Shown one piece after another: positions 1 to 64,000 of a stretch of 64,000 nucleotides of DNA; within the stretch, counting starts at the first letter, position 1, and each line of letters begins with the position of its first letter. The DNA is from a virus: IMG/VR virus record IMGVR_UViG_3300042731_008016, positions 1 through 64,000 of that record, one strand, 5' to 3'. The notes beneath the pieces are model-generated. The model had not been told where the DNA came from and searched no databases. It worked only from the letters and a program-made list of their open reading frames with translations. The translations under genes and the position numbers were made by a program.

Positions 1-3000
1 GCTACATTTCTTACTAATGGTACTGATTATTCATTAGAGGATACTTCAACATGGACAGATATTGATATATCTGGTGATACTGGTGGTGAAACTGCAATAG
101 GTGCTATTTTTGAAATAGTTTGTTATGCAAATCAAGTCTATAGAAATTGTGGATTTAGAAAAAATGGAAGTACAGATACTCATATTTCTGGAACTTTTGG
201 ACACACTGGTAATGGTGGAAGGGGTGCTGGAGTTATTGGAGTTGATGGTAGTGAGATTTGTGAAGGTTATATAATAAATACAGATGTTGATTTTTGGTTA
301 GTTGGTTATATTACTGCTGATACTACATTTAACACTAATGCCACAGATTATTCATTGGGTTCTACTGGTAGCTATCAAGATTTAACTACATTACCAACTG
401 GTGCAACTGGGGGAATTATTGATGTTGTTTGCCCTTATTATTATATTTGTGCATTAAGAAAAAACGGATCTAGTGAAGATATATATTTATATGGAACGCA
501 AAGGATGTTCGGGTTAATAGAAGCTGATGAGGATAGAATTATAGAAGGAAAAATAAATAATGTTAATGTTGATTTTTGGTTAGTTGGTTATTTTAGTGAG
601 GGTAGCACTACTTCTACTAAGACAGTTTCAGCTAAGGCACATGTATTGAGTTCTGGTGTAACTAAAACAATTCAGGCAAAAGCAAAAATTCAAATTGGGC
701 ATACAAAAACGATTACGGCAAAAGTAAGAATTAAAATAAGCAATTTTCAAACAATTGCTTCAAAAGCTGCGATTATCAATTTAACTCCAGCTCATTTCCT
801 AGATGATGTCCAACAGCAAAGTGGTAATTCATGGGCATCTGTTGCCAAGAAAATTCCAGCTAGTCATTTCTATAGAAAAGCAAGCCAAGGAGTAACACCA
901 AGCCACAATTTTGAAATCTTTAGTGTAAAAACATTATTTCAATGGTCAGACTCTGATAAAGAACAGGGAACTTTACGATGCAAAATTTATGAAACATCTG
1001 GAGAAACCCCAACAGGATCACCAATAGCCACAGCTATTAATACTCAAGAAATGGCTGATATCAAATATTGGGGTGATGATGCTCCTAATTATACAATATC
1101 TTACTTTTACTTTGCTCCTGGAACAGTTTTAGAATCAGGAACTAAATATTGTATTGTTTTAGAGGTTGATAATAACGATTTACCAACTGGCAATGATCTA
1201 AATACCTTTATTCAAACAACTAATCCCTATGCTGGTGGTTTATTCTCGCAAGAAAGATCAATAGATGATGGTGAAAGCTGGCACTGGACATATAGTAGTG
1301 CAAACGATCTTTACTTTGCAGCAGAAGAGTATGGAACTAGACAAACAATTACTATCACAGCTAAAAGTCGCATCCAAATAGAATCAACTCAAACAACAAC
1401 TTCAAAAGCAAGAATTCAAATTAGCGAAACTCAAACTATAGATACTAAAGCGAATATTTTCGGCACAACTTCACGAATAATAACCGTAAAAGTAAATATT
1501 AAAAAATTATCAACTCAAACGATTTCAGTTAAGGGAAAAATTACGACAATAAGCACGCAAGCAATAAATGCTCTTGGACGAATTACTTCTACATACAACG
1601 AACAGACTATTGAGGCTAAAACCAGAATCCAAAAATCTACCACTTACACAATAACTGCAAAAGGAAGAATCAGCGTAGGTAGAGAAGAGACCATCACTGC
1701 AAAAGGTAGAATTAGAAAACAATTCAGTCAAACTATTAATGCTAAAGGGAGAATTCAGAAAAGTTTTGGTCAAACACTTTCTGTGCTAGGTCGAATTCAA
1801 AAACAATTCCAAGCTACAATTAATGCTTTGGGAAGAATTGAAATAACTAAAACTAAAACCATTAGCACTTTGGGAAGAATCCAATTAGGTGGAGATAAAA
1901 ATATAGAAGCTAAGGCTAACATTAAAGCAACTCAATCCCAAACAACATCGTCATTAGCAGCTATCAAGAGAACATTTGAAAAAACTATCACCGCTGTTGG
2001 TCGAATTACCATATTTTCAGAACAAACAATTGACTCTAAAGCGAGTATTGGTAAGACATTTACACGAACAGTAAATGCTATCGGACGAATCCAAAAACAA
2101 TTTGACCAAACCATCTCAGCATTAGGAAGAATCCAAAAAGAGGCCATTCAAACAATTGAGGCTCTAGGTAGAGTTCAAATTGGAAGCACTCAAACCGTTA
2201 ACACCAAAGCAGCTATCCAAAGATCGGTAGAAAAAAATATTAGTGTTCTTGGAAGAATCACGATTATTTCTATCCAAACAGTCAGCACTCTAACTGATAT
2301 TAAAAAGCAAACAAACAAAATTATAAGAGCCATAGGAAGAATTGGAATAGCTGAAGGTAAAAATATCGAGGCCAAAGGTAATATCAAAGCAAATCTAGAA
2401 CAAATTGTTTCTGCCAAAACTGCAATTCAAAGAAGTTTTGAACAAAACATTGAAACCAAAGCTAGAATTACTATTGTCAATGAGCAAACAATTGAGGCTA
2501 AAGCTGACATTAAAGTTAATCAAATTCAAACCATAAATTCAAAAGCTAGAATTACTATTACAAACCAAAAAACAATAGAGATTCTAAGTCGAATTCAAAA
2601 ACAATTCACTCAAAATATTAGTGTTTTAGGTAGAATTACGGTAAATACCTCTCAAACATTATCTACAAAAGCTGCTATTTTGAAAAACTTTACCAAGACA
2701 ATCAGTGCTTTGGGAAAAATCGCAATTAGCTCTACTCAAACCATAGATGTCAAAGCTTCGATTAAAAAATTAACTGAAAGAACAATTCAGGTAAAGGGTC
2801 GAATTCAAATAAGTAGTGAAAAATCACTCACTTCTAAGGGAAATATCAAGAGAGAGCAGTCTCAAATAATAAGTGCTCTTGGAGACATCAAGAAACAATT
2901 CGAGCAAACCATAGAGACAGTTGGACGTATTCAAATATCTACCGAACAGCAAATCAATGCTATCGGTAATATCCTTGTAACCCAACCAAAAACTATATCA

Positions 3001-4011
3001 GCCAGAGGAAGAATAACACGCACATTCTCAAAGACAATTTCTGCTCTTGGAAGAATAGAAAAGCAATTTAGCCAAACAATTTCTGCTCTCGGACGAATAA
3101 CCATTTCAACTGAACAAAACATCTCTACTAAAGCTGCAATTAGACGAGTATTTACTCAAACAGTTGAAGGTAAAGGAAGAATATCTATCACGTCTGAGCA
3201 ACAAATATCTGCTAGAGCCGATATTAAAAAGGAACTATCTCAGACAGTAGAGGCTAAAGGTCGGATCGGGTTGGTGGAAAATGTTCAAACCGTAGAAGCT
3301 AAAGCTAATATCTTGGCAATCCTAGAACAAAGCATAGAGGCTCTTGGTACTATTAAAAAAACGTTCTCACAAACAGTCTTAGCAATTGGTCGAATTGAAA
3401 TCAGCACAAACCAAACAATTGATGCCATCGGTAATATAAAGGCAACTCAATCTAAAACAGTTAATGCTAAAGGTAGAATTACTAATAACTACAGTCAAAC
3501 AGTAAATGCTCTTGGACGAATCATAGCCACAACAAATCAAGAAATAACTGTAGAAATCAAAGGTTCAATTAAAAAGAATCTATCACAAACAGTTGAATTT
3601 AAAGGTAAAATCCAAATTTTCAGTGAACAAACTATCGTTGTAAATGCAGATATTAAACTTGAGCAAAGTAAAACAATTTTTGCAAAAGCGTCTTTATTCT
3701 CAGTCACCATACAAACAGTTCAAGCCAAAGCTCAATTGCAAACAGGTGGCGAGGAGCAAACTATACAAACAGGCGCCCGTATTGTAAGATTAAGAACAGA
3801 GACAATTTCTGCTAAAGCAAGGATTATAACCTATGCGATAGTAGAAATTATCGACAGAGTTAGAAGTCAAGACCTTATCGAAGAGTTAACTTATGTTAAA
3901 TCTAGAGTGAGAGCAGTCTCATATAGTAAGGTCTCAGTAGTAAATATCTGTGATCCTAGCAGAGTAGTCCGAACTAAATGGATGACTACTAAGGCCAGAA
4001 TTACACATTAA
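1..4011 (+). CDS. Large virion fibre/decoration-like protein with ~14-aa tandem repeats (5' truncated by window)
   Basis: Frame 1 is open from base 1 (ATFLTNGTDYSL...) into the 355 ORF. N-terminal repeated domain ends VDFWLVGY (twice). Long run of QTIxAxGRI-type repeats. Lies just upstream of neck genes. Confidence 0.75.
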   Translation, partial: ATFLTNGTDYSLEDTSTWTDIDISGDTGGETAIGAIFEIVCYANQVYRNCGFRKNGSTDTHISGTFGHTGNGGRGAGVIGVDGSEICEGYIINTDVDFWLVGYITADTTFNTNATDYSLGSTGSYQDLTTLPTGATGGIIDVVCPYYYICALRKNGSSEDIYLYGTQRMFGLIEADEDRIIEGKINNVNVDFWLVGYFSEGSTTSTKTVSAKAHVLSSGVTKTIQAKAKIQIGHTKTITAKVRIKISNFQTIASKAAIINLTPAHFLDDVQQQSGNSWASVAKKIPASHFYRKASQGVTPSHNFEIFSVKTLFQWSDSDKEQGTLRCKIYETSGETPTGSPIATAINTQEMADIKYWGDDAPNYTISYFYFAPGTVLESGTKYCIVLEVDNNDLPTGNDLNTFIQTTNPYAGGLFSQERSIDDGESWHWTYSSANDLYFAAEEYGTRQTITITAKSRIQIESTQTTTSKARIQISETQTIDTKANIFGTTSRIITVKVNIKKLSTQTISVKGKITTISTQAINALGRITSTYNEQTIEAKTRIQKSTTYTITAKGRISVGREETITAKGRIRKQFSQTINAKGRIQKSFGQTLSVLGRIQKQFQATINALGRIEITKTKTISTLGRIQLGGDKNIEAKANIKATQSQTTSSLAAIKRTFEKTITAVGRITIFSEQTIDSKASIGKTFTRTVNAIGRIQKQFDQTISALGRIQKEAIQTIEALGRVQIGSTQTVNTKAAIQRSVEKNISVLGRITIISIQTVSTLTDIKKQTNKIIRAIGRIGIAEGKNIEAKGNIKANLEQIVSAKTAIQRSFEQNIETKARITIVNEQTIEAKADIKVNQIQTINSKARITITNQKTIEILSRIQKQFTQNISVLGRITVNTSQTLSTKAAILKNFTKTISALGKIAISSTQTIDVKASIKKLTERTIQVKGRIQISSEKSLTSKGNIKREQSQIISALGDIKKQFEQTIETVGRIQISTEQQINAIGNILVTQPKTISARGRITRTFSKTISALGRIEKQFSQTISALGRITISTEQNISTKAAIRRVFTQTVEGKGRISITSEQQISARADIKKELSQTVEAKGRIGLVENVQTVEAKANILAILEQSIEALGTIKKTFSQTVLAIGRIEISTNQTIDAIGNIKATQSKTVNAKGRITNNYSQTVNALGRIIATTNQEITVEIKGSIKKNLSQTVEFKGKIQIFSEQTIVVNADIKLEQSKTIFAKASLFSVTIQTVQAKAQLQTGGEEQTIQTGARIVRLRTETISAKARIITYAIVEIIDRVRSQDLIEELTYVKSRVRAVSYSKVSVVNICDPSRVVRTKWMTTKARITH
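1340..3830 (+). repeat. Coding tandem repeat, ~14 aa (42 nt) period, roughly 55-60 copies
   Basis: e.g. KQFSQTINAKGRIQ/KSFGQTLSVLGRIQ/KQFQATINALGRIE. Confidence 0.85.
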
Positions 4012-4025
4012 AAAGGAGGTAAAAT

Positions 4026-5000
4026 ATGATCGACCAAATATTAAAAGATACCTCTGACAAGATTGAAGTCGACATTTACTATAACAATGTCCTGACTCCA
4101 CCTGATTCAATTAGTATTAGGGAAATAAGAGACCCAAATGGAAATATTATCCTAACCAATCAATCAGTTACCGCAGGATCAACCACTGGAAGATATGAAT
4201 ACACCATGGGAGCAGCTTACACCTCTACTCTTGGTGTATACACTGCCATTTGGAGATTTGTAATCAATAGCGCTACTTATGAGCATACTCAATATTTTGA
4301 GGTTGTCTCTTCTCTTCGTCAGGGATATATCACACCATACGAAGTAAGACAGAAAACTGTTTATGAGGGAATCACCGATGATAGCCCGACTGATGCTGTT
4401 CTTCAAAAGTATATTGATAGATCCACAGCCATAATGGACAACTTTTTCGGTGGTTCAATTAACTACGCTATTTACACAGAAAAAAGACGCTGTGTTTTAG
4501 ATAAAGTTCATAATGGAGTTCATATCCAATTGAAATATAGACCGATTGTGAGTTTAACTTCAGTTCAATTAATGCAAGGTCCAACTAATACTCTAGATCT
4601 TGATACTGATTACATCAGAATTAATGAAGAGGCTGGTTATCTAGAATATTTTAATGATATCAGCGTTCCAACTTTAAGAATTTGTACTTTTGATCCATCA
4701 AGAACACAAATTATTCCTGTCGCCACCGTTGTTTATACAGCTGGATATGTAACTGTACCAGATAACGTAAAAGAAGCTGCAGCAATGTTAGTTGAATTCT
4801 TATACAAACAAACAAAAGGTGATGATAAACAATTGGTAAGATTCACTATTGATGAGGTAACTGAACAATACAGGACATCAAAAACCGAAGAATCAGCGAT
4901 GGCAGAATTAGGAGTCGGTAGTGTGCAACCAATATTAAAACTATTAAGACCATACAGATTGCCATATAAGACTTTGCCGTTTGTTGGTCCACTAGGATAA
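4026..5000 (+). CDS. Head-tail adaptor (gp6/gp15-like) with N-terminal Ig-like domain
   Basis: YITPYEVR...IDRSTAIMD and VVYTAGYVTVPDNVKEAAAML motifs; position; AGGAGG RBS. Confidence 0.7.
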   Translation: MIDQILKDTSDKIEVDIYYNNVLTPPDSISIREIRDPNGNIILTNQSVTAGSTTGRYEYTMGAAYTSTLGVYTAIWRFVINSATYEHTQYFEVVSSLRQGYITPYEVRQKTVYEGITDDSPTDAVLQKYIDRSTAIMDNFFGGSINYAIYTEKRRCVLDKVHNGVHIQLKYRPIVSLTSVQLMQGPTNTLDLDTDYIRINEEAGYLEYFNDISVPTLRICTFDPSRTQIIPVATVVYTAGYVTVPDNVKEAAAMLVEFLYKQTKGDDKQLVRFTIDEVTEQYRTSKTEESAMAELGVGSVQPILKLLRPYRLPYKTLPFVGPLG

Positions 5001-5004
5001 AGCC

Positions 5005-5433
5005 ATGAGCATTCGAAGAATACCTGATAGGTATTTAATCACTAGATTATATTTTTTTAGAGAAAGCACAATCATTGATAGCGTTGGAGATCATGATGTT
5101 AGTGAAACATTAGCATACGCTGAAGTTAAAGCCAGTGTCCAACCAAAAACGAGTGATATTTCTTACGAGCTTGCTGGAGTTACTCATAGACAAACTCATG
5201 TTGCCAGATTCAATCGATTTGAAGATGATACTCTTAGATTAATTCAACCAACTGATAGAGCTCTAGACAAAGAAACTGGAATGAGTTTTATGATTCTGGC
5301 AATAAAAAATTGGCAAGCAGCTCAAGACAGTATTAGTGATAGCCATCATATAAGTTTGATATTAAAGAATGTAACTGGCCAATATGACACAACTCAATTC
5401 AAGACAGTTACTTCGAAAGCACGAATATCATGA
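5005..5433 (+). CDS. Head closure protein (SPP1 gp16-like)
   Basis: Size, position after adaptor, DSVGD...VKASVQP...THV pattern. Confidence 0.55.
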   Translation: MSIRRIPDRYLITRLYFFRESTIIDSVGDHDVSETLAYAEVKASVQPKTSDISYELAGVTHRQTHVARFNRFEDDTLRLIQPTDRALDKETGMSFMILAIKNWQAAQDSISDSHHISLILKNVTGQYDTTQFKTVTSKARIS

Positions 5434-5492
5434 GAAATAAAGTTGTAACTCTAAGAAATATAACAAAATTATAAATTATTAAAAAGGCTAAT

Positions 5493-6008
5493 TTGAAATT
5501 AGGTTTATCTTTATCTGGCATCAATCAAACAATAAAAAATCTTGAAGGTGCTGGCTTTGTTCTTCAAACAAACTTTAAATCCGAGCTAATCAATCAAGGA
5601 AAAAGTTTGAAAAATAAAGCCAAAGAAATTCTAGAGAGAGAATCTAGTCTTCGAACTAATAAGAGATTTTGGACTGGTAAACTTCAAGACTCTATAGAGA
5701 TGAACATTCTTCATGAAAAAGGTGATATTATTGGTATTAGTGTTGGACCAGATATGAGGAAAGTTCCTTATGCAGAGTGGGTTGAAATAGGGCACTATGT
5801 TTATGGAGGATTTTATAGCACCAAAGGAGATTGGTGGGAAGGTTATCACTATATGGAGCAAACTTACGCTGAAGTAGAACCAAATATTGCAAAACAAATA
5901 GCTGATACCTTAAAAGTTAAACTCAATAGTTATGCCAGAACTGCATCAAAGAGAACTCAACATAAAAAGACAGGTCGCTTTGTAGCAGGATTCGGAGGTT
6001 GGAACTAA
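5493..6008 (+). CDS. HK97 gp10-like neck/tail completion protein
   Basis: TGKLQDSI and YAEWVEIG motifs; synteny. Confidence 0.65.
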   Translation: MKLGLSLSGINQTIKNLEGAGFVLQTNFKSELINQGKSLKNKAKEILERESSLRTNKRFWTGKLQDSIEMNILHEKGDIIGISVGPDMRKVPYAEWVEIGHYVYGGFYSTKGDWWEGYHYMEQTYAEVEPNIAKQIADTLKVKLNSYARTASKRTQHKKTGRFVAGFGGWN

Positions 6009-6009
6009 T

Positions 6010-6450
6010 ATGTCAACATACGACAAAAACATACACTATCTAAAAGAAGCAATATTTAGCAAATTAAATAATAGCTCTGATTTGGCTACTTTATTGGGAG
6101 GATCTGGTAGAATTTATCATCGACAACCACCCAACGAAGCCAAATATCCCTGCCTAATTTATTCTATTATCAATGACACTGATAATGTATTCAATGAAGA
6201 TCGATCAACTGGCGAGGTAACAAGAGCATTTATTAGAATTAGTATTTTTTCAAAGTCGAAAAAAACCGAGGAGTCTGACAACATAGAAGCTAAGGTTAAA
6301 TCGCTTTTACACGGCCAACGTACTTTGGACACTACTAAGATAATTTGCTATAGTTGTTATAGGGACAACCTCTTAGAGCCCAGAAGAGACCCTGATGATA
6401 AAATTTGGATAACCCAAACTAGATATCGGACAAGTTGGGCAGTAAAATAA
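6010..6450 (+). CDS. Tail terminator protein (gp17/DUF3168-like)
   Basis: LKEAIFSKL...GRIYHRQPP...YPCLIY pattern; synteny. Confidence 0.65.
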   Translation: MSTYDKNIHYLKEAIFSKLNNSSDLATLLGGSGRIYHRQPPNEAKYPCLIYSIINDTDNVFNEDRSTGEVTRAFIRISIFSKSKKTEESDNIEAKVKSLLHGQRTLDTTKIICYSCYRDNLLEPRRDPDDKIWITQTRYRTSWAVK

Positions 6451-6476
6451 GTTAGAAGGAATAGTAGGAGGAATTT

Positions 6477-6830
6477 ATGACAACTCAAGTAAAAGTTCAA
6501 ACAAATCCTAAAGGTACGCTTGTTAAAAAGCCATCATATCTTTTGGAACTTGAAGCTAAATGGAAAAGATGGACAGGTATCGACGATAAAGAAGCTTTTG
6601 AAGCTCTCAAGGATTTATCTGGCGACCTATGGGGTGAATTAAGAAAACTTGAGGCACAACTCTGTAAAGAAATTGAAAACAGAGAATTGCCAGAAGATTT
6701 CAAAGAATTCACTAAAGCCAAAATCAGAGATACTTGGAGAGATATTATTGGCCACCAAAAAATTGGTTTGGACAAACTCTGCATAGTAGTTAGAAGATAC
6801 CTTGACGAAGACGTTAAGGAGGACAAATAA
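6477..6830 (+). CDS. Hypothetical protein
   Basis: ORF with AGGAGG RBS. Confidence 0.6.
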   Translation: MTTQVKVQTNPKGTLVKKPSYLLELEAKWKRWTGIDDKEAFEALKDLSGDLWGELRKLEAQLCKEIENRELPEDFKEFTKAKIRDTWRDIIGHQKIGLDKLCIVVRRYLDEDVKEDK

Positions 6831-6833
6831 AAT

Positions 6834-7280
6834 ATGAACAAAACAAGAAGATCACGATCTTCTGAACCAGAAGAAAAGATCGAGACCAAAGCAGTCATCG
6901 AAGAACCTAAGGACGAAGTTGAATCAACTAAATCTGAGGAGACTAAAGATGATGACGAAGTAACTGTTGTCTCTCGTCCAAAAAAGATCGTTCGAAAAGG
7001 TACTACTAAATCATCTCGACCTCAAGTAAAATATAGAGAGGTAGTATATCTCGGCACTGCCGATAAATCTACTGTAAGAGGTGCGGTAACAGGCAATAAA
7101 TACACATTCATAAAAGATGAGTATGATATGCCAGTAGCAGTAAATGTAGATGAAAGAGACTACCCTGCAGTTATCGCTCTTAAAGGAAAAGGTTGCGCTC
7201 GAAGGGACCCACGAGCTTTATTTATGAATAAACAAGATTGGGACCTAGAAATAGCATCAGCTAAACGAGCAAATAGTTAA
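6834..7280 (+). CDS. Hypothetical protein with charged, disordered N-terminus
   Basis: ORF with RBS in the tail operon. Confidence 0.6.
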   Translation: MNKTRRSRSSEPEEKIETKAVIEEPKDEVESTKSEETKDDDEVTVVSRPKKIVRKGTTKSSRPQVKYREVVYLGTADKSTVRGAVTGNKYTFIKDEYDMPVAVNVDERDYPAVIALKGKGCARRDPRALFMNKQDWDLEIASAKRANS

Positions 7281-7332
7281 AGTCATAGTTTCAGTGTCAG
7301 ATCGTTATTAAAATTTTAGGAGGATTCAAACT

Positions 7333-7893
7333 ATGGCAGTCACAACCACAAACATTAACGTTTCTGGTGCCGTGGTCAGATTAGGAGGAACCGTAACAGC
7401 TGACGGCGGAAACGCCGACTGGTACGATGTAAGCCCCCAAGGAACTGATGTCGGATGTACTCAAGGAGGAGTTACTGTAACTTACTCTCTTGATTTATCT
7501 GATATCTTCTGTGATCAAATCACCGTCCCAGTTGATGTTGCTATAACAGGTGAGACAGCTGCAATCGAATTCTCAATGTTAGAATCTACAGCCGAAAACA
7601 TGAAGCTGGCTTTAGCTGACTTCGCTTCGTCAGAAGATGAAGCTGGAGTTGCTTACTGGCTTGGTGTTGGTGGTATTAACACAGTTTCGTTCACACCACT
7701 TGAGCTAGAGATTACTGACAACGACACAGGATATTTGACAACCTGGACATTCTTCAGAACAATCTGTGGCGGAATCGAGACTAACTTTGAGAGAGAGAAT
7801 CCAACTGCATTTGGTGTTACGTTTACAGCCTACGCTGATACAACACATAGCAGTGGAAAACAGCTGTTTCAAGTTCGACAGAACAAGGCATAA
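7333..7893 (+). CDS. Major tail tube protein
   Basis: Acidic 186 aa; DVGCTQGGVTVTY, FERENPTAFGVTFTAY; precedes chaperones and tape measure. Confidence 0.75.
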   Translation: MAVTTTNINVSGAVVRLGGTVTADGGNADWYDVSPQGTDVGCTQGGVTVTYSLDLSDIFCDQITVPVDVAITGETAAIEFSMLESTAENMKLALADFASSEDEAGVAYWLGVGGINTVSFTPLELEITDNDTGYLTTWTFFRTICGGIETNFERENPTAFGVTFTAYADTTHSSGKQLFQVRQNKA

Positions 7894-7927
7894 ACGAAGC
7901 GTAACACCCCTATAAGTTAGGAGTATT

Positions 7928-8404
7928 ATGTCTGAAGATGCTATAAATAAACCAGTAGAAACAAAAAAAACTGGAGAAAATACTGGTGGCGAAACAACCG
8001 CTAGTATTTCTTTTGGAGAAAGTAAATATACCCTCAAAAAATTGAAAGCGGGTAAATTTTATGCTGCCTTAAAAGTCTACATGCAGATGATTAAGGAAAT
8101 TGCTCCAGGAGCACAGGCCCCAGGTGAAGAAGCAACTGTCGATTTTGACAAGCTAGTTGTTAGCATGTTTGAAAGTTGGCCAGAAAAGATGGTTGATTTT
8201 ATCGCCATCTGTTGCTCAACCGTAGAATCAGAAACACCGTTAACAAAAGAATATATTTTAGAAGAGGCATACCCAGAGCAAATCTCTGAAGTTTTCGAAA
8301 CTTGTTTGAAACTCAATAACGTGGGTGCAAACTTAAAAAACTTCGTCGCCCCTATAGGAAAGCTGGGGGCAGAGGTACAGGAGGCCAAGCAGCCCAAAAA
8401 GTAA
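7928..8404 (+). CDS. Tail assembly chaperone (gpG-like)
   Basis: Between tube and tape measure; slippery A-AAA-AAC at 8335-8341. Confidence 0.75.
   Translation: MSEDAINKPVETKKTGENTGGETTASISFGESKYTLKKLKAGKFYAALKVYMQMIKEIAPGAQAPGEEATVDFDKLVVSMFESWPEKMVDFIAICCSTVESETPLTKEYILEEAYPEQISEVFETCLKLNNVGANLKNFVAPIGKLGAEVQEAKQPKK
8335..8370 (+). promoter_or_regulatory. Programmed -1 frameshift signal
   Basis: A AAA AAC in frame, followed 6 nt later by a GCCCCT...GGGGGC hairpin. Confidence 0.7.
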
Positions 8405-8727
8405 GGGTACCTAGTATCGACTTCTTATATTGGTGTTTTGATATTTTAGCTTTCCGTTACGGTTGGACCAAACAATACATGGAAGAAGAATTGTATTGGG
8501 AGGAATTCTGGAAATTCGTTCAAATGGCATCCAACTTTACGGCAGACGAAAAAAATGCCGATCTGCGATTCCATTTCATGCTACACGCTGACAAAAAATC
8601 TGCGAGAAAGTGGAAAGATTTACCTATACCATTCCCTGCGGAAAACGACGATAACATTGCTCAAGATAAGAGTGGCATTACTCAACTGCCTCCTCATTTG
8701 AGAGGCTCAGTCATAAGGGAAGACTAA
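8341..8727 (+). CDS. Tail assembly chaperone -1 frameshift extension (gpGT-like)
   Basis: The -1 frame is open from 8341 through the 8479 ORF to 8727. Confidence 0.7.
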   Translation, partial: LRRPYRKAGGRGTGGQAAQKVRVPSIDFLYWCFDILAFRYGWTKQYMEEELYWEEFWKFVQMASNFTADEKNADLRFHFMLHADKKSARKWKDLPIPFPAENDDNIAQDKSGITQLPPHLRGSVIRED

Positions 8728-8728
8728 T

Positions 8729-11700
8729 ATGGCACAAATAGGTGAACTACTAATCGCACTACAAGGAGATTCTAAAAGCTGGTCCAGCACAATGAAAACA
8801 GCTGGCCAAGATCTAAGAACACTTGTAAAAGAAAGTCAGAAAGCTGGACAAGAGCTTAATGATTTTAATGCCAAAACAGTCAACTTACTAAAAGGTTGGA
8901 AAAATGAAATTGGTGATGCCTATCGAAGTTTAGAAAAATCTCTCGATCCAGTAAAAAAAGGATTAGTAGAACAAGGCAAAGCTCTTAGTGTTAATCAAAA
9001 AGGCATCAATAAATTAGCTTTAGAAGCAGTTGTTGGTGCTGAGAAGATGAAGACTTTAAACGATAGTTTAAAAACCACATCTAATTCATTGTGGTTAATG
9101 AATCGAGGTCTTCAACAATTTGGCATCTCGATGACAACTGCCTTTACAGTTCCTATTTTAGCTGCAGGTGCACTATCAGTAAAACAATTTGCTGAATGGG
9201 AACAAGGAACACTTTCAATTCAAAGAGCTGCTGAAATTACAAGAACTGAAGCTGAAAATATTACTGAATCCTTTGTCAAAATTTCTCAACAAGTACCATT
9301 AACTGTCGAAGAACTTCAAAAAGCTGGTTATGCAGCTGCTCAGGCTGGTGTGACTGGTGAAGAATCGATCACTAACTTTGCCAAAGCTGCAACTATGCTA
9401 AGTAAGGTTGGCGGAGATGCGTTCAAAGACCTCCCTGTAGAAGACTTAGCCAATAAATTAGCCTATCTTGGTATTGCTTTTGGAGAAACTGGTGAAAATT
9501 GGAGTAACGTTAATAATTTAGCGTCTACTTTACTGGTTGTTGCAAAAGCCGTTCCAGGAGGATTATCGGAAATTATTGAGGCTATGAGAAGAGCTTCTGG
9601 TGCAGCTTCAACATTCGGTCTGTCATTATCTGACACTACCGCAGCCATGGGTACGCTCGTAGCTGCAGGTGTTCCAGCTTCAAGAGCTGGTACTGAATTC
9701 CAATCAGTATTACTAGATATGGCAACCAATGCAGATAAAGTTGCTCAATCATTGGGATACACAAATGAAAACATGAATGAATTCAAAGAGCGAATGGAAA
9801 CAGACATGCTTGGAGTTCTTGATGAATTAATTCAAAGATATGGTTTAGTTGATGGGAAAATAGATGAAACTCAACATTTACAAGAAATTTTTGGAAAAAC
9901 ATCTTTGAAAGCATTATTACCATTGATTGAAAATGTAGATTTGTTCCATGATTTGCAAGCCAGAGCTAATGGAGAAATGGAAAACGGAGCGTTGTTGGCA
10001 GCTGAATTTGCTGTTGAAGCTAATAGCTTGAGTGGAACATTCTCTGTCTTTAAAAATAATGTAGATGCTCTCAAAAAGGCAATTGGAGATGACTTAGCTC
10101 CCTATGTTAATTTATTTCTCAAAAGTGTTACTACAGGACTTCAAAGTGTAGTAGCATGGTGGGAAAAACTTAATCCCACTATTAAGGTTGCTATTGTAGC
10201 CTTTGCTGCCTTATTAGCCTTAATCGGACCATTAGCATTATTGTTAAATACTCTTTTTATAAGCCCAATTTTCAGTTTAAGTAGATTACTATCTGGTTTA
10301 GTTGGTTTAGTTATCGAACTTGGCGCTACTGCTTCAGCTGGAACAGTAGCAAGTGTTTCTATGAGTGGTTTAAGTGGGGCATTTGTAGCTGCTACTGGCG
10401 CTGTAGCATCATTGATTAAAGGAATCGCTATCTTAGCACTTCAATTAGGAACAATAGTGGCCATTATTGGAGTTGCAATTGCTGCAGTTTATTTATTGGG
10501 TAAAGCCTTTGGTATTGGATTTAAACTACCAAAAATGCCAGAAATTAAATTGCCTAAGTCTAAGGGAACTGGAGCTGGTGCAATAACCGATCTTGGTGGT
10601 CAAGAAAAATTAGCTCAAGTTGATGAAGATGCTGCTAAAGAAAGAGAAAAAGCCCTTAAAAAAGAAATGAAGGAAAAGAAAAAAGCTAGAGATAAAGAGC
10701 TAAAAATCATTGATAAAAATATTAAAGATTTCCAAAAAGTTAGCGACAGGGAAATTAAAGCAAGACAAAAATTAGTTGATGAACAAGAACAGGCTTTATA
10801 TGACAGACGAGAGCAGTGGGAAGATGAACAACGACTTGAACAAGAAAAAATCAGAATGCAAGAGGAAACTCTAGAAACTGCAAAAGAAACTCTTAAAAAA
10901 GCTAAAAAAGAACTTAATGCTTTGGAAGATGCTCAAGATGAACAAGTAGACTTGGCAGAAGATAAAGTTGATTATGCAGAAATGAATTTAAAGGCTGCTC
11001 AAGATGCTTTAAAAAGAGAAAAATTACTTGGTAAAGATGAATTTGATGCAAGCTATAGAGCTGCTCTAGAACGTGTCGAGGCATGGGAAGCAGCTACACA
11101 ATTGGCTAGAGAAAATGTAATTGCAGTTAAAAAAGAATATCAAAAACAAATCAATGCTCAAGAAGAAATTGTTGACGCTAATGAAGAACAAGTAGATTTA
11201 CAAACAAGTGCCTTGGATGATTTGAAAGATGCACTTAAAGAAAGAAAAGCTGTAGTTGATAAAGAAATTGATGTTCTTCAAGATGAGTTAAAAATCAGAC
11301 AAGATGCACTCAGTGATTATAAATCTAGTGCCGATGAAAAACTTGATTTATTACGTGAAGAAAAATCAGCTCGTCAAGAAGCTTGGGATGAAGAATTGGC
11401 TATTTTACAAGATCAATTAGATGCAGCTAGAGATTTTGCTGATGAACTAAGTAACTCTGGCATATCTGAACTTCCGAAAGCAACTCAGGGAGCAATTGAT
11501 AGTTTTGAAGCTCTTGATGCTGAATTCCAAAAACAAATTGAAGAAATGCAAACTGATATTAAAAAAGCAATGTCATTTGGTCCAGAAATAAAAGAGGGTG
11601 GATTAATTGCAGATTATAAAAATGCATGGGAAGGTGCTAAAGAACTAGCAGAAACAGAAGGTAAAAGTGCTGGACAAATATATGTCGAAGCAATGTGGGC

Positions 11701-12661
11701 CAGTCTAGTAGACACAGTTTCTAGCACTGTAGATGAAATTTTTGGTCAGTTAGTTTTTGGAGATAATATGGATGAAGCTAGAAAAATGGCAAAAGAAGAA
11801 GGTAAGTCATTTTCTCAATTGATATGGGAAGGAGTTAAGGAATGGTGGGAACGTGAAGTTAAAGAAAAATTTTCCAAATGGATTAATGAAAAAATTATCG
11901 ATCCAATAAAAGATATTTTACCTAATGTAAAACAAAAAGGAAAAGATATTATTGGAAACGTAGCTCAGGGAATTTGGGAAGGATTAATTTGGATAAAAGA
12001 CGCAGTTACAGCAATCGGGACTTGGCCTCTTGATGGAATAAAAAATATAATTAGTATAGCTAAACAATTTGGAAGAGAAATAATTGGAAATATTTCTCAA
12101 GGTATATGGGACGGACTAGATTGGGTTAAAACTGCAATTAATACTATTGGTGGTTGGCCGATGAACGAAATCAGAAATATAATTAACAATGCAAAAAATT
12201 GGGGTAAAGATATGATAGGTAACTTTGCCCAAGGAATTTGGGATGGTATGAATTGGGTTAAAGACGCAGTTAAAAATATGGCTAATTGGCTTAAAGGAAT
12301 TTTACATTTTTCCGAACCAGACTTTGGCCCCCTAAAGGGAATGAATGATTGGGGTAAAGACATGATTAAAACTTATATAGATGGAATTAAGAGTGAAATA
12401 CCAAATCTAGAAGACACATTAAATAAAATAAGCGTTAATAAAAATCTTGAAAATATTAATGGAAATGTTGGAAATTCATTTACTGGAATGGCCTCAAATA
12501 GCATAGCAGAAGGAAAAGTTGCACCAGCTATAGCTCAATCAACCTCAACAGTCAATAAAAATTACTATATTCAACCTGGTCAAATGATTGCAACCAGAGG
12601 TGAAGTTAGAAGTTTTGTGAGATTATTAAAAGAATATGACAAATTCGAAGAGGAAAGGTAA
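8729..12661 (+). CDS. Tape measure protein (TP901-like core)
   Basis: 1310 aa; MAQIGELLIAL start, GVPASRAGT motif, hydrophobic segment, Trp-periodic repeats, HFSEPDFGPL. Confidence 0.9.
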   Translation: MAQIGELLIALQGDSKSWSSTMKTAGQDLRTLVKESQKAGQELNDFNAKTVNLLKGWKNEIGDAYRSLEKSLDPVKKGLVEQGKALSVNQKGINKLALEAVVGAEKMKTLNDSLKTTSNSLWLMNRGLQQFGISMTTAFTVPILAAGALSVKQFAEWEQGTLSIQRAAEITRTEAENITESFVKISQQVPLTVEELQKAGYAAAQAGVTGEESITNFAKAATMLSKVGGDAFKDLPVEDLANKLAYLGIAFGETGENWSNVNNLASTLLVVAKAVPGGLSEIIEAMRRASGAASTFGLSLSDTTAAMGTLVAAGVPASRAGTEFQSVLLDMATNADKVAQSLGYTNENMNEFKERMETDMLGVLDELIQRYGLVDGKIDETQHLQEIFGKTSLKALLPLIENVDLFHDLQARANGEMENGALLAAEFAVEANSLSGTFSVFKNNVDALKKAIGDDLAPYVNLFLKSVTTGLQSVVAWWEKLNPTIKVAIVAFAALLALIGPLALLLNTLFISPIFSLSRLLSGLVGLVIELGATASAGTVASVSMSGLSGAFVAATGAVASLIKGIAILALQLGTIVAIIGVAIAAVYLLGKAFGIGFKLPKMPEIKLPKSKGTGAGAITDLGGQEKLAQVDEDAAKEREKALKKEMKEKKKARDKELKIIDKNIKDFQKVSDREIKARQKLVDEQEQALYDRREQWEDEQRLEQEKIRMQEETLETAKETLKKAKKELNALEDAQDEQVDLAEDKVDYAEMNLKAAQDALKREKLLGKDEFDASYRAALERVEAWEAATQLARENVIAVKKEYQKQINAQEEIVDANEEQVDLQTSALDDLKDALKERKAVVDKEIDVLQDELKIRQDALSDYKSSADEKLDLLREEKSARQEAWDEELAILQDQLDAARDFADELSNSGISELPKATQGAIDSFEALDAEFQKQIEEMQTDIKKAMSFGPEIKEGGLIADYKNAWEGAKELAETEGKSAGQIYVEAMWASLVDTVSSTVDEIFGQLVFGDNMDEARKMAKEEGKSFSQLIWEGVKEWWEREVKEKFSKWINEKIIDPIKDILPNVKQKGKDIIGNVAQGIWEGLIWIKDAVTAIGTWPLDGIKNIISIAKQFGREIIGNISQGIWDGLDWVKTAINTIGGWPMNEIRNIINNAKNWGKDMIGNFAQGIWDGMNWVKDAVKNMANWLKGILHFSEPDFGPLKGMNDWGKDMIKTYIDGIKSEIPNLEDTLNKISVNKNLENINGNVGNSFTGMASNSIAEGKVAPAIAQSTSTVNKNYYIQPGQMIATRGEVRSFVRLLKEYDKFEEER

Positions 12662-12755
12662 ATATGGCAAATAGAGATAAATTGGAAAGATTTATAAATG
12701 GTTTTAAAAATAATAACAAAAAATAAATTTAAGATTTTATAAAGGATAAATAAAA

Positions 12756-13127
12756 ATGCAAATATCTAAACCAACATTCGGTGTAGCAACATTACCATTC
12801 CCAGATATGGCTACTATAACTCCTGTTTGGGTCAGCGCTGATGTTACCACTCTAGGAGGAAAAACTAGACGAGACGTAATGGCAAGAAAGTACCAATATG
12901 TCTTACAATGGAGATATATAAAAGTAGATGCCTATGATGCTCTTGAAGCCATAGTTAATACTTTATCTCCAGCTACCTTCGTATATGGGAAATGGCCACA
13001 AAGCTCCACCCCAGGAGTAAGTTGTTTAGGATCGCTGTCACAAAGAAGACTAGAGGTTGGAACTGGTGATTCTAGTTACTACTCAAGTGTAACCCTAACA
13101 CTTACCGAAGTAAACAGTAGGATATAA
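12756..13127 (+). CDS. Distal tail (Dit-like) protein
   Basis: Directly after tape measure; ends VTLTLTEV. Confidence 0.5.
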   Translation: MQISKPTFGVATLPFPDMATITPVWVSADVTTLGGKTRRDVMARKYQYVLQWRYIKVDAYDALEAIVNTLSPATFVYGKWPQSSTPGVSCLGSLSQRRLEVGTGDSSYYSSVTLTLTEVNSRI

Positions 13128-13130
13128 ATT

Positions 13131-15611
13131 ATGGCACAATTAGATACAACTTCTCTTAATAATGATGAAAATTTGAAAGCTTATTATAAATTTAGTAGCG
13201 GTTCTGACACTACTGATTCATCTGGTAATGGTAATACTTTAACGCACGTTAACACACCAACTAATACTACGGGAAAATATGGGGAGGGTATGCTTTACAC
13301 TAGATCTAGTAATGAATACTCTTATGCTGGAGATACTGCAACACTTTCTATTACTGGAGATCTTTCATTTGTTTGTTGGGTAAAAATTAGTCAATTACCA
13401 TCAACAGCTGGAGATGATTTTCAATTTGGATCTAAATGGATTTCGGTGGCAGGTGATCGTTCCTATTTTTTTAGAATTAGGGATGATAATATTGGCGATT
13501 TTAGATATTCACAAACAGGTAGTGACCAAACCCAAGTACAAACGTCAGCTCCCTATTTTGTTGCAGATGATGTTGGTAATTGGGTTCATTTTGCGATAAC
13601 AATTGATGTATCAAGTCAGACGTTTGTAGTATATAAAAATGGATCACCAGTTTCTCTAGGAAGTGTTAGTGGAACTAATACCGCTATTAATGATTGCGAA
13701 ACAGCATTTGGTATTGGTGTTAGAGAAGTGGGTGGAACGCCAGCTGGACATATGGATGGAGTGATGGATGATGTAGCCATCTTTGATAGAATTTTAACTG
13801 ATGATGAAGTTGCAGAATTATATAGTCAAAGATTTACCATTAATGCAAAAGCACATTTGTTGACAGTTGGAACCCAAACAATTCAAGCTAAGGCTTACAT
13901 TTCAACCAACTATACAATTCAAACAATTCAAGCTAAGGCATATCTTTCAGAATTTGACCACACAACCCAAACAATTCAGGCAAAAGCTAAAATTATAGAA
14001 ATAACAGAAACCACTACTATAAGTGGATTACAGGCAGTAGCACGAATTATTCCATCACAAGCATTTCTAGATGAGGTTGATGCTACGGTTAGAGAAATAA
14101 ACTATAAACTTGAAATTCAATGGGATGGCTTTTCATGGACAGACGAATCAGACTATTTTGTAAGCGCAAAAGCAAATGAAAAATTATCAGAAACATCTGG
14201 AGAAGGAATTGCCTCAACCCTCGATGTGGAATTACAAAATACAACCGAAAGATTTACCCCAGGTAACACATCTTCACCAATTTATGCCTACTTGAAACCA
14301 AGGGTGGAGATAAAATTGTCGATGATAATGGGTGGCTATACATACAGAATGTTTACTGGATATGTGAAAAATATCCATCCAAGTTTTAGAACAAAAGTAT
14401 GTAGTCTCGAATGCTATGACAATCAAGTTTTAGTTTATAACAAAAGAGCTAATGGAATTGTTTATCAAGACAAAAGAAGTGACCAATTACTGACCACACT
14501 ATCTGAACTTGCTGGTTTAACAGAAGATCAATTTAGTTTTGATATTGGAACTCACATTGTTAACTTTGGTTATTTTGAAGATAGAAACGTATGGCCAATC
14601 ATGGGAGAAATTGCAGTAGCCGAGAGAGGAAGAGTTTTCTTTGACAGAGATGGAATATTAAAATTCTGGAATAGAGATAAATTACATAATAGACACGCAT
14701 CAACAACAATTACTTTAGCCGATCATATTACTGACTTAGATTATTCAGTAGCAGAACATGAAATCAAAAATGCTATTATTGTACAAGCCACTCCAAGAGC
14801 AAGTGCTGGAATTAAGGTTATTTGGTCAAGTGGTAACGCAGAATATCTAAATCCGTACACTGACACGCTTGTTTGGATTCCAGCTAATAATAGTCAGGTT
14901 GCCACTCTTGAGTTAGATGATCCATGTACAACGTTTATTACTCCAGTTAAAAACATAGACTATACTGCCAATAGTGCCCAAGATGGGACTGGAGACGATC
15001 TAACCGACAACATTGTTATTAATGAATTTATTAACTATGGAAATGCGGTTTTCATTAGTGTCTTAAATATCGGAGATACTGATGCTTACCTAACAAAATT
15101 CCAAGTAAGAGGAAATCCAGCTGAAATTTTGAAATGGATTAGAGTTACCTCTACAGACGATCAAAGCATCAATGCTTATGGACGACAAGAATTTAAAATC
15201 GAAAACAACTTTATTGATAGTGAAGATTCAGCACGAGAAATTGCTGAAGAAGAACTATATCGAAGAAAAGATTCAGTAAATTTGTTCAGAATTAATATAA
15301 TTGGAATTCCTCATTTATTGTGTGGTGACGTAATCAATGTCGAACACCAAAGTGGTGTTTTTAAAGAATTTATGATTGATGAAATGACTTGGGATTTAGA
15401 TGATGGTGGATTTAAACAAAAACTTACTCTAGTCAATCCTTATATCTTCCCAAATAGAAAGACAATTGATGCTAGAGCTAACATTGTAGCTGCATTAAAG
15501 ACAGTTGCATCAAAAGCTAGAATTAAAGGTGCTAAAAACATAGTCGCTAAAGGAAGTATTAAATTAACCACAACCAGAACGGTGACTGGTAAAGGTAAAA
15601 TTGGCGCATAA
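13131..15611 (+). CDS. Tail tip/hub protein with N-terminal LamG (ConA-like) domain
   Basis: DSSGNGNTLT...WVHFAIT...MDDVAIFDRILTDDEVAELY LamG signature; hub-like GRVFFDRDGILKF and SINAYGRQE. Confidence 0.75.
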   Translation: MAQLDTTSLNNDENLKAYYKFSSGSDTTDSSGNGNTLTHVNTPTNTTGKYGEGMLYTRSSNEYSYAGDTATLSITGDLSFVCWVKISQLPSTAGDDFQFGSKWISVAGDRSYFFRIRDDNIGDFRYSQTGSDQTQVQTSAPYFVADDVGNWVHFAITIDVSSQTFVVYKNGSPVSLGSVSGTNTAINDCETAFGIGVREVGGTPAGHMDGVMDDVAIFDRILTDDEVAELYSQRFTINAKAHLLTVGTQTIQAKAYISTNYTIQTIQAKAYLSEFDHTTQTIQAKAKIIEITETTTISGLQAVARIIPSQAFLDEVDATVREINYKLEIQWDGFSWTDESDYFVSAKANEKLSETSGEGIASTLDVELQNTTERFTPGNTSSPIYAYLKPRVEIKLSMIMGGYTYRMFTGYVKNIHPSFRTKVCSLECYDNQVLVYNKRANGIVYQDKRSDQLLTTLSELAGLTEDQFSFDIGTHIVNFGYFEDRNVWPIMGEIAVAERGRVFFDRDGILKFWNRDKLHNRHASTTITLADHITDLDYSVAEHEIKNAIIVQATPRASAGIKVIWSSGNAEYLNPYTDTLVWIPANNSQVATLELDDPCTTFITPVKNIDYTANSAQDGTGDDLTDNIVINEFINYGNAVFISVLNIGDTDAYLTKFQVRGNPAEILKWIRVTSTDDQSINAYGRQEFKIENNFIDSEDSAREIAEEELYRRKDSVNLFRINIIGIPHLLCGDVINVEHQSGVFKEFMIDEMTWDLDDGGFKQKLTLVNPYIFPNRKTIDARANIVAALKTVASKARIKGAKNIVAKGSIKLTTTRTVTGKGKIGA

Positions 15612-15613
15612 TT

Positions 15614-16261
15614 ATGGGAACACAAGTAAAAGTACCAAGTGGTAGTAAGCCAGGAAGTAATTTTCCACCTGTTGAAGTTTTTGAGATAGGTACACCAGGA
15701 AAACCAGGTGAGCTTATTATCCACAACGGAAAACTATATATCTATAACGAAAATGGAGAAACCCTCATTGATGGGGGAATTATCCAGGCTGCTGCTATAT
15801 TGGCTAACTCAATTACCGCCGATAAACTTACTATTGGATCAAAATCGTTTAGCCATAATTTAACCTGGACAGCTACAGACCAAGACACAGCTTCTTGGAG
15901 CGCTGGCACAATCAAGCTTGCAGATGATGAAACTACGGCCATTAACGCTGGAAATACTGGGAACATAAATTACACAACTTTTATTTACTTCGATGGCACT
16001 AGTGTTTTGAAAACAACTACAAATTATGCAAATGCCGTAGGTGACAGTAAAATTTTGCTTGCAATTGTTGAAAAAGGACAATTGGGAGGTGGCTGTGCAA
16101 TTACTCCAATCCAGTCAGCGGGAACAACCATTGACGCTAATAAAATAGTTACTGGTAAAGTCCAGTCAGTCGATGGTCAAACATATTTCGATTTAAACCT
16201 AGGTAGGATGATTATTAATGATGATAGCAACGACATTATCCTAATAGGAAAAAAACCATGA
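15614..16261 (+). CDS. Minor tail protein (paralog of next gene)
   Basis: ILANSITADKL and TTIDANKIVTG motifs. Confidence 0.65.
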   Translation: MGTQVKVPSGSKPGSNFPPVEVFEIGTPGKPGELIIHNGKLYIYNENGETLIDGGIIQAAAILANSITADKLTIGSKSFSHNLTWTATDQDTASWSAGTIKLADDETTAINAGNTGNINYTTFIYFDGTSVLKTTTNYANAVGDSKILLAIVEKGQLGGGCAITPIQSAGTTIDANKIVTGKVQSVDGQTYFDLNLGRMIINDDSNDIILIGKKP

Positions 16262-17271
16262 GTATATTAAATAAAATACTGAGCGGAGCAAGATTTGCGG
16301 GAAAAACATTGGAAAAACTAGAAGTAGGTAAACCAGGAAAGCCTCCGCAATTACTTATCTATAATGGAAAAATTTATGTCTACAACTCTGATGGTCAGGC
16401 ATTAATTGATGCTGGTTTAATTTCTGCAAATGCTTTTTTAGTAAATTCAATTACAGCTGATAAACTATCATTTTCTTCTAAAAAATTTATCCATAATATT
16501 ACTTGGACAGCGGTAGATATGAATACTGCTTCCTGGAGTGCAGGAACCATTAAGTTTTCCGATGGAACTTTGGCTGATATTTTTGCTGGTACCACTGGAA
16601 ATATAACTGAAAAACAATACATTTACTTTGATGGAAGCTCAACCCTTAAAAAGACAAAATACTACAATTCAGCTGTTGGTGGAAACCATGTGATTTTAGC
16701 AATTGTTCAACCAACAACCGATCCAGATGGTAAATGTATTCTCTCAACCTTTTTTTCTACAGGAACTACTATTGACGGAGATTTAATTACTACTGGTAAA
16801 GTTCAATCAATCAATGGAAAAACTTTTTTTGATCTAAACAATAACTTTTTTAAAATTCATGATGGAATTAAGACTAGATTGGTAATTGGAAAGCTTGCAG
16901 AGGGCTCCTATGGCATTAAATTATCGCTTTTTAGTTATGATGCCTTAACTGATACCGATATTAACCATTTTGCTCTTTGGGCTGCCTCAGACGACGCTAA
17001 TGACAATGTTTTAATCAAAGAAAAGACAAGAGGAAGTGTTTCAGTTGGCGCTTCTAGCAGTCAAAATATTGCTCATGGGCTTTCATATATTCCACTTTGT
17101 TTGGTATTCGTTGAATCTGCAGCTGGAGTATATACAAAAGCATTTGGACAAGGAATTTCTTTAGCCGATCAGTATTATGAAATCGATGGTACTTATTTAA
17201 GACTATATAATGATGGAGGGTCAGCAAAAATTTTTAAATATTATATTTTTTATGACCGAATGACAACATGA
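16258..17271 (+). CDS. Minor tail protein
   Basis: N-terminal ~210 aa paralogous to the 15614 ORF; C-terminal IAHGLSYIP domain. Confidence 0.65.
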   Translation: MSILNKILSGARFAGKTLEKLEVGKPGKPPQLLIYNGKIYVYNSDGQALIDAGLISANAFLVNSITADKLSFSSKKFIHNITWTAVDMNTASWSAGTIKFSDGTLADIFAGTTGNITEKQYIYFDGSSTLKKTKYYNSAVGGNHVILAIVQPTTDPDGKCILSTFFSTGTTIDGDLITTGKVQSINGKTFFDLNNNFFKIHDGIKTRLVIGKLAEGSYGIKLSLFSYDALTDTDINHFALWAASDDANDNVLIKEKTRGSVSVGASSSQNIAHGLSYIPLCLVFVESAAGVYTKAFGQGISLADQYYEIDGTYLRLYNDGGSAKIFKYYIFYDRMTT

Positions 17272-17672
17272 GCTATATAATCGCAATCGCTAAAAATGGA
17301 TATGATGCACCAAATGAAAATGATCCTGAAAACTTCATTTTTCATTCTAGTTATAATACTTTTAAGATTATTAGAACTGGAAAATTAACTATTTCTGTGG
17401 CTGCTGCTACTAACGGACAAAAATTCTACGAACCACATCGTCTAAGTTTTACTCCATTAGTAATGGCGTTTGCAAAGGAAAGTGGTTACGACCAAGTATT
17501 TCCTCCAAATACTGAAAATATTTATTCTTATGGAGCAATGGCAGGATTAATTGGAACTGGTTTAAAATTTGTATCAGTCTCATCAGATGGAACAAATTTA
17601 ATTTTTGAATTTGATAATTCTGGCGGAGAGAAAACAGTTTACGTTAGATATTATTGTTTGGAGACTATTTAA
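17268..17672 (+). CDS. Small tail-associated protein
   Basis: FIFHSSYNTFK...HRLSFTP, similar to the C-terminus of the next gene. Confidence 0.55.
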   Translation: MSYIIAIAKNGYDAPNENDPENFIFHSSYNTFKIIRTGKLTISVAAATNGQKFYEPHRLSFTPLVMAFAKESGYDQVFPPNTENIYSYGAMAGLIGTGLKFVSVSSDGTNLIFEFDNSGGEKTVYVRYYCLETI

Positions 17673-17674
17673 TT

Positions 17675-18652
17675 ATGTCACAATATGATGAACAAGTATC
17701 AGCGTCAACAGAAGATGGAGCAACATATACTGGCTCTAATTATTGGAGTGTGTTAAATAATTATTTAGCTGTTGGAAATAATCAAGTTGGATTTTTCAGA
17801 TTTAATAATCTTCCAATGGGACAAGGTGCCACAATTGACTCTGCCTATTTCAAAGTTTGGACACATGAATATGGGTTTTCTAATTCAGTTCAATTAAAAA
17901 TTAGAGCTATTGACCAAGATGACACTGCAGCATTTCCATCAAGTAACGGAACCAATACAGATCCATTAAATAGACCAAGAACTAGCGCTGGTATTGATTT
18001 TGATTTTGATGGTACTCGAAATGTTTTGCGTACTTCACCTGATATTAAAACAGTCATTCAAGAAATTATTGATCGAGCGGGATGGACTGGTGGAAACGAT
18101 CTAGCGATAGTTTTAGAAAATGATGGTTCTGCCTACAATAATGAACTCTGGCCATACGATTATGGATCAGCTAAAGCAGCAGAATTAATTATTAACTATA
18201 CTGGAATCAGTACCCATCAACAACAAATATCTGCAGCTGCTCACATCATTAATCCAACTCTTGATTATGGCATTATAGTAATGAAGTCAACTTATGATGT
18301 CTTAACTGATAAGAATCCAGCACATCAGGTTTTCAATTCTGATTATGGAACATTAAAATACTTCGTAAGTGGTTCAGTAGAAATTTATTTGGCAGCTGGA
18401 TATTTAGCAGCAGTACAAAGTTACGAACATAATTTAGGTTATATTCCATTTGTAGAAGTTTATGCTGAAACAGTTTTAGCAAATAGATATCAGTATGCCC
18501 CTTATAGTGGGGCTGGAGCTACAGTCTTATATGGAGTAACTTATAGGATTACATCAACTCATATTTATTTTTATGCTGAGTCAACTGGATTTGCTGGAGA
18601 TACAACTTTTAAAGTTAAATTCTTTTTGTTCAGGAATGACTTAGACTTATAA
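17675..18652 (+). CDS. Tail-associated/receptor-binding protein
   Basis: GFFRFNNLPMGQGATIDSA and DIKTVIQEIIDRAGW domain; C-terminal HNLGYIP domain. Confidence 0.6.
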   Translation: MSQYDEQVSASTEDGATYTGSNYWSVLNNYLAVGNNQVGFFRFNNLPMGQGATIDSAYFKVWTHEYGFSNSVQLKIRAIDQDDTAAFPSSNGTNTDPLNRPRTSAGIDFDFDGTRNVLRTSPDIKTVIQEIIDRAGWTGGNDLAIVLENDGSAYNNELWPYDYGSAKAAELIINYTGISTHQQQISAAAHIINPTLDYGIIVMKSTYDVLTDKNPAHQVFNSDYGTLKYFVSGSVEIYLAAGYLAAVQSYEHNLGYIPFVEVYAETVLANRYQYAPYSGAGATVLYGVTYRITSTHIYFYAESTGFAGDTTFKVKFFLFRNDLDL

Positions 18653-18670
18653 ATAAGTTAAAATGAAATT

Positions 18671-18949
18671 ATGATAATCTTTTACAACAAACAAACTGGC
18701 CGAATAATAGGCACGATTGAAGGTAGAATCCACAGCGATGAACAACTCAAAATGTGGATCGGAAGTCGTGAAGACAATGATAGGCTAGTATTTGATTGGG
18801 GAAAAAACGATGAAGGCGTTTATAAACCAAAAGTAAACGATAAGCAGCAGATGGAAATACTTGAAAAAGTTGATAAAGACCCTGCTAGTATTTATAATTT
18901 TGCTGTAGACATTACTACAAAAGATTTAACAAGCAATGATGCTAAGTGA
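18671..18949 (+). CDS. Hypothetical protein (fibre chaperone-like position)
   Basis: MIIFYNKQTGRII start; follows tail genes. Confidence 0.55.
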   Translation: MIIFYNKQTGRIIGTIEGRIHSDEQLKMWIGSREDNDRLVFDWGKNDEGVYKPKVNDKQQMEILEKVDKDPASIYNFAVDITTKDLTSNDAK

Positions 18950-19284
18950 AAGGATTAACAATTATGATAGATGAATTTATTAAAACCTTGCTCGAGACGC
19001 ATCACCAGTATACCTGGCCCAAAATTGGATTATATGTGTTGTCTGGTATTTTGGCTGGCCTCGTAAGATTAACCATCAGAAATCACTCTAAAGCAGACCT
19101 ACGTTCATGGTTAAATGATGGCTCCCTACTTGGTGGTATTACCATCAGCATTGCGGGAGCTTTAATTTTTGATTCATCGTTTCTGTGGTCATTTTTAGGT
19201 GGTTACTTTTTTGTCTACGTTCTCAATTACATTGAGAAAAGATTAGAAAAGAAAGGAGGCTCAAATGGTAGCGACACTAAATAA
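18946..19284 (+). CDS. Membrane protein, putative holin
   Basis: 2-3 hydrophobic helices, basic C-terminus, upstream of peptidase. Confidence 0.5.
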   Translation: MKGLTIMIDEFIKTLLETHHQYTWPKIGLYVLSGILAGLVRLTIRNHSKADLRSWLNDGSLLGGITISIAGALIFDSSFLWSFLGGYFFVYVLNYIEKRLEKKGGSNGSDTK

Positions 19285-19756
19285 TTTAACAATGTGTTTC
19301 GACTATCCGAGGGGTGCAATTATACACACCATAGTTTTCAGTCTTTCTTTTTTCCTCTTCATTTATTGGAGTAAGAAAAAAGCTTTAATTAGTTTTAGGG
19401 CATGGACTCTTTTAATGACGATTTTGCATATATTTTATATTGCAACTACCTGTATGGTATTTCGTCAAGCTATGAATATCACCATGCGAGACATCTTCTT
19501 TATAAGAGGATTAGAGGCACTAGCAACAATTATTACGATGTTGCGTCTTTATTTCATCATAGACGCTCATGGAATCGATATCAGCGATACAAAAAGATTC
19601 AAAAATGAAGATATCGAACCAATTTCAAGGCTTGTAAAGAGCTTTGGAGAAGCTGTAAAAATGCCTCAAAATCCATCAAAAATCAATGGAAATGGCAAAA
19701 AACTAGCAAAAAAGCCTAATAGTTTAAAGAAAAAGTTAATAGATTTGTTGTTTTAA
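19265..19756 (+). CDS. Membrane protein (3 TM), lysis cassette
   Basis: Hydrophobic segments; AGGAGG RBS. Confidence 0.55.
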   Translation: MVATLNNLTMCFDYPRGAIIHTIVFSLSFFLFIYWSKKKALISFRAWTLLMTILHIFYIATTCMVFRQAMNITMRDIFFIRGLEALATIITMLRLYFIIDAHGIDISDTKRFKNEDIEPISRLVKSFGEAVKMPQNPSKINGNGKKLAKKPNSLKKKLIDLLF

Positions 19757-19763
19757 GTAAAAT

Positions 19764-20717
19764 ATGTCAAAAATACTAGAAGTACCATATAAAAGTCAGT
19801 GGGATAATGATGCCACGACATCAAAAAATGACTGTGGACCATGTTCTTTGGCCATGGTTTTGAAATATTTAGGTGTGGATGTGGCGACAAGCGTTATTTT
19901 AGAGAAAACTGGTGCTGGAACAGGCTATGTAAGCTTCCAACAACTTCAAAAAGTTGCCTCTGAATATGGTTTCTCATCTAGAATTGAAAGAAATAGAACT
20001 CCTCAAAGAATTAAGGACCTAATAGATCAGGGTATTCCTCCAATTGTGGTAGTTCACTATGGTTACTTATCTAGTAGACAGGATCAAGGATTCGCTGGAG
20101 GTCACATTATGGTGGCCGTTGGTTATCGTGATGACGGCTATTTCATAAATGATCCAGATTTCTGGGGAAATTACCGTGCTCACGGCGACCATCATTTTTA
20201 TACGAAGGAAGAGTTCGAAAAATCATGGGAGAAATCCACTGAAGATGGTAACGCCTCGAACACTTTGTTTTTCCTTCAACCTAAAGAGAATCCGACTGAG
20301 CCAACAATACCAAGCGGGGATGATGAATATGCCAGTGGTATAAAAAATTACCTAGTATCTATCGGCTATACATACTCCGAAGCCCATCTTAAAGTTATCA
20401 AGGAATTGCACAAGTCGGACTTAAATTTAAAGTCTGGAGACTATATACTAAAGGAGGATTGTACCAAAGAGAAAGAGGATTTGAAAACGAAACATAAAGA
20501 AGAAATTAGTAAATTGAAGTCAGACTTTAAGACTGAGAAAAAGGAGGCGATTGAAGATGCCCTCAAAGAAGCAAAGAAAGAGTGGAAAGTTGAAGATTTG
20601 GAGAGTCAGGTTGCAGAATATGAGAAAATTGTTAACAGTACGGCTTACAAAATTGCAAAAACTGTTAATGAAATTCTCGAAGCAATAAATATTATTAAAA
20701 AATTAGGAGGAAAATAA
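19764..20717 (+). CDS. C39-like cysteine peptidase, putative endolysin, with C-terminal coiled coil
   Basis: VPYKSQW...DCGPCSLAMVL...GHIMVAVGY...INDP catalytic pattern. Confidence 0.8.
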   Translation: MSKILEVPYKSQWDNDATTSKNDCGPCSLAMVLKYLGVDVATSVILEKTGAGTGYVSFQQLQKVASEYGFSSRIERNRTPQRIKDLIDQGIPPIVVVHYGYLSSRQDQGFAGGHIMVAVGYRDDGYFINDPDFWGNYRAHGDHHFYTKEEFEKSWEKSTEDGNASNTLFFLQPKENPTEPTIPSGDDEYASGIKNYLVSIGYTYSEAHLKVIKELHKSDLNLKSGDYILKEDCTKEKEDLKTKHKEEISKLKSDFKTEKKEAIEDALKEAKKEWKVEDLESQVAEYEKIVNSTAYKIAKTVNEILEAINIIKKLGGK

Positions 20718-20720
20718 CCT

Positions 20721-20993
20721 ATGGCAAATACAGCACCAGGGTATCTGACAACTCCTAGGGGTCAAGTTGCTAAATACATTTACTACCGATCCAATAGAAC
20801 GGTAGAAAATCCTGACTACATCTTTGATGCCGAAGCAACAGGTTTGCAAGGCACAGATGAATTACAAGGCGTCATTCAAGCAACATTGAATAATTTAAAC
20901 AACGCCAACTTTAAAACCTATGGCGGAAATGTTTTAACGTACAACCCTATCACTGACAGATATGACATCAAACCAGGAGAGTACGTACTCTAA
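20721..20993 (+). CDS. Hypothetical protein
   Basis: AGGAGG RBS. Confidence 0.6.
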   Translation: MANTAPGYLTTPRGQVAKYIYYRSNRTVENPDYIFDAEATGLQGTDELQGVIQATLNNLNNANFKTYGGNVLTYNPITDRYDIKPGEYVL

Positions 20994-21045
20994 AGTAAAA
21001 GTTTTAGTATAATAAAAATAATTATCAATTAAGGAGGTGAAAACT

Positions 21046-21252
21046 ATGGCAGGTAACACACCAAGTAACCCAAGTAAAGCTCCTAGCGTTCCAACTGGAC
21101 CTAGAGCTTCAAGTAAAGGTTCAAAATCCAAGGTCATGAGTCCTATGTCTAAAGCAGGGACAACTACTCCTCGTGGTGGCCAACCAGCTAGTCGCCGAAG
21201 CGTAAATTCTAGAGCTTCTAGCCAAACTGTCCAAGGAGGACCAAGAAAATAA
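21046..21252 (+). CDS. Small basic Ser/Pro/Gly-rich disordered protein
   Basis: AAGGAGGTG RBS; TATAAT at ~21008; followed by terminator. Confidence 0.6.
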   Translation: MAGNTPSNPSKAPSVPTGPRASSKGSKSKVMSPMSKAGTTTPRGGQPASRRSVNSRASSQTVQGGPRK

Positions 21253-21282
21253 GCTTTTAAGTTGTGCACAGCTTAAAGGTTA

Positions 21283-21310
21283 GGGGGGAACTGAGAAGTT
21301 CCCTCTTTTC
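21283..21310 (+). terminator. Rho-independent terminator ending the late operon
   Basis: GGGGGAACT-GAGA-AGTTCCCTC then TTTT. Confidence 0.7.
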
Positions 21311-21355
21311 TTAGTTATCTTTTACTCATAAATGAGGGAATATTAAATATAAAAA

Positions 21356-21463
21356 TGGAGCTGATGGAGAGAATCGAACCTGTATTTGTGGTTTACAAAA
21401 CCACTGTTAAACCATTTAACTAGAGAGGCAAGTGCCTTGCTCTACCAACTGAGCTACACCAGC
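21356..21463 (-). pseudogene. Chimeric/nested tRNA-Thr(TGT)-like gene
   Basis: Outer acceptor GCTGGTG/CATCAGC plus TCCA; a second tRNA 5' part with GTGGT-TTTGTAA-ACCAC sits after the first anticodon arm. Confidence 0.65.
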
Positions 21464-21484
21464 TTCCCCTCTATTTTACCAGAG

Positions 21485-22978
21485 CTAACTTAAAAGCGTG
21501 CGTAGATTGGTAGAAATAATTCCCCTAAGGTTCTGTAACATTTCGTAATTCTCGTCGTTTGTTGTCTTCAGCTCAGCTGCTGCCATTGCATAAGCTAAGT
21601 AGTCTGCTGCTGAAATAATATTCTTGCGATTTTTGTTTTCTAGCAACACTTCTTTGTAGAAGGCATGATCGATATTCCATTGAACAACAATCACCTTGCC
21701 TTGCTGAAAGAAGTCTACGAATGGACCAGTTGGACCCAAACTAACTTCTTCAAATTTAGCACCGATACCACGAGGGGATGTTTTAGTTTTGCGTGGTTCA
21801 CGCTCACCTTTTCCAGGCCCATGAGGAACAGTTATTTTCCTTTTCTTTGGATCACGCTTCTCAGTAATTGCTTTGGGTGTAATCAATAATCTTGCCTTCT
21901 GAGCGATCACAGACTCTGAATCAGAGTGTTCTAGTGGGTCTTCCGACTTAACCTGCTCTTTTTCCAGTTTTGAACGAATAGAGCGGATTTGGCCTGACAA
22001 CTCAGTAGCAATTTTATCCAAAATCTGTTGATTAGGTTCAATTGTTTGTTTAGTAAAAGATAAACCCATTTCTTCATCAAAAACCGCAGGATAAAATAAC
22101 TCTGCCCTAAATCTATTCATAGTATTGTGTTTTGCAAAAAGACCAAAACTTTTACCATAAGCAATCTCACGGTTGTTTCTTAGAACAGAGAAGCCTTGAT
22201 TTGCCTGATTAATACCTAACTTTCTATTTACTCCAGTGGAAAAGTTTGGTAATAAAAATAATTTTATTCTTAACTTACCTGTTTTCCCGTTTAAAGTAAT
22301 TTCATAGGCTTCATTACTCCAAATTTGAGTTTTTGGATGAAACAAAATCTCAGATGTATGGTCTAGAGCTATAACACCATTCTTTTTCCCATCTTCATAA
22401 CGAACAGTGATCTTTTTACCAGCTGCTAGAAAATGACGATAGATTCTAGTTAACTTACCAGCCAGAGTAGAAACAAACGTAGGAATGTGTTTATTTTGGA
22501 GTTGATCTGTTTTTGAAATTTGTACTCTAGTTCCAGAATGCTTCTTATTTTCTAGCTTCTGCATGGTTTTAACAAAAGCATTTTGCTTTATCACCTCATC
22601 AATATCCTGACAACCAAAGCTACAATAATCATCTCCATTATGGCCACTTAATACTCTAAGACATCTGCCAATAGAAAGTGACGCAGTAACCAAACCCATT
22701 CCATATCTACCAAGATCAGTTTCAATGTTACGCTCAGTTTTAGAACCAAGCCTCAAGGCTTGATCCAAAGTATCATAATCCATGCCCTCACCATCATCAA
22801 CTATTGAGATGGTAATGTCACCTTTTTCCCTATTAACAAAAACATCCACTTTCGTGGCGTTAGCGTCAAAAGAGTTATCGATGATGTCTGCTATTGCAGA
22901 GTAGGATGAATATCCTGTGCTTCTTAATGAAGAGAGAAGTTTGCCCGCATTGGGCGAATTGTCGACAAAATTTGTCAT
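21485..22978 (-). CDS. GHKL (HATPase_c_3, MORC/MutL-like) ATPase
   Basis: AIADIIDNSFDANA, VDDGEGM and LGRYGMGL Bergerat motifs. Confidence 0.85.
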   Translation of the reverse strand: MTNFVDNSPNAGKLLSSLRSTGYSSYSAIADIIDNSFDANATKVDVFVNREKGDITISIVDDGEGMDYDTLDQALRLGSKTERNIETDLGRYGMGLVTASLSIGRCLRVLSGHNGDDYCSFGCQDIDEVIKQNAFVKTMQKLENKKHSGTRVQISKTDQLQNKHIPTFVSTLAGKLTRIYRHFLAAGKKITVRYEDGKKNGVIALDHTSEILFHPKTQIWSNEAYEITLNGKTGKLRIKLFLLPNFSTGVNRKLGINQANQGFSVLRNNREIAYGKSFGLFAKHNTMNRFRAELFYPAVFDEEMGLSFTKQTIEPNQQILDKIATELSGQIRSIRSKLEKEQVKSEDPLEHSDSESVIAQKARLLITPKAITEKRDPKKRKITVPHGPGKGEREPRKTKTSPRGIGAKFEEVSLGPTGPFVDFFQQGKVIVVQWNIDHAFYKEVLLENKNRKNIISAADYLAYAMAAAELKTTNDENYEMLQNLRGIISTNLRTLLS

Positions 22979-23038
22979 ATTACCTCCTTATGCCCTTCGA
23001 TACTAAACGTACCAAAGAATTTTTTATAAGTGAGTATA

Positions 23039-23067
23039 TTATACCACAACCCCCCTTTAAAATCAAA
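23039..23067 (-). promoter_or_regulatory. Sigma70 promoter for the GHKL ATPase
   Basis: Minus strand reads TTGATT-17 nt-TATAAT with extended TG. Confidence 0.65.
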
Positions 23068-23335
23068 CTAGGTGATAGCTTCTGCCAGGGAATAAGGTTG
23101 TACAAATATTACCAATATTTGAATTATAAACAACGATTATTTGAATACCCCTAAAACCTACTTGATGAATAGTGATGCAAGATGTTTGTCTTCCTAAAAA
23201 TATGCTTTTCCCGCTTTTTATTTGATTGCAGAGTTGTTTATATTCCGATCTATCTACGTCGACGCCGTATCGTTCTCTCATGCGTCTTTTAAAGTGAATA
23301 AAATTGTTTCTGACCTTAGATCGGGTTCTTCTCAT
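23063..23335 (-). CDS. Hypothetical protein (MRRTRSK...HFKRRMRERYG)
   Basis: HxxxRxxER motif common in small phage proteins. Confidence 0.5.
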   Translation of the reverse strand: MRRTRSKVRNNFIHFKRRMRERYGVDVDRSEYKQLCNQIKSGKSIFLGRQTSCITIHQVGFRGIQIIVVYNSNIGNICTTLFPGRSYHLV

Positions 23336-23399
23336 AATTTTCTTTCTTCCCAGTGGGAGAGGGAAAGCACTGCCCCAACTAACCCCCTCCCGTGCCTGG

Positions 23400-23473
23400 T
23401 GGCGGGCCATAGGAGAATCGAACTCCTGCGAATGCCTCGACAGGGCACCAGTCTGCCATTAACTTAATGACCC
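23400..23473 (-). tRNA. tRNA-Asp(GTC)
   Basis: GGGTCAT/ATGGCCC acceptor, GTGCC-CTGTCGA-GGCAT, TTCGA, G73, CCA. Confidence 0.85.
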
Positions 23474-23478
23474 AAATG

Positions 23479-23550
23479 AGGCCCAAGTCGGAATCGAACC
23501 GACGCATAGTGGGTTTGCAAGCCACCGTGTTTCCCCTTCACCATCGGGCC
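23479..23550 (-). tRNA. tRNA-Cys(GCA)
   Basis: GGCCCGA/TTGGGCC acceptor, TTGCAAA loop, U73. Confidence 0.8.
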
Positions 23551-23556
23551 ATATTG

Positions 23557-23640
23557 CGGTAGTGCTGGGATTCGAACCCAGGTAACGGATATCGTTCCAA
23601 CTTAGCAGGTTGGTGATCTCCCGACTCGATCATCACTACC
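23557..23640 (-). tRNA. tRNA-Ser(GCT)
   Basis: GGTAGTG/CACTACC acceptor, CCAAC-CTGCTAA-GTTGG, long variable arm, G73. Confidence 0.85.
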
Positions 23641-24005
23641 ATGGTAGTCCTCCCCATACTCATCATTCCATTGCTTTAGTTGGCCAAGCCAATTAACTGG
23701 TTTTTTGCAATGTGGGCATTCTTTCATGCTTACATTATACCATAAAGGCGGTTGTAGGACAAGACCCCGTTATGGGTCCCGTTTTTATAATTCCCTTGGC
23801 TTAGGTGAAAAGACGGTATGTTTTTTAGGAGTCCCATGTTCAAATCTAGGCATTTTTTGCCAAATCTATGCAAATCTTGCGCTCTCTCGAGGTTTTATGG
23901 ATATTTGTATAGGGGTAAATAATGAATATTGGTATATCAAATGGTGGGTTATAAGGATAAAAATAGTAAGGTGTAAGAGGTATCGACCCACACTGTTATA
24001 GGCTA

Positions 24006-24034
24006 TTGACTTAATCCTAGTACCCCCCTTATGA
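24006..24034 (+). promoter_or_regulatory. Early sigma70 promoter
   Basis: TTGACT...TATGAT; shares ACCCC-CTTATGAT with the promoter at 24660. Confidence 0.55.
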
Positions 24035-24078
24035 TGTTATTAGTTATTAAATATTTATTACTTGTAAAGGGGGCAACC

Positions 24079-24465
24079 ATGACAAGACAACAACAACAAA
24101 CACAATATGACTCACTGATGAGTGAATTTATATTGACTCATGAGATAGCTTTGTACACGCCAAGTACAAGCGATGTATACAAGCAGATCACCAAGAAGGC
24201 ACACACCCAGAGGACAGACACCATAGCCAGCGTGTTCTCTGATTGGTTTGGGGGGGCTACTATTGAGCAGGTAGGGGGCTTTTATAAGGCTAATAACGGA
24301 GACAAGATCAAAGAACCCATAAATAAAGTATATGCAGGATGTACAGCCGAGCAATTAAAAGAACGGCTAGCCGACTTCTTTAATCTAGCCAGAGCCAAGG
24401 CGAAAGCCTGGGGACAAGAAAGCATCATGATTGAGCTTGACGGCAAGAAAGCCTTTATAAGTTGA
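24079..24465 (+). CDS. Early hypothetical protein
   Basis: AAGGGGG RBS; FGGAT and KAWGQESIMI. Confidence 0.6.
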   Translation: MTRQQQQTQYDSLMSEFILTHEIALYTPSTSDVYKQITKKAHTQRTDTIASVFSDWFGGATIEQVGGFYKANNGDKIKEPINKVYAGCTAEQLKERLADFFNLARAKAKAWGQESIMIELDGKKAFIS

Positions 24466-24659
24466 TTATATATAGGGGGCTTTTACTCGAGAGCCTCCCA
24501 TTATGCAATCAATAAAAACAAATAACAAAAAAAATAAAAAGAGAGAACGTTATATATTTATTAATAAAATACTAGCTATACTGTTTTATATATACAGTAA
24601 TCTAGTAATAAATAAGGCTAATAGTAAGAGTAGGGAAGAAAGCAATATATACAAAGGGC

Positions 24660-24687
24660 TTGACAGCTTAACCCCACTTATGATAAT
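24660..24687 (+). promoter_or_regulatory. Early sigma70 promoter
   Basis: TTGACA...TATGATAAT. Confidence 0.6.
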
Positions 24688-24729
24688 ATGTTAAGTAATA
24701 GAGAATTAATAAAAAAGAGAATTAAGAAA

Positions 24730-24966
24730 ATGAAAAATAGAAAACTAAAAAACATAATTCACACATACGCTATATACACAAGTTTGATAATAGCGGGCGG
24801 GCTTATCTTCGGGCTTGCTTTTACTCATGCAATAGATCAATCAATAAAAAATCAGGATACTATGCTTTGCAATAGTGCCAAGCGGTCAGGCAATGCGGAG
24901 TATCTCAACAAGTGCCAATGTTTTTATAACACGGGTGATATTACTTGTTTACGAAAGGAGAAATAA
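24730..24966 (+). CDS. Small membrane protein with Cys-containing C-terminus
   Basis: One TM helix. Confidence 0.5.
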   Translation: MKNRKLKNIIHTYAIYTSLIIAGGLIFGLAFTHAIDQSIKNQDTMLCNSAKRSGNAEYLNKCQCFYNTGDITCLRKEK

Positions 24967-24968
24967 TC

Positions 24969-25298
24969 ATGTCAAGATATTTTGAAATCAACTTCAACGA
25001 CTTGAGCGATGATAAAAAACAGGAGCTTATTGACGATGTAGTCGAGAGTATCCGAGACGAGAGAAAAGAGGAAGCCGAGCAAGCCATTAAAAACGATAAG
25101 CAAGGCGAATATAAGGGCATGAGTTGGCAAGAGGTATATTGTCGAATTTACTTAATTGATTATGAATACTGGGACGATAGCGAAGAAGACGCAAAGGATT
25201 TTGATTGGGAGTATGCAGTCGAAAGCGACCTAGAAGAAAAAGCAGAAAACGAATTATATCAAGCTATGAAATATTTAGAGATAGAAGTGGAGATTTAA
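24969..25298 (+). CDS. Acidic hypothetical protein
   Basis: AAGGAG RBS. Confidence 0.6.
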   Translation: MSRYFEINFNDLSDDKKQELIDDVVESIRDERKEEAEQAIKNDKQGEYKGMSWQEVYCRIYLIDYEYWDDSEEDAKDFDWEYAVESDLEEKAENELYQAMKYLEIEVEI

Positions 25299-25469
25299 AA
25301 ATGAAAAAACAACAAATAATAAATTACTTAGTCGATTGTCTAGGATACAGCGAAGATCAAGACTTGAAAGACTTAACACGTAGCGAATTGATGGATTTAG
25401 TCGAGAATAAGCAAGATTTAATAAATTATACAAATTAACTCATTGATGAGTAAAAAGGAGGATTTAAAA

Positions 25470-25643
25470 ATGAAAGAATTTACAACTCTACAAAACGAGC
25501 TTAATAATTTGCCACCATACGTAAATTTTAGCGACCTATCAGAAGAAGCGGAACTCAACGCCAGAGCAGAACTAGCCGAGATTGAGCAAATAGAGGCAGA
25601 AGTTACCGCAGAGCTTGAAGGAGAGCAGATATCAAACTTTTAA
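25470..25643 (+). CDS. Acidic hypothetical protein
   Basis: AGGAGG RBS. Confidence 0.55.
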   Translation: MKEFTTLQNELNNLPPYVNFSDLSEEAELNARAELAEIEQIEAEVTAELEGEQISNF

Positions 25644-25877
25644 TAATTAAAAAAAGGAAAAAAACAACATGATTTATATATTAATAAAAGACGGATTAAT
25701 CCATAGTGTTTGGGACAACAGACCAGACGCAGAAAATCAGCTCGAAAAGTTAAGACAATCAGGCTCCAAAAACGAGCTATATATTGAAGAAATAGCGGGG
25801 ACAATTCCCCAAAATGGACAATATTACTCATAAAAAATAAAAATTAAATTAATAAAAACTTGAAAGGAATAGAAACA

Positions 25878-26336
25878 ATGAAAATATTTAAAATAGATAA
25901 AAATATAGAAATAGTTTGCGACTGGAAGAAAACCCGCAACGGTTTTAAACATATCGCAACGCTACTCTATAACGGCAATGAATGCGAGAGCGTCCAATGT
26001 TGCTATTTAAACAAAACTTGGGAGCGATACGAATATGAAAGCGTTTTGAGAAAGTTAGCAGAGAAATCGACAACACTATCAAAAAATGATAAAGCCAGAG
26101 TAACAAAATATATCAAGGTTTACGAACCAGAAAACCCATTTAGAGCGGTGGCAATGGTGGCTAAACTAGGCGACATATTAACCAAAGATCAAAAAGCCTC
26201 TAACGACTGGAAAACCAGAATGTTAAAAGCAGGGCTTGAGGGTAAAGGCTTAATCATGCCCGAAGACTGGGACACTTTGAGCGAAGACGAGAAACAAAGT
26301 CGACTTGATAAAGTAATCGCCGAACTAGGCAAATAA
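25878..26336 (+). CDS. Hypothetical protein
   Basis: ORF with RBS; TRNGFKH...YLNKTWERYEYESVL. Confidence 0.6.
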   Translation: MKIFKIDKNIEIVCDWKKTRNGFKHIATLLYNGNECESVQCCYLNKTWERYEYESVLRKLAEKSTTLSKNDKARVTKYIKVYEPENPFRAVAMVAKLGDILTKDQKASNDWKTRMLKAGLEGKGLIMPEDWDTLSEDEKQSRLDKVIAELGK

Positions 26337-26501
26337 GGGGGAAACATGACAGTCAAAGAATTAATAAAAATTATTAAAGTCTTGAAAGGAGACTACACAA
26401 TAAGGATTGATGACGGTGACTCGGGGCTTGATCTTGTAAAAATCGAGATCGATACCGAACACGAACAAATATTATTAAAATCCTATTAGAAAGGGGGCAA
26501 A

Positions 26502-26807
26502 ATGAAAAAATATCGAGTTATTTTCACGCAGACCGAACACAGTTATATCGAGGTTGAGGCACACAATAAGACCGAGGCTTTAGAAAAAGCTAACGCGGAA
26601 TGGGAAAACGGCAACGATGGCGAGTTATTGAGCCAAGAAATGGACACCAAAACCCAAGACATAACCGCGAGACTTGAATACTTGCGAGGTGAGATTGAGG
26701 CAGAGCGGATTAGTTACGGCGAAATTAACGAACTACAGAGCCTAGCCGAGTATATCGAACCAGGGGACAATCTGCTTTTAGAATGGGCAGGAGTAGCAGA
26801 AAATTAA
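26502..26807 (+). CDS. Hypothetical protein (VEAxxxxEA motif)
   Basis: MKKYRV...IEVEAHNKTEALEKA. Confidence 0.6.
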   Translation: MKKYRVIFTQTEHSYIEVEAHNKTEALEKANAEWENGNDGELLSQEMDTKTQDITARLEYLRGEIEAERISYGEINELQSLAEYIEPGDNLLLEWAGVAEN

Positions 26808-26837
26808 AAATTATTAAAAAGAAAGGAAAATTTAAAA

Positions 26838-27173
26838 ATGAGTTATCTAAAACTTATAGAAGAAAACACTTTGCGATGTGAAGCAAGCTACAGGGGCGGA
26901 GGGATTGAAATTGACTTGTCAGAGCTTTTCCCCTACCTTGACGAGCCTAAAATGACCGCTTATCAAAACTATCTAGGCGGTGGAATGCTAGGGCGGATTT
27001 GTTCGAGCTACAACTTTGACACTAACGAAGTCAAAGCCGAAGATCAAGACAAACTCGAAGAAGTCACAGAAGAATTACAAAGATATTTTCACAACTTGAC
27101 TAACCACGCTGATGATGAATGGGAATCCGAAAGTTTTGAACGAAACCAAAATAAGCCAGTAAGTGCTTATTAG
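26838..27173 (+). CDS. Hypothetical protein
   Basis: ORF with RBS. Confidence 0.6.
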   Translation: MSYLKLIEENTLRCEASYRGGGIEIDLSELFPYLDEPKMTAYQNYLGGGMLGRICSSYNFDTNEVKAEDQDKLEEVTEELQRYFHNLTNHADDEWESESFERNQNKPVSAY

Positions 27174-27226
27174 AGCTTGATGTAGCCTTTAACGGTTGCC
27201 CCTTGAAGGCTACACTCAGACCCTAA
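27170..27226 (+). repeat. Conserved hairpin element, copy 1
   Basis: TTAGAGCTTGA-[12-bp stem/loop]-TCAGACCCTAA. Confidence 0.75.
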
Positions 27227-27257
27227 TTAATAATTAATAAAAAGGAGGTGAACAGCT

Positions 27258-27641
27258 ATGCTACATAAGCTATTCATGGTAAGGAATTTTAATAAAACCT
27301 ACCAAAAACATTTAAAAAGGATGAGTAATCTAGAAGAGCTAATGAAAGAGCAAGATCTAGATTATGACAGCTTTTTAGATAGTGAGTCTTGGGTGACTAT
27401 TGAAACCCAAACATACAAAGTATTTTCTCGCTGGAATGATATGGGAATTAAAACCACCCAGAAACAGCTTGCAAGGCTCATAAATGACGAGACTAGAAAA
27501 GTTATTGTCAACAGTCTCGAATATTATGACTTGCCCAAGAGTTACGATACAGCATTTTTCATAATGAACTATCAAAAAACTATTGAGGGCATGGTAGAAA
27601 TTTTGCAAAACTTTATTGATAGGGGAGAATTTATAGAATAA
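27258..27641 (+). CDS. Hypothetical protein flanked by twin hairpins
   Basis: AAGGAGGTG RBS. Confidence 0.6.
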   Translation: MLHKLFMVRNFNKTYQKHLKRMSNLEELMKEQDLDYDSFLDSESWVTIETQTYKVFSRWNDMGIKTTQKQLARLINDETRKVIVNSLEYYDLPKSYDTAFFIMNYQKTIEGMVEILQNFIDRGEFIE

Positions 27642-27698
27642 TTAGAGCTTGATAGTAGAGTTAAGGGGCACAGCTTGACTCTACTAATCAGACCCTAA
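27642..27698 (+). repeat. Conserved hairpin element, copy 2
   Basis: TTAGAGCTTGA-[13-bp stem/loop]-TCAGACCCTAA. Confidence 0.75.
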
Positions 27699-27724
27699 AA
27701 ATACTCATAATGAGTGAAATACTA

Positions 27725-27753
27725 TTGAAGACTTTCCTCATTTATGGTATAAT
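27725..27753 (+). promoter_or_regulatory. Sigma70 promoter, extended -10
   Basis: TTGAAG-17-TATAAT with TG; TTTATGGTATAAT recurs at ~39020 and ~49913. Confidence 0.65.
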
Positions 27754-27836
27754 ACTACGAAGTATTAGAGAATAAAAGAGAATTATGAAAATCAGTTACT
27801 ATAAAAAGATCACTAATCAATTAATAAACTATCCAT

Positions 27837-27865
27837 GCCAGCCATGTTAATGGGCTGGTTTTTTT
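27837..27865 (+). terminator. Rho-independent terminator/attenuator
   Basis: GCCAGCC...GGCTGGT followed by a T run. Confidence 0.6.
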
Positions 27866-27887
27866 ATGGCAAAAAGGGAATTACTAG

Positions 27888-28286
27888 ATGAGCAAATCAA
27901 AAATTATTAAAGCAGGCATGATTATCTTTGCATTTATAAAAAGTCCAATATTAGGATTGATGATCTTAGGATACCTAATAGTCATGGAAGATAAATGTAG
28001 AAATTTAAAAAATCAAATACTTGCCTCTATAGAGGAAGACAAAGTGAAGAAAAAACCCTTTAAAATGCCAATGACAACAGCTAGTAAATTTGACATTTAT
28101 AAAGATTGTTTTATTGAACAACACGGAGACAAGTTTTATATCAAAAAACCAAGCGGAGAATACTTGGAAAAAATATTTAATAAAATTGAAAACGCTAAAG
28201 AGGAGATTGATATTATTGAACCATTCTTAGAAAAAAAGAAGGCAAACGAGCGTTATAAAGTACACAATATCAGATTCGTAAAATGA
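27888..28286 (+). CDS. Hypothetical protein
   Basis: ORF track; start of translationally coupled run. Confidence 0.5.
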   Translation: MSKSKIIKAGMIIFAFIKSPILGLMILGYLIVMEDKCRNLKNQILASIEEDKVKKKPFKMPMTTASKFDIYKDCFIEQHGDKFYIKKPSGEYLEKIFNKIENAKEEIDIIEPFLEKKKANERYKVHNIRFVK

Positions 28287-28648
28287 GAAAATCTACTAAA
28301 CAAAAACTAATAAAAAAGCCCAATATCACGATCACAATCGAGAAGAAGGGCAAAAAGCCAGAGATAGTCAAAAACCCAGAGGCTTATGTATTGTTTGCAA
28401 TGCTTAAAAAGCCAGATGACAAGACCAACAAAGAGGGCGAAGCCCTGGGATTTTCACAGATGGCTGGACAAATGGGAGATATCCTATTTTGTCTCTACCA
28501 ATTACTAGAGGCAGTCAGAGAAGACTTTGGTATGGAAGAGTTACAAAGGATTTTACATTTATTTTTTCAGAGGAACTTATCTGAAATCATAATGCTATCA
28601 AAAATGCAACAGATGGCTAATGATGGAGAGGATAGAGTCGTAAACTAA
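28283..28648 (+). CDS. Hypothetical protein
   Basis: ATGA overlap. Confidence 0.55.
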   Translation: MRKSTKQKLIKKPNITITIEKKGKKPEIVKNPEAYVLFAMLKKPDDKTNKEGEALGFSQMAGQMGDILFCLYQLLEAVREDFGMEELQRILHLFFQRNLSEIIMLSKMQQMANDGEDRVVN

Positions 28649-28649
28649 T

Positions 28650-29270
28650 ATGAGAGACCAAGATACTATTTGCTACAAAGTCAGCGAAGCCATAAGAGAA
28701 CTTGAAAACACAGTGGCTACTAACTCTTTAAATGTTGGCAGATTAGCAAAACTGTTACACGGCATAAGACAAGACGCTCAGACCATGGAAAACGGGTTAA
28801 AACTTAGAAAATCAATGATGAGTGAGGCTGGAATCGAAGATAAGTACCAAGAGGCTAAAGGGAAGGCTAGAACACCAGGGGGAATCAATAAAATTCACAA
28901 TAAAAAGGAGTACACCAAAGGCAAAACTCAATTTGAGTTTATAATTAAAGATCAAAAAACAGGTGAGACAGTCTATCAAAATGCTTCTCATGGCGGAGTT
29001 ATATCAACAGTAGAAAGAATTGAAGACATTGATAAAGACGGGCATATTGACGGACAAGCACAAGTCTTTCAATTCGGACATACTCTAGTTTATTGGTTTG
29101 CTTATGACCAATTAAGACAAGCTATAGAAGCTAGAAAAGTTCAAATTATATCTGCAATTAAGGAAGCAATATTATCAAATAAATTATCAGATCCAAAGGT
29201 TAGAAAACAAATTGTTGGTTTTGTTAACCAGATAGAAAGGAAAAAAAATGCCAGACATAACACCAACTAA
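28650..29270 (+). CDS. Hypothetical protein
   Basis: 206 aa coupled ORF. Confidence 0.6.
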   Translation: MRDQDTICYKVSEAIRELENTVATNSLNVGRLAKLLHGIRQDAQTMENGLKLRKSMMSEAGIEDKYQEAKGKARTPGGINKIHNKKEYTKGKTQFEFIIKDQKTGETVYQNASHGGVISTVERIEDIDKDGHIDGQAQVFQFGHTLVYWFAYDQLRQAIEARKVQIISAIKEAILSNKLSDPKVRKQIVGFVNQIERKKNARHNTN

Positions 29271-29604
29271 AAAAAGATACTTTGTTATTAAAGTCGGAGC
29301 TGGATATAGTAGTAAAGATTTATTCTACTTCACTGATTTAGATACCGCCTTAGAAGTATTCAAATTTTTACAAAAAGGTGAATACATTACTGTAGATAAT
29401 AAATCAGTTAAAACATACGTGCCAAAGAGTGAAGATAAAGACGGTTACACTTATAAGTATTATCATTTTGAAGATAAAAGAGCTGGTCAATTTACTCTCG
29501 AATCAAAAATTATTGATATTTATACCAAAAAACAGATCAAGGAAATCGCCAAGTACGAAGAAGAAAGAATTAAAAAAGCCACCAAGAAAGGGGGTAAAAA
29601 ATGA
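29248..29604 (+). CDS. Hypothetical protein
   Basis: Coupled ORF with RBS. Confidence 0.55.
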   Translation: MPDITPTKKRYFVIKVGAGYSSKDLFYFTDLDTALEVFKFLQKGEYITVDNKSVKTYVPKSEDKDGYTYKYYHFEDKRAGQFTLESKIIDIYTKKQIKEIAKYEEERIKKATKKGGKK

Positions 29605-29849
29605 CAGACATGACCTACAGAGATTTAGTCTATAAATTTATAGCTCAGAATCCAAAGGGTAAAGTTGAGTTAGTAGCTGATCCCCATACTTATTATGGCA
29701 GTGATGAGGTCGGAGCCAGTTACATATTAAAGCTACATAAATTTAAACTAGATGGTGCTTTTGTCTATAGACTAGAGTTTGAAGGCAAGACAGAGGCAGA
29801 GGTCTTTGAAGAGGCTTATAAATTCATGGTTAGGAAGGGGGAAAAATGA
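29601..29849 (+). CDS. Hypothetical protein
   Basis: ATGA overlap. Confidence 0.55.
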   Translation: MTDMTYRDLVYKFIAQNPKGKVELVADPHTYYGSDEVGASYILKLHKFKLDGAFVYRLEFEGKTEAEVFEEAYKFMVRKGEK

Positions 29850-30355
29850 GTACAAAAATTTATAACGCATACCTTTTTAATAGTGATATCTTTAAATTAC
29901 AAGAAGAACTAAATAAAATTCGAGAACACCATTTTAATTTATGTGTTGAAGATGCTAAACGAATACTAATAAAACCAAAAGCTGGAATTGATTGGACAAA
30001 AAGGTGTCTTGACTTTGTTAAACTTCTAGAAACCTCAAGGAAATCAACTTCTGCTTCTCCTATTGATTTTAGTGCGGAGGCAGTAATTTTCCCGAAGGCT
30101 AATAACAAATTTTTAGTACAGTTTTTTAGACTACATCACAAACTAGAAATACCAAAAATATTCATTGAATATCATTATCAAAATCAAACAGATCAACCAG
30201 AGGGAATAAGTGATGAGGAGTGGGAGCAAAGAAGAAAAGACTGGGATGAGATATACGATAAATATATTAGTCCATCTGAAGCTGGATTTATTTATGAAAT
30301 TTTTGGAGCAAATCAAGAAACAAATATGTTTTTAAAATTAACGGAGCAAATATGA
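29846..30355 (+). CDS. Conserved phage hypothetical protein
   Basis: MSTKIYNAY...YHYQNQTDQPEGISDEEWEQRRKDW. Confidence 0.6.
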   Translation: MSTKIYNAYLFNSDIFKLQEELNKIREHHFNLCVEDAKRILIKPKAGIDWTKRCLDFVKLLETSRKSTSASPIDFSAEAVIFPKANNKFLVQFFRLHHKLEIPKIFIEYHYQNQTDQPEGISDEEWEQRRKDWDEIYDKYISPSEAGFIYEIFGANQETNMFLKLTEQI

Positions 30356-30538
30356 CCAACACTAAAAAACAATTTTTAGAAGGTATGGAATACATGAATA
30401 GAAATCTTGAAAACTGTTCTAGCTTTGAATATAAGCATGAAATGGATGTAGAAACTGGACTTGAAACAGTTGAATTAAATATGCAAATTCAACATATACC
30501 AGTGCCAAAAGTTTTTAATCTTGAAGGAGAAGAACAAA

Positions 30539-30997
30539 ATGAGTAAACGATACTATCCATATCTATATAGCAAAAAGAAGCTTGAGAAAAAAAAGAAGTG
30601 CGAGAAGTGTGAAAAGCAGGCAACTTGGGAACTTGAATGGCAAAACTCATGGTTTAGAGGCGATGATGAGATAGAGTGGCTTTGTGATGAACACATGGAG
30701 AATAGTATTGCAGAAACAGAAGCCTATCATCAAAAACAACGAATGCGAAGTCAAAAAGTTCAACAACGAGAGGCAGAGTTTTGGGCTAAGATGAAGGCAA
30801 GACTAGAAGAAAAATATACAGTTGAATATCTTACTGAATATCAGTGGCGTATCAATGGGGTAGTCGATATATATCCAGTAAATAGACGCTATCATATTTT
30901 AGAAACAAATAAGCGTGGTGATTATCGAGATATGCACCACTTTTTATTAAAATTATTTGGGAGACAAAATGACAAACAGAAAACAAATCCTAGATAA
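30539..30997 (+). CDS. Zn-finger-containing hypothetical protein
   Basis: CEKC...LCDEH. Confidence 0.55.
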   Translation: MSKRYYPYLYSKKKLEKKKKCEKCEKQATWELEWQNSWFRGDDEIEWLCDEHMENSIAETEAYHQKQRMRSQKVQQREAEFWAKMKARLEEKYTVEYLTEYQWRINGVVDIYPVNRRYHILETNKRGDYRDMHHFLLKLFGRQNDKQKTNPR

Positions 30998-31252
30998 ATT
31001 AGGTAAGCAAATCGAAGGTTCACAGTTTGCCAGTAAAATCTTTGGCGATAGTCCTACTAAAACAGAAGTCATTAAAGAAAGCTAAAAAAAGAGGAGGTAA
31101 AAAGAAATGAAAAATATACTTTTAATCTTAATGGGGGTTTTAATCGGTTTGATTGTGGGTGGAACATTCTACTCAAATAAATACCTAGAACTTTATGACA
31201 AATATGAAAGTCGAGGAGAAGCATTACTAATATTTAACAGAGCTTTAAAACA

Positions 31253-31549
31253 ATGCTCAAAATAACAGGAAAAATTGCTACCAGAGAGGTTTTCATTGAC
31301 GATGTAAAGCTCCATCCAGATGAAAGCCAGAAATTATACAATCATAGCCCCGACGGGTTTGCATGGGGCTATGGTGGCTCTGGACCGAGCCAGTTAGCTT
31401 TAGCAATTATGCTCAAATGCACAGATGCTAAGCAGGCTCAACGGCTATACCAGGACTTTAAAGCAGATATTATAGCCGAGTTACCAAAAGATGATGACTT
31501 CACCCTTTGGTTCGATTTTGAACAATGGTTGGAAGACAGGAGAAAATAA
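31253..31549 (+). CDS. DUF6166-like protein
   Basis: NHSPDGFAWGYGGSGPSQLALAI signature. Confidence 0.75.
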   Translation: MLKITGKIATREVFIDDVKLHPDESQKLYNHSPDGFAWGYGGSGPSQLALAIMLKCTDAKQAQRLYQDFKADIIAELPKDDDFTLWFDFEQWLEDRRK

Positions 31550-31550
31550 T

Positions 31551-31913
31551 ATGAACATAAAAACAAAGAAAGTCTACTACTGCGAATTCTGTAAAAAGCA
31601 TGGGTTGCGAAGAGACAGTATCGAACAACACGAAAGATACTGTACTGCTAATCCAAAAAGAGAATGCAGAATGTGTGAAGACGTTGATCCTGATATAGAT
31701 TTTGAGATCACTGGTAAAAAAGAACCAGGGTGGGCTAGTGATTATGTTGTTAAATCTATTGTAGTTGGAGATGAATGTCCAGCCTGTATTCTAGCTTTTA
31801 TTAGAAGAAATAAAATTGATGTAGTTAAAACCAAAGACGGTAAAGAGTGGAATTATAAAGAGGCCGTCGAGAAATGGTGGGCAGAAAGAAACGCAAATGA
31901 AAACTATTACTAA
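31551..31913 (+). CDS. Zn-binding hypothetical protein
   Basis: YYCEFCKK...HERYC...CRMC...CPAC. Confidence 0.55.
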   Translation: MNIKTKKVYYCEFCKKHGLRRDSIEQHERYCTANPKRECRMCEDVDPDIDFEITGKKEPGWASDYVVKSIVVGDECPACILAFIRRNKIDVVKTKDGKEWNYKEAVEKWWAERNANENYY

Positions 31914-32424
31914 AACAACCAGTTGCGACTGTAAAAAATGTAAGCAATGTTGCTGGAGAAGCATGGGCTGGTTCGGCTCTATTAAAGAAATTGAGGGTGC
32001 AGCTTTAATAAAGGGAATGTCTGTTAAAGATTTTGCTAAAGAATATTTAATAAGGGAATGGTGGGTTGGTGATGAAGATATCTATGTGCCAGCTCCTAGA
32101 AAAAACTTTTCAAGATATATAGATGAACTAAAAGAAGTACATAAATTTTATAAAAAACATAAAAGCAACTTATTCAAAGAACAACACGAAAAAAATGGTA
32201 AAGGTTTTAAAGTAGCCAGTTGGGGACACAATTTAATGAGTGGGTATGCTTGTATCTTCTTAACTAAAGACCAAAAATGTGGAATTCATGCAAGCAAACC
32301 AAGAGAATGCAAAAGAGCTTTTGCCTGTCAACCTGCTACTAAAAACGATATTAATATCAGAGAAAAAATAGTCAAATATTGGGCTAAACATCAAGATTAC
32401 GTTAATAAATTATTGGAGAATTAA
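31897..32424 (+). CDS. YkgJ-family CxxCxxCC protein
   Basis: CKKCKQCC...CIFL...CGIHASKPREC. Confidence 0.7.
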   Translation: MKTITKTTSCDCKKCKQCCWRSMGWFGSIKEIEGAALIKGMSVKDFAKEYLIREWWVGDEDIYVPAPRKNFSRYIDELKEVHKFYKKHKSNLFKEQHEKNGKGFKVASWGHNLMSGYACIFLTKDQKCGIHASKPRECKRAFACQPATKNDINIREKIVKYWAKHQDYVNKLLEN

Positions 32425-33843
32425 TATGAATATAGAGACCTATTTTAATATCTTGCTTATAATTATTTTGCATATAGCCTGTATTTTCTCAAAAGAACTT
32501 TTTAGAGTAGTGGTTCTTATCTATTTATTTTTAATAATACTCATTCTAGTTAGTGCGAAAGGATCATTATGTTAAGAGTCTTAAAATATGGCACGGGTCA
32601 TCCAATTCCAGAGGGAGCAATCTATCTTTGCACTAAAACTGAAACCGTCACTAAACCTGGTAGTTTTGAGGGAGTGAGCCACTGCACATTTAAAAGAAAT
32701 GTTTTAGTCTGGCACTATTTTTTAGTTGAAGACAATACTAATAATAAAAATACAAAAGTCTTACCACCAAGACCAAATCCAGGAGATTAAACTATGTCAA
32801 CAAATAAAAATAAAAACTCTTACGATAAATTAATTGAAAGCTTAATTACTCTTCACAAAGAATATCAAGCTGGCTGTGTAGAAGCAAAAATAAAATTTAG
32901 ATTCAACGTAAAATACTTTGTTAAATTTTCAGTAAGTAATGATGAAAAAGAACTTCAGGGAAATAATGAACTTCTAGAACTACTTGAAACTGCAAAAAAT
33001 GCTCTCAGAAGCTACCAATATCACAATGCTTCGCCAGATTTAGCAAAGGAAGTGGCAGATAAAATTGAATCAGTTATTAAAGAGGAATAAAAAAATATGC
33101 CAGCCAAAAAGAAAAAACTCAGTGAGGAAATCAATGAATTACTAGAAATGGGTAAAAAGCGATTAGCTTTCAGAAGTGCCATCAGTGGCTTTATGGAAAT
33201 GTACGCTAAATACCCAAAAGATAAAGAAAAATATCTTGATAAACTCTTAGAGTTTTTAGATGAAACAACAAGAAATAATCAAAAAGTTGAAGAGGGTGAA
33301 GTCATTGATGCAGATGATCTACCCTTTTAAGGAGAATTATGAAAAATAAACAAATTTTATTTATCTTTGCTAATATCTGGTTAATTGTTAGTTTAACTTT
33401 ACCAGTAGACAGGGCGTTTGATTCAATGATTGCCCTCGTAATGGGTTTAATATGTCTTTATAAATCAACTCAAGAAAGAAAAAAATGAAAAAAATATCTA
33501 AAACATATCTATGGTGGATCGAAAATAAAGACGGTGCAAGTCAGGGTGAATTCAAGAGTCTACAAGAGGCTAAGAATGCTATTAAAGAGGGAATAGAGTC
33601 TGGTTGGTTAAGTGAAGAGGGTGAGTGGAAACCTATTAAACATGAAGCAGAACCATGTCCGACTTGCGGAAGACCCACTCCAAAGGTTATCATAAGGGGA
33701 GTAGGAGAATGTCTTAGATGCGATCATGTAAGAGGCGACCTGTAATAGGTTCCGAAGCGAGGGTGGTGGCGGGGAGATCTCAAAACTGCGCTCGTCTCAG
33801 AGTCTATTACAGAGTCTAATCAAGAAAATTAGGAGAATAAACT

Positions 33844-34164
33844 ATGCCTGTAATGTGGAAAAATAAAACTAAACGCCCAGTTTACTGGGAATACAAAGAT
33901 GGAGAAAGCTCTAAATTTTGGGCTGCTCATATCATAAAACAACCAAAACCAGATAATACACCTACTGGCGAACTTGTTCCTCGTTTTTCAGGCACAGCCA
34001 CTTCAGCAGTTCCTATGTACTATGTCCTCATTAGAAAATGGGGAAGAATTGGCACCAAAGGTCAAAAAATGGAACAAACTTTCAACGATATTTATCAAGC
34101 AGAAAAAGCCCTCGATGTTCTAATCAGGGAAAAACAAAGTAAGGGATACAAACCAATCTTTTAA
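33844..34164 (+). CDS. WGR-domain protein
   Basis: SSKFW...RKWGRIGTKGQ...EKQSKGY. Confidence 0.8.
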   Translation: MPVMWKNKTKRPVYWEYKDGESSKFWAAHIIKQPKPDNTPTGELVPRFSGTATSAVPMYYVLIRKWGRIGTKGQKMEQTFNDIYQAEKALDVLIREKQSKGYKPIF

Positions 34165-34342
34165 TATGAAACAGGTCACTATAAAAACTGCCCAAAAAAG
34201 TGAACCAAAAGATAAAAGATGTGCGTGTGGTGAAAAAGATAAACAAGGAAATTCAAGATGGGCAAATTATTGCCAGTGGTGTCAAAGTCAAAATACAGAA
34301 TTAAGAAAACGCCTACATGGTGGAAATTAAAAAGGAGAATTT

Positions 34343-34708
34343 ATGTCGGAAATTGATCGACTCAAAATATTAGAAAGCATGTCTGAAAAGCTAGATGGTA
34401 ATACTATCTACAAGAGAACCCATTGGATTATCATGGACAAAAAAAGAAAACTTATTGTTAAAGACAGACTAGGTAGAAGAGGTAAATATCTTTGCTTTTT
34501 AGATAAAGAAGAAGACTTAAAAAAGAGAATAGTCACCTATTCAACTGGTGGTGTAACTAAAAGATCTATTAAAACAACTGGGTTTTCTGTTTATGCTGAT
34601 GTTCGTGCATATTTAGAAAAAGAATACAATTTAGATAAAAACGGTTTCTATGGTAATTATAAAAACTGTCTTGAAGCTGTGGAGGCTACTATAATAGTAA
34701 GAATATGA
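34343..34708 (+). CDS. Hypothetical protein
   Basis: AGGAG RBS. Confidence 0.55.
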   Translation: MSEIDRLKILESMSEKLDGNTIYKRTHWIIMDKKRKLIVKDRLGRRGKYLCFLDKEEDLKKRIVTYSTGGVTKRSIKTTGFSVYADVRAYLEKEYNLDKNGFYGNYKNCLEAVEATIIVRI

Positions 34709-34928
34709 GTCAAGAATACATAACACTATTTAACTATAAAGGCAAAGATATCTTGATTAAAAAAGTCAAGGAGCACTTCATTGTTGGAATCAGAGGAGAG
34801 ACTGGAATTGATATCTGGTTGGAGAATGTGAGGTATAATAATTTTAGGTTAGCTCGAACAAGCGGACGAGAGTATGCCAGAATAATAATTGACAAAATAC
34901 TCGTTTCTCGGAAGGAGGAAACCAAAGT

Positions 34929-35663
34929 ATGCCAAGAAAAACAGAAGACCCTTTGATACGGGTGAGTATCAACTGGAAGAAGTGGAAACACCTCTTCAGA
35001 AAAACAGGAGAATTTATACTAAAGACAATTTTGAGAATTTTGACTCTTCTAGTCAGAGGAACATTCATAGTTTACAAGGGATTTAGTAATTTTGCTAAAA
35101 GTAAACAATATGGAATCTGGATCATTTTCCTCATAATTATTCTTTCAGCAGTTGTTAGTTTTAGTGTAAAAGCTCTTTCTATAAAAAAGCAAAGATACGA
35201 AGAGCTTCAACAGTTTAATCAACAACAAATTAAAGAAACTGAAAAACTAATTCAGGAAAATCAAGAGCTCGAGCAAGAACTTGAGCAAACTAAAGAAGAA
35301 CTGGAAGCAGAACTAAATAAACCAGTAACAGTGGCTACGGCCAGGGTAACGGCAAATAAACCCTTACCAGAAGAAATCAAAGGATATGTGGCTACCTACG
35401 CAGATCAGTATGGAGTCAACAGAAAATATCAAGAATGTATCATCACTTGCGAGTCAGGAGGTAATTCAGAAGCAATTGGTGATAACGGAGCAGCGGTTGG
35501 AGTAGCCCAATATCATTTAGGAACCTATTTAGCTGATGCTAAGAGAGCTGGACTACCTGTTCAAGATGACAGACGAGATCCAGAAAAGTCAGTTAAAGCA
35601 ATGGCTGCAGCACTTTCAAGAGGAGAAGACTCGAAGTGGACAGCATCTAAATATTGCAATTGA
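34929..35663 (+). CDS. Membrane-anchored lytic transglycosylase (SLT/lysozyme-like)
   Basis: TM helix, coiled coil, CESGGN...GVAQY catalytic motifs. Confidence 0.7.
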   Translation: MPRKTEDPLIRVSINWKKWKHLFRKTGEFILKTILRILTLLVRGTFIVYKGFSNFAKSKQYGIWIIFLIIILSAVVSFSVKALSIKKQRYEELQQFNQQQIKETEKLIQENQELEQELEQTKEELEAELNKPVTVATARVTANKPLPEEIKGYVATYADQYGVNRKYQECIITCESGGNSEAIGDNGAAVGVAQYHLGTYLADAKRAGLPVQDDRRDPEKSVKAMAAALSRGEDSKWTASKYCN

Positions 35664-35682
35664 CTCATTAATGAGGTATAAT
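35654..35682 (+). promoter_or_regulatory. Sigma70 promoter with palindromic operator in the spacer
   Basis: TTGCAA-17-TATAAT containing ACTCATTAATGAGG. Confidence 0.6.
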
Positions 35683-35713
35683 AGTAAAAATTAAGATAAT
35701 TAGGAGAATTAAT

Positions 35714-36871
35714 ATGCCAGATAAAAAATCTGCCGTTAATGGTAATTTATTTTCAAACAAAATTCTTGGTCTAGTAGATAGAGATCGAGAAATCAAACAG
35801 TTAATGTATGCCCTGTTTACCAAGGAGCACATGCTCTTAATGGGGCCTCCTGGTACTGCTAAATCACTTTTTGCTTCAAACGCTTTCAAAGCTATTGACG
35901 GAGCAAAATTATTTTCCATTCACTTAACCAAACAAACTACAGAAGAATACGTTTTTGGACCACTTAATATCATTGAGCTCAAAAAAGGAAACGTTGTTCA
36001 CAATACTAAGGATTCTATTTTGGAATCTGACTTTGCATTCATCGATGAGTTTTTTGATGCCTCTGACGTGCTCCTAAGATCGCTTTTAGGCGTCTTAAAC
36101 GAACGTGTATGGATGAAGGGTCAACAAAAGATAAATGCCAAGCTTCACACGGCTATCCTGACCTCCAACTACCAAAGAGAAAACGATGTTACCGAAGCTG
36201 TTTTGGATCGTGTGGTATTTAAAGCTGAAATTCAACCAATCACCGCTAAAAGCAAAAGAATGAGAGTTTACAAGGATTATCTTGGAGACTCTAACTTCCA
36301 ACCCCCAAAGATACTTGATCTCAAAAAGCTGAAAGAATTCACTGAGAAAGTGGATGATCCAAAGTCTGTAAAATTTAGCGACGACATTCTAAAGATATTT
36401 GATGAACTAGTCGATGAATATGCTAAAGAAACTAAAAAATACATATCTCAACGTACAGCTAATAAAGCTCTTAAAGTGCTCAAAGCTTCAGCCTTACTTA
36501 ACGGTAGAAAAGAAGTAGTCTACAAAGATATGGAAGAGCTCAAATATGTATTATGTGTGCTGAATAGAAGAGTTGAAGAAGAAGTTTTTGATGCTGTTTA
36601 TGAAAAATATGTTGGCAATGCCGAAGAAGAACAGATAGTTATGACTGACCTCGAAGAAATTGATGAGAAATTTTCTAAAGTTCCAACTAATTTTGATAAG
36701 CTTGGTGATAAAGATTTTGTAGAAAAAATGGCTGAACTCACAGAACTAGTAAATCTCTTAGAGAATATGAACTGTCCAACTCAACGAAGTAAACAAACTA
36801 GGGACAAACTCATGGACAAAATGAGAAAAGTCGTTGATGAAAACAGGGATAAATTATTTAAGAGAAGTTAA
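35714..36871 (+). CDS. MoxR/RavA-family AAA+ ATPase
   Basis: GPPGTAKS Walker A, AFIDEFF Walker B, TTEEYVFGP, AVLDR. Confidence 0.9.
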   Translation: MPDKKSAVNGNLFSNKILGLVDRDREIKQLMYALFTKEHMLLMGPPGTAKSLFASNAFKAIDGAKLFSIHLTKQTTEEYVFGPLNIIELKKGNVVHNTKDSILESDFAFIDEFFDASDVLLRSLLGVLNERVWMKGQQKINAKLHTAILTSNYQRENDVTEAVLDRVVFKAEIQPITAKSKRMRVYKDYLGDSNFQPPKILDLKKLKEFTEKVDDPKSVKFSDDILKIFDELVDEYAKETKKYISQRTANKALKVLKASALLNGRKEVVYKDMEELKYVLCVLNRRVEEEVFDAVYEKYVGNAEEEQIVMTDLEEIDEKFSKVPTNFDKLGDKDFVEKMAELTELVNLLENMNCPTQRSKQTRDKLMDKMRKVVDENRDKLFKRS

Positions 36872-36873
36872 CT

Positions 36874-37311
36874 ATGAGCATTAATACGCATAATCTAATT
36901 GTAGATTTCGGGAAACATAAGGGTGAGCGATGGACTAGAGTACCAGCAAGTTATCTTAGATGGTTAGTCAATCAACCCGAAGAAATCCCAGGAATGGAAA
37001 AAAACAAAGATATTGCAAAAGCTGAACTTGAACGTCGAGGAACTAAGATTGGTAAAGGAATTGTTGAAATTTCAAGTCATGCCATTGATTCGGCAAGCCT
37101 TCGGGTAAGAAAAACGTGGCATGAAACCAGTAATAAAGGAGAGGGTCTATACACTTGGCTACTTAGAATTGCTCAAGAAGCAGTCGAGAGTACCAATGAA
37201 CAACCAGAAAAATTAATATATAAAGGAATTAAATTCGTTTTTAAATGGGGCAATGAATTCCCAGTTTTAAAAACAGTAATGCCAGCTAAACATGAGAGTC
37301 ACAAAAACTAA
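36874..37311 (+). CDS. Protein with FGKHKG...VPxxYLxW domain (DUF3820-like)
   Basis: DFGKHKGERWTRVPASYLRWL. Confidence 0.65.
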   Translation: MSINTHNLIVDFGKHKGERWTRVPASYLRWLVNQPEEIPGMEKNKDIAKAELERRGTKIGKGIVEISSHAIDSASLRVRKTWHETSNKGEGLYTWLLRIAQEAVESTNEQPEKLIYKGIKFVFKWGNEFPVLKTVMPAKHESHKN

Positions 37312-39007
37312 ACTAAAAAAACAAATAAAAGAGCAGATTGCAAGCATGGTCGATGAGTCAGTCGTAGTAGATGACTTTACTTTATCCACTGATTTTGCTG
37401 AAGATCTATACGCATTATTTGCAGAAGAAATAAGTAAGCGTGGTATATTTAAAGGCTATTGGGAATTGTTCAAAGATGTAAAAAATCTATTTATTAGATT
37501 TAAAATCGGTGAGTTAATGAAGAATGTTGAGTTTTACTCACGGGTGAGGCAATTCTTTAGATATTTCATAACCTCAAAGCTTTTCTATGAGCTTGATAAG
37601 CTTGATGCAATGGAAGCCCTAGAAGCATTTCTAAGAATGTTTCAACCACCTCCACCACCAAATCAACCTCAACCAGGACAAGGCCAAGGAAATGATTCTG
37701 AAAATCAAGAAAGTCAACAAGACCAAAATGGTGACGGTCAAGGTAACAGCAAGCAAGATCAAAGCCAGCAAGGTCAAGGAGATCAACAACAAAGTAGTCA
37801 AGGTGATGGTGACGGCCAAGACAAACAGGATGGTCAACAAGGTCAAGGTGAAGGTGATGGAGATGGCAAAGAGAATAATTCAGAAGATGGCAATAGTGAA
37901 GAAGATCAAGATGATTCTCCTGGCAAAAGCAAACAACAACAGGGTAAAAAACAATCTCAACCTCAAAGCGGTAAAGGACAGGGTGGTAACAGTGAAGGGA
38001 AAGGTTCTGGTCAACAGCAACAACAGGGTGGAGATGGCAACCAATCACAACAGCCACCAAGACCACCAAGACGCAATACCCAAGATAAACAAGGCTTGAG
38101 TGCTGATGAAAAAAATCTTCCTATCGATATGACTAAGTTTAGACAAAGCCTTCCTAAAATCGAAAAGGCTATTGCTACTGGCATATTTGATAAAAACGAT
38201 GTGAAAAAATACCTAAATAAAAATGCTGGTATTGCCGAAAATGAACTTAAAGTTCACAACGTTATGGAAATCATTGACAAAATCTCAAGAAATGTTCGTG
38301 AACGTGATATGGATATTTTATATGTAGCCAGAATGAAAGAGGTTACTGAACGCTATCGTAGAGACGAAGTAATTAGTAGTGTTCCCTACCCAGATGATGA
38401 AATGACTATCAAAAATATTGAAGACTCAAATGAATTACTCAGGGTATTGCCAACAGAATTTATTCACGACGATGACGTCTTTATGCAAAAGTTTGTTAAA
38501 AAAGAATTGCAAATTAAGGACTATCAAGCTAGACGTTTAAAAAGACAAGTTTTATATCTCTTGATTGATGTTTCTGGAAGCATGAGGGGTTCAAGAAATG
38601 TCTACGCATCAGGAGTAGCTTTAGCTTTTGTTAGACAAGCTGTAACTGAAGGCTCTACTTATTTCCTACGCTTCTTTGACCACGGAATTAAACAACTAAA
38701 TACGGTCACTAATGAAAAAGAGGCAGAAAAAATGATGGATACTCTTATTAGACAACCTTACTCTGGGGGTGGTACCAGTATCAGCAATGCTCTTAGAACA
38801 GCAGTGAAGGATATTACTTCTGATCCTGAAGGATTTGAGAAAGCTGAAATCATGCTTATCACTGATGGTGAAGATAGTGTTGATTTATCTAAAAAAGATC
38901 TCAAAAAGATTAGGCTACACTCTACAGTCATAGAGGGTAATAATAGAGACCTTGAAGAGTTATCTAACAGTTATGTAGAGCTCAGAGAAAGAGACTTTAA
39001 GAGTTGA
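37292..39007 (+). CDS. VWA-domain protein (ViaA-like) with Gln/Gly-rich linker
   Basis: IDVSGSM MIDAS, GGGT, ITDGED. Confidence 0.9.
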   Translation: MRVTKTKLKKQIKEQIASMVDESVVVDDFTLSTDFAEDLYALFAEEISKRGIFKGYWELFKDVKNLFIRFKIGELMKNVEFYSRVRQFFRYFITSKLFYELDKLDAMEALEAFLRMFQPPPPPNQPQPGQGQGNDSENQESQQDQNGDGQGNSKQDQSQQGQGDQQQSSQGDGDGQDKQDGQQGQGEGDGDGKENNSEDGNSEEDQDDSPGKSKQQQGKKQSQPQSGKGQGGNSEGKGSGQQQQQGGDGNQSQQPPRPPRRNTQDKQGLSADEKNLPIDMTKFRQSLPKIEKAIATGIFDKNDVKKYLNKNAGIAENELKVHNVMEIIDKISRNVRERDMDILYVARMKEVTERYRRDEVISSVPYPDDEMTIKNIEDSNELLRVLPTEFIHDDDVFMQKFVKKELQIKDYQARRLKRQVLYLLIDVSGSMRGSRNVYASGVALAFVRQAVTEGSTYFLRFFDHGIKQLNTVTNEKEAEKMMDTLIRQPYSGGGTSISNALRTAVKDITSDPEGFEKAEIMLITDGEDSVDLSKKDLKKIRLHSTVIEGNNRDLEELSNSYVELRERDFKS

Positions 39008-39016
39008 TAGAACTCT

Positions 39017-39032
39017 TGATTTATGGTATAAT
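39017..39032 (+). promoter_or_regulatory. Extended -10 promoter; probably drives the operon containing the RAMP-like gene
   Basis: GATTTATGGTATAAT. Confidence 0.55.
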
Positions 39033-39055
39033 AAATTAGTAAAATAAGGAGAATT

Positions 39056-39349
39056 ATGAACGAAACTATATATAGAGAAGCAGATTTAGACTATATCTTC
39101 ATAAGAACCCAGTCACCTGATGGACACTGGGGAAATTCCTCCCTCAAAGAAGCCTCTGATAAACAATTTTTAGATTGGCTTACACATAAATTTGGACCAT
39201 TACAAAACTTGGAAAAAATCATCCCTCCTGGAATAATCTGGACAGCAGATAAAAGAGTCAAGTTATTAAACGATCTTCAAGAAAGGCTTGGTTTTTCTGC
39301 AGCTATGATTAAAAGAGAAGCACGTGACGAATTTAATAAAAATATTTAA
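39056..39349 (+). CDS. Hypothetical protein
   Basis: AGGAG RBS. Confidence 0.55.
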   Translation: MNETIYREADLDYIFIRTQSPDGHWGNSSLKEASDKQFLDWLTHKFGPLQNLEKIIPPGIIWTADKRVKLLNDLQERLGFSAAMIKREARDEFNKNI

Positions 39350-39359
39350 AAGGAGAATT

Positions 39360-39635
39360 ATGCTCACACCAAAATATATTGTCAAAAGAGATACCCCAGA
39401 ACTCAAAAAAGGGGCAATTTTAGAAGTTGATGGGTGCTATTCAAATGGTGATTATGAATATACTTGTGAAGATAAATCATCTTGTAAATACGAAGATCAA
39501 GGTGGTGTTACTTATTCTAAATCAGTTGTTGAGAAACAGCCGAAATGGTTTGAAAAAGTAAGCCCAGTTTGGCTCACCAAAGACCAAATGAAAAAATTAA
39601 ATAAGATTTTAAATTTAGGTAAAAAAAGAAAATAA
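39360..39635 (+). CDS. Hypothetical protein
   Basis: AGGAG RBS; DTPELKKGAIL. Confidence 0.55.
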   Translation: MLTPKYIVKRDTPELKKGAILEVDGCYSNGDYEYTCEDKSSCKYEDQGGVTYSKSVVEKQPKWFEKVSPVWLTKDQMKKLNKILNLGKKRK

Positions 39636-39675
39636 GGAAATCTTTATTATCATTTAACAAAGAAAAGGAGAATAT

Positions 39676-40194
39676 ATGAACGAAGATAATCAACTAGAAC
39701 AATTAATTGAAGAGCTTGAGATCGATCAAGATCAAGTCAAACCTATTGAGCTTGGTAAGGGATTAATCGAATATCGAAAATATCTTTGGGCTCTAAAGTT
39801 CATTAATGAAAAAATCGATAGATTAAAAGCTTATAAACTGGAGGTCACAAATGATATCGATCAAGCAATTGCTACCCAAGAAAATAACGTGGCAAGGATT
39901 AAAGACGTTATTGAAAAATCTATCATTGCTGACCCAATTGCGGATCGCACTAAGTCTGGAGGACGAACACTTAGTTTGCCAGATATCGCTACCGTCTCTC
40001 TCAGCAAACTCTCAGAAAAAATCGACATCGAAGACCCAGAAGCAGTCTTAGATGAGCTTGGTGAAGAATATAAAAAAGTTAAAGTTTCTCTAGATACTTC
40101 CAAGGCTAAAAAACATATTCAAGAAACTGGAATATTACCTAAAGGTGCCAGTAAACGAGAAGCTAGAACTTTATCAATTAGATTTAAACGATAG
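39676..40194 (+). CDS. Gam/siphovirus Gp157-like coiled-coil protein
   Basis: Coiled coil, then RTLSLPDIATVSL...KVKVSLD...PKGA. Confidence 0.6.
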   Translation: MNEDNQLEQLIEELEIDQDQVKPIELGKGLIEYRKYLWALKFINEKIDRLKAYKLEVTNDIDQAIATQENNVARIKDVIEKSIIADPIADRTKSGGRTLSLPDIATVSLSKLSEKIDIEDPEAVLDELGEEYKKVKVSLDTSKAKKHIQETGILPKGASKREARTLSIRFKR

Positions 40195-40202
40195 GAGGAT
40201 TT

Positions 40203-40430
40203 ATGGAAGTCAAAGTATTAGACAAACTTTATAAAATAGTAAGTGAATTCCAGGGACAAACCCTAGAAAACGTGGCTTTCTTAAAAAAGACAGTCCACGG
40301 AAAGGAGATACTAACTGCAGAACTTACATTTAAAGATCAAGCAGATGTCAGCAGAATAATGGTGTTTGCTTTAGATCAAGAATTAACTGAAGGAGATCAC
40401 GTAGAAATGGTAGAAAAACTTCTTCAGTAA
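40203..40430 (+). CDS. Hypothetical protein
   Basis: AGGAGG RBS. Confidence 0.55.
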   Translation: MEVKVLDKLYKIVSEFQGQTLENVAFLKKTVHGKEILTAELTFKDQADVSRIMVFALDQELTEGDHVEMVEKLLQ

Positions 40431-40466
40431 AAATTATTATAAGAGAATTTAAAAAGGAAAATTAAT

Positions 40467-41117
40467 ATGCCAATATCAGAAAAAGTACAAATCAATCCCC
40501 TAAAGATCAAAGTAATTGATGTTACCATTGTTGGTACTACTAGCATGATTCAGCATCGTTTTGGTCAAAAAGCTAGAATGCAGATTCTAGAAAAACAAAT
40601 GAGAACTGCTAAAACTGGGAAAAAGCCAGTAAGAGATCCAAATAATGAATTTGAGCAAGGCTTACATGTCATGGAGGAAGGTAAGTTTACCTACACAAAT
40701 AAAGAGAATCCTGGATTGGGTGAAGTTAAGTTCACTGGTAAAGTTGGATTCCCAGCCTTCGGAGTAAAAGCAGCTATAGTTGCAGCAGCTCGAAATGTAG
40801 ATGATCTTCCAATGACTCTATTAAGAGGGGCTCTTTTCCTTAAAGGTGATGAAAACGATTTAATTGAGGTCGAATACAAAAAACTCATTATGAGGGAACA
40901 TACTGTAGTTATTGGAAGAGGAACTACCGATCTAAGATATCGCCCAGAATTGAGAGACTGGACAATGAAATTACAAATTGAATTTAACTCTGACGTTTTA
41001 ACCGTTTCAGAAGTTATCAATCTGCTTTCAATTGCTGGATTCAGTGTTGGTTTGGCAGAGATGAGACCTGGAAAGACTGGTGGAAACTACGGGAAATTCG
41101 AAGTAAAGGAGCAATAA
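40467..41117 (+). CDS. Stand-alone RAMP/Cas7-like RNA-binding protein
   Basis: N-terminal strand VTIVGTTSMIQH; GFPAFGVKAAI (cf. RAMP IPgSsiKGalR); LRYRPE..W; C-terminal Gly-rich loop AGFSVGLAEMRPGKTGGNYGKFEV. Confidence 0.7.
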   Translation: MPISEKVQINPLKIKVIDVTIVGTTSMIQHRFGQKARMQILEKQMRTAKTGKKPVRDPNNEFEQGLHVMEEGKFTYTNKENPGLGEVKFTGKVGFPAFGVKAAIVAAARNVDDLPMTLLRGALFLKGDENDLIEVEYKKLIMREHTVVIGRGTTDLRYRPELRDWTMKLQIEFNSDVLTVSEVINLLSIAGFSVGLAEMRPGKTGGNYGKFEVKEQ

Positions 41118-41118
41118 A

Positions 41119-41571
41119 ATGTCTAAGCTAAAAAGAGTAGAAAAAATTGCAATTGTCTGTGAAAAGATTGAGAAAAGAGATGGTATTCTCACTCCTCAGG
41201 CGGTTGTTGATGAAGCAAAATCATCTACATGTCTAATTCACGATATGTTTGATTGGAATGATATTAGTGCTTCAGAAAAATATCGACTCGGACAAGCTAG
41301 AAAACTAATTAAAGAAGTAACTATTACTTACGAAAACAAAGAGATTCATAGTTATCAAAATGTTTTACTTAAAATTCAAAATCAGCAAGTTCAAGGTTAT
41401 GCTTCAACTGTAAACATTTTGCAAAATGATGATTTGCGAAAACAAGTAATAGCAAAAGCTTTACAAGAACTTTTGTACTGGCAAGCTGAATATGCTAAAT
41501 ACAAAGAATTAGCTGATTTAGTTGATGCTGATAAATTAAACAGTCTTAGCAAAAAACATAAAACTAAATAA
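41119..41571 (+). CDS. Partner protein of the RAMP-like gene
   Basis: Translationally coupled (TAA-A-ATG); GILTPQAVVDEA...HDMFDWND...YRLGQARKLI motif. Confidence 0.7.
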   Translation: MSKLKRVEKIAIVCEKIEKRDGILTPQAVVDEAKSSTCLIHDMFDWNDISASEKYRLGQARKLIKEVTITYENKEIHSYQNVLLKIQNQQVQGYASTVNILQNDDLRKQVIAKALQELLYWQAEYAKYKELADLVDADKLNSLSKKHKTK

Positions 41572-41587
41572 AAGATAAGCTCTTTAA

Positions 41588-41984
41588 CAATTAAATAAGT
41601 GACTATTGAGGCAGGTGTGTTAAGGCACGCTGAAATACGTTGTGTGTCGGTTCGGGCTGGGTGAGATAAGTCCAGATTGGGTAAGGCAGGTCAGTTAGGA
41701 TTTGGTAGATAGTGCAGCGATCAGATGAGCTCTGGAGGGATCAGGTTAGGTTTGGCAGGTAAGTTGGGTTGGGTTGGGTAGAGAATTGTTTAGTTACGGT
41801 CCGATAAGGCAGGTGTGATGGGTTTGGTTCCGATATGATGGAGTGCGGTTAGTTCTGGCAGGTGGGTTGGGCTGAAATGTGTCGGCAATGGACAGGTGGG
41901 TTATGGCAGGTGGAATTAGTTGCGATGTGTTCGGTTCAGGAGCGTTGCGATTAGGTGGGGTTTGATGTGTCACTTATTTAATTG
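41588..41984. repeat. Perfect 16-bp inverted repeat enclosing the array
   Basis: CAATTAAATAAGTGAC (41588-41603) / GTCACTTATTTAATTG (41969-41984). Confidence 0.9.
41610..41968 (+). ncRNA. Candidate guide-RNA array: six GGCA-headed units of G-n-T-N-N pentamers
   Basis: GGCAGGT at 41610, 41685, 41754, 41808, 41857 and 41905; 5-nt periodicity; no ORF in the track; strongly G/T biased. Confidence 0.75.
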
Positions 41985-42027
41985 AAAATTGTTAAAATAA
42001 AATTGTGTTAATTAATTAGGAGTAAAT

Positions 42028-42912
42028 ATGGAAGAACAAAAAATATTAATAGTTCCAATCGGCTCTATTAGACCAGATCCAGATCAACCAAGAAAAACAT
42101 TTCTTGATAGTCATATTAACAGTCTAGCTCAAAGCATAAAGCAAGAAGGATTCATAAATGAGATTGAAATTGATGTTAATAACATGATTGTTACTGGAGA
42201 ATGTAGATGGAGAGCTGCTAAAAAGCTTAATCTTACTGAAGTTCCGATAAAAATAAACGAAACACAGTTCACATCGTACACCAGATTACGAAGACAAATG
42301 GCTGAGAATGCCCACCAATCTGGGGCATCATACGAAAGAGCAATGAATCCTTTGGAAATAGCTGAGGGTTACGCTAGATTAATTAAGCTTAAAACTGGAA
42401 AAGATTGTCGGCCTGGCCAACAATCTCGTGAAGAATCTTACGGTTTAATAAAAGGGGTTGCCTCTGAATTAGGTCTCCATAGATCGACAGTTTATGAATA
42501 TTTAGAATTAATTGAACAACCAAAGGAACTTAAAAAAGCAATTGTCGAGAAGGGATTGCCACGAACTTATATTAGAGAAATTGAAAAAGCTCCTGAAGAA
42601 ATCAAACCAGCACTTCAGAAAAAAGCAGTTGAGGGTGGTTATTCAAGCAGAAGAGAAATCAAAGAAGACGTTAAGTTAGCCAAAGATCATCCCGATGTTG
42701 CTGAAAAAGTTATTCCTAGACAAACTCCAGAAGCAGCTAAAAAAGAATCTATTGGAGGAGGAAGGTTGCTTACTTGGATCAGTGAGGGAGTTTTGGCTTT
42801 GAGAGCAATTCCTAGAAGAGAAATAAGAATTGAAGAAAAAGGAGCAGTTGAACAACAGCTTGAATGGATAGTAGAAAAAATCAACGCTTGGCAGCGTGAT
42901 GAAAAAGTCTAA
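42028..42912 (+). CDS. ParB/Spo0J-like protein
   Basis: IRPDPDQPRKTF, IVTGECRWRAA, AEN, HTH (VASELGLHRSTV). Confidence 0.85.
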   Translation: MEEQKILIVPIGSIRPDPDQPRKTFLDSHINSLAQSIKQEGFINEIEIDVNNMIVTGECRWRAAKKLNLTEVPIKINETQFTSYTRLRRQMAENAHQSGASYERAMNPLEIAEGYARLIKLKTGKDCRPGQQSREESYGLIKGVASELGLHRSTVYEYLELIEQPKELKKAIVEKGLPRTYIREIEKAPEEIKPALQKKAVEGGYSSRREIKEDVKLAKDHPDVAEKVIPRQTPEAAKKESIGGGRLLTWISEGVLALRAIPRREIRIEEKGAVEQQLEWIVEKINAWQRDEKV

Positions 42913-42914
42913 AT

Positions 42915-43103
42915 ATGACTCAACCAGTGCCTTATGAGCAACCAAATAATAATCAGACAATGCAGATTTGTCAGAGGTGCTTTGAACATGTAGCTTTAAA
43001 AATCTGTGCTAAATGCGGTTGCCCACTTTGCACTGAATGTTGGCCTAAACATATTTGTAATCAACCAGATCTAGGAGATAAAGAAGACAAAATAATAAAC
43101 TAA
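42915..43103 (+). CDS. Small Zn-finger protein
   Basis: CQRC...CAKC...CTECWPKHIC. Confidence 0.55.
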   Translation: MTQPVPYEQPNNNQTMQICQRCFEHVALKICAKCGCPLCTECWPKHICNQPDLGDKEDKIIN

Positions 43104-43196
43104 TGTCAAAAAGCAAAAAGAAAAAAAACCTAACTAAAAAAAGGCGAAAACGCCTAAAAAAGAAAATTAGAAAAGAAAAGAAAAGAGGTGATGATT

Positions 43197-43541
43197 ATGT
43201 CAAAAGTTTATGTCAAACGAAACCTTAAATATTATAGTTGGTCAATTGAAAGTGAGGGTAATAACCTACCTTACTTAGTCATTCACGATAAAAGAAATGA
43301 CATCACTATTAAGATAGATAAGGTTTATACAATGTCTCTTCATAAATTTATTCCAAATTATTTGGACAAATTGAGAATACTTCAAGGTAAGTCACTGAGA
43401 ACCAAAATGTCCAAGATGAAAAAAAAGTATAAAGAATCAATGGCCAAACAAAAGGCAAAGGTAAAAGCTGTCAAAAATAGACAAGCCTCACTTTTCACAA
43501 AGGCCAGAAAGGTTAAAAATGAAAGAGAAACAAGAAGATAG
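43197..43541 (+). CDS. Basic hypothetical protein
   Basis: GAGGTG RBS. Confidence 0.5.
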   Translation: MSKVYVKRNLKYYSWSIESEGNNLPYLVIHDKRNDITIKIDKVYTMSLHKFIPNYLDKLRILQGKSLRTKMSKMKKKYKESMAKQKAKVKAVKNRQASLFTKARKVKNERETRR

Positions 43542-43594
43542 AATAAGAGATTTTTGTGAAATATGGGCAAGCAGTAATAAAGATATAAAAAACT

Positions 43595-43624
43595 ATGAAA
43601 ATATTCGCAGTTGGAGATAAGTAA
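43595..43624 (+). pseudogene. Stub of the metallophosphoesterase 5' end (MKIFAVGDK*)
   Basis: Matches RIFCVGD of the downstream phosphatase. Confidence 0.6.
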
Positions 43625-43625
43625 T

Positions 43626-44264
43626 ATGAAAAATATTTATATTATTCAAGATGATAATATTAGAGTTCTTTTTGGAACTCTTTTAGGCGATGCTTATTTC
43701 CCTAAATTGGCATTTAAACAACAAAATAGAAAAATAGCATGGGAACATACTGATAAACAAAGAGATTACGCTATTTGGAAAGCAAGAAGAATTGGATTTC
43801 AATGGAATAAATATGAAAGAAAAAGACTTGATAAAAGAACCAATAAAACATATAAATCAATTACGATAGTATTACGGGCAAATGAATCGTTTAATAAGAT
43901 TTACAAAATCTTTTGTCCAAAAAGCAAGAAGATAGTTACAAATGATATTCTAAGTTATTTATCTAAAGAAGCTGTTGCTATTTGGTATTGTGATGATGGG
44001 AATTTATATCAAAATAAAGATACTAATCATTTAACATTATCTATACAATCTTTTAAAAATAAACAGTTAATTATTGACTTCTTTAAAAGAAAATTTAGTG
44101 TTAATTTTAAATTAAATGATGGAGCAATTAGATTAGTTAATAAAAACGAGATCAGAAAATTTATTGATTCAATAAAACCTTATGTTCCAATCATGATGCA
44201 ATACAAAATAGATTTTGTTGATTATAAAACGTATAAAGGACGATATTATGGTAAAGACAGATAG
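43626..44264 (+). CDS. Free-standing LAGLIDADG homing endonuclease
   Basis: [10 protein letters not shown] and AIWYCDDG motifs. Confidence 0.85.
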
Positions 44265-45012
44265 AATTTTTTGCGTGGGCGACATCCATGGTTGTTACAC
44301 TGAGCTAATGTTGCTCATGGAGAAGCTACCAATCAATCCAGAAAAAGACCAGGTAGTTTTCCTAGGAGACTATATTGATAGGGGACCTGATTCAAAAAAA
44401 GTTGTTGAGCAATTAATCAAGTGGAAGAAGAAATACCCCCATTGGGTATTCTTGTGTGGTAATCATGAAGATATTTTTTATGACTATTTAGTTAGAAGTG
44501 GAGCTTTGTATGGTTTTCAAAACTGGTTTGTTAATGGTGGAAAAATTACTTACCAAAATTATGGAGGCCATTTTGGAGCTAAAGTATATGACAAAGAGTT
44601 AAAAAAAGTCGTTTTTGAGGCACCTAGACCTGCCGATTTTCCCAAGGAACATCTAGATTTTCTATTTAAGGAACTTCCATTCACTTATGAGACAGAAGAT
44701 TACTTTTTTGTTCATGGTGGTGTAATTCCTGAAGCTTCCCTGGAAGAAAGTAAAAAGCATTGGAAAACTATGCTGTGGGCTCGGGACGGTTTTATTGATA
44801 GTGAATACGATTGGGGGAAAAAGATTATCTTTGGTCATACTCCAGCTTATAAAAAGGAATGGGGTGTATTTGGCCAACCAATCATTATGAAAAATAAAAT
44901 AGGTCTTGATGGAGCTTGTTGCCCAGGAGCATGTAAAAACTTAATTGCTGTTGAGCTTCCTTCAGAGAAATTCTATTTACAGGAGAATGTAACATGCAAA
45001 AAAGAAAAATAG
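44248..45012 (+). CDS. Ser/Thr protein phosphatase-like metallophosphoesterase
   Basis: GDIHG, GDYIDRG, GNHE, FVHGG, FGHT. Confidence 0.92.
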
Positions 45013-45371
45013 TTACCAATCACCAGATATCTGTTTTTAAAATCAGAATAGATATAATTCAAGAACATGCTATTGGTTTTGAATTATTTGCTGGAGATAA
45101 AGTTAAAGATACCTATGTCAATGTTGTTGCCAAAGGTGGCTATGGAACTCAAGCAAGACTTTTGTTAACCCCGAAACAATTTTCGGATTTTGCCATTAGA
45201 ACAATTTCTTATGTTTATTTAGGGTTTTCAAGACCGTTAACTGATAATGAACTGATGATTTTGTGGGAATTGAGATTAAATATTTTTGACGTTGAGAACC
45301 AGCAAATATCAGGATCAATATTTGATAACTACAGAGAAAAGATTAAAAGATACAGTTCCAAGAAAGGATAA
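44994..45371 (+). CDS. Hypothetical protein
   Basis: AGGAG RBS. Confidence 0.55.
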
Positions 45372-45375
45372 GACA

Positions 45376-45987
45376 ATGACTAATAATATGGTACCGTCAA
45401 AAAGTAATCCAATTACTTTAGACCCAAACTTTTTAAACAACGCACAGGATTGGGAGGACTTTGTTAGCCTTTGGATGGTGTCCAAGGAAATTGATGTTCG
45501 TAACCAATGGTTTAAAGGTGATATTGCCAACAGAGTTGCCGTTGTTCATGGAGAGGGTAGTTTAAGAAAATTTGCCCAAGAAGTAGGTGAATCGCTCAGA
45601 ACCGTGGAACATTATAGACGTGTTTCTCGTGCTTTCACTGGCAACGATAGGCTACTCAATCTCAGCTGGACCCATTATTTGATTGCTTCATTCTCTGATT
45701 CATACAAAAAAGGAGAAGGAAAGTTTGATGGCACTGACAGGCTTAAATGGATTGAAAAAGCCAATGATGAGGGTTGGTCAACTACTAGACTTGTAGCAGA
45801 AATTAAAAAGGCAGGAGCTATTGCTGATAAACAAAGTGTCTATGCTTACTACAACGATTACTTTGACAAACTAAAAAATATTCTGATGCACATTGAGAAA
45901 GATTCACTCACTGATAAGGAAAAATCAAAGTTAGTTGCAAAGCTCACAGATACCTTAATTGAGTTCAAAAACTACCTTAAATCCTAA
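45376..45987 (+). CDS. Putative DNA-binding protein
   Basis: WFKGD...LRKFAQEVG HTH-like, LSWTHY, GWSTTRL. Confidence 0.55.
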   Translation: MTNNMVPSKSNPITLDPNFLNNAQDWEDFVSLWMVSKEIDVRNQWFKGDIANRVAVVHGEGSLRKFAQEVGESLRTVEHYRRVSRAFTGNDRLLNLSWTHYLIASFSDSYKKGEGKFDGTDRLKWIEKANDEGWSTTRLVAEIKKAGAIADKQSVYAYYNDYFDKLKNILMHIEKDSLTDKEKSKLVAKLTDTLIEFKNYLKS

Positions 45988-46052
45988 GGGGGGTTGTTAT
46001 TGATTTTTGTTTAGTTTTTTGGTATAATATAATTTAGAAAATTAAGAGAATT

Positions 46053-46988
46053 ATGGACCAAAAAGAAGCTAAAAAACTACTAAACGATATTAAAACGGGG
46101 AAGCATCAAACCTTGAGAATGAATGATACATTTCAATTTAAGTGTACTAGCTGTGGAAAGTGTTGTTTCAATAATGAAGTCTTACTAAATTGTTATGATC
46201 TTATTAGATTGAGGCATGGTTTAAGAGCGTCCACTAACGATATTCTCCAACAAAAACTTATTTCATTTCATATCGGACCATCATCAGGATTACCAGTCTG
46301 CATGATTAATTTTATGGATCTTGCTTCTAGAATGTCAAAGTGTCCGTTTTTAGCACCAGCTATTAAGGCTGACGTTAATAAAAGAAGCAAGTCTGAAATG
46401 AAAAGGGTATTGGCACAAGGAGCCGAAATTGAAAAATGGTTATGTGCTATTCACAAAGATCGTCCATTAGCTTGTAGATTCTATCCATGTGGTCGGATTA
46501 AGAAAATTAACAACAAAACTGGTAACGTAAAATCTACTTTTATACTCCAAGATATCGCCGATTTCTGTCCAGGATTCAAAGAAAAACAAAAACAAACATT
46601 AAAGCAATATTTGAAGGAATCTGACTTTAAGCAGTATGACGCTGGGAGTGCTAAATACGCTTCGTTGATGGAAAGACTGATATCATCGGGTTTTTTTATA
46701 CCCACCAAACACAACAAATCGGGATCCAATGACCAAAAACCATTATTGACCGATAAATCAAGGATTCTTTTTTTACTAGCGAACACAATGTACAACTTCG
46801 ATTCGTTCAATTATTTCAGTAACGATGAACGAGTCCTTAAAACGATCAATGATCCTGATGCAAATCACGATGATTTTATGTATGTCTTCACTAAAATCAT
46901 TAAAATGGTAGAGCATTTGATTAAGCTCTATAAAGAAAATGATGAAGATGAAGAAGCCGTTTATAAATTAATTAATAGTCAAAACTAA
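46053..46988 (+). CDS. YkgJ-family CxxCxxCC (Fe-S/Zn) protein
   Basis: FKCTSCGKCC, CPFL, CAIHKDRPLACRFYP, FCPG. Confidence 0.8.
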   Translation: MDQKEAKKLLNDIKTGKHQTLRMNDTFQFKCTSCGKCCFNNEVLLNCYDLIRLRHGLRASTNDILQQKLISFHIGPSSGLPVCMINFMDLASRMSKCPFLAPAIKADVNKRSKSEMKRVLAQGAEIEKWLCAIHKDRPLACRFYPCGRIKKINNKTGNVKSTFILQDIADFCPGFKEKQKQTLKQYLKESDFKQYDAGSAKYASLMERLISSGFFIPTKHNKSGSNDQKPLLTDKSRILFLLANTMYNFDSFNYFSNDERVLKTINDPDANHDDFMYVFTKIIKMVEHLIKLYKENDEDEEAVYKLINSQN

Positions 46989-47001
46989 GGAGGTGGATAA
47001 T

Positions 47002-47892
47002 ATGCCAACAAAAAAGACTAAAACCAAAAAAGATAAAAAAGTAAACGTTCCAGTCAACGCCGAAGAAGAAAGTAATGTTGAACTGTCACCTTACGAAGCA
47101 ATGGATTTAGCTGATGAAGCTCAAATCATTGATGAATTAGAGGGAAAGCTATCGCCAATCGATATGGAAACATTCGTTTACAGTTTCATGGACAAATCGA
47201 CTGGTAAGGAAATTACTGGCCTTTCATGGAAAGGTACTAAAGCAACTTGGTGGGAACTTAACAGTCGTAAGTTAACTGATATGACAGTTACAAAAGACGT
47301 AAAGATCACTCAGGGTGAAGGATATGTTGATGTCGCAGTTTATGCCTATGATAATAAACGAAAAATTGGTGCTTGGGGAATGGCTCGTGGCTATACAAGT
47401 ATGCAAACCAGAAATGGTTCGATGGTAGATAGATTTGCTTCAGCTAAAGCAATGAGCAAGGCTCAACGAAATGCTTTGAATCAATTGTTCCCATCAGAAT
47501 TAGTAGCGAAACTCATTAAAGAGTGGATCGATAAAGGCCATGCCAAAAAGCTCAGTCCTCAATCTACAGCTCAAACTAGGCAGAGAGTAGTACATTCAAG
47601 TCAAGTAAGAAGTGGTCCTAGCCAAGAAAATTTGATGAACAAGTACGGGATGGACACTAAACAGGTGCCACCAAAATGTCCTAGCTGTGGCGCTACTATG
47701 AGGATCATTGAAAGAAAAGATAAAACTGGAATTTTCTGGAGTTGTCCAAACTGGAGAACCAAAGGTTGCAAGGGATATAGTATCGATGAAGTCGATTTAG
47801 ACGGAACCATTACTATGAAAAAGAAGTCTGCTCCTAAAAAGCAGGCACCCAAAACAACAGCAGAAGATGTAGCAGACGACATTCCGTTCTAG
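47002..47892 (+). CDS. Putative ssDNA-annealing/recombination protein with C4 zinc ribbon
   Basis: KAMSKAQRNAL, CPSCG...FWSCPNW...C, C-terminal DDIPF. Confidence 0.6.
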   Translation: MPTKKTKTKKDKKVNVPVNAEEESNVELSPYEAMDLADEAQIIDELEGKLSPIDMETFVYSFMDKSTGKEITGLSWKGTKATWWELNSRKLTDMTVTKDVKITQGEGYVDVAVYAYDNKRKIGAWGMARGYTSMQTRNGSMVDRFASAKAMSKAQRNALNQLFPSELVAKLIKEWIDKGHAKKLSPQSTAQTRQRVVHSSQVRSGPSQENLMNKYGMDTKQVPPKCPSCGATMRIIERKDKTGIFWSCPNWRTKGCKGYSIDEVDLDGTITMKKKSAPKKQAPKTTAEDVADDIPF

Positions 47893-47897
47893 AAATC

Positions 47898-47929
47898 AGG
47901 GGGTTTTGTTTAAGCTCACAAGACCCCCT
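47898..47929 (+). terminator. Hairpin/terminator
   Basis: AGGGGGTTTTGT...ACAAGACCCCCT. Confidence 0.5.
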
Positions 47930-48104
47930 TCTTGTGGAGACGAAATGAAAACGAAAAAGAAAATTATTAAAAAGTTTAAGTTCGACAGATGCTATAAATG
48001 CAAACGTCTAATTTGGCCATGGGAAAAAAGAGTATTTATTGGTGTAGATTTTGCTCACCACTCGTCTAGCTTTATAGCCTGTTTTAAACATTCAAAGGAG
48101 AATA

Positions 48105-48362
48105 ATGAAACAAAGAATAACTAAATATGGAGAATTAGTTGTCATTGTCACTAAAGATAATGGTTATTGGCACCTGAGTGTTTCTCATAGAAATCGCTAT
48201 CCCACCTGGGATGAAATTAAAGATGTCCGTTATAAATTCCTCCCGAATGAAATTACGGTTGGTCTTTTATTGCCTCCAAAAGAGGAGTACGTGAATGTCC
48301 ACCCTAATTGTTTCCACTTATGGGAAGTTCGATGTGAGGGTGAAAGGATAACTAGCCTATGA
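48105..48362 (+). CDS. Conserved phage protein
   Basis: WHLSVSHRNRYPTWDEI...YVNVHPNCFHLW. Confidence 0.65.
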   Translation: MKQRITKYGELVVIVTKDNGYWHLSVSHRNRYPTWDEIKDVRYKFLPNEITVGLLLPPKEEYVNVHPNCFHLWEVRCEGERITSL

Positions 48363-49180
48363 CAAAATTTCCAGGATTCCCAAAAGAACCCGCGACAAAT
48401 TATTGGCCATACCCGAAAGCCTTAAATGGCTGGTGGCATATATTAAGCGGGGCTGAACAAAAAATTTTGGATTATATTTTGAGACATACGTGGGGTTTTA
48501 AAAAGAATGCTGATTTTATTTCTTACTCACAATTTAAAGAAGGTGTTAGGGGATGCGATAAAGGATGTGGACTTAAAAGCGATACTACAATAGCAAAAGC
48601 GCTTGAAGGTTTAGAAAGTAAAGGATTTATTAATAGAAGTGGTGGTAAACCTCAGAGTGGAAAAACCCGAAGATATACATTAACTTTTCTAGGTACTCCA
48701 GAAAATGAAGAACTCTTTAATAGTTCTTCAAAAAATGGAGAAGGTTCTCCAGAAAATGAAGAAGGTTCTTCAGAAAATGGAGATACAATAAAGGATTTAT
48801 CAATAAAGGATATTATCAATAATAATAATATATATAAGAAAAATAGCCCTCAACAAAATATTTGGCTTCATTATTGCAATAAATTCCAAAGAGATCCTAA
48901 AAGATATAAACTCTCAGCAAAGAGAATTAAAAAAATTAACTACAGATTAAAAGAATTTAGTGAAGCAGCAATTATAAAGGCAATCACTAATGCTTCAGAG
49001 GATTATTTTTACTCTGGAAACAATAACAGAGGATGGACCGCTGACCTTGATTATATTACCAGAAACTATGAAATTATGGAGCGCTTATATAATCTAAAGC
49101 CAAGAAAAACAAATGTAGATTACCAATCTCCTAAAAATGTGACCATCGCTAAAAAGAAAGGAAAATATGCAAACTTCTAA
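48359..49180 (+). CDS. Phage replication initiator (lambda O-like wHTH)
   Basis: LSGAEQKILDYILRHTWGFKK..D.IS.SQF; internal iterons; adjacent DnaC-like gene. Confidence 0.8.
   Translation: MTKFPGFPKEPATNYWPYPKALNGWWHILSGAEQKILDYILRHTWGFKKNADFISYSQFKEGVRGCDKGCGLKSDTTIAKALEGLESKGFINRSGGKPQSGKTRRYTLTFLGTPENEELFNSSSKNGEGSPENEEGSSENGDTIKDLSIKDIINNNNIYKKNSPQQNIWLHYCNKFQRDPKRYKLSAKRIKKINYRLKEFSEAAIIKAITNASEDYFYSGNNNRGWTADLDYITRNYEIMERLYNLKPRKTNVDYQSPKNVTIAKKKGKYANF
48693..48840. repeat. Probable replication origin: 21-bp iterons plus AT-rich tract
   Basis: GTWCTYCARAAAATGRAGA at 48693, 48723, 48744 and 48765; then CAATAAAGGAT twice and an AT-rich run. Confidence 0.65.
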
Positions 49181-49853
49181 CGATAAAAAAACTATAATTT
49201 GTGAGCTTTGTGAAAAACCTTACGAAGTTGATTCCTGGGAATTAGGTTATAAAAAAATTCTTGGTCATCCAGAATGTGAAGAAAAAATTAAAAGACATAC
49301 TCGAATTGGAATTGATAAAAGATTTTGGAATTTACCTAAATTTAAAATAGAAAAAGACAACGCCAAAGCTTTTAAAGCTGTAGAGCAATTTATTAAAAAT
49401 CCTGGAAAAATTGGTTTATTTTTATACGGAGATGCTGGAAGTGGAAAAACTCATTTGGCAGTAAAGATAGCTCAAGAAATTAAGTTAAATACTAAGTTTG
49501 TTAAAACATCAAAATTATTACTTGAAATGAAAAGCAATTTTGACGGCAAAAGCTGGGAAAACGAAGCTATGGTTAAAAAGCTGTCTGAAATTGATTTATT
49601 AATTTTAGATGATTTGGGAGCTGAAAAAACAACTGAATGGGTAGCTGAAACATTTTATTTACTCATAGATGAGCGATATGGGAAAATGCTCCCAATTGTA
49701 ATTACGAGCAACCTTTCTCTTGAAGAAATTGAAAAAAGATTTGGAGATAGAATTTGTTCCAGAATTACAGAAATGTGTCAAGTAATTAAAATAGATTCTG
49801 AAGATGCGAGAATCAAGAAAAATAAACAAATATCAGTTGCCGATATTAATTAA
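49167..49853 (+). CDS. DnaC/IstB-like helicase loader
   Basis: GDAGSGKTHLA, LLILDDLGAE, ITSNL, RICSRI. Confidence 0.9.
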   Translation: MQTSNDKKTIICELCEKPYEVDSWELGYKKILGHPECEEKIKRHTRIGIDKRFWNLPKFKIEKDNAKAFKAVEQFIKNPGKIGLFLYGDAGSGKTHLAVKIAQEIKLNTKFVKTSKLLLEMKSNFDGKSWENEAMVKKLSEIDLLILDDLGAEKTTEWVAETFYLLIDERYGKMLPIVITSNLSLEEIEKRFGDRICSRITEMCQVIKIDSEDARIKKNKQISVADIN

Positions 49854-49935
49854 ATTGGTATTATTGGAAAAATGAAAGGAGTTGTTCGCAGATTTATTGA
49901 TTCAAAAGGGGATTTATGGTATAATATATTTAAAT

Positions 49936-50301
49936 ATGCCTTACGGAAAAGTACCATACGACCCAATAATAGATAGCTTTAGATGTGAATACCCTGTAAA
50001 AGATAGTAGCGGGAACGATGTTCCCTGTGGAAAATGGTGTAGAGATCTTGCAAGACATATTACTAGACATCACAAGATAACTGTTAGAGAATATAAGCAA
50101 ATGTTTGGATTAAACATGAATGCTTCTTTAATCTCAAAATCAACAAAAGAAAAACTTAGACAGGCTGTACAAAAACATAAAACTTATGTTAATTTAGAAA
50201 AAGGCAAAAAATATAGATTCAAAAAGGGTGAAACAACAGTTCAAAATTACAAACGCAGTGCACAAACAAAATCTCGCTTGAGAAAACTTCGCTCTAAATG
50301 A
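49936..50301 (+). CDS. Zn-finger DNA-binding protein (MucR/Ros-like)
   Basis: CGKW..DLARHITRHHKITVREYKQMFGL. Confidence 0.6.
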   Translation: MPYGKVPYDPIIDSFRCEYPVKDSSGNDVPCGKWCRDLARHITRHHKITVREYKQMFGLNMNASLISKSTKEKLRQAVQKHKTYVNLEKGKKYRFKKGETTVQNYKRSAQTKSRLRKLRSK

Positions 50302-50334
50302 TATAATTAATTAAGAAAAATTAGGAGAATAATT

Positions 50335-50595
50335 ATGGAAAATGATAATAAAAATTATGAGACTACGAATTTCCACATTTGCGTTTGGTTGCAAATGAAT
50401 GGGATTCATTTAAAAGATGTCGACTGGGCAAATAAACGTAGGGCGAAATTTATATTTGACGATTTTGAAGATAGGGAACTTTTGGTAAGTAATTTTTTCA
50501 AACAAGAACAATTGCAAAATTATATTTCTGTGTCACAAGAAACAAAGGCACGAATGTATGCTGTGAATCCACCAGTCGAATATGAGCGATCTTAA
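50335..50595 (+). CDS. DUF5659-like protein
   Basis: YETTNFHICVWL...RAKFIF. Confidence 0.5.
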   Translation: MENDNKNYETTNFHICVWLQMNGIHLKDVDWANKRRAKFIFDDFEDRELLVSNFFKQEQLQNYISVSQETKARMYAVNPPVEYERS

Positions 50596-51544
50596 TAAAG
50601 CAATACTAGAGATTAATAAAAAATTCGGTGAAAATACAATTGGTAAGATTGCCGATATGCCTGTTATAAAAACAGAGCGAATTTCTTCAGGTTCCCCTTA
50701 TCTTGATTGGTCTATAGGTGGCGGATGGCCACGAGGTAGAAGTATTGAACTTTACGGACCATATTCATCAGGAAAATCCCTTATAGCACTCAGAACTATA
50801 GCAGAAGCCCAAAAACAAGGACTTAAATGTGTATATTTAGATGCTGAAAATACTTTTGATCCAGATTTTGCTGAAAAAATAGGCGTTAAAATGGATGAGA
50901 TTATAATTTCTCAAATTTCTTCAGGAGAACAAGTTTTTAATATTTTAGACAAGCTTATTGAAAGCAAAGATGTTGCCATTATAGTTATCGATACAGTAGC
51001 TTCATTAGTTCCAGAATATGAAGAACAAGAAGGAATGGAAAAACAATCAATGGGATTGCAAGCTAGATTAATGAGCAAAGCCATGAGAAAAATTACTGCT
51101 AAAGCAGCAAAAAATAAAACTCTTCTTCTTTTTATTAATCAATTGAGAGAAAAAATTGGATCATACGGAAACCCATTTACAACACCAGGAGGAAACGCTC
51201 TAAAATTCTATTCATCAATTAGATTGGAAGTACGTAGAGGCGAATTACTTAAAGATGAAAAGAAAATCATTGGTCAACAAGTTAAATTTAAAGTTACTAA
51301 ATCTAAAGTTGGGCCTTCATTTAGGGATGGATACTTTATGTTTTATCAACCAGATCCAAGTGCACCAGATATTGAACTATTTGACGAAGCTGATGAGATA
51401 GTATCAATGCTCTTATTAAATAAAAAAATAAAAAGAAGAGGCGCTTACTATGATGCTGTTGGAAAAACATTTAAAGGTAGAGAAGAACTTGAAAGAGAAA
51501 TTAGAGTTAATAAAGACTTTAGAAAGCAATTAGAGGCACTATGA
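50582..51544 (+). CDS. recA: RecA-family recombinase
   Basis: GPYSSGKS, DAE, LQARLMSKAMRK, FINQLREKIG, PGGNALKFYSSIRL. Confidence 0.92.
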   Translation: MSDLNKAILEINKKFGENTIGKIADMPVIKTERISSGSPYLDWSIGGGWPRGRSIELYGPYSSGKSLIALRTIAEAQKQGLKCVYLDAENTFDPDFAEKIGVKMDEIIISQISSGEQVFNILDKLIESKDVAIIVIDTVASLVPEYEEQEGMEKQSMGLQARLMSKAMRKITAKAAKNKTLLLFINQLREKIGSYGNPFTTPGGNALKFYSSIRLEVRRGELLKDEKKIIGQQVKFKVTKSKVGPSFRDGYFMFYQPDPSAPDIELFDEADEIVSMLLLNKKIKRRGAYYDAVGKTFKGREELEREIRVNKDFRKQLEAL

Positions 51545-51792
51545 TAATCTTACCAAAAAATATTAAATTTGAACTAGACTATTTTGAGTTTGGTTACCTA
51601 TTCACTTCAATCAAAGAAGACGCATGGGATAGAATGCCCCGTAGACTATGGTTATTATTTAAGATAACTTCTCTAGAAGCTTATCGGAAACACCCTGCAT
51701 TCGGTAAAAGGGACAGGGAAAAACTCGATAAGTGGAGAGAAGAATTACAAAAATTAGAAAAAGGAGGTCAAGATGGCACGAAGTCTAAATAA
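51541..51792 (+). CDS. Hypothetical protein
   Basis: ATGA overlap. Confidence 0.5.
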   Translation: MIILPKNIKFELDYFEFGYLFTSIKEDAWDRMPRRLWLLFKITSLEAYRKHPAFGKRDREKLDKWREELQKLEKGGQDGTKSK

Positions 51793-52183
51793 AGTGATAC
51801 TCATTGGGAATCTGACCAGAGACCCAGAATTAAAATATACTCATAGTGGAACTGCAGTTTGTAGTTTTACTGTTGCTACAAATAGACAGTGGAAAGATTC
51901 TAGTGGAAATGAACAAGATCAGGCAAGTTTTCATCGTTGTGTAGCTTGGAGTAAACTAGCTGAAATTTGTGGTCAATATCTTTTTAAAGGAAAAAAGGTG
52001 TATATTGATGGTAGGATACAAAATAGAAGTTGGGAAACCCAACAAGGTGAGAAAAAGTACATGACCGAGATTGTAGTCAACGAGATGATTATGCTCGGAG
52101 ATAATAGAAGTCAAGGTATTACTCCCCAGGATGCAGAAAACGCTCTAGGAGCTGAGGATTATCCACCAGAGCCAGAAGAATAA
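51773..52183 (+). CDS. ssb: Single-stranded DNA-binding protein
   Basis: SLNKVILIGNLTRDPELKYT...VAWSKLAEIC...KGKKVYIDGR. Confidence 0.92.
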   Translation: MARSLNKVILIGNLTRDPELKYTHSGTAVCSFTVATNRQWKDSSGNEQDQASFHRCVAWSKLAEICGQYLFKGKKVYIDGRIQNRSWETQQGEKKYMTEIVVNEMIMLGDNRSQGITPQDAENALGAEDYPPEPEE

Positions 52184-52210
52184 TAATTATTAATCAAAGA
52201 GGTAAACTCT

Positions 52211-52465
52211 ATGCAATTAGCAAGCGGAAGCGGACTAAACTATGTAGAGCCAATCATCACCTCTGACCGTGCCCAAGAGGTCGAAGAAGTTGTGGTTGAA
52301 GAAAAAATAGCCACCACTCAAACTGAGGTTGCACAACCAACTCCCCTTTCAGAACCTACAAAGGATACTTCAAGTCCAAGTTGGATTGTATTGTTCTTAG
52401 TAATGGTTGTATTAGGGGCTATCGCTGTTGTTCAGATGATTCGAAGTAGCAAAACTAAAAAATAA
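52211..52465 (+). CDS. Small membrane protein
   Basis: C-terminal TM helix. Confidence 0.55.
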   Translation: MQLASGSGLNYVEPIITSDRAQEVEEVVVEEKIATTQTEVAQPTPLSEPTKDTSSPSWIVLFLVMVVLGAIAVVQMIRSSKTKK

Positions 52466-52770
52466 TGGCTAAACAACATTGGCAGAAAAAAGAAAGCAAG
52501 GATGCTGATGAATTCGGGGGAAGAGTCACACCCCGCAGTGGCGGGATGTGGTCTTTCCCTGGTGACGTTAAAACAGAACACTTTCTTATTGATGCCAAAA
52601 CTACCAATCATAAGAGCTTTAGTATTACTGCGAGTATGTGGAGGAAACTCTATGCCCAGGCTCTAAAGTCTCAAAGATTACCATGTTTATCTATTGAACT
52701 TGTCGACGAAGATATAGAAGTGGTAGTATTGGATAAGAACGACTTTATTTCGTTTTTTAAGGAAAACTAA
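52465..52770 (+). CDS. PD-(D/E)XK nuclease, Holliday junction resolvase-like
   Basis: PRSGG...GDVKT..FLIDAKTT. Confidence 0.65.
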   Translation: MAKQHWQKKESKDADEFGGRVTPRSGGMWSFPGDVKTEHFLIDAKTTNHKSFSITASMWRKLYAQALKSQRLPCLSIELVDEDIEVVVLDKNDFISFFKEN

Positions 52771-52931
52771 TATGATTCAAACTAAATATTTTTGCCCAAT
52801 TCATCAAACAAGTATTTCAACAACTGATCCCAATTTTGCAAGTGATAAAATGTGGATTAAGAGGGCTAGATCTTTTATGGAAACCCATAAAAACTGTAGT
52901 GAGACCATTAAAAAACAACTAGAGGAATACA

Positions 52932-53156
52932 ATGCCTACAAGAACGGGAAAAGACACTAAAGGTTGTTATGCCCGCTGGGGTGGGCATGGCAAAAAATAT
53001 TATTATAAATGTGGCGATAAAAAAGCCAGAGAAAGAGCTAAAGCCAAGGCAGACGCACAAGGAAGAGCTGCACATGCCCACGGTTATAAAGGCTCTACTA
53101 CTACAAATTGTTACGCCACAGGATATAAAGGAGACTTAAATGACAAAAACACGTAA
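52932..53156 (+). CDS. Small basic protein
   Basis: CYARWGGHGKKYYYKC...KADAQGRA. Confidence 0.55.
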   Translation: MPTRTGKDTKGCYARWGGHGKKYYYKCGDKKARERAKAKADAQGRAAHAHGYKGSTTTNCYATGYKGDLNDKNT

Positions 53157-53382
53157 GGTTAAGCTTTTAGAGGTATCAGTTCAAATAGTAACAGAGCTTT
53201 GCAAAAAGGCTGTAGAGAATAAATTACCTGATGACGCCTCTGTTATCAGAACTTCTTATAATCCCCTCACAAACAATTTTGATGTAATCGTTCACAGCGA
53301 AGAGTTTGATGAAGTACCAGAGGGACAGATGATCCCAAAAGTTAGTAAAACTCCAGTTGTCTCGACGGATGTGCTAAAATAA
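53140..53382 (+). CDS. Hypothetical protein
   Basis: AGGAG RBS; SEEFDEVPEG. Confidence 0.55.
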   Translation: MTKTRKVKLLEVSVQIVTELCKKAVENKLPDDASVIRTSYNPLTNNFDVIVHSEEFDEVPEGQMIPKVSKTPVVSTDVLK

Positions 53383-53526
53383 TAAATGAGTCTAGTTGAC
53401 TCGTATATGTTTAGACTCTTAATAGGAGCCATCGTGTTCCTTACCTTGGTGGGAGTCTTTTATTTTATTACAAAATGGGAAGACAAATTACCACCAACAA
53501 AACATAAAGTCTAAGGAAAAGGAAAA

Positions 53527-53886
53527 ATGATATTTTGCTTACCATGCCTATCATTAATAGTGTACTTTGCAATCATTGGTATCTTTGTTCCAAGTAAAAG
53601 GGGGTTTATAAAAGATGCAATTAAGTGCTTTTGGAAAAAACTTACAAGACAGCACTGTACAGATGCCTTTGATGATTTAGTTCACAAGCAATTTGTCATG
53701 TGGTTAGCCGATAAAAATACTCGAGTAGCAAAGTTATTTAGTGACAAAAGAGTCTTTGATCTTGCAGTAAGTCTATCTCTTATTGCATTTTCACTCATAA
53801 ATGTCATATTATTGTATGTACTGTATCAATGGTTATTTATTAAGAGTCCCTGTGATACAGCAGGAGAGGGGGTGTGTCCACTATGA
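53527..53886 (+). CDS. Membrane protein
   Basis: Two TM helices. Confidence 0.5.
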   Translation: MIFCLPCLSLIVYFAIIGIFVPSKRGFIKDAIKCFWKKLTRQHCTDAFDDLVHKQFVMWLADKNTRVAKLFSDKRVFDLAVSLSLIAFSLINVILLYVLYQWLFIKSPCDTAGEGVCPL

Positions 53887-54165
53887 AACTTTATCAATAC
53901 GACGATCTAAAGAAAGTAAATCAAGCTCTTGGAAGCTTCAAAAGGAATAAAGTTCCTGTAAGCGATGTCAAGATTCTCACTGTCGACGGTAAGGTTCAAT
54001 ATTTTATCGTAGCTGATCCTGTTTATACTCCTAAACCAGAAGAGGATAAACCAAAAAAAGAAGAAACCAAACCTGTCGATAAAAAAGAAGAAGTGGTAGC
54101 CGAAGAAAAAGAAGAGACGCCAAAAGAAGAAAAAGAGAAAAAATAGACTATCTTAGAGAGCAATT

Positions 54166-54432
54166 ATGTCTAAATATGCAGAGTGTCAAAGTTGTGGCAC
54201 TATTCATTATATAATCAGTAAAGAAGAGGCTAAATCCCTTATCGATGAGGGATATTTAGCTGCTGAATTTTCTGATCGTAATTTAGAGCATTGCTCCAAC
54301 TGTGGTTTAAAAAAAGGTTTTTCAAAAGTCACTGACGATTATGTGGATAAATACTCCAATGGAGACCACATACAACCAATCCTGCTCGATAATGAAAATC
54401 TTAAAACAATCACAGAACAGTCTAAGTCTTGA
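54166..54432 (+). CDS. Zn-ribbon protein
   Basis: CQSCG...CSNCG. Confidence 0.55.
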   Translation: MSKYAECQSCGTIHYIISKEEAKSLIDEGYLAAEFSDRNLEHCSNCGLKKGFSKVTDDYVDKYSNGDHIQPILLDNENLKTITEQSKS

Positions 54433-54604
54433 ATTTTTTCTAGACAAGATGAGTCAATTAGATAGATTACTAGAATCTTCTAATTTGATGTCTACTGAAA
54501 GTAAAAAGAATATTCAATGGTACTGTAATTATAGAATTTCTCAATATTACAAAAGATATGTTGCTGAAAACCCACCTTCTGTGATAAAATGCGTTGAAAA
54601 TTAA

Positions 54605-54675
54605 AGGTTGGGCGCTGGGCGCAAGAAGCACTCCAAACGCCTCTTTGCAGGGTTCGACTCCTTGACAGCCTGCCA
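54605..54675 (+). tRNA. Atypical tRNA-Trp(CCA)
   Basis: AGGTTG/CAGCCT acceptor, CTCCAAA loop, GGTTCGACTCC, G73-CCA; minimal D loop and mismatched anticodon stem. Confidence 0.55.
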
Positions 54676-54723
54676 AGCGGGATTAGTTGATTTTATAACT
54701 AATACCCACTATAATGTGGCTAT

Positions 54724-55083
54724 ATGCCATATAAGGACATTAAAAAACGAAGACAGAGTTCTCGAAAATACTATTATGCAAATCGAGAGAGGCTAATCGA
54801 GCAACAACGAGAGTATCGAGTAAAGTTGCGATTAGAGGTTCTTTCTCATTATAGTAATGGAGAGCCAAAATGTGCGTGTTGCAAAGAAAGCCAAATAGAA
54901 TTTCTAGCAATAGACCATATCAATGGAGGTGGTACTAAGCATAGAAAAAGAATTGGCGGAGGAATGCACACCTATCTTTGGTTGAAAAAGCAAGGCTATC
55001 CGAAAGGATACAGAGTCTTATGTCATAATTGTAATCAAGCTTATGGCTTTTTCGGATACTGTCCTCACAATAAGCGGGATTAG
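54724..55083 (+). CDS. HNH-like homing endonuclease
   Basis: CACC...LAIDHING...VLCHNCN. Confidence 0.8.
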   Translation: MPYKDIKKRRQSSRKYYYANRERLIEQQREYRVKLRLEVLSHYSNGEPKCACCKESQIEFLAIDHINGGGTKHRKRIGGGMHTYLWLKKQGYPKGYRVLCHNCNQAYGFFGYCPHNKRD

Positions 55084-55147
55084 TGTATTGGCGACACGAC
55101 ATCCTTCCAAGTTGTAGAAAGGGGTTCGATTCCCCTATCCCGCTCCA
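55074..55147 (+). tRNA. tRNA-Gly(TCC)
   Basis: GCGGGAT/ATCCCGC acceptor, CTTCCAA loop, U73-CCA. Confidence 0.9.
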
Positions 55148-55198
55148 AACATTATGATGTTGACAATATAATGTCGAAAAAACAAACATTATAATGTT
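55148..55198. promoter_or_regulatory. Three 14-bp palindromic operator-like sites
   Basis: AACATTATGATGTT, GACAATATAATGTC, AACATTATAATGTT. Confidence 0.6.
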
Positions 55199-55286
55199 GT
55201 TATTAATAAATCTAGGAGAAAAGACCATGACTATATAGTCGCCTAACCCATTATTTTGAAGGGCGACCCCGAAGGGGGTGATAGTC

Positions 55287-55475
55287 ATGAGTACGCCTAG
55301 AAAAGGCCGAGGTAAATCTGGTAGTAGAAAATACGGTAGAAACAAGGTCAAATGTGCCCTTTACCGTGTGCAAAATCGAAGAGAGAAAAATAAATTGAGA
55401 AAGCTAAAAAAACTCTCTAAGAAACAGCCAAACAACAAACAGATTCCAAAGCTAATCAAAAAGCTAGAAGGATAA
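55287..55475 (+). CDS. Small highly basic protein
   Basis: GGGGGTG RBS inside a structured leader; K/R-rich. Confidence 0.6.
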   Translation: MSTPRKGRGKSGSRKYGRNKVKCALYRVQNRREKNKLRKLKKLSKKQPNNKQIPKLIKKLEG

Positions 55476-55530
55476 TTAAATGTTAACCGATGCTAAATAC
55501 CATCATAAAAGCTACGGCATCACCTTTCAT

Positions 55531-55602
55531 GGTGACGGTAGCTTAGTGGCAAAGCACTCGGTTGTGGTCAGAGGGACGGGGGTTCGAATCCCCTCCATCA
55601 CC
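55531..55602 (+). tRNA. tRNA-His(GTG)
   Basis: G-1/C73, TTGTGGT loop, GGTTCGAATCC. Confidence 0.85.
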
Positions 55603-55650
55603 CAAAGCACATTAAATAATCAACAGAACTAATTACATCCTGCGCATTAT

Positions 55651-55721
55651 TGCGGAGTGGTGTAACGGTAGCACGCTGGGCTTTGAACCCAGAGGTCTTT
55701 GTTCGAATCAAAGCTTCGCAT
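55651..55721 (+). tRNA. tRNA-Gln(TTG)
   Basis: TGCGGAG/CTTCGCA acceptor, CTGGG-CTTTGAA-CCCAG. Confidence 0.85.
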
Positions 55722-55763
55722 CATAGAATTGACAATATATATTTGAATTAATAAAATAGTTCA

Positions 55764-56108
55764 ATGCCACATAAAAATGTAGATGCTAGAAGAGCTTATG
55801 CTAGAGAATATTATAAAAGAAATCCACAAAGATGGATTGAAAAAAATAAAAAACGTAAAAAAGAAATATATAAATTTATAAGCGAATATAAAAGAAAAAA
55901 TGGGTGTAAATTATGTGATGAGAATGAACCAGTAGCTTTAGATTTTCATCATATAAATAAAAACAAAGAAATCAATTTAGCACACGCTCAAACTAGAATG
56001 TGGGGAAAAACAAGAATTTTAAAAGAAATTAATAAATGTGTTGTATTATGTGCAAATTGTCATAGAAAAGTAGAAGCTGGAATAATAAAATTATCCAGGG
56101 AAGCATAA
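55764..56108 (+). CDS. HNH-like homing endonuclease
   Basis: CKLC...LDFHH...KCVVLCANCHRK. Confidence 0.85.
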   Translation: MPHKNVDARRAYAREYYKRNPQRWIEKNKKRKKEIYKFISEYKRKNGCKLCDENEPVALDFHHINKNKEINLAHAQTRMWGKTRILKEINKCVVLCANCHRKVEAGIIKLSREA

Positions 56109-56167
56109 TTGGCATTTGCATCGGACTGTTAATCCGAAGACAGAAGGTTCGAATCCTTCTCCTGGAG
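56094..56167 (+). tRNA. tRNA-Asn(GTT)
   Basis: TCCAGGG/TCCTGGA acceptor, TCGGA-CTGTTAA-TCCGA, G73. Confidence 0.85.
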
Positions 56168-56178
56168 CACCTTAAAAA

Positions 56179-56420
56179 TTTGATAGTTCGCACATGGGTG
56201 GCTGAATGAACCGCTATGCAGGGTTAAGGCACTATTGATGAGTACCTCATTTAAGGGGGCTTAATTTGCTCACGATAGGTTGGGACGGTCACATATACCT
56301 AGTATGACTAAACTAAGACATACTACTGCAGAGATCGTCGTACTTGGGAAGTAAGTCCGAAGGAGGAGCAGAAGTGTTCGGTACGGAGGATGGTCTTCCC
56401 CCCAGTTGTGAGCTATCAAA
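56179..56420 (+). ncRNA. Unknown ~240-nt structured RNA
   Basis: 14-bp terminal helix with two G-U pairs; GC-richer than flanks; no ORF; between tRNA genes. Confidence 0.6.
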
Positions 56421-56424
56421 ACAT

Positions 56425-56592
56425 ACCCGAATCGTCTAGTGGTTAGGACGGCATAAATTTAGCACTAGGACAAGCTCCCTAGGGCAACAAGAAATTGAAG
56501 CCCTCAATTAACAGGTTATGCTCGTTTCGAATGAGCATAATTAGTAAAATGGGCCAAATGTGCAAACCTAGGTTCAAATCCTAGTTCGGGTT
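56425..56592 (+). tRNA. tRNA-like gene (Glu-type D arm) with a 103-nt anticodon loop region
   Basis: ACCCGAA/TTCGGGT acceptor, TCGTCTAGTGGTTAGGAC D arm, GCATA/TGTGC stem, CTAGG-TTCAAAT-CCTAG T arm. Confidence 0.7.
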
Positions 56593-56617
56593 CAAAAGAT
56601 TATTAGGAAAAACAATT

Positions 56618-56953
56618 ATGGGTAGTAAATCATGGAAAAATTTAGAATACGATGCTGCCGAAACACTCGGCGGAAAACGAATTAGCAGAGGAGCTAATTT
56701 CTCCGATTCAGCCCCAGATGTATGGATTGAAGATTTCCCAAAGTTCAAAATAGATACTAAAAGACGCAAAAAGTCTAATGCCTTGACGTTGTATAATGAA
56801 ATCAAGGATAAATACTGTACAAAGAAGGGCGATCAGCCTATTCTTATAATAAGGCAACATTACAAAAAAACAGCCTTAGCAGTTATAGATATAAAGTTGT
56901 TGGCAAAATTATTCGATTTTGTCAGAGAACATGAAGGTCAAGATGGGTTCTAA
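56618..56953 (+). CDS. PD-(D/E)XK nuclease, Hjc-like resolvase
   Basis: WKNLEYDAAETLGGKRI...PDV...IDTKRR. Confidence 0.65.
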   Translation: MGSKSWKNLEYDAAETLGGKRISRGANFSDSAPDVWIEDFPKFKIDTKRRKKSNALTLYNEIKDKYCTKKGDQPILIIRQHYKKTALAVIDIKLLAKLFDFVREHEGQDGF

Positions 56954-57779
56954 TTACACTATTGCAGTTATAGGTTACACAGGAATGGTCGGCAGTCCGA
57001 TCTACAGATGGTTTAAAGAACGAGGGGATAAAGTAATGGGTTGGACTCCAAGCAAACAAACTCATTCTTTTGACGAAATAAACAAAGAAGCAGATTATAT
57101 TTTTATTGCAGTTCCAACTCCCTTCAACTGGGAAACAAATAAACCAAGTATTGACTTCATAGAACAAAATCTTGCTAAGTTAGCAGACGGAAAAAGAGTA
57201 GTAATTAAATCAACAATTCTTCCAGGAACAACAAGAGAACTTCAAAAACAATATCCAAATTTAAACATACTTTTCAATCCAGAATTTTTAAGTGCAAAAA
57301 CTAATTGGGAAGATTTCATTAATCCAGATCGTCAATTAATTGGGTATACAAAACAAAGTTATCAATATGCCACAGAAGTTTTAAATATACTTCCAGAGAG
57401 TCCTTATGGCATGATAATGAAATCAACTGAAGCAGAAATATGTAAATATGTTAATAATTTCCATGGCTCATTAATGGTTATCTTTGCCAATTTCTTTTAC
57501 GATATTTGTGAGAAGACTGATGCAGACTTTGAAGTTGTCAAGGAAGCTTCTCAAGCATCAAAATGGGTTGGATCTCCTATGGGAAGAATGTATTGGAATG
57601 TTTTCCATGGAGGATTCAGAGGTTTTGGTGGTGGATGTTTCCCTAAAGATATGAACTCGTTATTGGTTTGGGCCAAAGAAATGGGTCTTTCTCCAGATGT
57701 TTTGGAAGCTACAATTGAAGTTAATAAAAAATTATTAGCTGAACAAAATATGACTGAGGAAGAAGCTCAAAAAGCATGA
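56943..57779 (+). CDS. UDP-glucose/GDP-mannose dehydrogenase family (short form)
   Basis: IAVPTP, IKSTILPGTT, FNPEFL, AEICKY..N, GFGGGCFPKD. Confidence 0.88.
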   Translation: MGSNYTIAVIGYTGMVGSPIYRWFKERGDKVMGWTPSKQTHSFDEINKEADYIFIAVPTPFNWETNKPSIDFIEQNLAKLADGKRVVIKSTILPGTTRELQKQYPNLNILFNPEFLSAKTNWEDFINPDRQLIGYTKQSYQYATEVLNILPESPYGMIMKSTEAEICKYVNNFHGSLMVIFANFFYDICEKTDADFEVVKEASQASKWVGSPMGRMYWNVFHGGFRGFGGGCFPKDMNSLLVWAKEMGLSPDVLEATIEVNKKLLAEQNMTEEEAQKA

Positions 57780-58441
57780 CTGACTTAAATGCCCTATTAC
57801 CAAATCCAAAAGATATTAATTTATCTGCAGCTCACGTTGATTTTAAACACCTAGATAAAACAGCTCTCAGACGTGCAAAAGTTCGTGAATTAATGCAGAT
57901 GGGTTACAACAATACCCAAATTTCCCTAATTTTAGAAAAAGGAATTAGAGTTGGTGAGGGAAATGAACAAAAAGAAGTTCAAGTCCCCTGTAGTGAAGGT
58001 ACTATCAGAAATGATATTAACTACATTCAAACTGAGTTCCTTTCAGCTGATGATGACATGTTGGTCAAAAGAGGCGAGCTTCTAGATAAACTTGGATTTC
58101 TTTATAATCAAGCTGTATCAAATTACACAACAGCAAAAGGGGCAGTTAAAAATAGTTTCTTGAATACAGCTTTAAATGTTATTAATAAGATTATGGAGGT
58201 TGAAGGTGTAAAATCTCCAGAGAATCTTAATGTTAATCTAAATGCAGAAGCTAAAGTAGCTCAGTTTGCTGCAGAAATACATAAATTAAGCGAAAATGAC
58301 AAATCTACTATTCTCAGCGCAATTCGAAAAGTTCGTGAGGGACGCTTCAACAAAGGAAATGGAGAATCTGGAGTTTCTGATTCAGAACCCGAAGTACGAG
58401 CATCGACCAGTAACGATGAAGGAGTTCCTGGAGAATCCTAA
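57776..58441 (+). CDS. Probable terminase small subunit
   Basis: HTH-like RRAKVRELMQMGYNNTQI...SEGTIRNDI; directly upstream of TerL. Confidence 0.55.
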   Translation: MTDLNALLPNPKDINLSAAHVDFKHLDKTALRRAKVRELMQMGYNNTQISLILEKGIRVGEGNEQKEVQVPCSEGTIRNDINYIQTEFLSADDDMLVKRGELLDKLGFLYNQAVSNYTTAKGAVKNSFLNTALNVINKIMEVEGVKSPENLNVNLNAEAKVAQFAAEIHKLSENDKSTILSAIRKVREGRFNKGNGESGVSDSEPEVRASTSNDEGVPGES

Positions 58442-61400
58442 ATTTGTTAATCCACAGGATGCTCCAAGACCTCATAATAAGCAACTCTTAATCGATATTT
58501 TTGATAGCGGTAAAACATTTGAAGATTTTGAGAACCTTGGTAAATACGAGGAGGCTCTCTATATTGCTGGAATTGGGAGTGGTAAATGTCTTGCTAGGGG
58601 AACCAAAATCATCCGCTATTCAGGTAAGGTTGATGTTGTAGAAAATATTAAACAAGGTGACTTGTTAATGGGCTGGGACAGTAAGCCAAGAAAGGTGATC
58701 TCACTATCAAGGGGCAGGGAAAAATTATATAAAGTAACTCCAACTAAAGGCGAACCTTTTATCATAAATCAATCCCATATTTTGTCGCTTAAAAGAACAA
58801 ACAGGGGTATTATTGCCAATAATGGCAGGTTAGATCAAAAAGCAGGAGAGATAATAAACATATCAGTCTTGGAATATCTAGAGTTAAGCAACAAAATGAA
58901 GAACATTTTAAAACTATGGAGGGTTGGTATAAATTTTAAGAAAAAGAAGGTTAGTATAGATCCATACTTTTTGGGACTATGGTTGGGGGACGGTAATTCT
59001 CATAATATCGGAATCGCCACACAGGACATTGAGATTAAGAATGAAATATATAAACAAGCAAAAGTTTGTGGACTCGTGGTAAATATTAATCAAAATAAAA
59101 ACAAAACTTGTCCAACATATATTGTCACAAGTGGAACAAAGTTGGGAAGTAAAAACAGAAATTCGCTATTAGAAAATTTTAAACAATATAATCTCATCAA
59201 AAATAAATATATTCCGCAAGTATATAAATTCAACTCAAAGAAAATCAGATTACAGTTGTTAGCAGGGCTAATTGATAGCGATGGATATCAAGGAAATAAC
59301 TGTTTGGAGTTTTCCAATAAAAATAAAACCTTAATTGATGATATTACATACCTGTGTCGTTCGTTAGGTTTTGCTGCCTATATAAAACAAAGGAAAACTT
59401 CCTGCAATGGAAAATCATTCATATCATATAGAGTTTCTATATCGGGAGATTTAGAAAAAATTCCTGTTCAACTAGAAAGAAAAAAATGTACTAAAAGGAC
59501 ACAAAAGAAGGATGTTCTTTTAACTGGATTTAAAATAGAACCTATTGGAATTGGTGATTATTATGGATTTGATGTAGATAGAGACCATTTGTATTTATTA
59601 GGTGATTTCACAGTTACCCATAATTCTTATGTTTCCTCAATGGCCATTGTTTATAATATTTATCGTCTTCTTTGCTTAAAAGATCCACAAGCCTATTTTA
59701 AATTTGCTAAAGGCACAAAGATTGCTTTTATTAACATTTCCACATCTTTTTCACAAGCTAAGGATGTTGTTTTTAGCGAAATTAAAAACCGTGTTGATAA
59801 CAACCAATGGTTTCAAAACTTCTTTCCACCTAACCCGAGAATTAAATCACTTCTTCAATTCCCTAAAAATATTTATATTTTGCCTCTAGGATCAAATGAA
59901 GAGTCTCCTCTCGGATACAATATTTTTGGAGCCGTCATTGACGAGGCTTCATTTCATACTTTAACTAAAGATAAAGATTACGCTGAAGAATCTTATAACC
60001 AGATTAAGAAACGTATTCGTTCTCGATTTTTATCTAAAGGAAAACTTTTCATTATTACTTCACCTCGGTACGTTTATGACTTCGCTGAGAAGAAAATGGA
60101 AGAGGAAGCTGATAATCCAAAAGTTTATAAAAAAAGAACTCCTCTCTGGGATGCTATGCCACCAGATAGATTCTCTGGACAAAAATTTGATCTAGGCAAA
60201 TATCTCCCCGCCTATAAGGGCGTCATGGTCCCCGTGGAATACGAGGACGAGTTCAAACAAAATCCCGAGAAAGCCATGCGGGACTATGGCGCCCAACCAT
60301 CTCAAGCTATCCAAAGCTTTTTTGCTAATCCATCAATCATTGATGATAATGCTAATTATGATAGAAAACACCCAATTAATCCCAAAGATGGTGAATTTCA
60401 CACATGGTTTTTCAACAGAGCAAGTCAAGAAGATTATGATTCAGATAAAAGATTTATTCATGTTGACCTTGGACTTAATAGAGAAGGAAAAGGCGACTGT
60501 GCTGGGTTTGCTATGGGTAAATTTGATGGATGGATTGAAAAACAGAGTACATCTGGAAAAATGGAAAAGCGTCCAAAAGTTAAAATTGATCTTATGTTAA
60601 GAATTGAGGCTGGACCACGCAAAGAAATTAAATTTGAAGAAATCAGACAAATGATCTATAAAATCAGAGATATTGGTTATAATATTCACAAGATTACTTT
60701 TGATGGTTGGCAAAGCGAAATTGGAAGTACAATGGTCAAGTTGCTTGATGGGACAAACAAAAGAATGGATGAAATTACAAACGGTGCTTGGATTTATTCA
60801 TTTGACTTAAATAAAAAAGAAATTGTCCCAGCCTTTTGTAAACCAGTAAAACAAACTGGAATAAATGCTCCAGTTTACGAAATCATCATAGATAATGGAC
60901 AAAAAATATACCTAACAAAAGAACATCCATTGTTAATGAAAAATGGAACCTATAAACAAGTAGAGTTTCTTAAATGTGGAGATAGTTTGATGCCATTTAA
61001 TACAAGCTTTTTAGAAAGAAAAAACAAAACTAATACAAAACCAAGACAATATGAAAAAATATTCCAACCAAATACAAATACTTGGGAAATGACACATGAT
61101 ATGGTTGCTAGGAATGTTTATGGAGAAAAACCAAAAAATAATGTAGTTCATCATAAAGATTTTAATTCTCTAAATAATGAACCAGACAATTTAGAGTATT
61201 TATATGTTAAGAAGCATACTGCATATCATCGAAAATTAACTCAAAAATCTAATCAAATCAGATGGTCAAAAAAAGGTGAAAGACGGAAGCAAGCTCAATT
61301 AATGAGAGATAGAAATAAAAAATATAATTTACCATCTTTATTAAAACCACCAACTAAAGAGATTGCTAAAAAAATAGCACTAACAATTAAAAACAAATGG

Positions 61401-62042
61401 GACAATAATAACGAATATCAAGAAAAAATGGCAAAAAGACCAGTATATTGTGGTGAGTATTCTCCACATTTTAATAGAGATATACCTAATGAAATATTAT
61501 TTAAAGCCTGTGCTACCAGTAATTCTCTGGAAGAAGTTAAGCAAAAATTGAACCTTAAAAATACGTTTTTTGTTATAAGAAGATTAAAGACATTGGGTTA
61601 CAAAGGATTCAAGGACTACAAATCACAAAAAAATCATAAAGTTGTATCTGTCAAATTTCATGGATATGAGGATGTTTATGACATAGAAGTACCAAAATAT
61701 AATAATTTTGGACTTTCGGCAGGTATATTTGTTCATAATTCCATAGACTCTATTCAAATGCTTAATTCAGCTGGTTTTAAAGCTGAGACATTCTCAATCG
61801 ATAGGAATCCAGAAGCCTACTATACCGTCAAAGCTGCAATTTTAGATGATCGTCTTGATTATTACTATTACGCACCATTTTCTGAAGAACTTAAACAACT
61901 TGAAGAAATTAAAGGCATGAAAATCGATCACCCTAGACAAGGAAAGAAAGACGTAGCTGATGCTGTAGCTGGAGTATGTTATCACGCTGCACAAGGAACT
62001 CCTGGTGTCGGATTTCTTGGAGTCAAACAGACACAATCTTGA
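58296..62042 (+). CDS. terL: Terminase large subunit with two inteins
   Basis: Walker A GIGSGK|S, Walker B AVIDE, nuclease HVDLG, FDGWQ|S, KIDHP..GKKDVADAVAG. Confidence 0.9.
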   Translation: MTNLLFSAQFEKFVRDASTKEMENLEFLIQNPKYEHRPVTMKEFLENPKFVNPQDAPRPHNKQLLIDIFDSGKTFEDFENLGKYEEALYIAGIGSGKCLARGTKIIRYSGKVDVVENIKQGDLLMGWDSKPRKVISLSRGREKLYKVTPTKGEPFIINQSHILSLKRTNRGIIANNGRLDQKAGEIINISVLEYLELSNKMKNILKLWRVGINFKKKKVSIDPYFLGLWLGDGNSHNIGIATQDIEIKNEIYKQAKVCGLVVNINQNKNKTCPTYIVTSGTKLGSKNRNSLLENFKQYNLIKNKYIPQVYKFNSKKIRLQLLAGLIDSDGYQGNNCLEFSNKNKTLIDDITYLCRSLGFAAYIKQRKTSCNGKSFISYRVSISGDLEKIPVQLERKKCTKRTQKKDVLLTGFKIEPIGIGDYYGFDVDRDHLYLLGDFTVTHNSYVSSMAIVYNIYRLLCLKDPQAYFKFAKGTKIAFINISTSFSQAKDVVFSEIKNRVDNNQWFQNFFPPNPRIKSLLQFPKNIYILPLGSNEESPLGYNIFGAVIDEASFHTLTKDKDYAEESYNQIKKRIRSRFLSKGKLFIITSPRYVYDFAEKKMEEEADNPKVYKKRTPLWDAMPPDRFSGQKFDLGKYLPAYKGVMVPVEYEDEFKQNPEKAMRDYGAQPSQAIQSFFANPSIIDDNANYDRKHPINPKDGEFHTWFFNRASQEDYDSDKRFIHVDLGLNREGKGDCAGFAMGKFDGWIEKQSTSGKMEKRPKVKIDLMLRIEAGPRKEIKFEEIRQMIYKIRDIGYNIHKITFDGWQSEIGSTMVKLLDGTNKRMDEITNGAWIYSFDLNKKEIVPAFCKPVKQTGINAPVYEIIIDNGQKIYLTKEHPLLMKNGTYKQVEFLKCGDSLMPFNTSFLERKNKTNTKPRQYEKIFQPNTNTWEMTHDMVARNVYGEKPKNNVVHHKDFNSLNNEPDNLEYLYVKKHTAYHRKLTQKSNQIRWSKKGERRKQAQLMRDRNKKYNLPSLLKPPTKEIAKKIALTIKNKWDNNNEYQEKMAKRPVYCGEYSPHFNRDIPNEILFKACATSNSLEEVKQKLNLKNTFFVIRRLKTLGYKGFKDYKSQKNHKVVSVKFHGYEDVYDIEVPKYNNFGLSAGIFVHNSIDSIQMLNSAGFKAETFSIDRNPEAYYTVKAAILDDRLDYYYYAPFSEELKQLEEIKGMKIDHPRQGKKDVADAVAGVCYHAAQGTPGVGFLGVKQTQS
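58587..59624 (+). mobile_element. Intein 1 (346 aa) with LAGLIDADG endonuclease
   Basis: CLARGT...LGLWLGDG...LAGLIDSDG...VTHN|S, inserted in Walker A. Confidence 0.92.
60714..61739 (+). mobile_element. Intein 2 (342 aa) with HNH endonuclease, Ser-initiated
   Basis: SEIGSTMVKLLDG...TKEHP...VHHKDFNSLNNEPDNL...DVYDIEV...FVHN|S. Confidence 0.88.
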
Positions 62043-62073
62043 CGTTTCCTAGAAACCCCAGTAAGATTAAAAA

Positions 62074-62523
62074 ATGTTAAGTTTACAATATTTAGCTGGA
62101 TTTACTGACGCTGATGGAAGCATAACCATAAGCAAATTTAAAACAACAACTGGTTGTGGTCTAAAATTTAGAATTAGGGTTCGTATAGCAAACATAAGAC
62201 TTGATATTTTAGAGCAAATTAAAAAACAATATGGTGGGTGGATAGAAAAAATACCAAGAAAAGCAAACGATAGACAATGTTATAGATGGTGTACTGCCGA
62301 TAAATCTGCTGCTAAATTTTTACAGAAAATATATCCATATTTATTTATTAAAAAGAAACAAGCAAGTATGTGTCTAGAACTTTATGAGATGAGTAAAAAA
62401 TTAAAAACTCAAAGAAAAAATACTGGGCAATTTATAAAAGCATCTAAAAAAGAATTACAAAGGAAACTTCAATTAGTAGAAGAAATTAGATTGCTCAACA
62501 GACGTGGATTTTTAGGCGCATAA
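62074..62523 (+). CDS. Free-standing single-motif LAGLIDADG homing endonuclease
   Basis: YLAGFTDADGSI...IYPYLFIKKKQA. Confidence 0.88.
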   Translation: MLSLQYLAGFTDADGSITISKFKTTTGCGLKFRIRVRIANIRLDILEQIKKQYGGWIEKIPRKANDRQCYRWCTADKSAAKFLQKIYPYLFIKKKQASMCLELYEMSKKLKTQRKNTGQFIKASKKELQRKLQLVEEIRLLNRRGFLGA

Positions 62524-62601
62524 TAGTGTATACTCAAATTAGGAATTTTTAGCAGAAACTTAATTTTATTTAAAAAAAATGCTAAAAAATAAAAAATAGA
62601 T

Positions 62602-64000
62602 ATGAAAATTCCAAAAATTTTCGAAAAAACCATCCTTAATTCAGAACAAGTACAAGCTAAAGTTGAAGCTGCCAAAGACGAAGCTATAAAAAATGCGAAA
62701 GAAGAAATTGAACAGTCAGCTAAGACAAAATACAATAAAGAAGTTGTTAAAAGTGTAAACGAAGCTTTAGTTGCTGCTAAGAAGGATTGGGCTGTTGATA
62801 CTGTAAAAGCAATGGATCGAAAGTTTGGAAAATCTAGACAATATGTTTCAACTACTGGTAATTATGGTCAAGAAAAATTTAATGCTAAAAAATATGAATC
62901 TGGTAAAAACTACAATACTTTAACCACTTTATTTAGTGATTCTCCTGGATCAATTCAAGCTGCTTCTCGTATAAAAGATGCTGTTCTTGGTGGTGGATAT
63001 GTTATCAAACCAGAAGAGAAAAAAGGCACCAAACAAGATTTTAAGAAATTAATTAATTTCTTTGATATGCCTAATCCAGATGACACAATTGAAACATTAT
63101 TAGGTGTTTCTATTGAAAATTATTTAGCTTATGGAAATTTTTACTGGGAAAAAGTCCCAACAAGAGGTTCCGCAAATAAAAAGAAAAAAATTCTAGCATC
63201 GGTTTATAATCTTGATCCAACCAAAATGATTATTTTAGTTGATGCTGCTCAAAAGAAAAAAGGTGTGTTGGAAAAAGTTGGCTTTGCTAGAAAAACTGAC
63301 CAAAATAAATCAGTAATTTACTCATTAGATGAGGTATTCCATGTTCGAAGACCAAGCAGAAAAGCTGATCTTTATGGTAGAGCTGTTTTAGAAGACAATA
63401 TGGCCACTCTTCAACTTCTATTGAGAGCTGTTACTTTCAATATTAATATTTTAAGAAATGGTGGTCGTCCACCTTTGCAATTAATTCTCCCTGAAGATTC
63501 TACTGAAGCTGATGCCGAAGCAGTATCAGCATGGTGGGAAAAGAACTATGAGGGACCACACAATGCTGGTAAAACACTGATTACATTTAAAGGAGCTAAA
63601 GCTGATCCCCTCGGAATCACTCCACAAGAAATGGCCTATCTAGAATTGTTACGCTATGGTTTAAGACTCGTAGCTGGACAATATGGTGTTCCATTATTGT
63701 TAATGGGATTTCCAGAAGGTACAAATCGAGCTACTGCTTCAGAAGCCAGACGTTCATTTTATTTAACAAATATTTTCCAATTAAGAAAACTTATTTCTCA
63801 AAAAATAACTAGAGAGCTCATCAAAGACGGAATGGGTATTGAGGGTTGGAGAATTGACTTTAAATCTGCTGGTCTAGAAGAATCAGAATCTTCACGAAGA
63901 GACTTCATGACTGGATGGGCTAAAGGTCTATACACATTTAATGAAGCTAGAATTGCAATGGGTCTATTACCAATTGATGAGAAATGGGCAAATAAATACT
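62602..64000 (+). CDS. HK97-family portal protein (3' truncated)
   Basis: Own translation: PNP...YLAYGNFYWE...DEVFH...LYG...NGGRP...NAGK...YGVP...TFNEARIAMGLLPI. Confidence 0.9.
   Translation, partial: MKIPKIFEKTILNSEQVQAKVEAAKDEAIKNAKEEIEQSAKTKYNKEVVKSVNEALVAAKKDWAVDTVKAMDRKFGKSRQYVSTTGNYGQEKFNAKKYESGKNYNTLTTLFSDSPGSIQAASRIKDAVLGGGYVIKPEEKKGTKQDFKKLINFFDMPNPDDTIETLLGVSIENYLAYGNFYWEKVPTRGSANKKKKILASVYNLDPTKMIILVDAAQKKKGVLEKVGFARKTDQNKSVIYSLDEVFHVRRPSRKADLYGRAVLEDNMATLQLLLRAVTFNINILRNGGRPPLQLILPEDSTEADAEAVSAWWEKNYEGPHNAGKTLITFKGAKADPLGITPQEMAYLELLRYGLRLVAGQYGVPLLLMGFPEGTNRATASEARRSFYLTNIFQLRKLISQKITRELIKDGMGIEGWRIDFKSAGLEESESSRRDFMTGWAKGLYTFNEARIAMGLLPIDEKWANKY

What the first reader, a model, noticed from the sequence alone, without database searches (positions are those of the whole stretch)
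40467..41984. Candidate phage RNA-guided system: lone RAMP/Cas7-like gene, partner gene and a pentamer-coded non-CRISPR array
Seen: a 216-aa ORF with RAMP-like motifs (FPAFGVKAAI, YRPE..W, Gly-rich AGFSVGLAEMRP...GNYGKFEV), a coupled 150-aa ORF, then a ~360-nt non-coding array of six GGCA-headed units inside an inverted repeat. No cas1/2/3/5/6 genes or canonical repeat-spacer array occur in the window. Known: Cas7-type RAMPs polymerise on guide RNA with a fixed nucleotide step per subunit. Inference: the protein polymerises on processed array units, about one subunit per pentamer. It would grip the conserved G-n-T and display the variable NN bases, giving a nuclease-free programmable binder against competing phages or host genes. 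From memory (unverified), this resembles recently reported phage 'VIPR'-type RAMP plus GGY/NN RNA systems, but the consensus here is a looser G-[G/T/A]-T.
Basis: partly seen in the sequence, partly recalled or inferred. Interest (0 to 1): 0.95.

Follow-up and report, generated by a model that had tools for sequence, protein, structure and literature searches.

The report
Phage VIPR RNA-guided silencing locus
This stretch of a complete 100.8-kb wetland phage genome is a full VIPR system (a Cas7-like Vipr protein, its accessory protein and six pentamer-coded guide RNAs), a kind described in 2026 preprints; two of its guides match conserved codons of bacterial defence genes (capP and hsdM), a target class not mentioned in the three VIPR preprints I could search.

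Summary
ORF 40467-41117 is a Vipr protein. A profile of 40 homologs hits the solved SUSP1 Vipr (PDB 36pp) at E 1.3e-11 over nearly its full length. The AlphaFold model (pLDDT 91) matches Csm3/Cas7 RAMPs.

ORF 41119-41571 is the conserved accessory gene (vap). The 359-nt tract 41614-41972 is the only pentamer-periodic region in the whole genome. It parses into six guides of 9-14 G-K-Y-N-N units, each closed by a 4-nt GGCA. This gives 5n-1 spacing in four of the six guides; the other two carry a 1-nt indel. That fits the published 'staggered array' layout.

All 60 evaluable homologous loci carry a same-strand array beside vipr. The 16-nt flanking inverted repeat and the ParB-like neighbour are not conserved parts.

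New here: under the published 1-nt-skip rule, guide 2 matches 25 or 26 of 26 positions, in frame, on the HEXXH codons of capP in three bacterial genomes. CapP is the protease that switches on CBASS and other immune operons. Guide 3 matches the KGGGEFYTPK codons of type I R-M hsdM 20/20 in five genomes or viral contigs. Four other guides found no target.

The locus is a new member of a known kind. It raises a testable, unreported possibility that a phage uses VIPR as counter-defence. Earlier first-stage notes of this scan on the same genome had proposed the HsdM reading, which I confirm. They read guide 2 as a methyltransferase motif, which I correct to CapP.

The parts
40467..41117 (+). vipr: 216-aa Vipr protein, a minimal RAMP with an RRM core, a long beta-hairpin thumb (about residues 139-163), a Gly-rich loop (191-209) and a helical insert (34-64)
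   Evidence: phrog_4652 at E 3e-23. phmmer hits PDB 36pp 'SUSP1 Vipr protein' at E 1.6e-3. A 40-sequence profile hits it at E 1.3e-11 over 21-197 / 4-188. The AF2 model has pLDDT 91.3. Foldseek top hits are Csm3/Cas7 subunits at E 5e-6 to 1e-4.
41119..41571 (+). vap: 150-aa Vipr-accessory protein of unknown biochemical role, with a possible winged-helix-like N-terminal part and a helical hairpin
   Evidence: phrog_15946 at E 5e-26. It is 31-33% identical to the gene beside vipr in Gordonia and Mycobacterium phages. A homolog lies downstream of vipr in 53 of 60 evaluable loci. In isolated phages the vap hits are 27 Mycobacterium, 5 Gordonia and one cyanophage record; the vipr hits are 27 Mycobacterium, 5 Gordonia and one Pseudomonas record. 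The family has 8092 representative clusters. The model has pLDDT 95.5, but fold matches are weak (Foldseek E above 0.1, VIA Z about 6 to PadR/MecI/Fox winged helices).
41588..41603 (.). left arm of a perfect 16-nt inverted repeat bracketing the array
   Evidence: It is not conserved in related loci.
41610..41613 (+). leading GGCA delimiter before the first guide
41614..41688 (+). vrRNA 1: 14 units plus closing GGCA, with one 6-nt unit at 41644-41649. NN decode as V[KN]T[DE]TVRR[CW][DE][KN][HQ][CW][KN], which looks like an XRE helix-turn-helix; unverified
   Evidence: No exact target was found in IMG/VR for a 20-base core.
41689..41757 (+). vrRNA 2: 13 units plus GGCA. NN = codon positions 1-2 of (Q)RFSVAHELGHYF, the HEXXH motif of CapP
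41758..41811 (+). vrRNA 3: 10 units plus GGCA. NN = codon positions 1-2 of KGGGEFYTPK of type I R-M HsdM
41812..41860 (+). vrRNA 4: 9 units plus GGCA; target not found
41861..41908 (+). vrRNA 5: 9 units (one 4-nt unit) plus GGCA; target not searched in the large collections
41909..41972 (+). vrRNA 6: 12 units closed by GTCA, which runs into the right repeat arm; target not found
41969..41984 (.). right arm of the 16-nt inverted repeat

Best explanation
The locus is a complete VIPR (Viral Interference Programmable Repeat) system of a 100.8-kb tailed phage (direct terminal repeats; CheckV estimate 100% complete; source a wetland metagenome). It comprises vipr, vap and a six-guide 'staggered' vrRNA array. 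Shown here: homology of the protein to the solved SUSP1 Vipr, the RAMP fold, the pentamer grammar, the conserved vipr-vap-array module across 60 loci, and exact wobble-aligned matches of two guides to capP and hsdM. Inferred from the SUSP1 biochemistry and cryo-EM: the array is transcribed with the operon and cut or delimited at the GGCA|G junctions into RNAs of 48-75 nt. One Vipr protomer binds each pentamer and sequesters G1, position 2 and Y3. The exposed NN pairs read double-stranded DNA, skipping every third base, and the filament blocks transcription without cutting. Because both matched guides have the sense-strand sequence, they can pair only with the template DNA strand and not with the mRNA. 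Vipr residues that contact G1, Y3 and the backbone in SUSP1 are kept (H17=H30, D177=E198, R138=R159, R179=R200, K33=K35). The tryptophan that stacks on G2 (W178) is methionine here (M199) and throughout the closest subclade. This fits the degenerate second position (G/T/A) of the repeats.
For: Protein: (E 1.3e-11 to PDB 36pp; RAMP fold). Residue mapping: against contacts listed in 10.64898/2026.04.26.720927.

Array. The same GGCA|GG delimiters and 5n-1 spacing occur in actinophage homolog arrays.

Co-occurrence: all 60 evaluable distinct vipr loci have a + strand array. No upstream or minus-strand array was found outside the three GC-rich actinophage loci.

Targets, guide 2: the 22-base core has 3 exact hits among 185,579 genomes, where I calculate about 0.07 expected by chance, plus 1 in IMG/VR. 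Over the full guide the matches are 26/26 in two, 25/26 and 24/26. All are in frame with the skip at wobble. All fall in PADLOC capP proteins (E 2e-39 to 2e-69); capH lies beside two of them and CBASS genes lie nearby.

Targets, guide 3: 20/20 in 3 IMG/VR contigs and in 2 of 121 sampled genomes, with 0 matches for the backwards control. The three IMG/VR hits were checked: all are in frame in HsdM.

Background and self-targeting: four other guide patterns with 18-22 specified bases gave 0 hits in the same collection. No guide matches the phage's own genome; the best is 19/26, the same as for wrong skip lengths.
Against: There is no expression or processing data for this array, because no RNA run holds the sequence. 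Position 2 is degenerate, and two guides carry a 1-nt indel in a unit, so some guides may be decaying. Four of six guides have no identified target. The matched genomes are Pseudomonadota MAGs and viral contigs of 38-59% GC, not a demonstrated host of this 35% GC phage, so the natural targets are inferred only at the gene-family level. The VIPR type (I-VII) could not be assigned, because the type figures and tables are not in the held text. The M199 / position 2 link rests on only 3 W-type loci, all GC-rich actinophages.
Confidence: 0.9

Rival explanations
1. Role rival A (counter-defence): the phage uses VIPR to silence host immune operons. A Vipr filament sits on the conserved capP codons and blocks read-through into the downstream defence genes when CapH is cleaved. 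Another filament on hsdM blocks type I R-M expression.
For: The exact-match targets are bona fide defence genes. In L088, capH-capP lies in the same orientation directly upstream of a CBASS SAVED-endonuclease effector and cyclase. In L089 it lies beside a CBASS phospholipase effector. In L087 a capP-like gene lies beside a type I REase. CapH/CapP regulate hundreds of CBASS and other immune operons (10.1101/2022.04.27.489752), so capP is a conserved handle on varied defences. The phage itself has no capP or hsdM homolog.
Against: Pre-made restriction enzyme and CapP protein are not removed by transcriptional silencing, and restriction acts at DNA entry, before VIPR is made. [quoted passage not shown] In L089 the effector is divergent from capP, so a polar block would not reach it. 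No host is known. No precedent was found in the three VIPR preprints: zero hits for CBASS, hsdM, anti-defense and counter-defense in the two that were word-searched.
Confidence: 0.35
2. Role rival B (inter-element conflict, the published VIPR role): the capP-like ImmA-type protease and the hsdM belong to competing prophages, ICEs or satellites. Silencing them blocks a competitor's induction switch or its own carried R-M.
For: Published natural targets are satellites, prophage lysis-lysogeny regulators and other VIPRs. CapH/CapP resemble regulators that control mobilisation of prophages and mobile elements. All three IMG/VR hsdM hits lie on contigs classed as viral, one of them a complete provirus. 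Guide 1 decodes to an XRE-type HTH-like peptide (unverified).
Against: The perfect capP matches sit in chromosomal CBASS loci, not in recognisable prophage switch modules. hsdM is not needed for an element's propagation.
Confidence: 0.4
3. The G/T-rich tract is a DNA-level element, such as iterons or a centromere for the adjacent ParB-like protein, or merely a decaying remnant, and not a guide array.
For: A ParB-like gene follows at 42028-42912. The tract is bracketed by an inverted repeat. The repeat consensus is looser than GGY.
Against: The array travels with vipr and vap in 60 of 60 loci, whereas ParB homologs occur in only 4 of 86 loci. It is always on the coding strand of vipr. Its variable dinucleotides spell conserved protein motifs exactly, in frame, in unrelated genomes, which a protein-binding iteron or a decaying sequence would not do.
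Confidence: 0.03

Closest known systems
Type II VIPR of Escherichia phage SUSP1 and the Pseudomonas fulva prophage (bioRxiv 10.64898/2026.04.26.720920; structures in 10.64898/2026.04.26.720927; PDB 36pp)
   Same: Homologous Vipr protein with the same RRM, thumb and G-loop layout and conserved G1, Y3 and backbone contact residues. A two-gene vipr-vap operon with no cas genes. Pentanucleotide guide repeats, 9-14 per guide. Guides that match targets with one skipped base aligned to codon wobble positions at catalytic-core codons.
   Different: Only about E 1e-3 by single-sequence search, and neither vipr nor vap finds SUSP1 by tblastn at the E limits used (1e-5 for vipr, 1e-3 for vap). There is no conserved 3' tail or pseudoknot between guides; guides are separated only by GGCA with a -1 phase shift. 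Position 2 is G/T/A rather than G, with M in place of the G2-stacking W178. Predicted targets are defence genes rather than a satellite recombinase or prophage regulators.
'Staggered' vrRNA arrays described for other VIPR types (fig. S18 of 10.64898/2026.04.26.720920)
   Same: Consecutive guides share a 1-nt overlap, so that the end of one marks the start of the next. Here the spacing is 5n-1 in four guides, and the delimiter is the same as in the Gordonia and Mycobacterium phage homologs.
   Different: The figure and type tables are not in the held text, so identity of architecture and type could not be checked against the authors' example.
Class 1 CRISPR backbone subunits (Cas7/Csm3/Cmr4)
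   Same: Best structural matches of the model. One subunit per fixed RNA step, with a thumb that flips bases.
   Different: No CRISPR repeats, no Cas1, Cas2 or Cas6, a 5-nt rather than 6-nt step, and no match to the Pfam RAMPs model.

Membership tests
VIPR system | Vipr protein homologous to characterised Vipr | tested here: met
   The profile of 40 homologs hits PDB 36pp (SUSP1 Vipr) at E 1.3e-11, covering 21-197 of 202 profile positions. The single sequence hits at E 1.6e-3.
VIPR system | Minimal RAMP fold with RRM core, thumb hairpin and glycine-rich loop | tested here: met
   The AF2 model has pLDDT 91.3. Foldseek top hits are Csm3/Cas7-type chains at E 5e-6 to 3e-4 with TM 0.37-0.49. This is a predicted model, not a solved structure.
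VIPR system | Residues contacting G1, G2, Y3 and the target backbone (H17, D177, R138, W178, R179, K33 of SUSP1) | tested here: inconclusive
   H30, E198, R159, R200 and K35 align and are invariant or nearly so. W178 aligns to M199, and is M in the whole closest subclade.
VIPR system | Adjacent non-coding array of GGY/NN-type pentanucleotide repeats on the vipr strand | tested here: met
   The consensus is G-K/A-Y-N-N, a 'related consensus' of the kind the paper allows.
VIPR system | 9-16 repeats per vrRNA | tested here: met
   14, 13, 10, 9, 9 and 12 units.
VIPR system | Conserved accessory gene (vap) in the operon; no cas genes or CRISPR array | tested here: met
   for vap. for the absence of Cas1, Pfam RAMPs and CRISPR-like repeats.
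VIPR system | Guides match natural targets under the 1-nt skip rule and do not match the element's own genome | tested here: met
   Two of six guides have perfect wobble-aligned matches. There is no self match of 80% or more.
VIPR system | vrRNAs are expressed, bound by Vipr and repress DNA targets | not testable with these tools
   No RNA run holds the locus. This needs bench work.
VIPR type II (SUSP1 clade) | vrRNA with an invariant structured 3' tail or pseudoknot | tested here: not met
   Only GGCA is constant between guides. There is no Rfam match.
CRISPR-Cas class 1 | Repeat-spacer array and adaptation or processing genes | tested here: not met

The most novel reading that the evidence does not exclude
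A virulent-looking phage carries a VIPR array programmed against bacterial immunity itself. Its guides read only codon positions 1-2 of the most conserved motifs of capP (the switch for CBASS and other operons) and of type I hsdM. One short RNA could then silence many sequence-diverged defence loci. That would make VIPR an RNA-guided counter-defence system, with a relaxed G-K-Y repeat code read by an M-for-W Vipr variant.
Probability: 0.3. Interest if true: 0.85.

Novelty: new member of a known kind. Interest (0 to 1): 0.55.

Why it matters
VIPR was described only in 2026 and its natural roles are documented for a few clades. This locus adds a complete, cleanly parsed example from an uncultured 35% GC phage. 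It shows that the vipr-vap-array module is invariant across at least 60 diverse metagenomic and actinophage loci. It also gives two concrete, checkable target predictions in defence genes. If those hold, phages would have a programmable, mutation-resistant way to shut down host immune operons. The W-to-M change would then point to how the constant part of the code can drift.

Tried and rejected

Searches that found nothing:
- The search for related loci with the 40-sequence alignment failed for lack of conserved blocks.
- The single protein found nothing in IMG/VR.
- Megablast of 12 kb around the locus found no related isolated phage.
- No listed sequencing run holding the locus is on record as RNA, so expression could not be examined and read laying was not used.

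Target searches without result:
- vr6: 22- and 20-base cores in IMG/VR, up to 3 mismatches in 5 records and in 401 genomes.
- vr1: 20-base core.
- vr4: 18 bases.
- vr5 was not searched in the large collections.
- No guide of the 59 related arrays matched the capP or hsdM loci in hand better than wrong-skip controls, so the target class is not shown to be general.
- The capP- and hsdM-bearing loci are not co-targeted by the other guides.

Parts rejected:
- The flanking inverted repeat was tested as a family feature and rejected.
- ParB was tested as a system component and rejected.
- The promoter/terminator scan gave nothing above shuffle level.
- Rfam gave no match, so no hammerhead ribozyme between guides.

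Vap: no Pfam, NCBIfam or PADLOC family. The profile against PDB gave only a coiled-coil-like Rad50 hit at E 0.02. Fold searches gave only weak winged-helix-like rows.

Complex prediction was not used, because no protein-protein binding is claimed.

Full report
**What is there**

The window is the first 64 kb of a 100,839-bp virus record with direct terminal repeats, estimated complete, at 35% GC. It encodes a tape measure protein, portal, large terminase, UvsX-like recombinase and seven tRNAs. The only run holding the full stretch is a wetland metagenome.

At 40467-41117 lies a 216-aa ORF, followed one base later by a 150-aa ORF (41119-41571). A G/T-rich non-coding tract follows, up to the next gene at 42028.

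**The protein is a Vipr**

- Pfam, NCBIfam and PADLOC are silent. PHROGs places it in phrog_4652, of unknown function.
- Against all PDB sequences, the single protein hits 'SUSP1 Vipr protein' (36pp) at E 1.6e-3 through the YRP...W...AG...G.E.RP region.
- A profile of 40 homologs hits 36pp at E 1.3e-11 across almost the whole length.
- The AlphaFold model is confident (pLDDT 91.3). Its best structural neighbours are Csm3, Cmr4 and type VII Cas7 backbone subunits.
- Mapping the contacts reported for SUSP1 gives H17=H30, R138=R159, D177=E198, R179=R200 and K33=K35. These are invariant or nearly so in the family.
- W178, which stacks on the second guanine of GGY, is M199 here and M in every member of the closest subclade.

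**The array**

- G and T show strong autocorrelation at lags 5, 10 and 15. Period-5 power exceeds all 2000 shuffles and every other 300-nt window.
- A phase-tracking parse gives units G1 (87-92% G), position 2 (G 0.37, T 0.34, A 0.24), position 3 (T 0.72-0.74, C 0.12-0.15), then N-N.
- The phase slips by -1 at each GGCA. This yields six guides of 14, 13, 10, 9, 9 and 12 units. Lengths 69, 54, 49 and 64 equal 5n-1. The 75- and 48-nt guides each carry a 1-nt indel in one unit.
- This is the 'staggered' layout that the VIPR paper describes in words.
- The same GGCA|GG delimiter is visible in the arrays next to the Gordonia and Mycobacterium phage homologs.
- No other place in the genome, on either strand, reaches the same score.

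**Conservation of the module**

- I collected 86 loci with homologs: three actinophages, 19 IMG/VR contigs and 64 metagenome contigs. They hold 71 distinct vipr genes.
- All 60 loci with enough downstream sequence have a pentamer array on the vipr strand, usually 0.5-1.1 kb downstream. Outside the three GC-rich actinophage loci, none has one upstream or on the opposite strand.
- A vap homolog lies downstream in 53 of the 60.
- In isolated phages, vipr finds 27 Mycobacterium, 5 Gordonia and one Pseudomonas record. vap finds 27 Mycobacterium, 5 Gordonia and one cyanophage record.
- The ParB-like gene, the upstream genes and the 16-nt inverted repeat are not conserved.
- Vap belongs to a very large family: 8092 representative clusters at E 1e-3 or better. 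It folds confidently. It gives only weak winged-helix-like matches, so its biochemical role stays open.

**Targets**

I used the published rule, NN joined by one skipped base.

- No guide matches the phage's own genome better than wrong-skip controls.
- Guide 2: a 22-base core of the guide has one exact hit in IMG/VR and three in one-genome-per-species GTDB contigs. My calculation of the chance expectation for the latter is 2 x 596e9 / 4^22, or about 0.07. Over the full 26 positions the matches are 26/26 in two, 25/26 and 24/26.
- Every guide 2 hit is in frame with the skipped base at the wobble position. The peptide is (Q)RFSVAHELGHYF, the HEXXH motif of Peptidase_M78 proteins.
- PADLOC calls these proteins CapP (E 2e-39 to 2e-69). 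capH lies beside two of them, and CBASS effectors, cyclases, TRIP13 or a type I REase lie around them.
- Guide 3: all 20 bases have three exact hits in IMG/VR and two among 121 sampled genomes, with none for the backwards control. The three IMG/VR hits are in frame at KGGGEFYTPK of HsdM proteins.
- Four other guide patterns of 18-22 specified bases found nothing in IMG/VR. This shows the background is low.
- Both matched guides have the sense sequence, so they can pair only with template DNA.
- Targeting catalytic-core codons with wobble-aligned skips is exactly the logic reported for SUSP1.

**Reading**

The identity is secure: this is a VIPR system and so a known kind. The mechanism is taken over from SUSP1 by homology.

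What the guides are for is open. CapH/CapP drive expression of CBASS and other immune operons after DNA damage, and they resemble mobile-element switches. So guide 2 could block immune induction (counter-defence) or a competitor's induction (the published role). Guide 3 points to type I R-M, chromosomal or provirus-borne.

Caveats:
- Silencing does not remove pre-made proteins.
- CapP was reported as not required for protection.
- The host is unknown.
- The matched genomes are stand-ins.

The two VIPR preprints that I word-searched contain none of the terms CBASS, hsdM, anti-defense or counter-defense; the cryo-EM preprint was not word-searched.

**Earlier notes of this scan**

Earlier notes on the same genome had proposed the HsdM decoding of unit 3, which I confirm. 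They proposed an XRE decoding of unit 1, for which I found no database match. They proposed a methyltransferase decoding of unit 2, which I replace with CapP.

**Tool status**

Noticed in passing
L001:3125-3448 (Gordonia phage UmaThurman gp40, NC_031249.1 33362-33685): The annotated 'hypothetical protein' CDS gp40 lies entirely inside a perfect GGY/NN pentamer array (L001 3107-3437). It is probably a vrRNA array mis-called as a gene. In Mycobacterium phage Brocalys the array lies upstream of vipr (L003 2092-2335), and the annotated vipr CDS start at 2333 overlaps it.
   Followed up: partly
window 41588-41603 and 41969-41984: A perfect 16-nt inverted repeat brackets the whole array. The best in shuffles is 10 nt, and it is absent from 38 of 41 related loci. 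It could close the primary transcript into a long-range stem, or it could mark a cassette boundary. It is unexplained.
   Followed up: partly
window 40467-41117, residue M199; alignment A1: The G-loop residue equivalent to the G2-stacking W178 of SUSP1 varies by subclade: M in the window's subclade (E-M-R-P), R in another (E-R-R-P), W, F, D or N elsewhere. Arrays next to E-M-R-P proteins have G/T at repeat position 2 (mean 0.49/0.37, n=35). Three W-type actinophage arrays are mostly G. GC content confounds the comparison.
   Followed up: partly
window 58296-62042: The large terminase ORF is 1248 aa. It has terminase matches in residues 79-509 and HNH endonuclease matches around residues 914-1115, which suggests an inserted or fused homing-endonuclease or intein-like segment.
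   Followed up: no
window 35714-39007: An ATPase gene (phrog_19600) is followed by a 571-aa ORF with a long Q/G/D/S-rich low-complexity middle. Its C-terminal part carries a DxSGS motif that looks von Willebrand A-like by eye, so this may be a MoxR-VWA-type pair.
   Followed up: no
window 43611-45012: ORF 43611-44264 has LAGLIDADG-like motifs (LLGDAY, WYCDDG) by eye. ORF 44215-45012 has metallophosphatase motifs (GDIHG, GDYIDRG, GNHE). Neither was run against a family library.
   Followed up: no
L023:2410 and L025:3795 (closest related arrays): Guides in two close relatives decode to FYATP- and VYTP-containing peptides, which are reminiscent of N6-methyltransferase motifs. They are too short (7-10 NN) to test with the scans left.
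   Followed up: no
L092:11994-13838: One of the HsdM targets carries an N-terminal XRE-type HTH_3 domain fused to HsdM_N plus N6_Mtase, which is an unusual architecture.
   Followed up: no

What the first reader, a model, noticed from the sequence alone, without database searches (positions are those of the whole stretch)
41610..41968. The array carries a 5-nt code: constant G-n-T, variable NN
Units start at 41610, 41685, 41754, 41808, 41857 and 41905, so lengths are 75, 69, 54, 49, 48 (4+5n, with 1-nt slips in units 1 and 5). Unit 2: ggca ggtCA gttAG gatTT ggtAG ataGT gcaGC gatCA gatGA gctCT ggaGG gatCA ggtTA ggtTT. Unit 3: ggca ggtAA gttGG gttGG gttGG gtaGA gaaTT gttTA gttAC ggtCC gatAA. Unit 4: ggca ggtGT gatGG gttTG gttCC gatAT gatGG agtGC ggtTA gttCT. 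Unit 6: ggca ggtGG aatTA gttGC gatGT gttCG gttCA ggaGC gttGC gatTA ggtGG ggtTT gatGT. Positions 1 and 3 are constrained while 4-5 vary freely, unlike random microsatellite decay. Inference: the NN pairs spell a non-contiguous target. An NN-x-NN-x reading could skip codon wobble positions and resist synonymous escape.
Basis: partly seen in the sequence, partly recalled or inferred. Interest (0 to 1): 0.9.

Follow-up and report, generated by a model that had tools for sequence, protein, structure and literature searches.

The report
Phage VIPR guide-RNA array (pentamer code)
The pentamer-coded stretch is the guide-RNA array of a VIPR system, a phage RNA-guided DNA-silencing system first described in 2026 preprints, and two of its guides spell, codon by codon, conserved motifs of a restriction-modification methylase and of a prophage-induction protease.

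Summary
Window 41610-41968 has a real period-5 signal (z=6.4 at lag 5). In the phased pentamers, position 1 is G (93%) and position 3 is T (86%). Position 2 is G, A or T in about equal shares, and positions 4-5 are near-random.

It is the mechanism published for VIPR systems (bioRxiv 10.64898/2026.04.26.720920), in which a Vipr RAMP protein and vrRNAs of constant-triplet/NN pentamers read DNA as NNx.

- **Genes:** the ORF two genes upstream (40467-41117) matches the solved SUSP1 Vipr protein (profile E=1.9e-11) and folds like Cas7. The next ORF is a conserved accessory gene.
- **Relatives:** ten of the 11 distinct related loci examined carry pentamer arrays cut by the same GGCA junction.
- **Unit 3:** read as NNx, it matches 123 of 123 retrieved sites in frame at the HsdM motif KGGGEFYTPK.
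- **Unit 2:** its nine 3' dinucleotides match 11 of 11 sites in frame at the RF[TS]VAHELGHYF motif of ImmA/IrrE peptidases.
- **Units 4 and 6:** no convincing target found. Units 1 and 5 are degenerate.

Local peculiarities are a relaxed second base (G-D-T, not GGY), no 3' tail, and an inverted-repeat clamp. Verdict: a new member of a known kind.

The parts
40411..40440 (+). Promoter-like site upstream of vipr; possible start of a vipr-vap-array transcript
   Evidence: Consensus scan, 9 of 12 matches, no more sites than in shuffles. No promoter-like or terminator-like site lies between vap and the array. Weak evidence; co-transcription is inferred.
40467..41117 (+). vipr: 216-aa RAMP (Cas7-like) protein, the predicted vrRNA-binding filament subunit
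   Evidence: The family profile hits PDB 36pp_D 'SUSP1 Vipr protein' at E=1.9e-11; the single sequence hits at E=0.0016. The AF2 model has pLDDT 90.2. Top Foldseek hits are Csm3, Cmr4 and type VII Cas7 at probability 1.0. It also matches phrog_4652.
41119..41571 (+). vap-like accessory gene (150 aa), predicted winged-helix-like protein
   Evidence: Homologues (HxxFxWDDxxAxxxYRxxQAR) sit next to vipr in 8 related loci. The AF2 model has pLDDT 88.8. Only weak Foldseek matches were found, nearly all to winged-helix DNA-binding domains (E about 0.1). It matches phrog_15946.
41583..41603 (+). Left arm of the inverted repeat that brackets the array
   Evidence: The arms pair over 16 nt perfectly plus a further 10 nt, 365 nt apart, and close the predicted RNA fold. 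L009 has an 11-nt bracket of different sequence around its array.
41610..41684 (+). Unit 1: GGCA junction, then 9 pentamers, 1 extra G, then 5 pentamers; a degenerate or bulged guide
   Evidence: Phasing.
41685..41753 (+). Unit 2: GGCA plus 13 pentamers. The guide decodes to [HQ][RS][FL][RS]VA[HQ][DE]LG[HQ]Y[FL], the ImmA/IrrE (Peptidase_M78) HExxH motif
   Evidence: The whole guide has no exact hit. Its 3' nine NN have 11 exact hits in viral contigs. All 11 are in frame at RF[TS]VAHELGHYF, with 21-25 of 26 guide positions matching. Pfam Peptidase_M78 hits are E=3e-18 to 4e-12.
41754..41807 (+). Unit 3: GGCA plus 10 pentamers. The guide decodes to [KN]GGG[DE][FL]YTP[KN], the type I R-M methyltransferase HsdM motif KGGGEFYTPK
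   Evidence: There are 3 exact hits in viral contigs and at least 120 in genome contigs. All 123 are in frame in HsdM. In 300 evenly drawn genomes there are 2 hits against 0 for the reversed-pattern control.
41808..41856 (+). Unit 4: GGCA plus 9 pentamers; target unknown
   Evidence: Phasing. No exact NNx hit in viral contigs.
41857..41904 (+). Unit 5: degenerate. Five in-phase pentamers, an out-of-phase stretch, an internal GGACAGG junction, then two pentamers
41905..41968 (+). Unit 6: GGCA plus 12 pentamers; target not established
   Evidence: No exact hit. The middle 8 NN give 4 hits. The best matches 21 of 24 positions, antisense and in frame, at DPYAAWRTAF of a 1678-aa phage protein. This is no better than weak.
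41969..41996 (+). Right arm of the bracketing inverted repeat

Best explanation
Window 41610-41968 is the vrRNA array of a phage-encoded VIPR (Viral Interference Programmable Repeat) system. The system's genes lie just upstream: vipr at 40467-41117 and a vap-like gene at 41119-41571.

By analogy with the characterised systems, the array is transcribed on the + strand, probably together with vipr and vap. It is then cut at or near the conserved GGCA junctions into guides of 9-13 pentamers. One Vipr protomer binds each pentamer. It sequesters the constant triplet (here G-D-T rather than GGY) and presents the two variable bases. The filament pairs these dinucleotides with double-stranded DNA while skipping every third target base, so a guide reads a gene codon by codon and ignores wobble positions. 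Binding silences transcription.

Four units look intact (2, 3, 4, 6). Unit 3 is addressed to the KGGGEFYTPK motif of a widespread subfamily of type I restriction-modification methyltransferases (HsdM). Unit 2 is addressed to the HExxH motif region (QRF[ST]VAHELGHYF) of ImmA/IrrE-type metallopeptidases, which drive induction of prophages and integrative elements. The phage therefore most likely uses the array to shut down defence and induction genes of its host or of rival mobile elements.

Shown here: the periodic code, the gene homology, the conserved locus architecture and the in-frame target matches. Inferred: transcription, processing at GGCA, filament formation, silencing and its benefit to the phage.
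For: **Periodicity and per-position constraint**
-.

**Vipr homology and fold**
- The profile hits solved SUSP1 Vipr at E=1.9e-11.
- The Cas7-like fold has pLDDT 90.
- SUSP1 RNA-contact residues H17, R138, D177 and R179 correspond to H30, R159, E198 and R200 here (roles from 10.64898/2026.04.26.720927).

**Conserved locus architecture**
- Vap-like genes flank vipr in 8 related loci.
- Pentamer or GGCAGG-delimited arrays lie beside vipr in L002, L004-L010 and L012 (L013 is the same contig as L002) and in Gordonia phage UmaThurman.
- The NN differ completely between loci, while the triplet and the GGCA junction are kept.

**Fit to published features**
- Unit sizes of 9-13 fall in the published 9-16 range.
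- The genome is a complete 100.8-kb phage with terminal repeats.
- No self-target rises above shuffled controls, as published for VIPR.

**Targets**
- Unit 3: 123 of 123 exact NNx matches are in frame in HsdM. Uniform-composition expectation is about 1 for the 596-Gb collection. The reversed-pattern control gave 0. All nine skipped positions are polymorphic among the targets.
- Unit 2: 11 of 11 matches are in frame in Peptidase_M78 genes, with 21-25 of 26 positions matching.
Against: - No RNA data exist. No RNA run holds this DNA, so expression, strand and processing sites are unverified.
- The constant triplet is not the canonical GGY, since G2 is only 32% G. W178, one of the two published G2 contacts, is Met here.
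- There is no invariant 3' tail or pseudoknot as in the characterised type II systems.
- Units 4 and 6 and the whole of unit 2 have no exact match in viral contigs. Units 1 and 5 are out of register.
- The host is unknown, so it is not shown that an HsdM or ImmA gene with these motifs meets this phage.
- Silencing hsdM after infection would not remove restriction enzyme already present, so the benefit is unclear.
- The unit 2 hits were selected on 9 of 13 dinucleotides. The best natural match found is 25 of 26, not perfect.
Confidence: 0.9

Rival explanations
1. A decaying pentanucleotide microsatellite (GGTTN-like) with no function. The apparent code would be residual repeat identity.
For: Tandem Repeats Finder reports a perfect (GTTGG)x3.4 run at 41763-41779. 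G/T richness and strong GC skew are typical of simple repeats.
Against: - Decay would randomise all positions alike. Here positions 1 and 3 keep 1.4-1.6 bits while 4-5 carry 0.02-0.13 bits.
- The same triplet/NN layout with a GGCA junction recurs next to vipr homologues of only 30-59% identity, with unrelated NN.
- The GTTGG run is explained by a Gly-Gly-Gly stretch in the decoded target.
- Two units decode to conserved protein motifs.
Confidence: 0.02
2. A centromere (parS-like) or iteron array bound as double-stranded DNA by the ParB-like protein encoded just downstream (42028-42912), serving partition or replication of a phage-plasmid.
For: The adjacent gene has ParB_N and HTH_ParB domains. 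Short repeats flanked by an inverted repeat next to parB are typical of partition sites.
Against: - In the relatives, the arrays travel with vipr and vap, not with the ParB-like gene. The ORFs downstream of the arrays in L008, L009, L010 and L012 are different proteins.
- In Gordonia phage UmaThurman the array lies in an immunity region.
- Centromere repeats are conserved in sequence, whereas these units share only G-x-T.
- Extreme strand asymmetry (G 40%, C 11%) fits a single-stranded reading.
Confidence: 0.03
3. A protein-sponge or wrap-around RNA in the manner of TRAP or CsrB. The repeated triplets would titrate or assemble an oligomeric RNA-binding protein, and the NN would be mere spacers carrying no target information.
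For: Triplets separated by 2-nt spacers resemble TRAP binding sites (established knowledge). Vipr does polymerise one protomer per pentamer. Satellite vrRNAs that merely redirect Vipr to decoy sites are reported (10.64898/2026.10.15.759431).
Against: Spacers without information should not decode to conserved protein motifs. Unit 3 gives 123 of 123 and unit 2 gives 11 of 11 in-frame hits. Units 1 and 5, which are out of register, could still be non-guiding remnants.
Confidence: 0.04

Closest known systems
Type II VIPR systems of Escherichia phage SUSP1 and the Pseudomonas fulva prophage (bioRxiv 10.64898/2026.04.26.720920, 10.64898/2026.04.26.720927 and 10.64898/2026.10.15.759431)
   Same: - A small RAMP protein homologous to SUSP1 Vipr, with an adjacent small accessory gene.
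- Phage-encoded.
- Guides of 9-13 pentamers with a constant triplet and hypervariable NN.
- Targets read as NNx, in frame with codons.
- Targets lie in genes of defence or mobile-element biology.
- No self-targets.
   Different: - The triplet is G-D-T (G2 free among G, A and T) instead of GGY.
- The Trp that stacks on G2 in SUSP1 is Met here.
- There is no ~40-nt invariant 3' tail or pseudoknot. Units abut through a 4-nt GGCA junction.
- The whole array is clamped by a 16+10-bp inverted repeat.
- The guides address family-wide protein motifs (HsdM, ImmA/IrrE) rather than one particular satellite or prophage.
- Protein identity to SUSP1 Vipr is low; only the C-terminal third aligns pairwise.
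Staggered vrRNA arrays and non-canonical VIPR repeats (fig. S18 of 10.64898/2026.04.26.720920; fig. S10 of 10.64898/2026.10.21.760802)
   Same: Guides follow one another without tails. GGCAG and the next GGNNN share one G, which fits the described '1 nt overlapping positions'. Repeats degenerate at one triplet position are reported (WGT/NN, TGH/NN).
   Different: The figures could not be read, so identity with those types is inferred from legends only. A G-D-T/NN (YNNGN) consensus is not among the variants named in the text (NNNGG, YNNNG, NNNNG, GAC, CAC, WGT, TGH).
Class 1 CRISPR-Cas backbone (Cas7/Csm3/Cmr4 filament on crRNA)
   Same: The RAMP fold is shared; the best structural matches are Csm3, Cmr4 and type VII Cas7. 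One protomer binds per fixed RNA step, with bases flipped out at regular intervals.
   Different: No repeat-spacer array, and no other cas genes were noticed nearby. The step is 5 nt with 2 read bases, not 6 nt with 5 read. The guide is non-contiguous.

Membership tests
VIPR system | Vipr protein: a small (~20 kDa) RAMP homologous to characterised Vipr | tested here: met
   The 216-aa ORF's family profile hits PDB 36pp_D SUSP1 Vipr at E=1.9e-11. The AF2 model (pLDDT 90) matches Csm3, Cmr4 and Cas7 at probability 1.0.
VIPR system | Conservation of the residues that hold the constant triplet (SUSP1 H17 and D177 for G1; R138 and W178 for G2; R179 for Y3) | tested here: inconclusive
   H30, E198, R159 and R200 are conserved, and W178 is M199. 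This fits kept G1 and Y3 with relaxed G2. However, L010 also has Met with a GGT array, so Met does not by itself explain the relaxation.
VIPR system | Minimal two-gene locus: vipr plus an adjacent vap accessory gene | tested here: met
   A 150-aa ORF is conserved beside vipr in 8 related loci, in the order vipr-vap-array or vipr-array-vap. The fold is weakly winged-helix-like. Which published vap class it belongs to could not be determined.
VIPR system | vrRNA tract of 9-16 tandem pentamers with a constant trinucleotide and hypervariable NN | tested here: met
   Units of 13, 10, 9 and 12 pentamers. Positions 1 and 3 carry 1.64 and 1.43 bits; positions 4-5 carry 0.13 and 0.02 bits.
VIPR system | Canonical GGY constant motif | tested here: not met
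   Position 2 is G 32%, A 30%, T 34%. The same holds in the two closest loci, L008 and L009. GGT, GG[T/A] or GGC appear in more distant ones. Related consensus motifs are accepted by the describing papers.
VIPR system | Invariant structured 3' tail after each repeat tract (type II architecture) | tested here: not met
   Units abut through a 4-nt GGCA junction, and no Rfam family matches. This is compatible with the published tail-less 'staggered' arrays.
VIPR system | Targets obey the 1-nt skip rule with skips on codon wobble positions | tested here: met
   Unit 3: 123 of 123 exact NNx hits are in frame in HsdM, and the skipped bases are polymorphic. Unit 2: 11 of 11 are in frame in Peptidase_M78 genes. 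Other skip lengths were compared only on loci already selected by the 1-nt rule, so that comparison is not independent.
VIPR system | vrRNA expression, Vipr-vrRNA complex formation and transcriptional silencing | not testable with these tools
   No RNA run holds this DNA. Biochemistry is needed.
VIPR system | Mostly virus-borne; no self-targeting at 80% NN match or above | tested here: met
   The record is a complete 100,839-bp virus with a 69-bp terminal repeat and tail, portal and terminase genes. The best self matches are 62-78%, within shuffled controls.
CRISPR array | Direct repeats of about 23-50 nt alternating with unique spacers | tested here: not met
   Only a 7-nt GGCAGGT is shared. 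The repeat families found are pentamer-derived.
ParB-parS partition site | Repeats co-inherited with the ParB gene and conserved in sequence | tested here: not met
   In related loci the arrays accompany vipr and vap, and the ORFs downstream differ.

The most novel reading that the evidence does not exclude
This phage's VIPR guides are aimed not at one rival element but at invariant catalytic-motif codons of whole gene families. These are a type I restriction-modification methyltransferase subfamily found across many phyla and ImmA/IrrE induction proteases. Wobble-skipping would thus be used as a family-wide, host-range-independent counter-defence and anti-induction weapon. A Vipr variant that has given up recognition of the second guanine would let an AT-rich phage encode its guides.
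Probability: 0.3. Interest if true: 0.72.

Novelty: new member of a known kind. Interest (0 to 1): 0.45.

Why it matters
The finding shows that a tool-less reader recovered from raw sequence the logic of a guide-RNA system that was published only months earlier. The follow-up confirms that logic on an unrelated wetland phage.

For the field, the locus adds three things:
- an AT-rich VIPR lineage with a G-D-T repeat, in which a residue that contacts G2 in SUSP1 Vipr is changed;
- a compact, tail-less, GGCA-punctuated and clamped array;
- two predicted targets that are conserved protein motifs of a defence methyltransferase and of a prophage-induction protease.

If those targets are real, VIPR guides can be written against protein families rather than single genomes. 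That bears on how phages disarm hosts and rivals, and on designing escape-proof programmable repressors.

Tried and rejected
**Searches that found nothing**
- Rfam, permissive search of 41000-42600: chance-level hits only, none in the array.
- blastn of the locus against isolated phages: no match.
- The search for related loci with the vap protein alone: no relatives.
- Sequencing runs: the DNA is held by one wetland metagenome, possibly its source, with small shares in two mangrove runs. No RNA holder is listed.

The contexts of the closest homologues (P0002 and others) could not be fetched that way.
- Supplementary tables of the VIPR paper are not held, so the VIPR type (I-VII) and vap class could not be assigned.

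**Target searches**
- Exact NNx scans of viral contigs for whole unit 2, unit 6 and unit 4: no hits.
- Unit 2 with up to 3 mismatches in five genomes that carry the HsdM target: none.
- The other guides scanned against the 123 HsdM loci: nothing above shuffled guides.
- Guides from related arrays scanned against all fetched target loci: nothing above controls.

**Ideas rejected or only partly supported**
- My first guesses, a TRAP/CsrA-like sponge RNA or ParB iterons, were dropped after the Vipr hit.
- W178-to-Met as the cause of the relaxed G2 is only partly supported, because L010 has Met with GGT repeats.
The matches read HELGHYF in ImmA/IrrE peptidases.
- Host inference from the RecA/UvsX-like protein was uninformative; the best hits are about 45% identical and spread over many hosts.

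Full report
**Observation**

The stretch 41610-41968 lies in a 456-nt gap between a 150-aa ORF (41119-41571) and a ParB-like gene (42028-42912). It is G/T-rich and C-poor (G 145, T 106, A 70, C 38) in a 35% GC window.

Base identity at lag 5 is 0.441 against 0.297 in shuffles (z=6.4), with echoes at lags 10, 15 and 20. No other place in the 64-kb window passes a sliding period-5 filter.

Units 2, 3, 4 and 6 are GGCA followed by 13, 10, 9 and 12 clean pentamers. Across these 44 pentamers, position 1 is G in 93% and position 3 is T in 86%. Position 2 is G, A or T in equal shares with C rare. Positions 4-5 carry 0.13 and 0.02 bits. Units 1 and 5 are out of register.

**What it is**

The window is the first 64 kb of a complete 100,839-bp virus record. 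It has a 69-bp terminal repeat and tape-measure, portal and terminase genes.

A profile of the 216-aa ORF at 40467-41117 and its 40 metagenomic homologues matches one solved protein, 'SUSP1 Vipr protein' (PDB 36pp_D, E=1.9e-11). That name led to three 2026 preprints from one group describing VIPR systems. These comprise a small RAMP protein (Vipr), an accessory gene (vap) and vrRNAs. The vrRNAs are made of 9-16 pentamers in which GGY is constant and NN is hypervariable. The NN pair with double-stranded DNA while every third target base is skipped. The skipped base usually falls on the codon wobble position, which the authors argue blocks escape by synonymous mutation.

**Membership tests**

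- *Vipr fold.* The AlphaFold model of the 216-aa protein is confident (pLDDT 90.2). Its best structural matches are the Cas7-family backbone subunits Csm3, Cmr4 and type VII Cas7.
- *RNA-contact residues.* Pairwise and profile alignments to SUSP1 Vipr place its RNA-contact residues H17, R138, D177 and R179 on H30, R159, E198 and R200. W178, which stacks on the second guanine, is Met199 here.
- *Accessory gene.* The 150-aa ORF has homologues beside vipr in eight other loci. It folds confidently (pLDDT 88.8). It gives only weak, though nearly uniform, matches to winged-helix DNA-binding domains. This agrees with the published description of some vap genes but is not proof.

**Related loci**

Thirteen loci encoding Vipr homologues of 30-59% identity were fetched from viral and metagenome collections. 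They represent eleven distinct loci, because L002, L003 and L013 come from the same or near-identical contigs. Nine of the eleven carry, next to vipr or vap, arrays of pentamers cut by the same GGCA junction followed by GG. L011 and L014 showed none. Gordonia phage UmaThurman carries one too. Its array is annotated there as protein-coding 'gene 40'.

The NN are unrelated between loci, while the triplet and the junction persist. The triplet varies by lineage:
- GGC in GC-rich phages;
- GGT or GG[T/A] in intermediate relatives;
- G-D-T in the window and its two closest relatives, L008 and L009.

L010 has Met at the W178 position yet keeps GGT. So the Trp-to-Met change may permit but does not explain the relaxed second base.

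The GGCA junction can be read as a pentamer GGCAG sharing its last G with the next unit. That fits the legend of the published 'staggered arrays' with 1-nt overlaps, but I could not see that figure. There is no ~40-nt tail as in the characterised type II systems.

**Targets**

I decoded each clean unit as NNx.

*Unit 3* gives [KN]GGG[DE][FL]YTP[KN].
- Its exact pattern (20 specified bases) has 3 matches in the viral collection.
About one is expected there for uniform base composition.
- All 123 matches lie in frame at EGKGGGEFYTPK of genes with HsdM_N and N6_Mtase domains.
- Among these targets every one of the nine skipped bases is polymorphic. This is what a wobble-skipping guide is supposed to tolerate.
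- In 300 genomes drawn evenly from one phylum there were two exact matches and none for the reversed-pattern control.

*Unit 2* as a whole has no exact match. Its nine 3' dinucleotides have 11.
- All 11 are in frame at RF[TS]VAHELGHYF of Peptidase_M78 (ImmA/IrrE) genes.
- The full guide matches 21-25 of 26 positions.
- A 16-base sub-pattern of unit 6 gave only 4 hits in the same collection. Eleven hits for 18 bases is therefore far above chance.

*Units 4 and 6* gave nothing convincing. The best candidate for unit 6 matches 21 of 24 positions, antisense and in frame, in a giant phage protein.

No guide matches the phage's own genome above shuffled controls.

**How it most likely works**

I have no transcript data. 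The scan found one weak promoter-like site upstream of vipr and neither a promoter nor a terminator before the array. I therefore infer a vipr-vap-array transcript.

The 16+10-bp inverted repeat that brackets the array closes the predicted fold. It has a counterpart of different sequence in L009 but not in L008 or L010. It may aid processing or stability, but this is speculation.

After processing near the GGCA junctions, each guide would be coated by Vipr, one protomer per pentamer, and would bind DNA by the NNx rule and block transcription, as shown for SUSP1 and P. fulva VIPR.

Targeting an ImmA-type protease fits the published theme of immobilising resident prophages or satellites. Targeting HsdM is not mentioned in any of the VIPR papers I could search. 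It would be a defence-gene target, either of the host or of a rival element, since three of the hits are on viral contigs. The benefit is uncertain. Repressing hsdM does not remove enzyme already made, and it would leave progeny unmodified.

**Comparison and novelty**

The kind of system is known, including non-canonical repeats and tail-less arrays. This locus is an undescribed member. Its particulars are the G-D-T (YNNGN) consensus, the Met at the G2-stacking position, the clamp, and guides that spell family-wide protein motifs.

I rate this as a new member of a known kind, of moderate interest.

**Limits**

- Skip lengths other than 1 were not tested on unbiased data.
- The host is unknown.

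Noticed in passing
L138:3125-3448 (Gordonia phage UmaThurman NC_031249.1, 33362-33685): The annotated CDS 'gene 40, hypothetical protein', just downstream of the Vipr homologue gp39 and close to the integrase, repressor and excise genes, is made of GGY/NN pentamers with GGCA junctions. It is most likely a vrRNA array mis-annotated as a protein. Twenty-seven Mycobacterium and five Gordonia phage records carry Vipr homologues.
   Followed up: partly
window 41583-41603 and 41969-41996; L009:4185-4195 and 4515-4525: A 16+10-bp perfect inverted repeat clamps the whole array. L009 has an 11-bp bracket of unrelated sequence around its array, whereas L008, L010 and L012 show none at the thresholds used. 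The role is unknown; processing, stability or termination are possibilities.
   Followed up: partly
window 41763-41783: The run GTTGGGTTGGGTTGGGT could form a G-quadruplex. It is also the only perfect tandem repeat here. It is simply three pentamers GTTGG that encode Gly-Gly-Gly of the HsdM motif.
   Followed up: yes
window 35714-36871 and 37292-39007: A bpMoxR-type AAA ATPase (PF20030, E=1e-35) is followed by a 571-aa protein with a C-terminal VWA domain and a long Q/G/D/S-rich low-complexity region. This is a MoxR-VWA pair inside a phage genome, upstream of the VIPR locus.
   Followed up: no
window 42028-42912: A ParB-like gene (ParB_N plus HTH_ParB) lies directly downstream of the array. 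It is not a conserved neighbour of the array in related loci. It may hint at a plasmid-like lifestyle.
   Followed up: partly
window 58296-62042: This 1248-aa ORF combines terminase large-subunit matches (residues 79-509) with HNH endonuclease matches (residues 914-1115). It may be a fused or invaded terminase gene.
   Followed up: no
L153:959-981 and L152:194-216: The best candidate target of unit 6 matches 21 of 24 informative positions, antisense and in frame, at NTDPYAAWRTAF. It lies near the C-terminus of a 1678-aa phage protein built of many FDFSWxPDP...PYIYVFGNQW repeats, with no Pfam match in its last 554 residues.
   Followed up: partly
L016:11997-13838: One HsdM target gene on a viral contig has an N-terminal extension that looks like an XRE-type helix-turn-helix (…GLSQGALGEKIDVSQVQVSQWETG…) fused to the methyltransferase.
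   Followed up: no
window 41624-41650 and 41870-41883: The degenerate units 1 and 5 share a GCTGAAAT...GTGTC(GG) segment (direct repeat family D5). They may be decayed duplicates of one guide.
   Followed up: no
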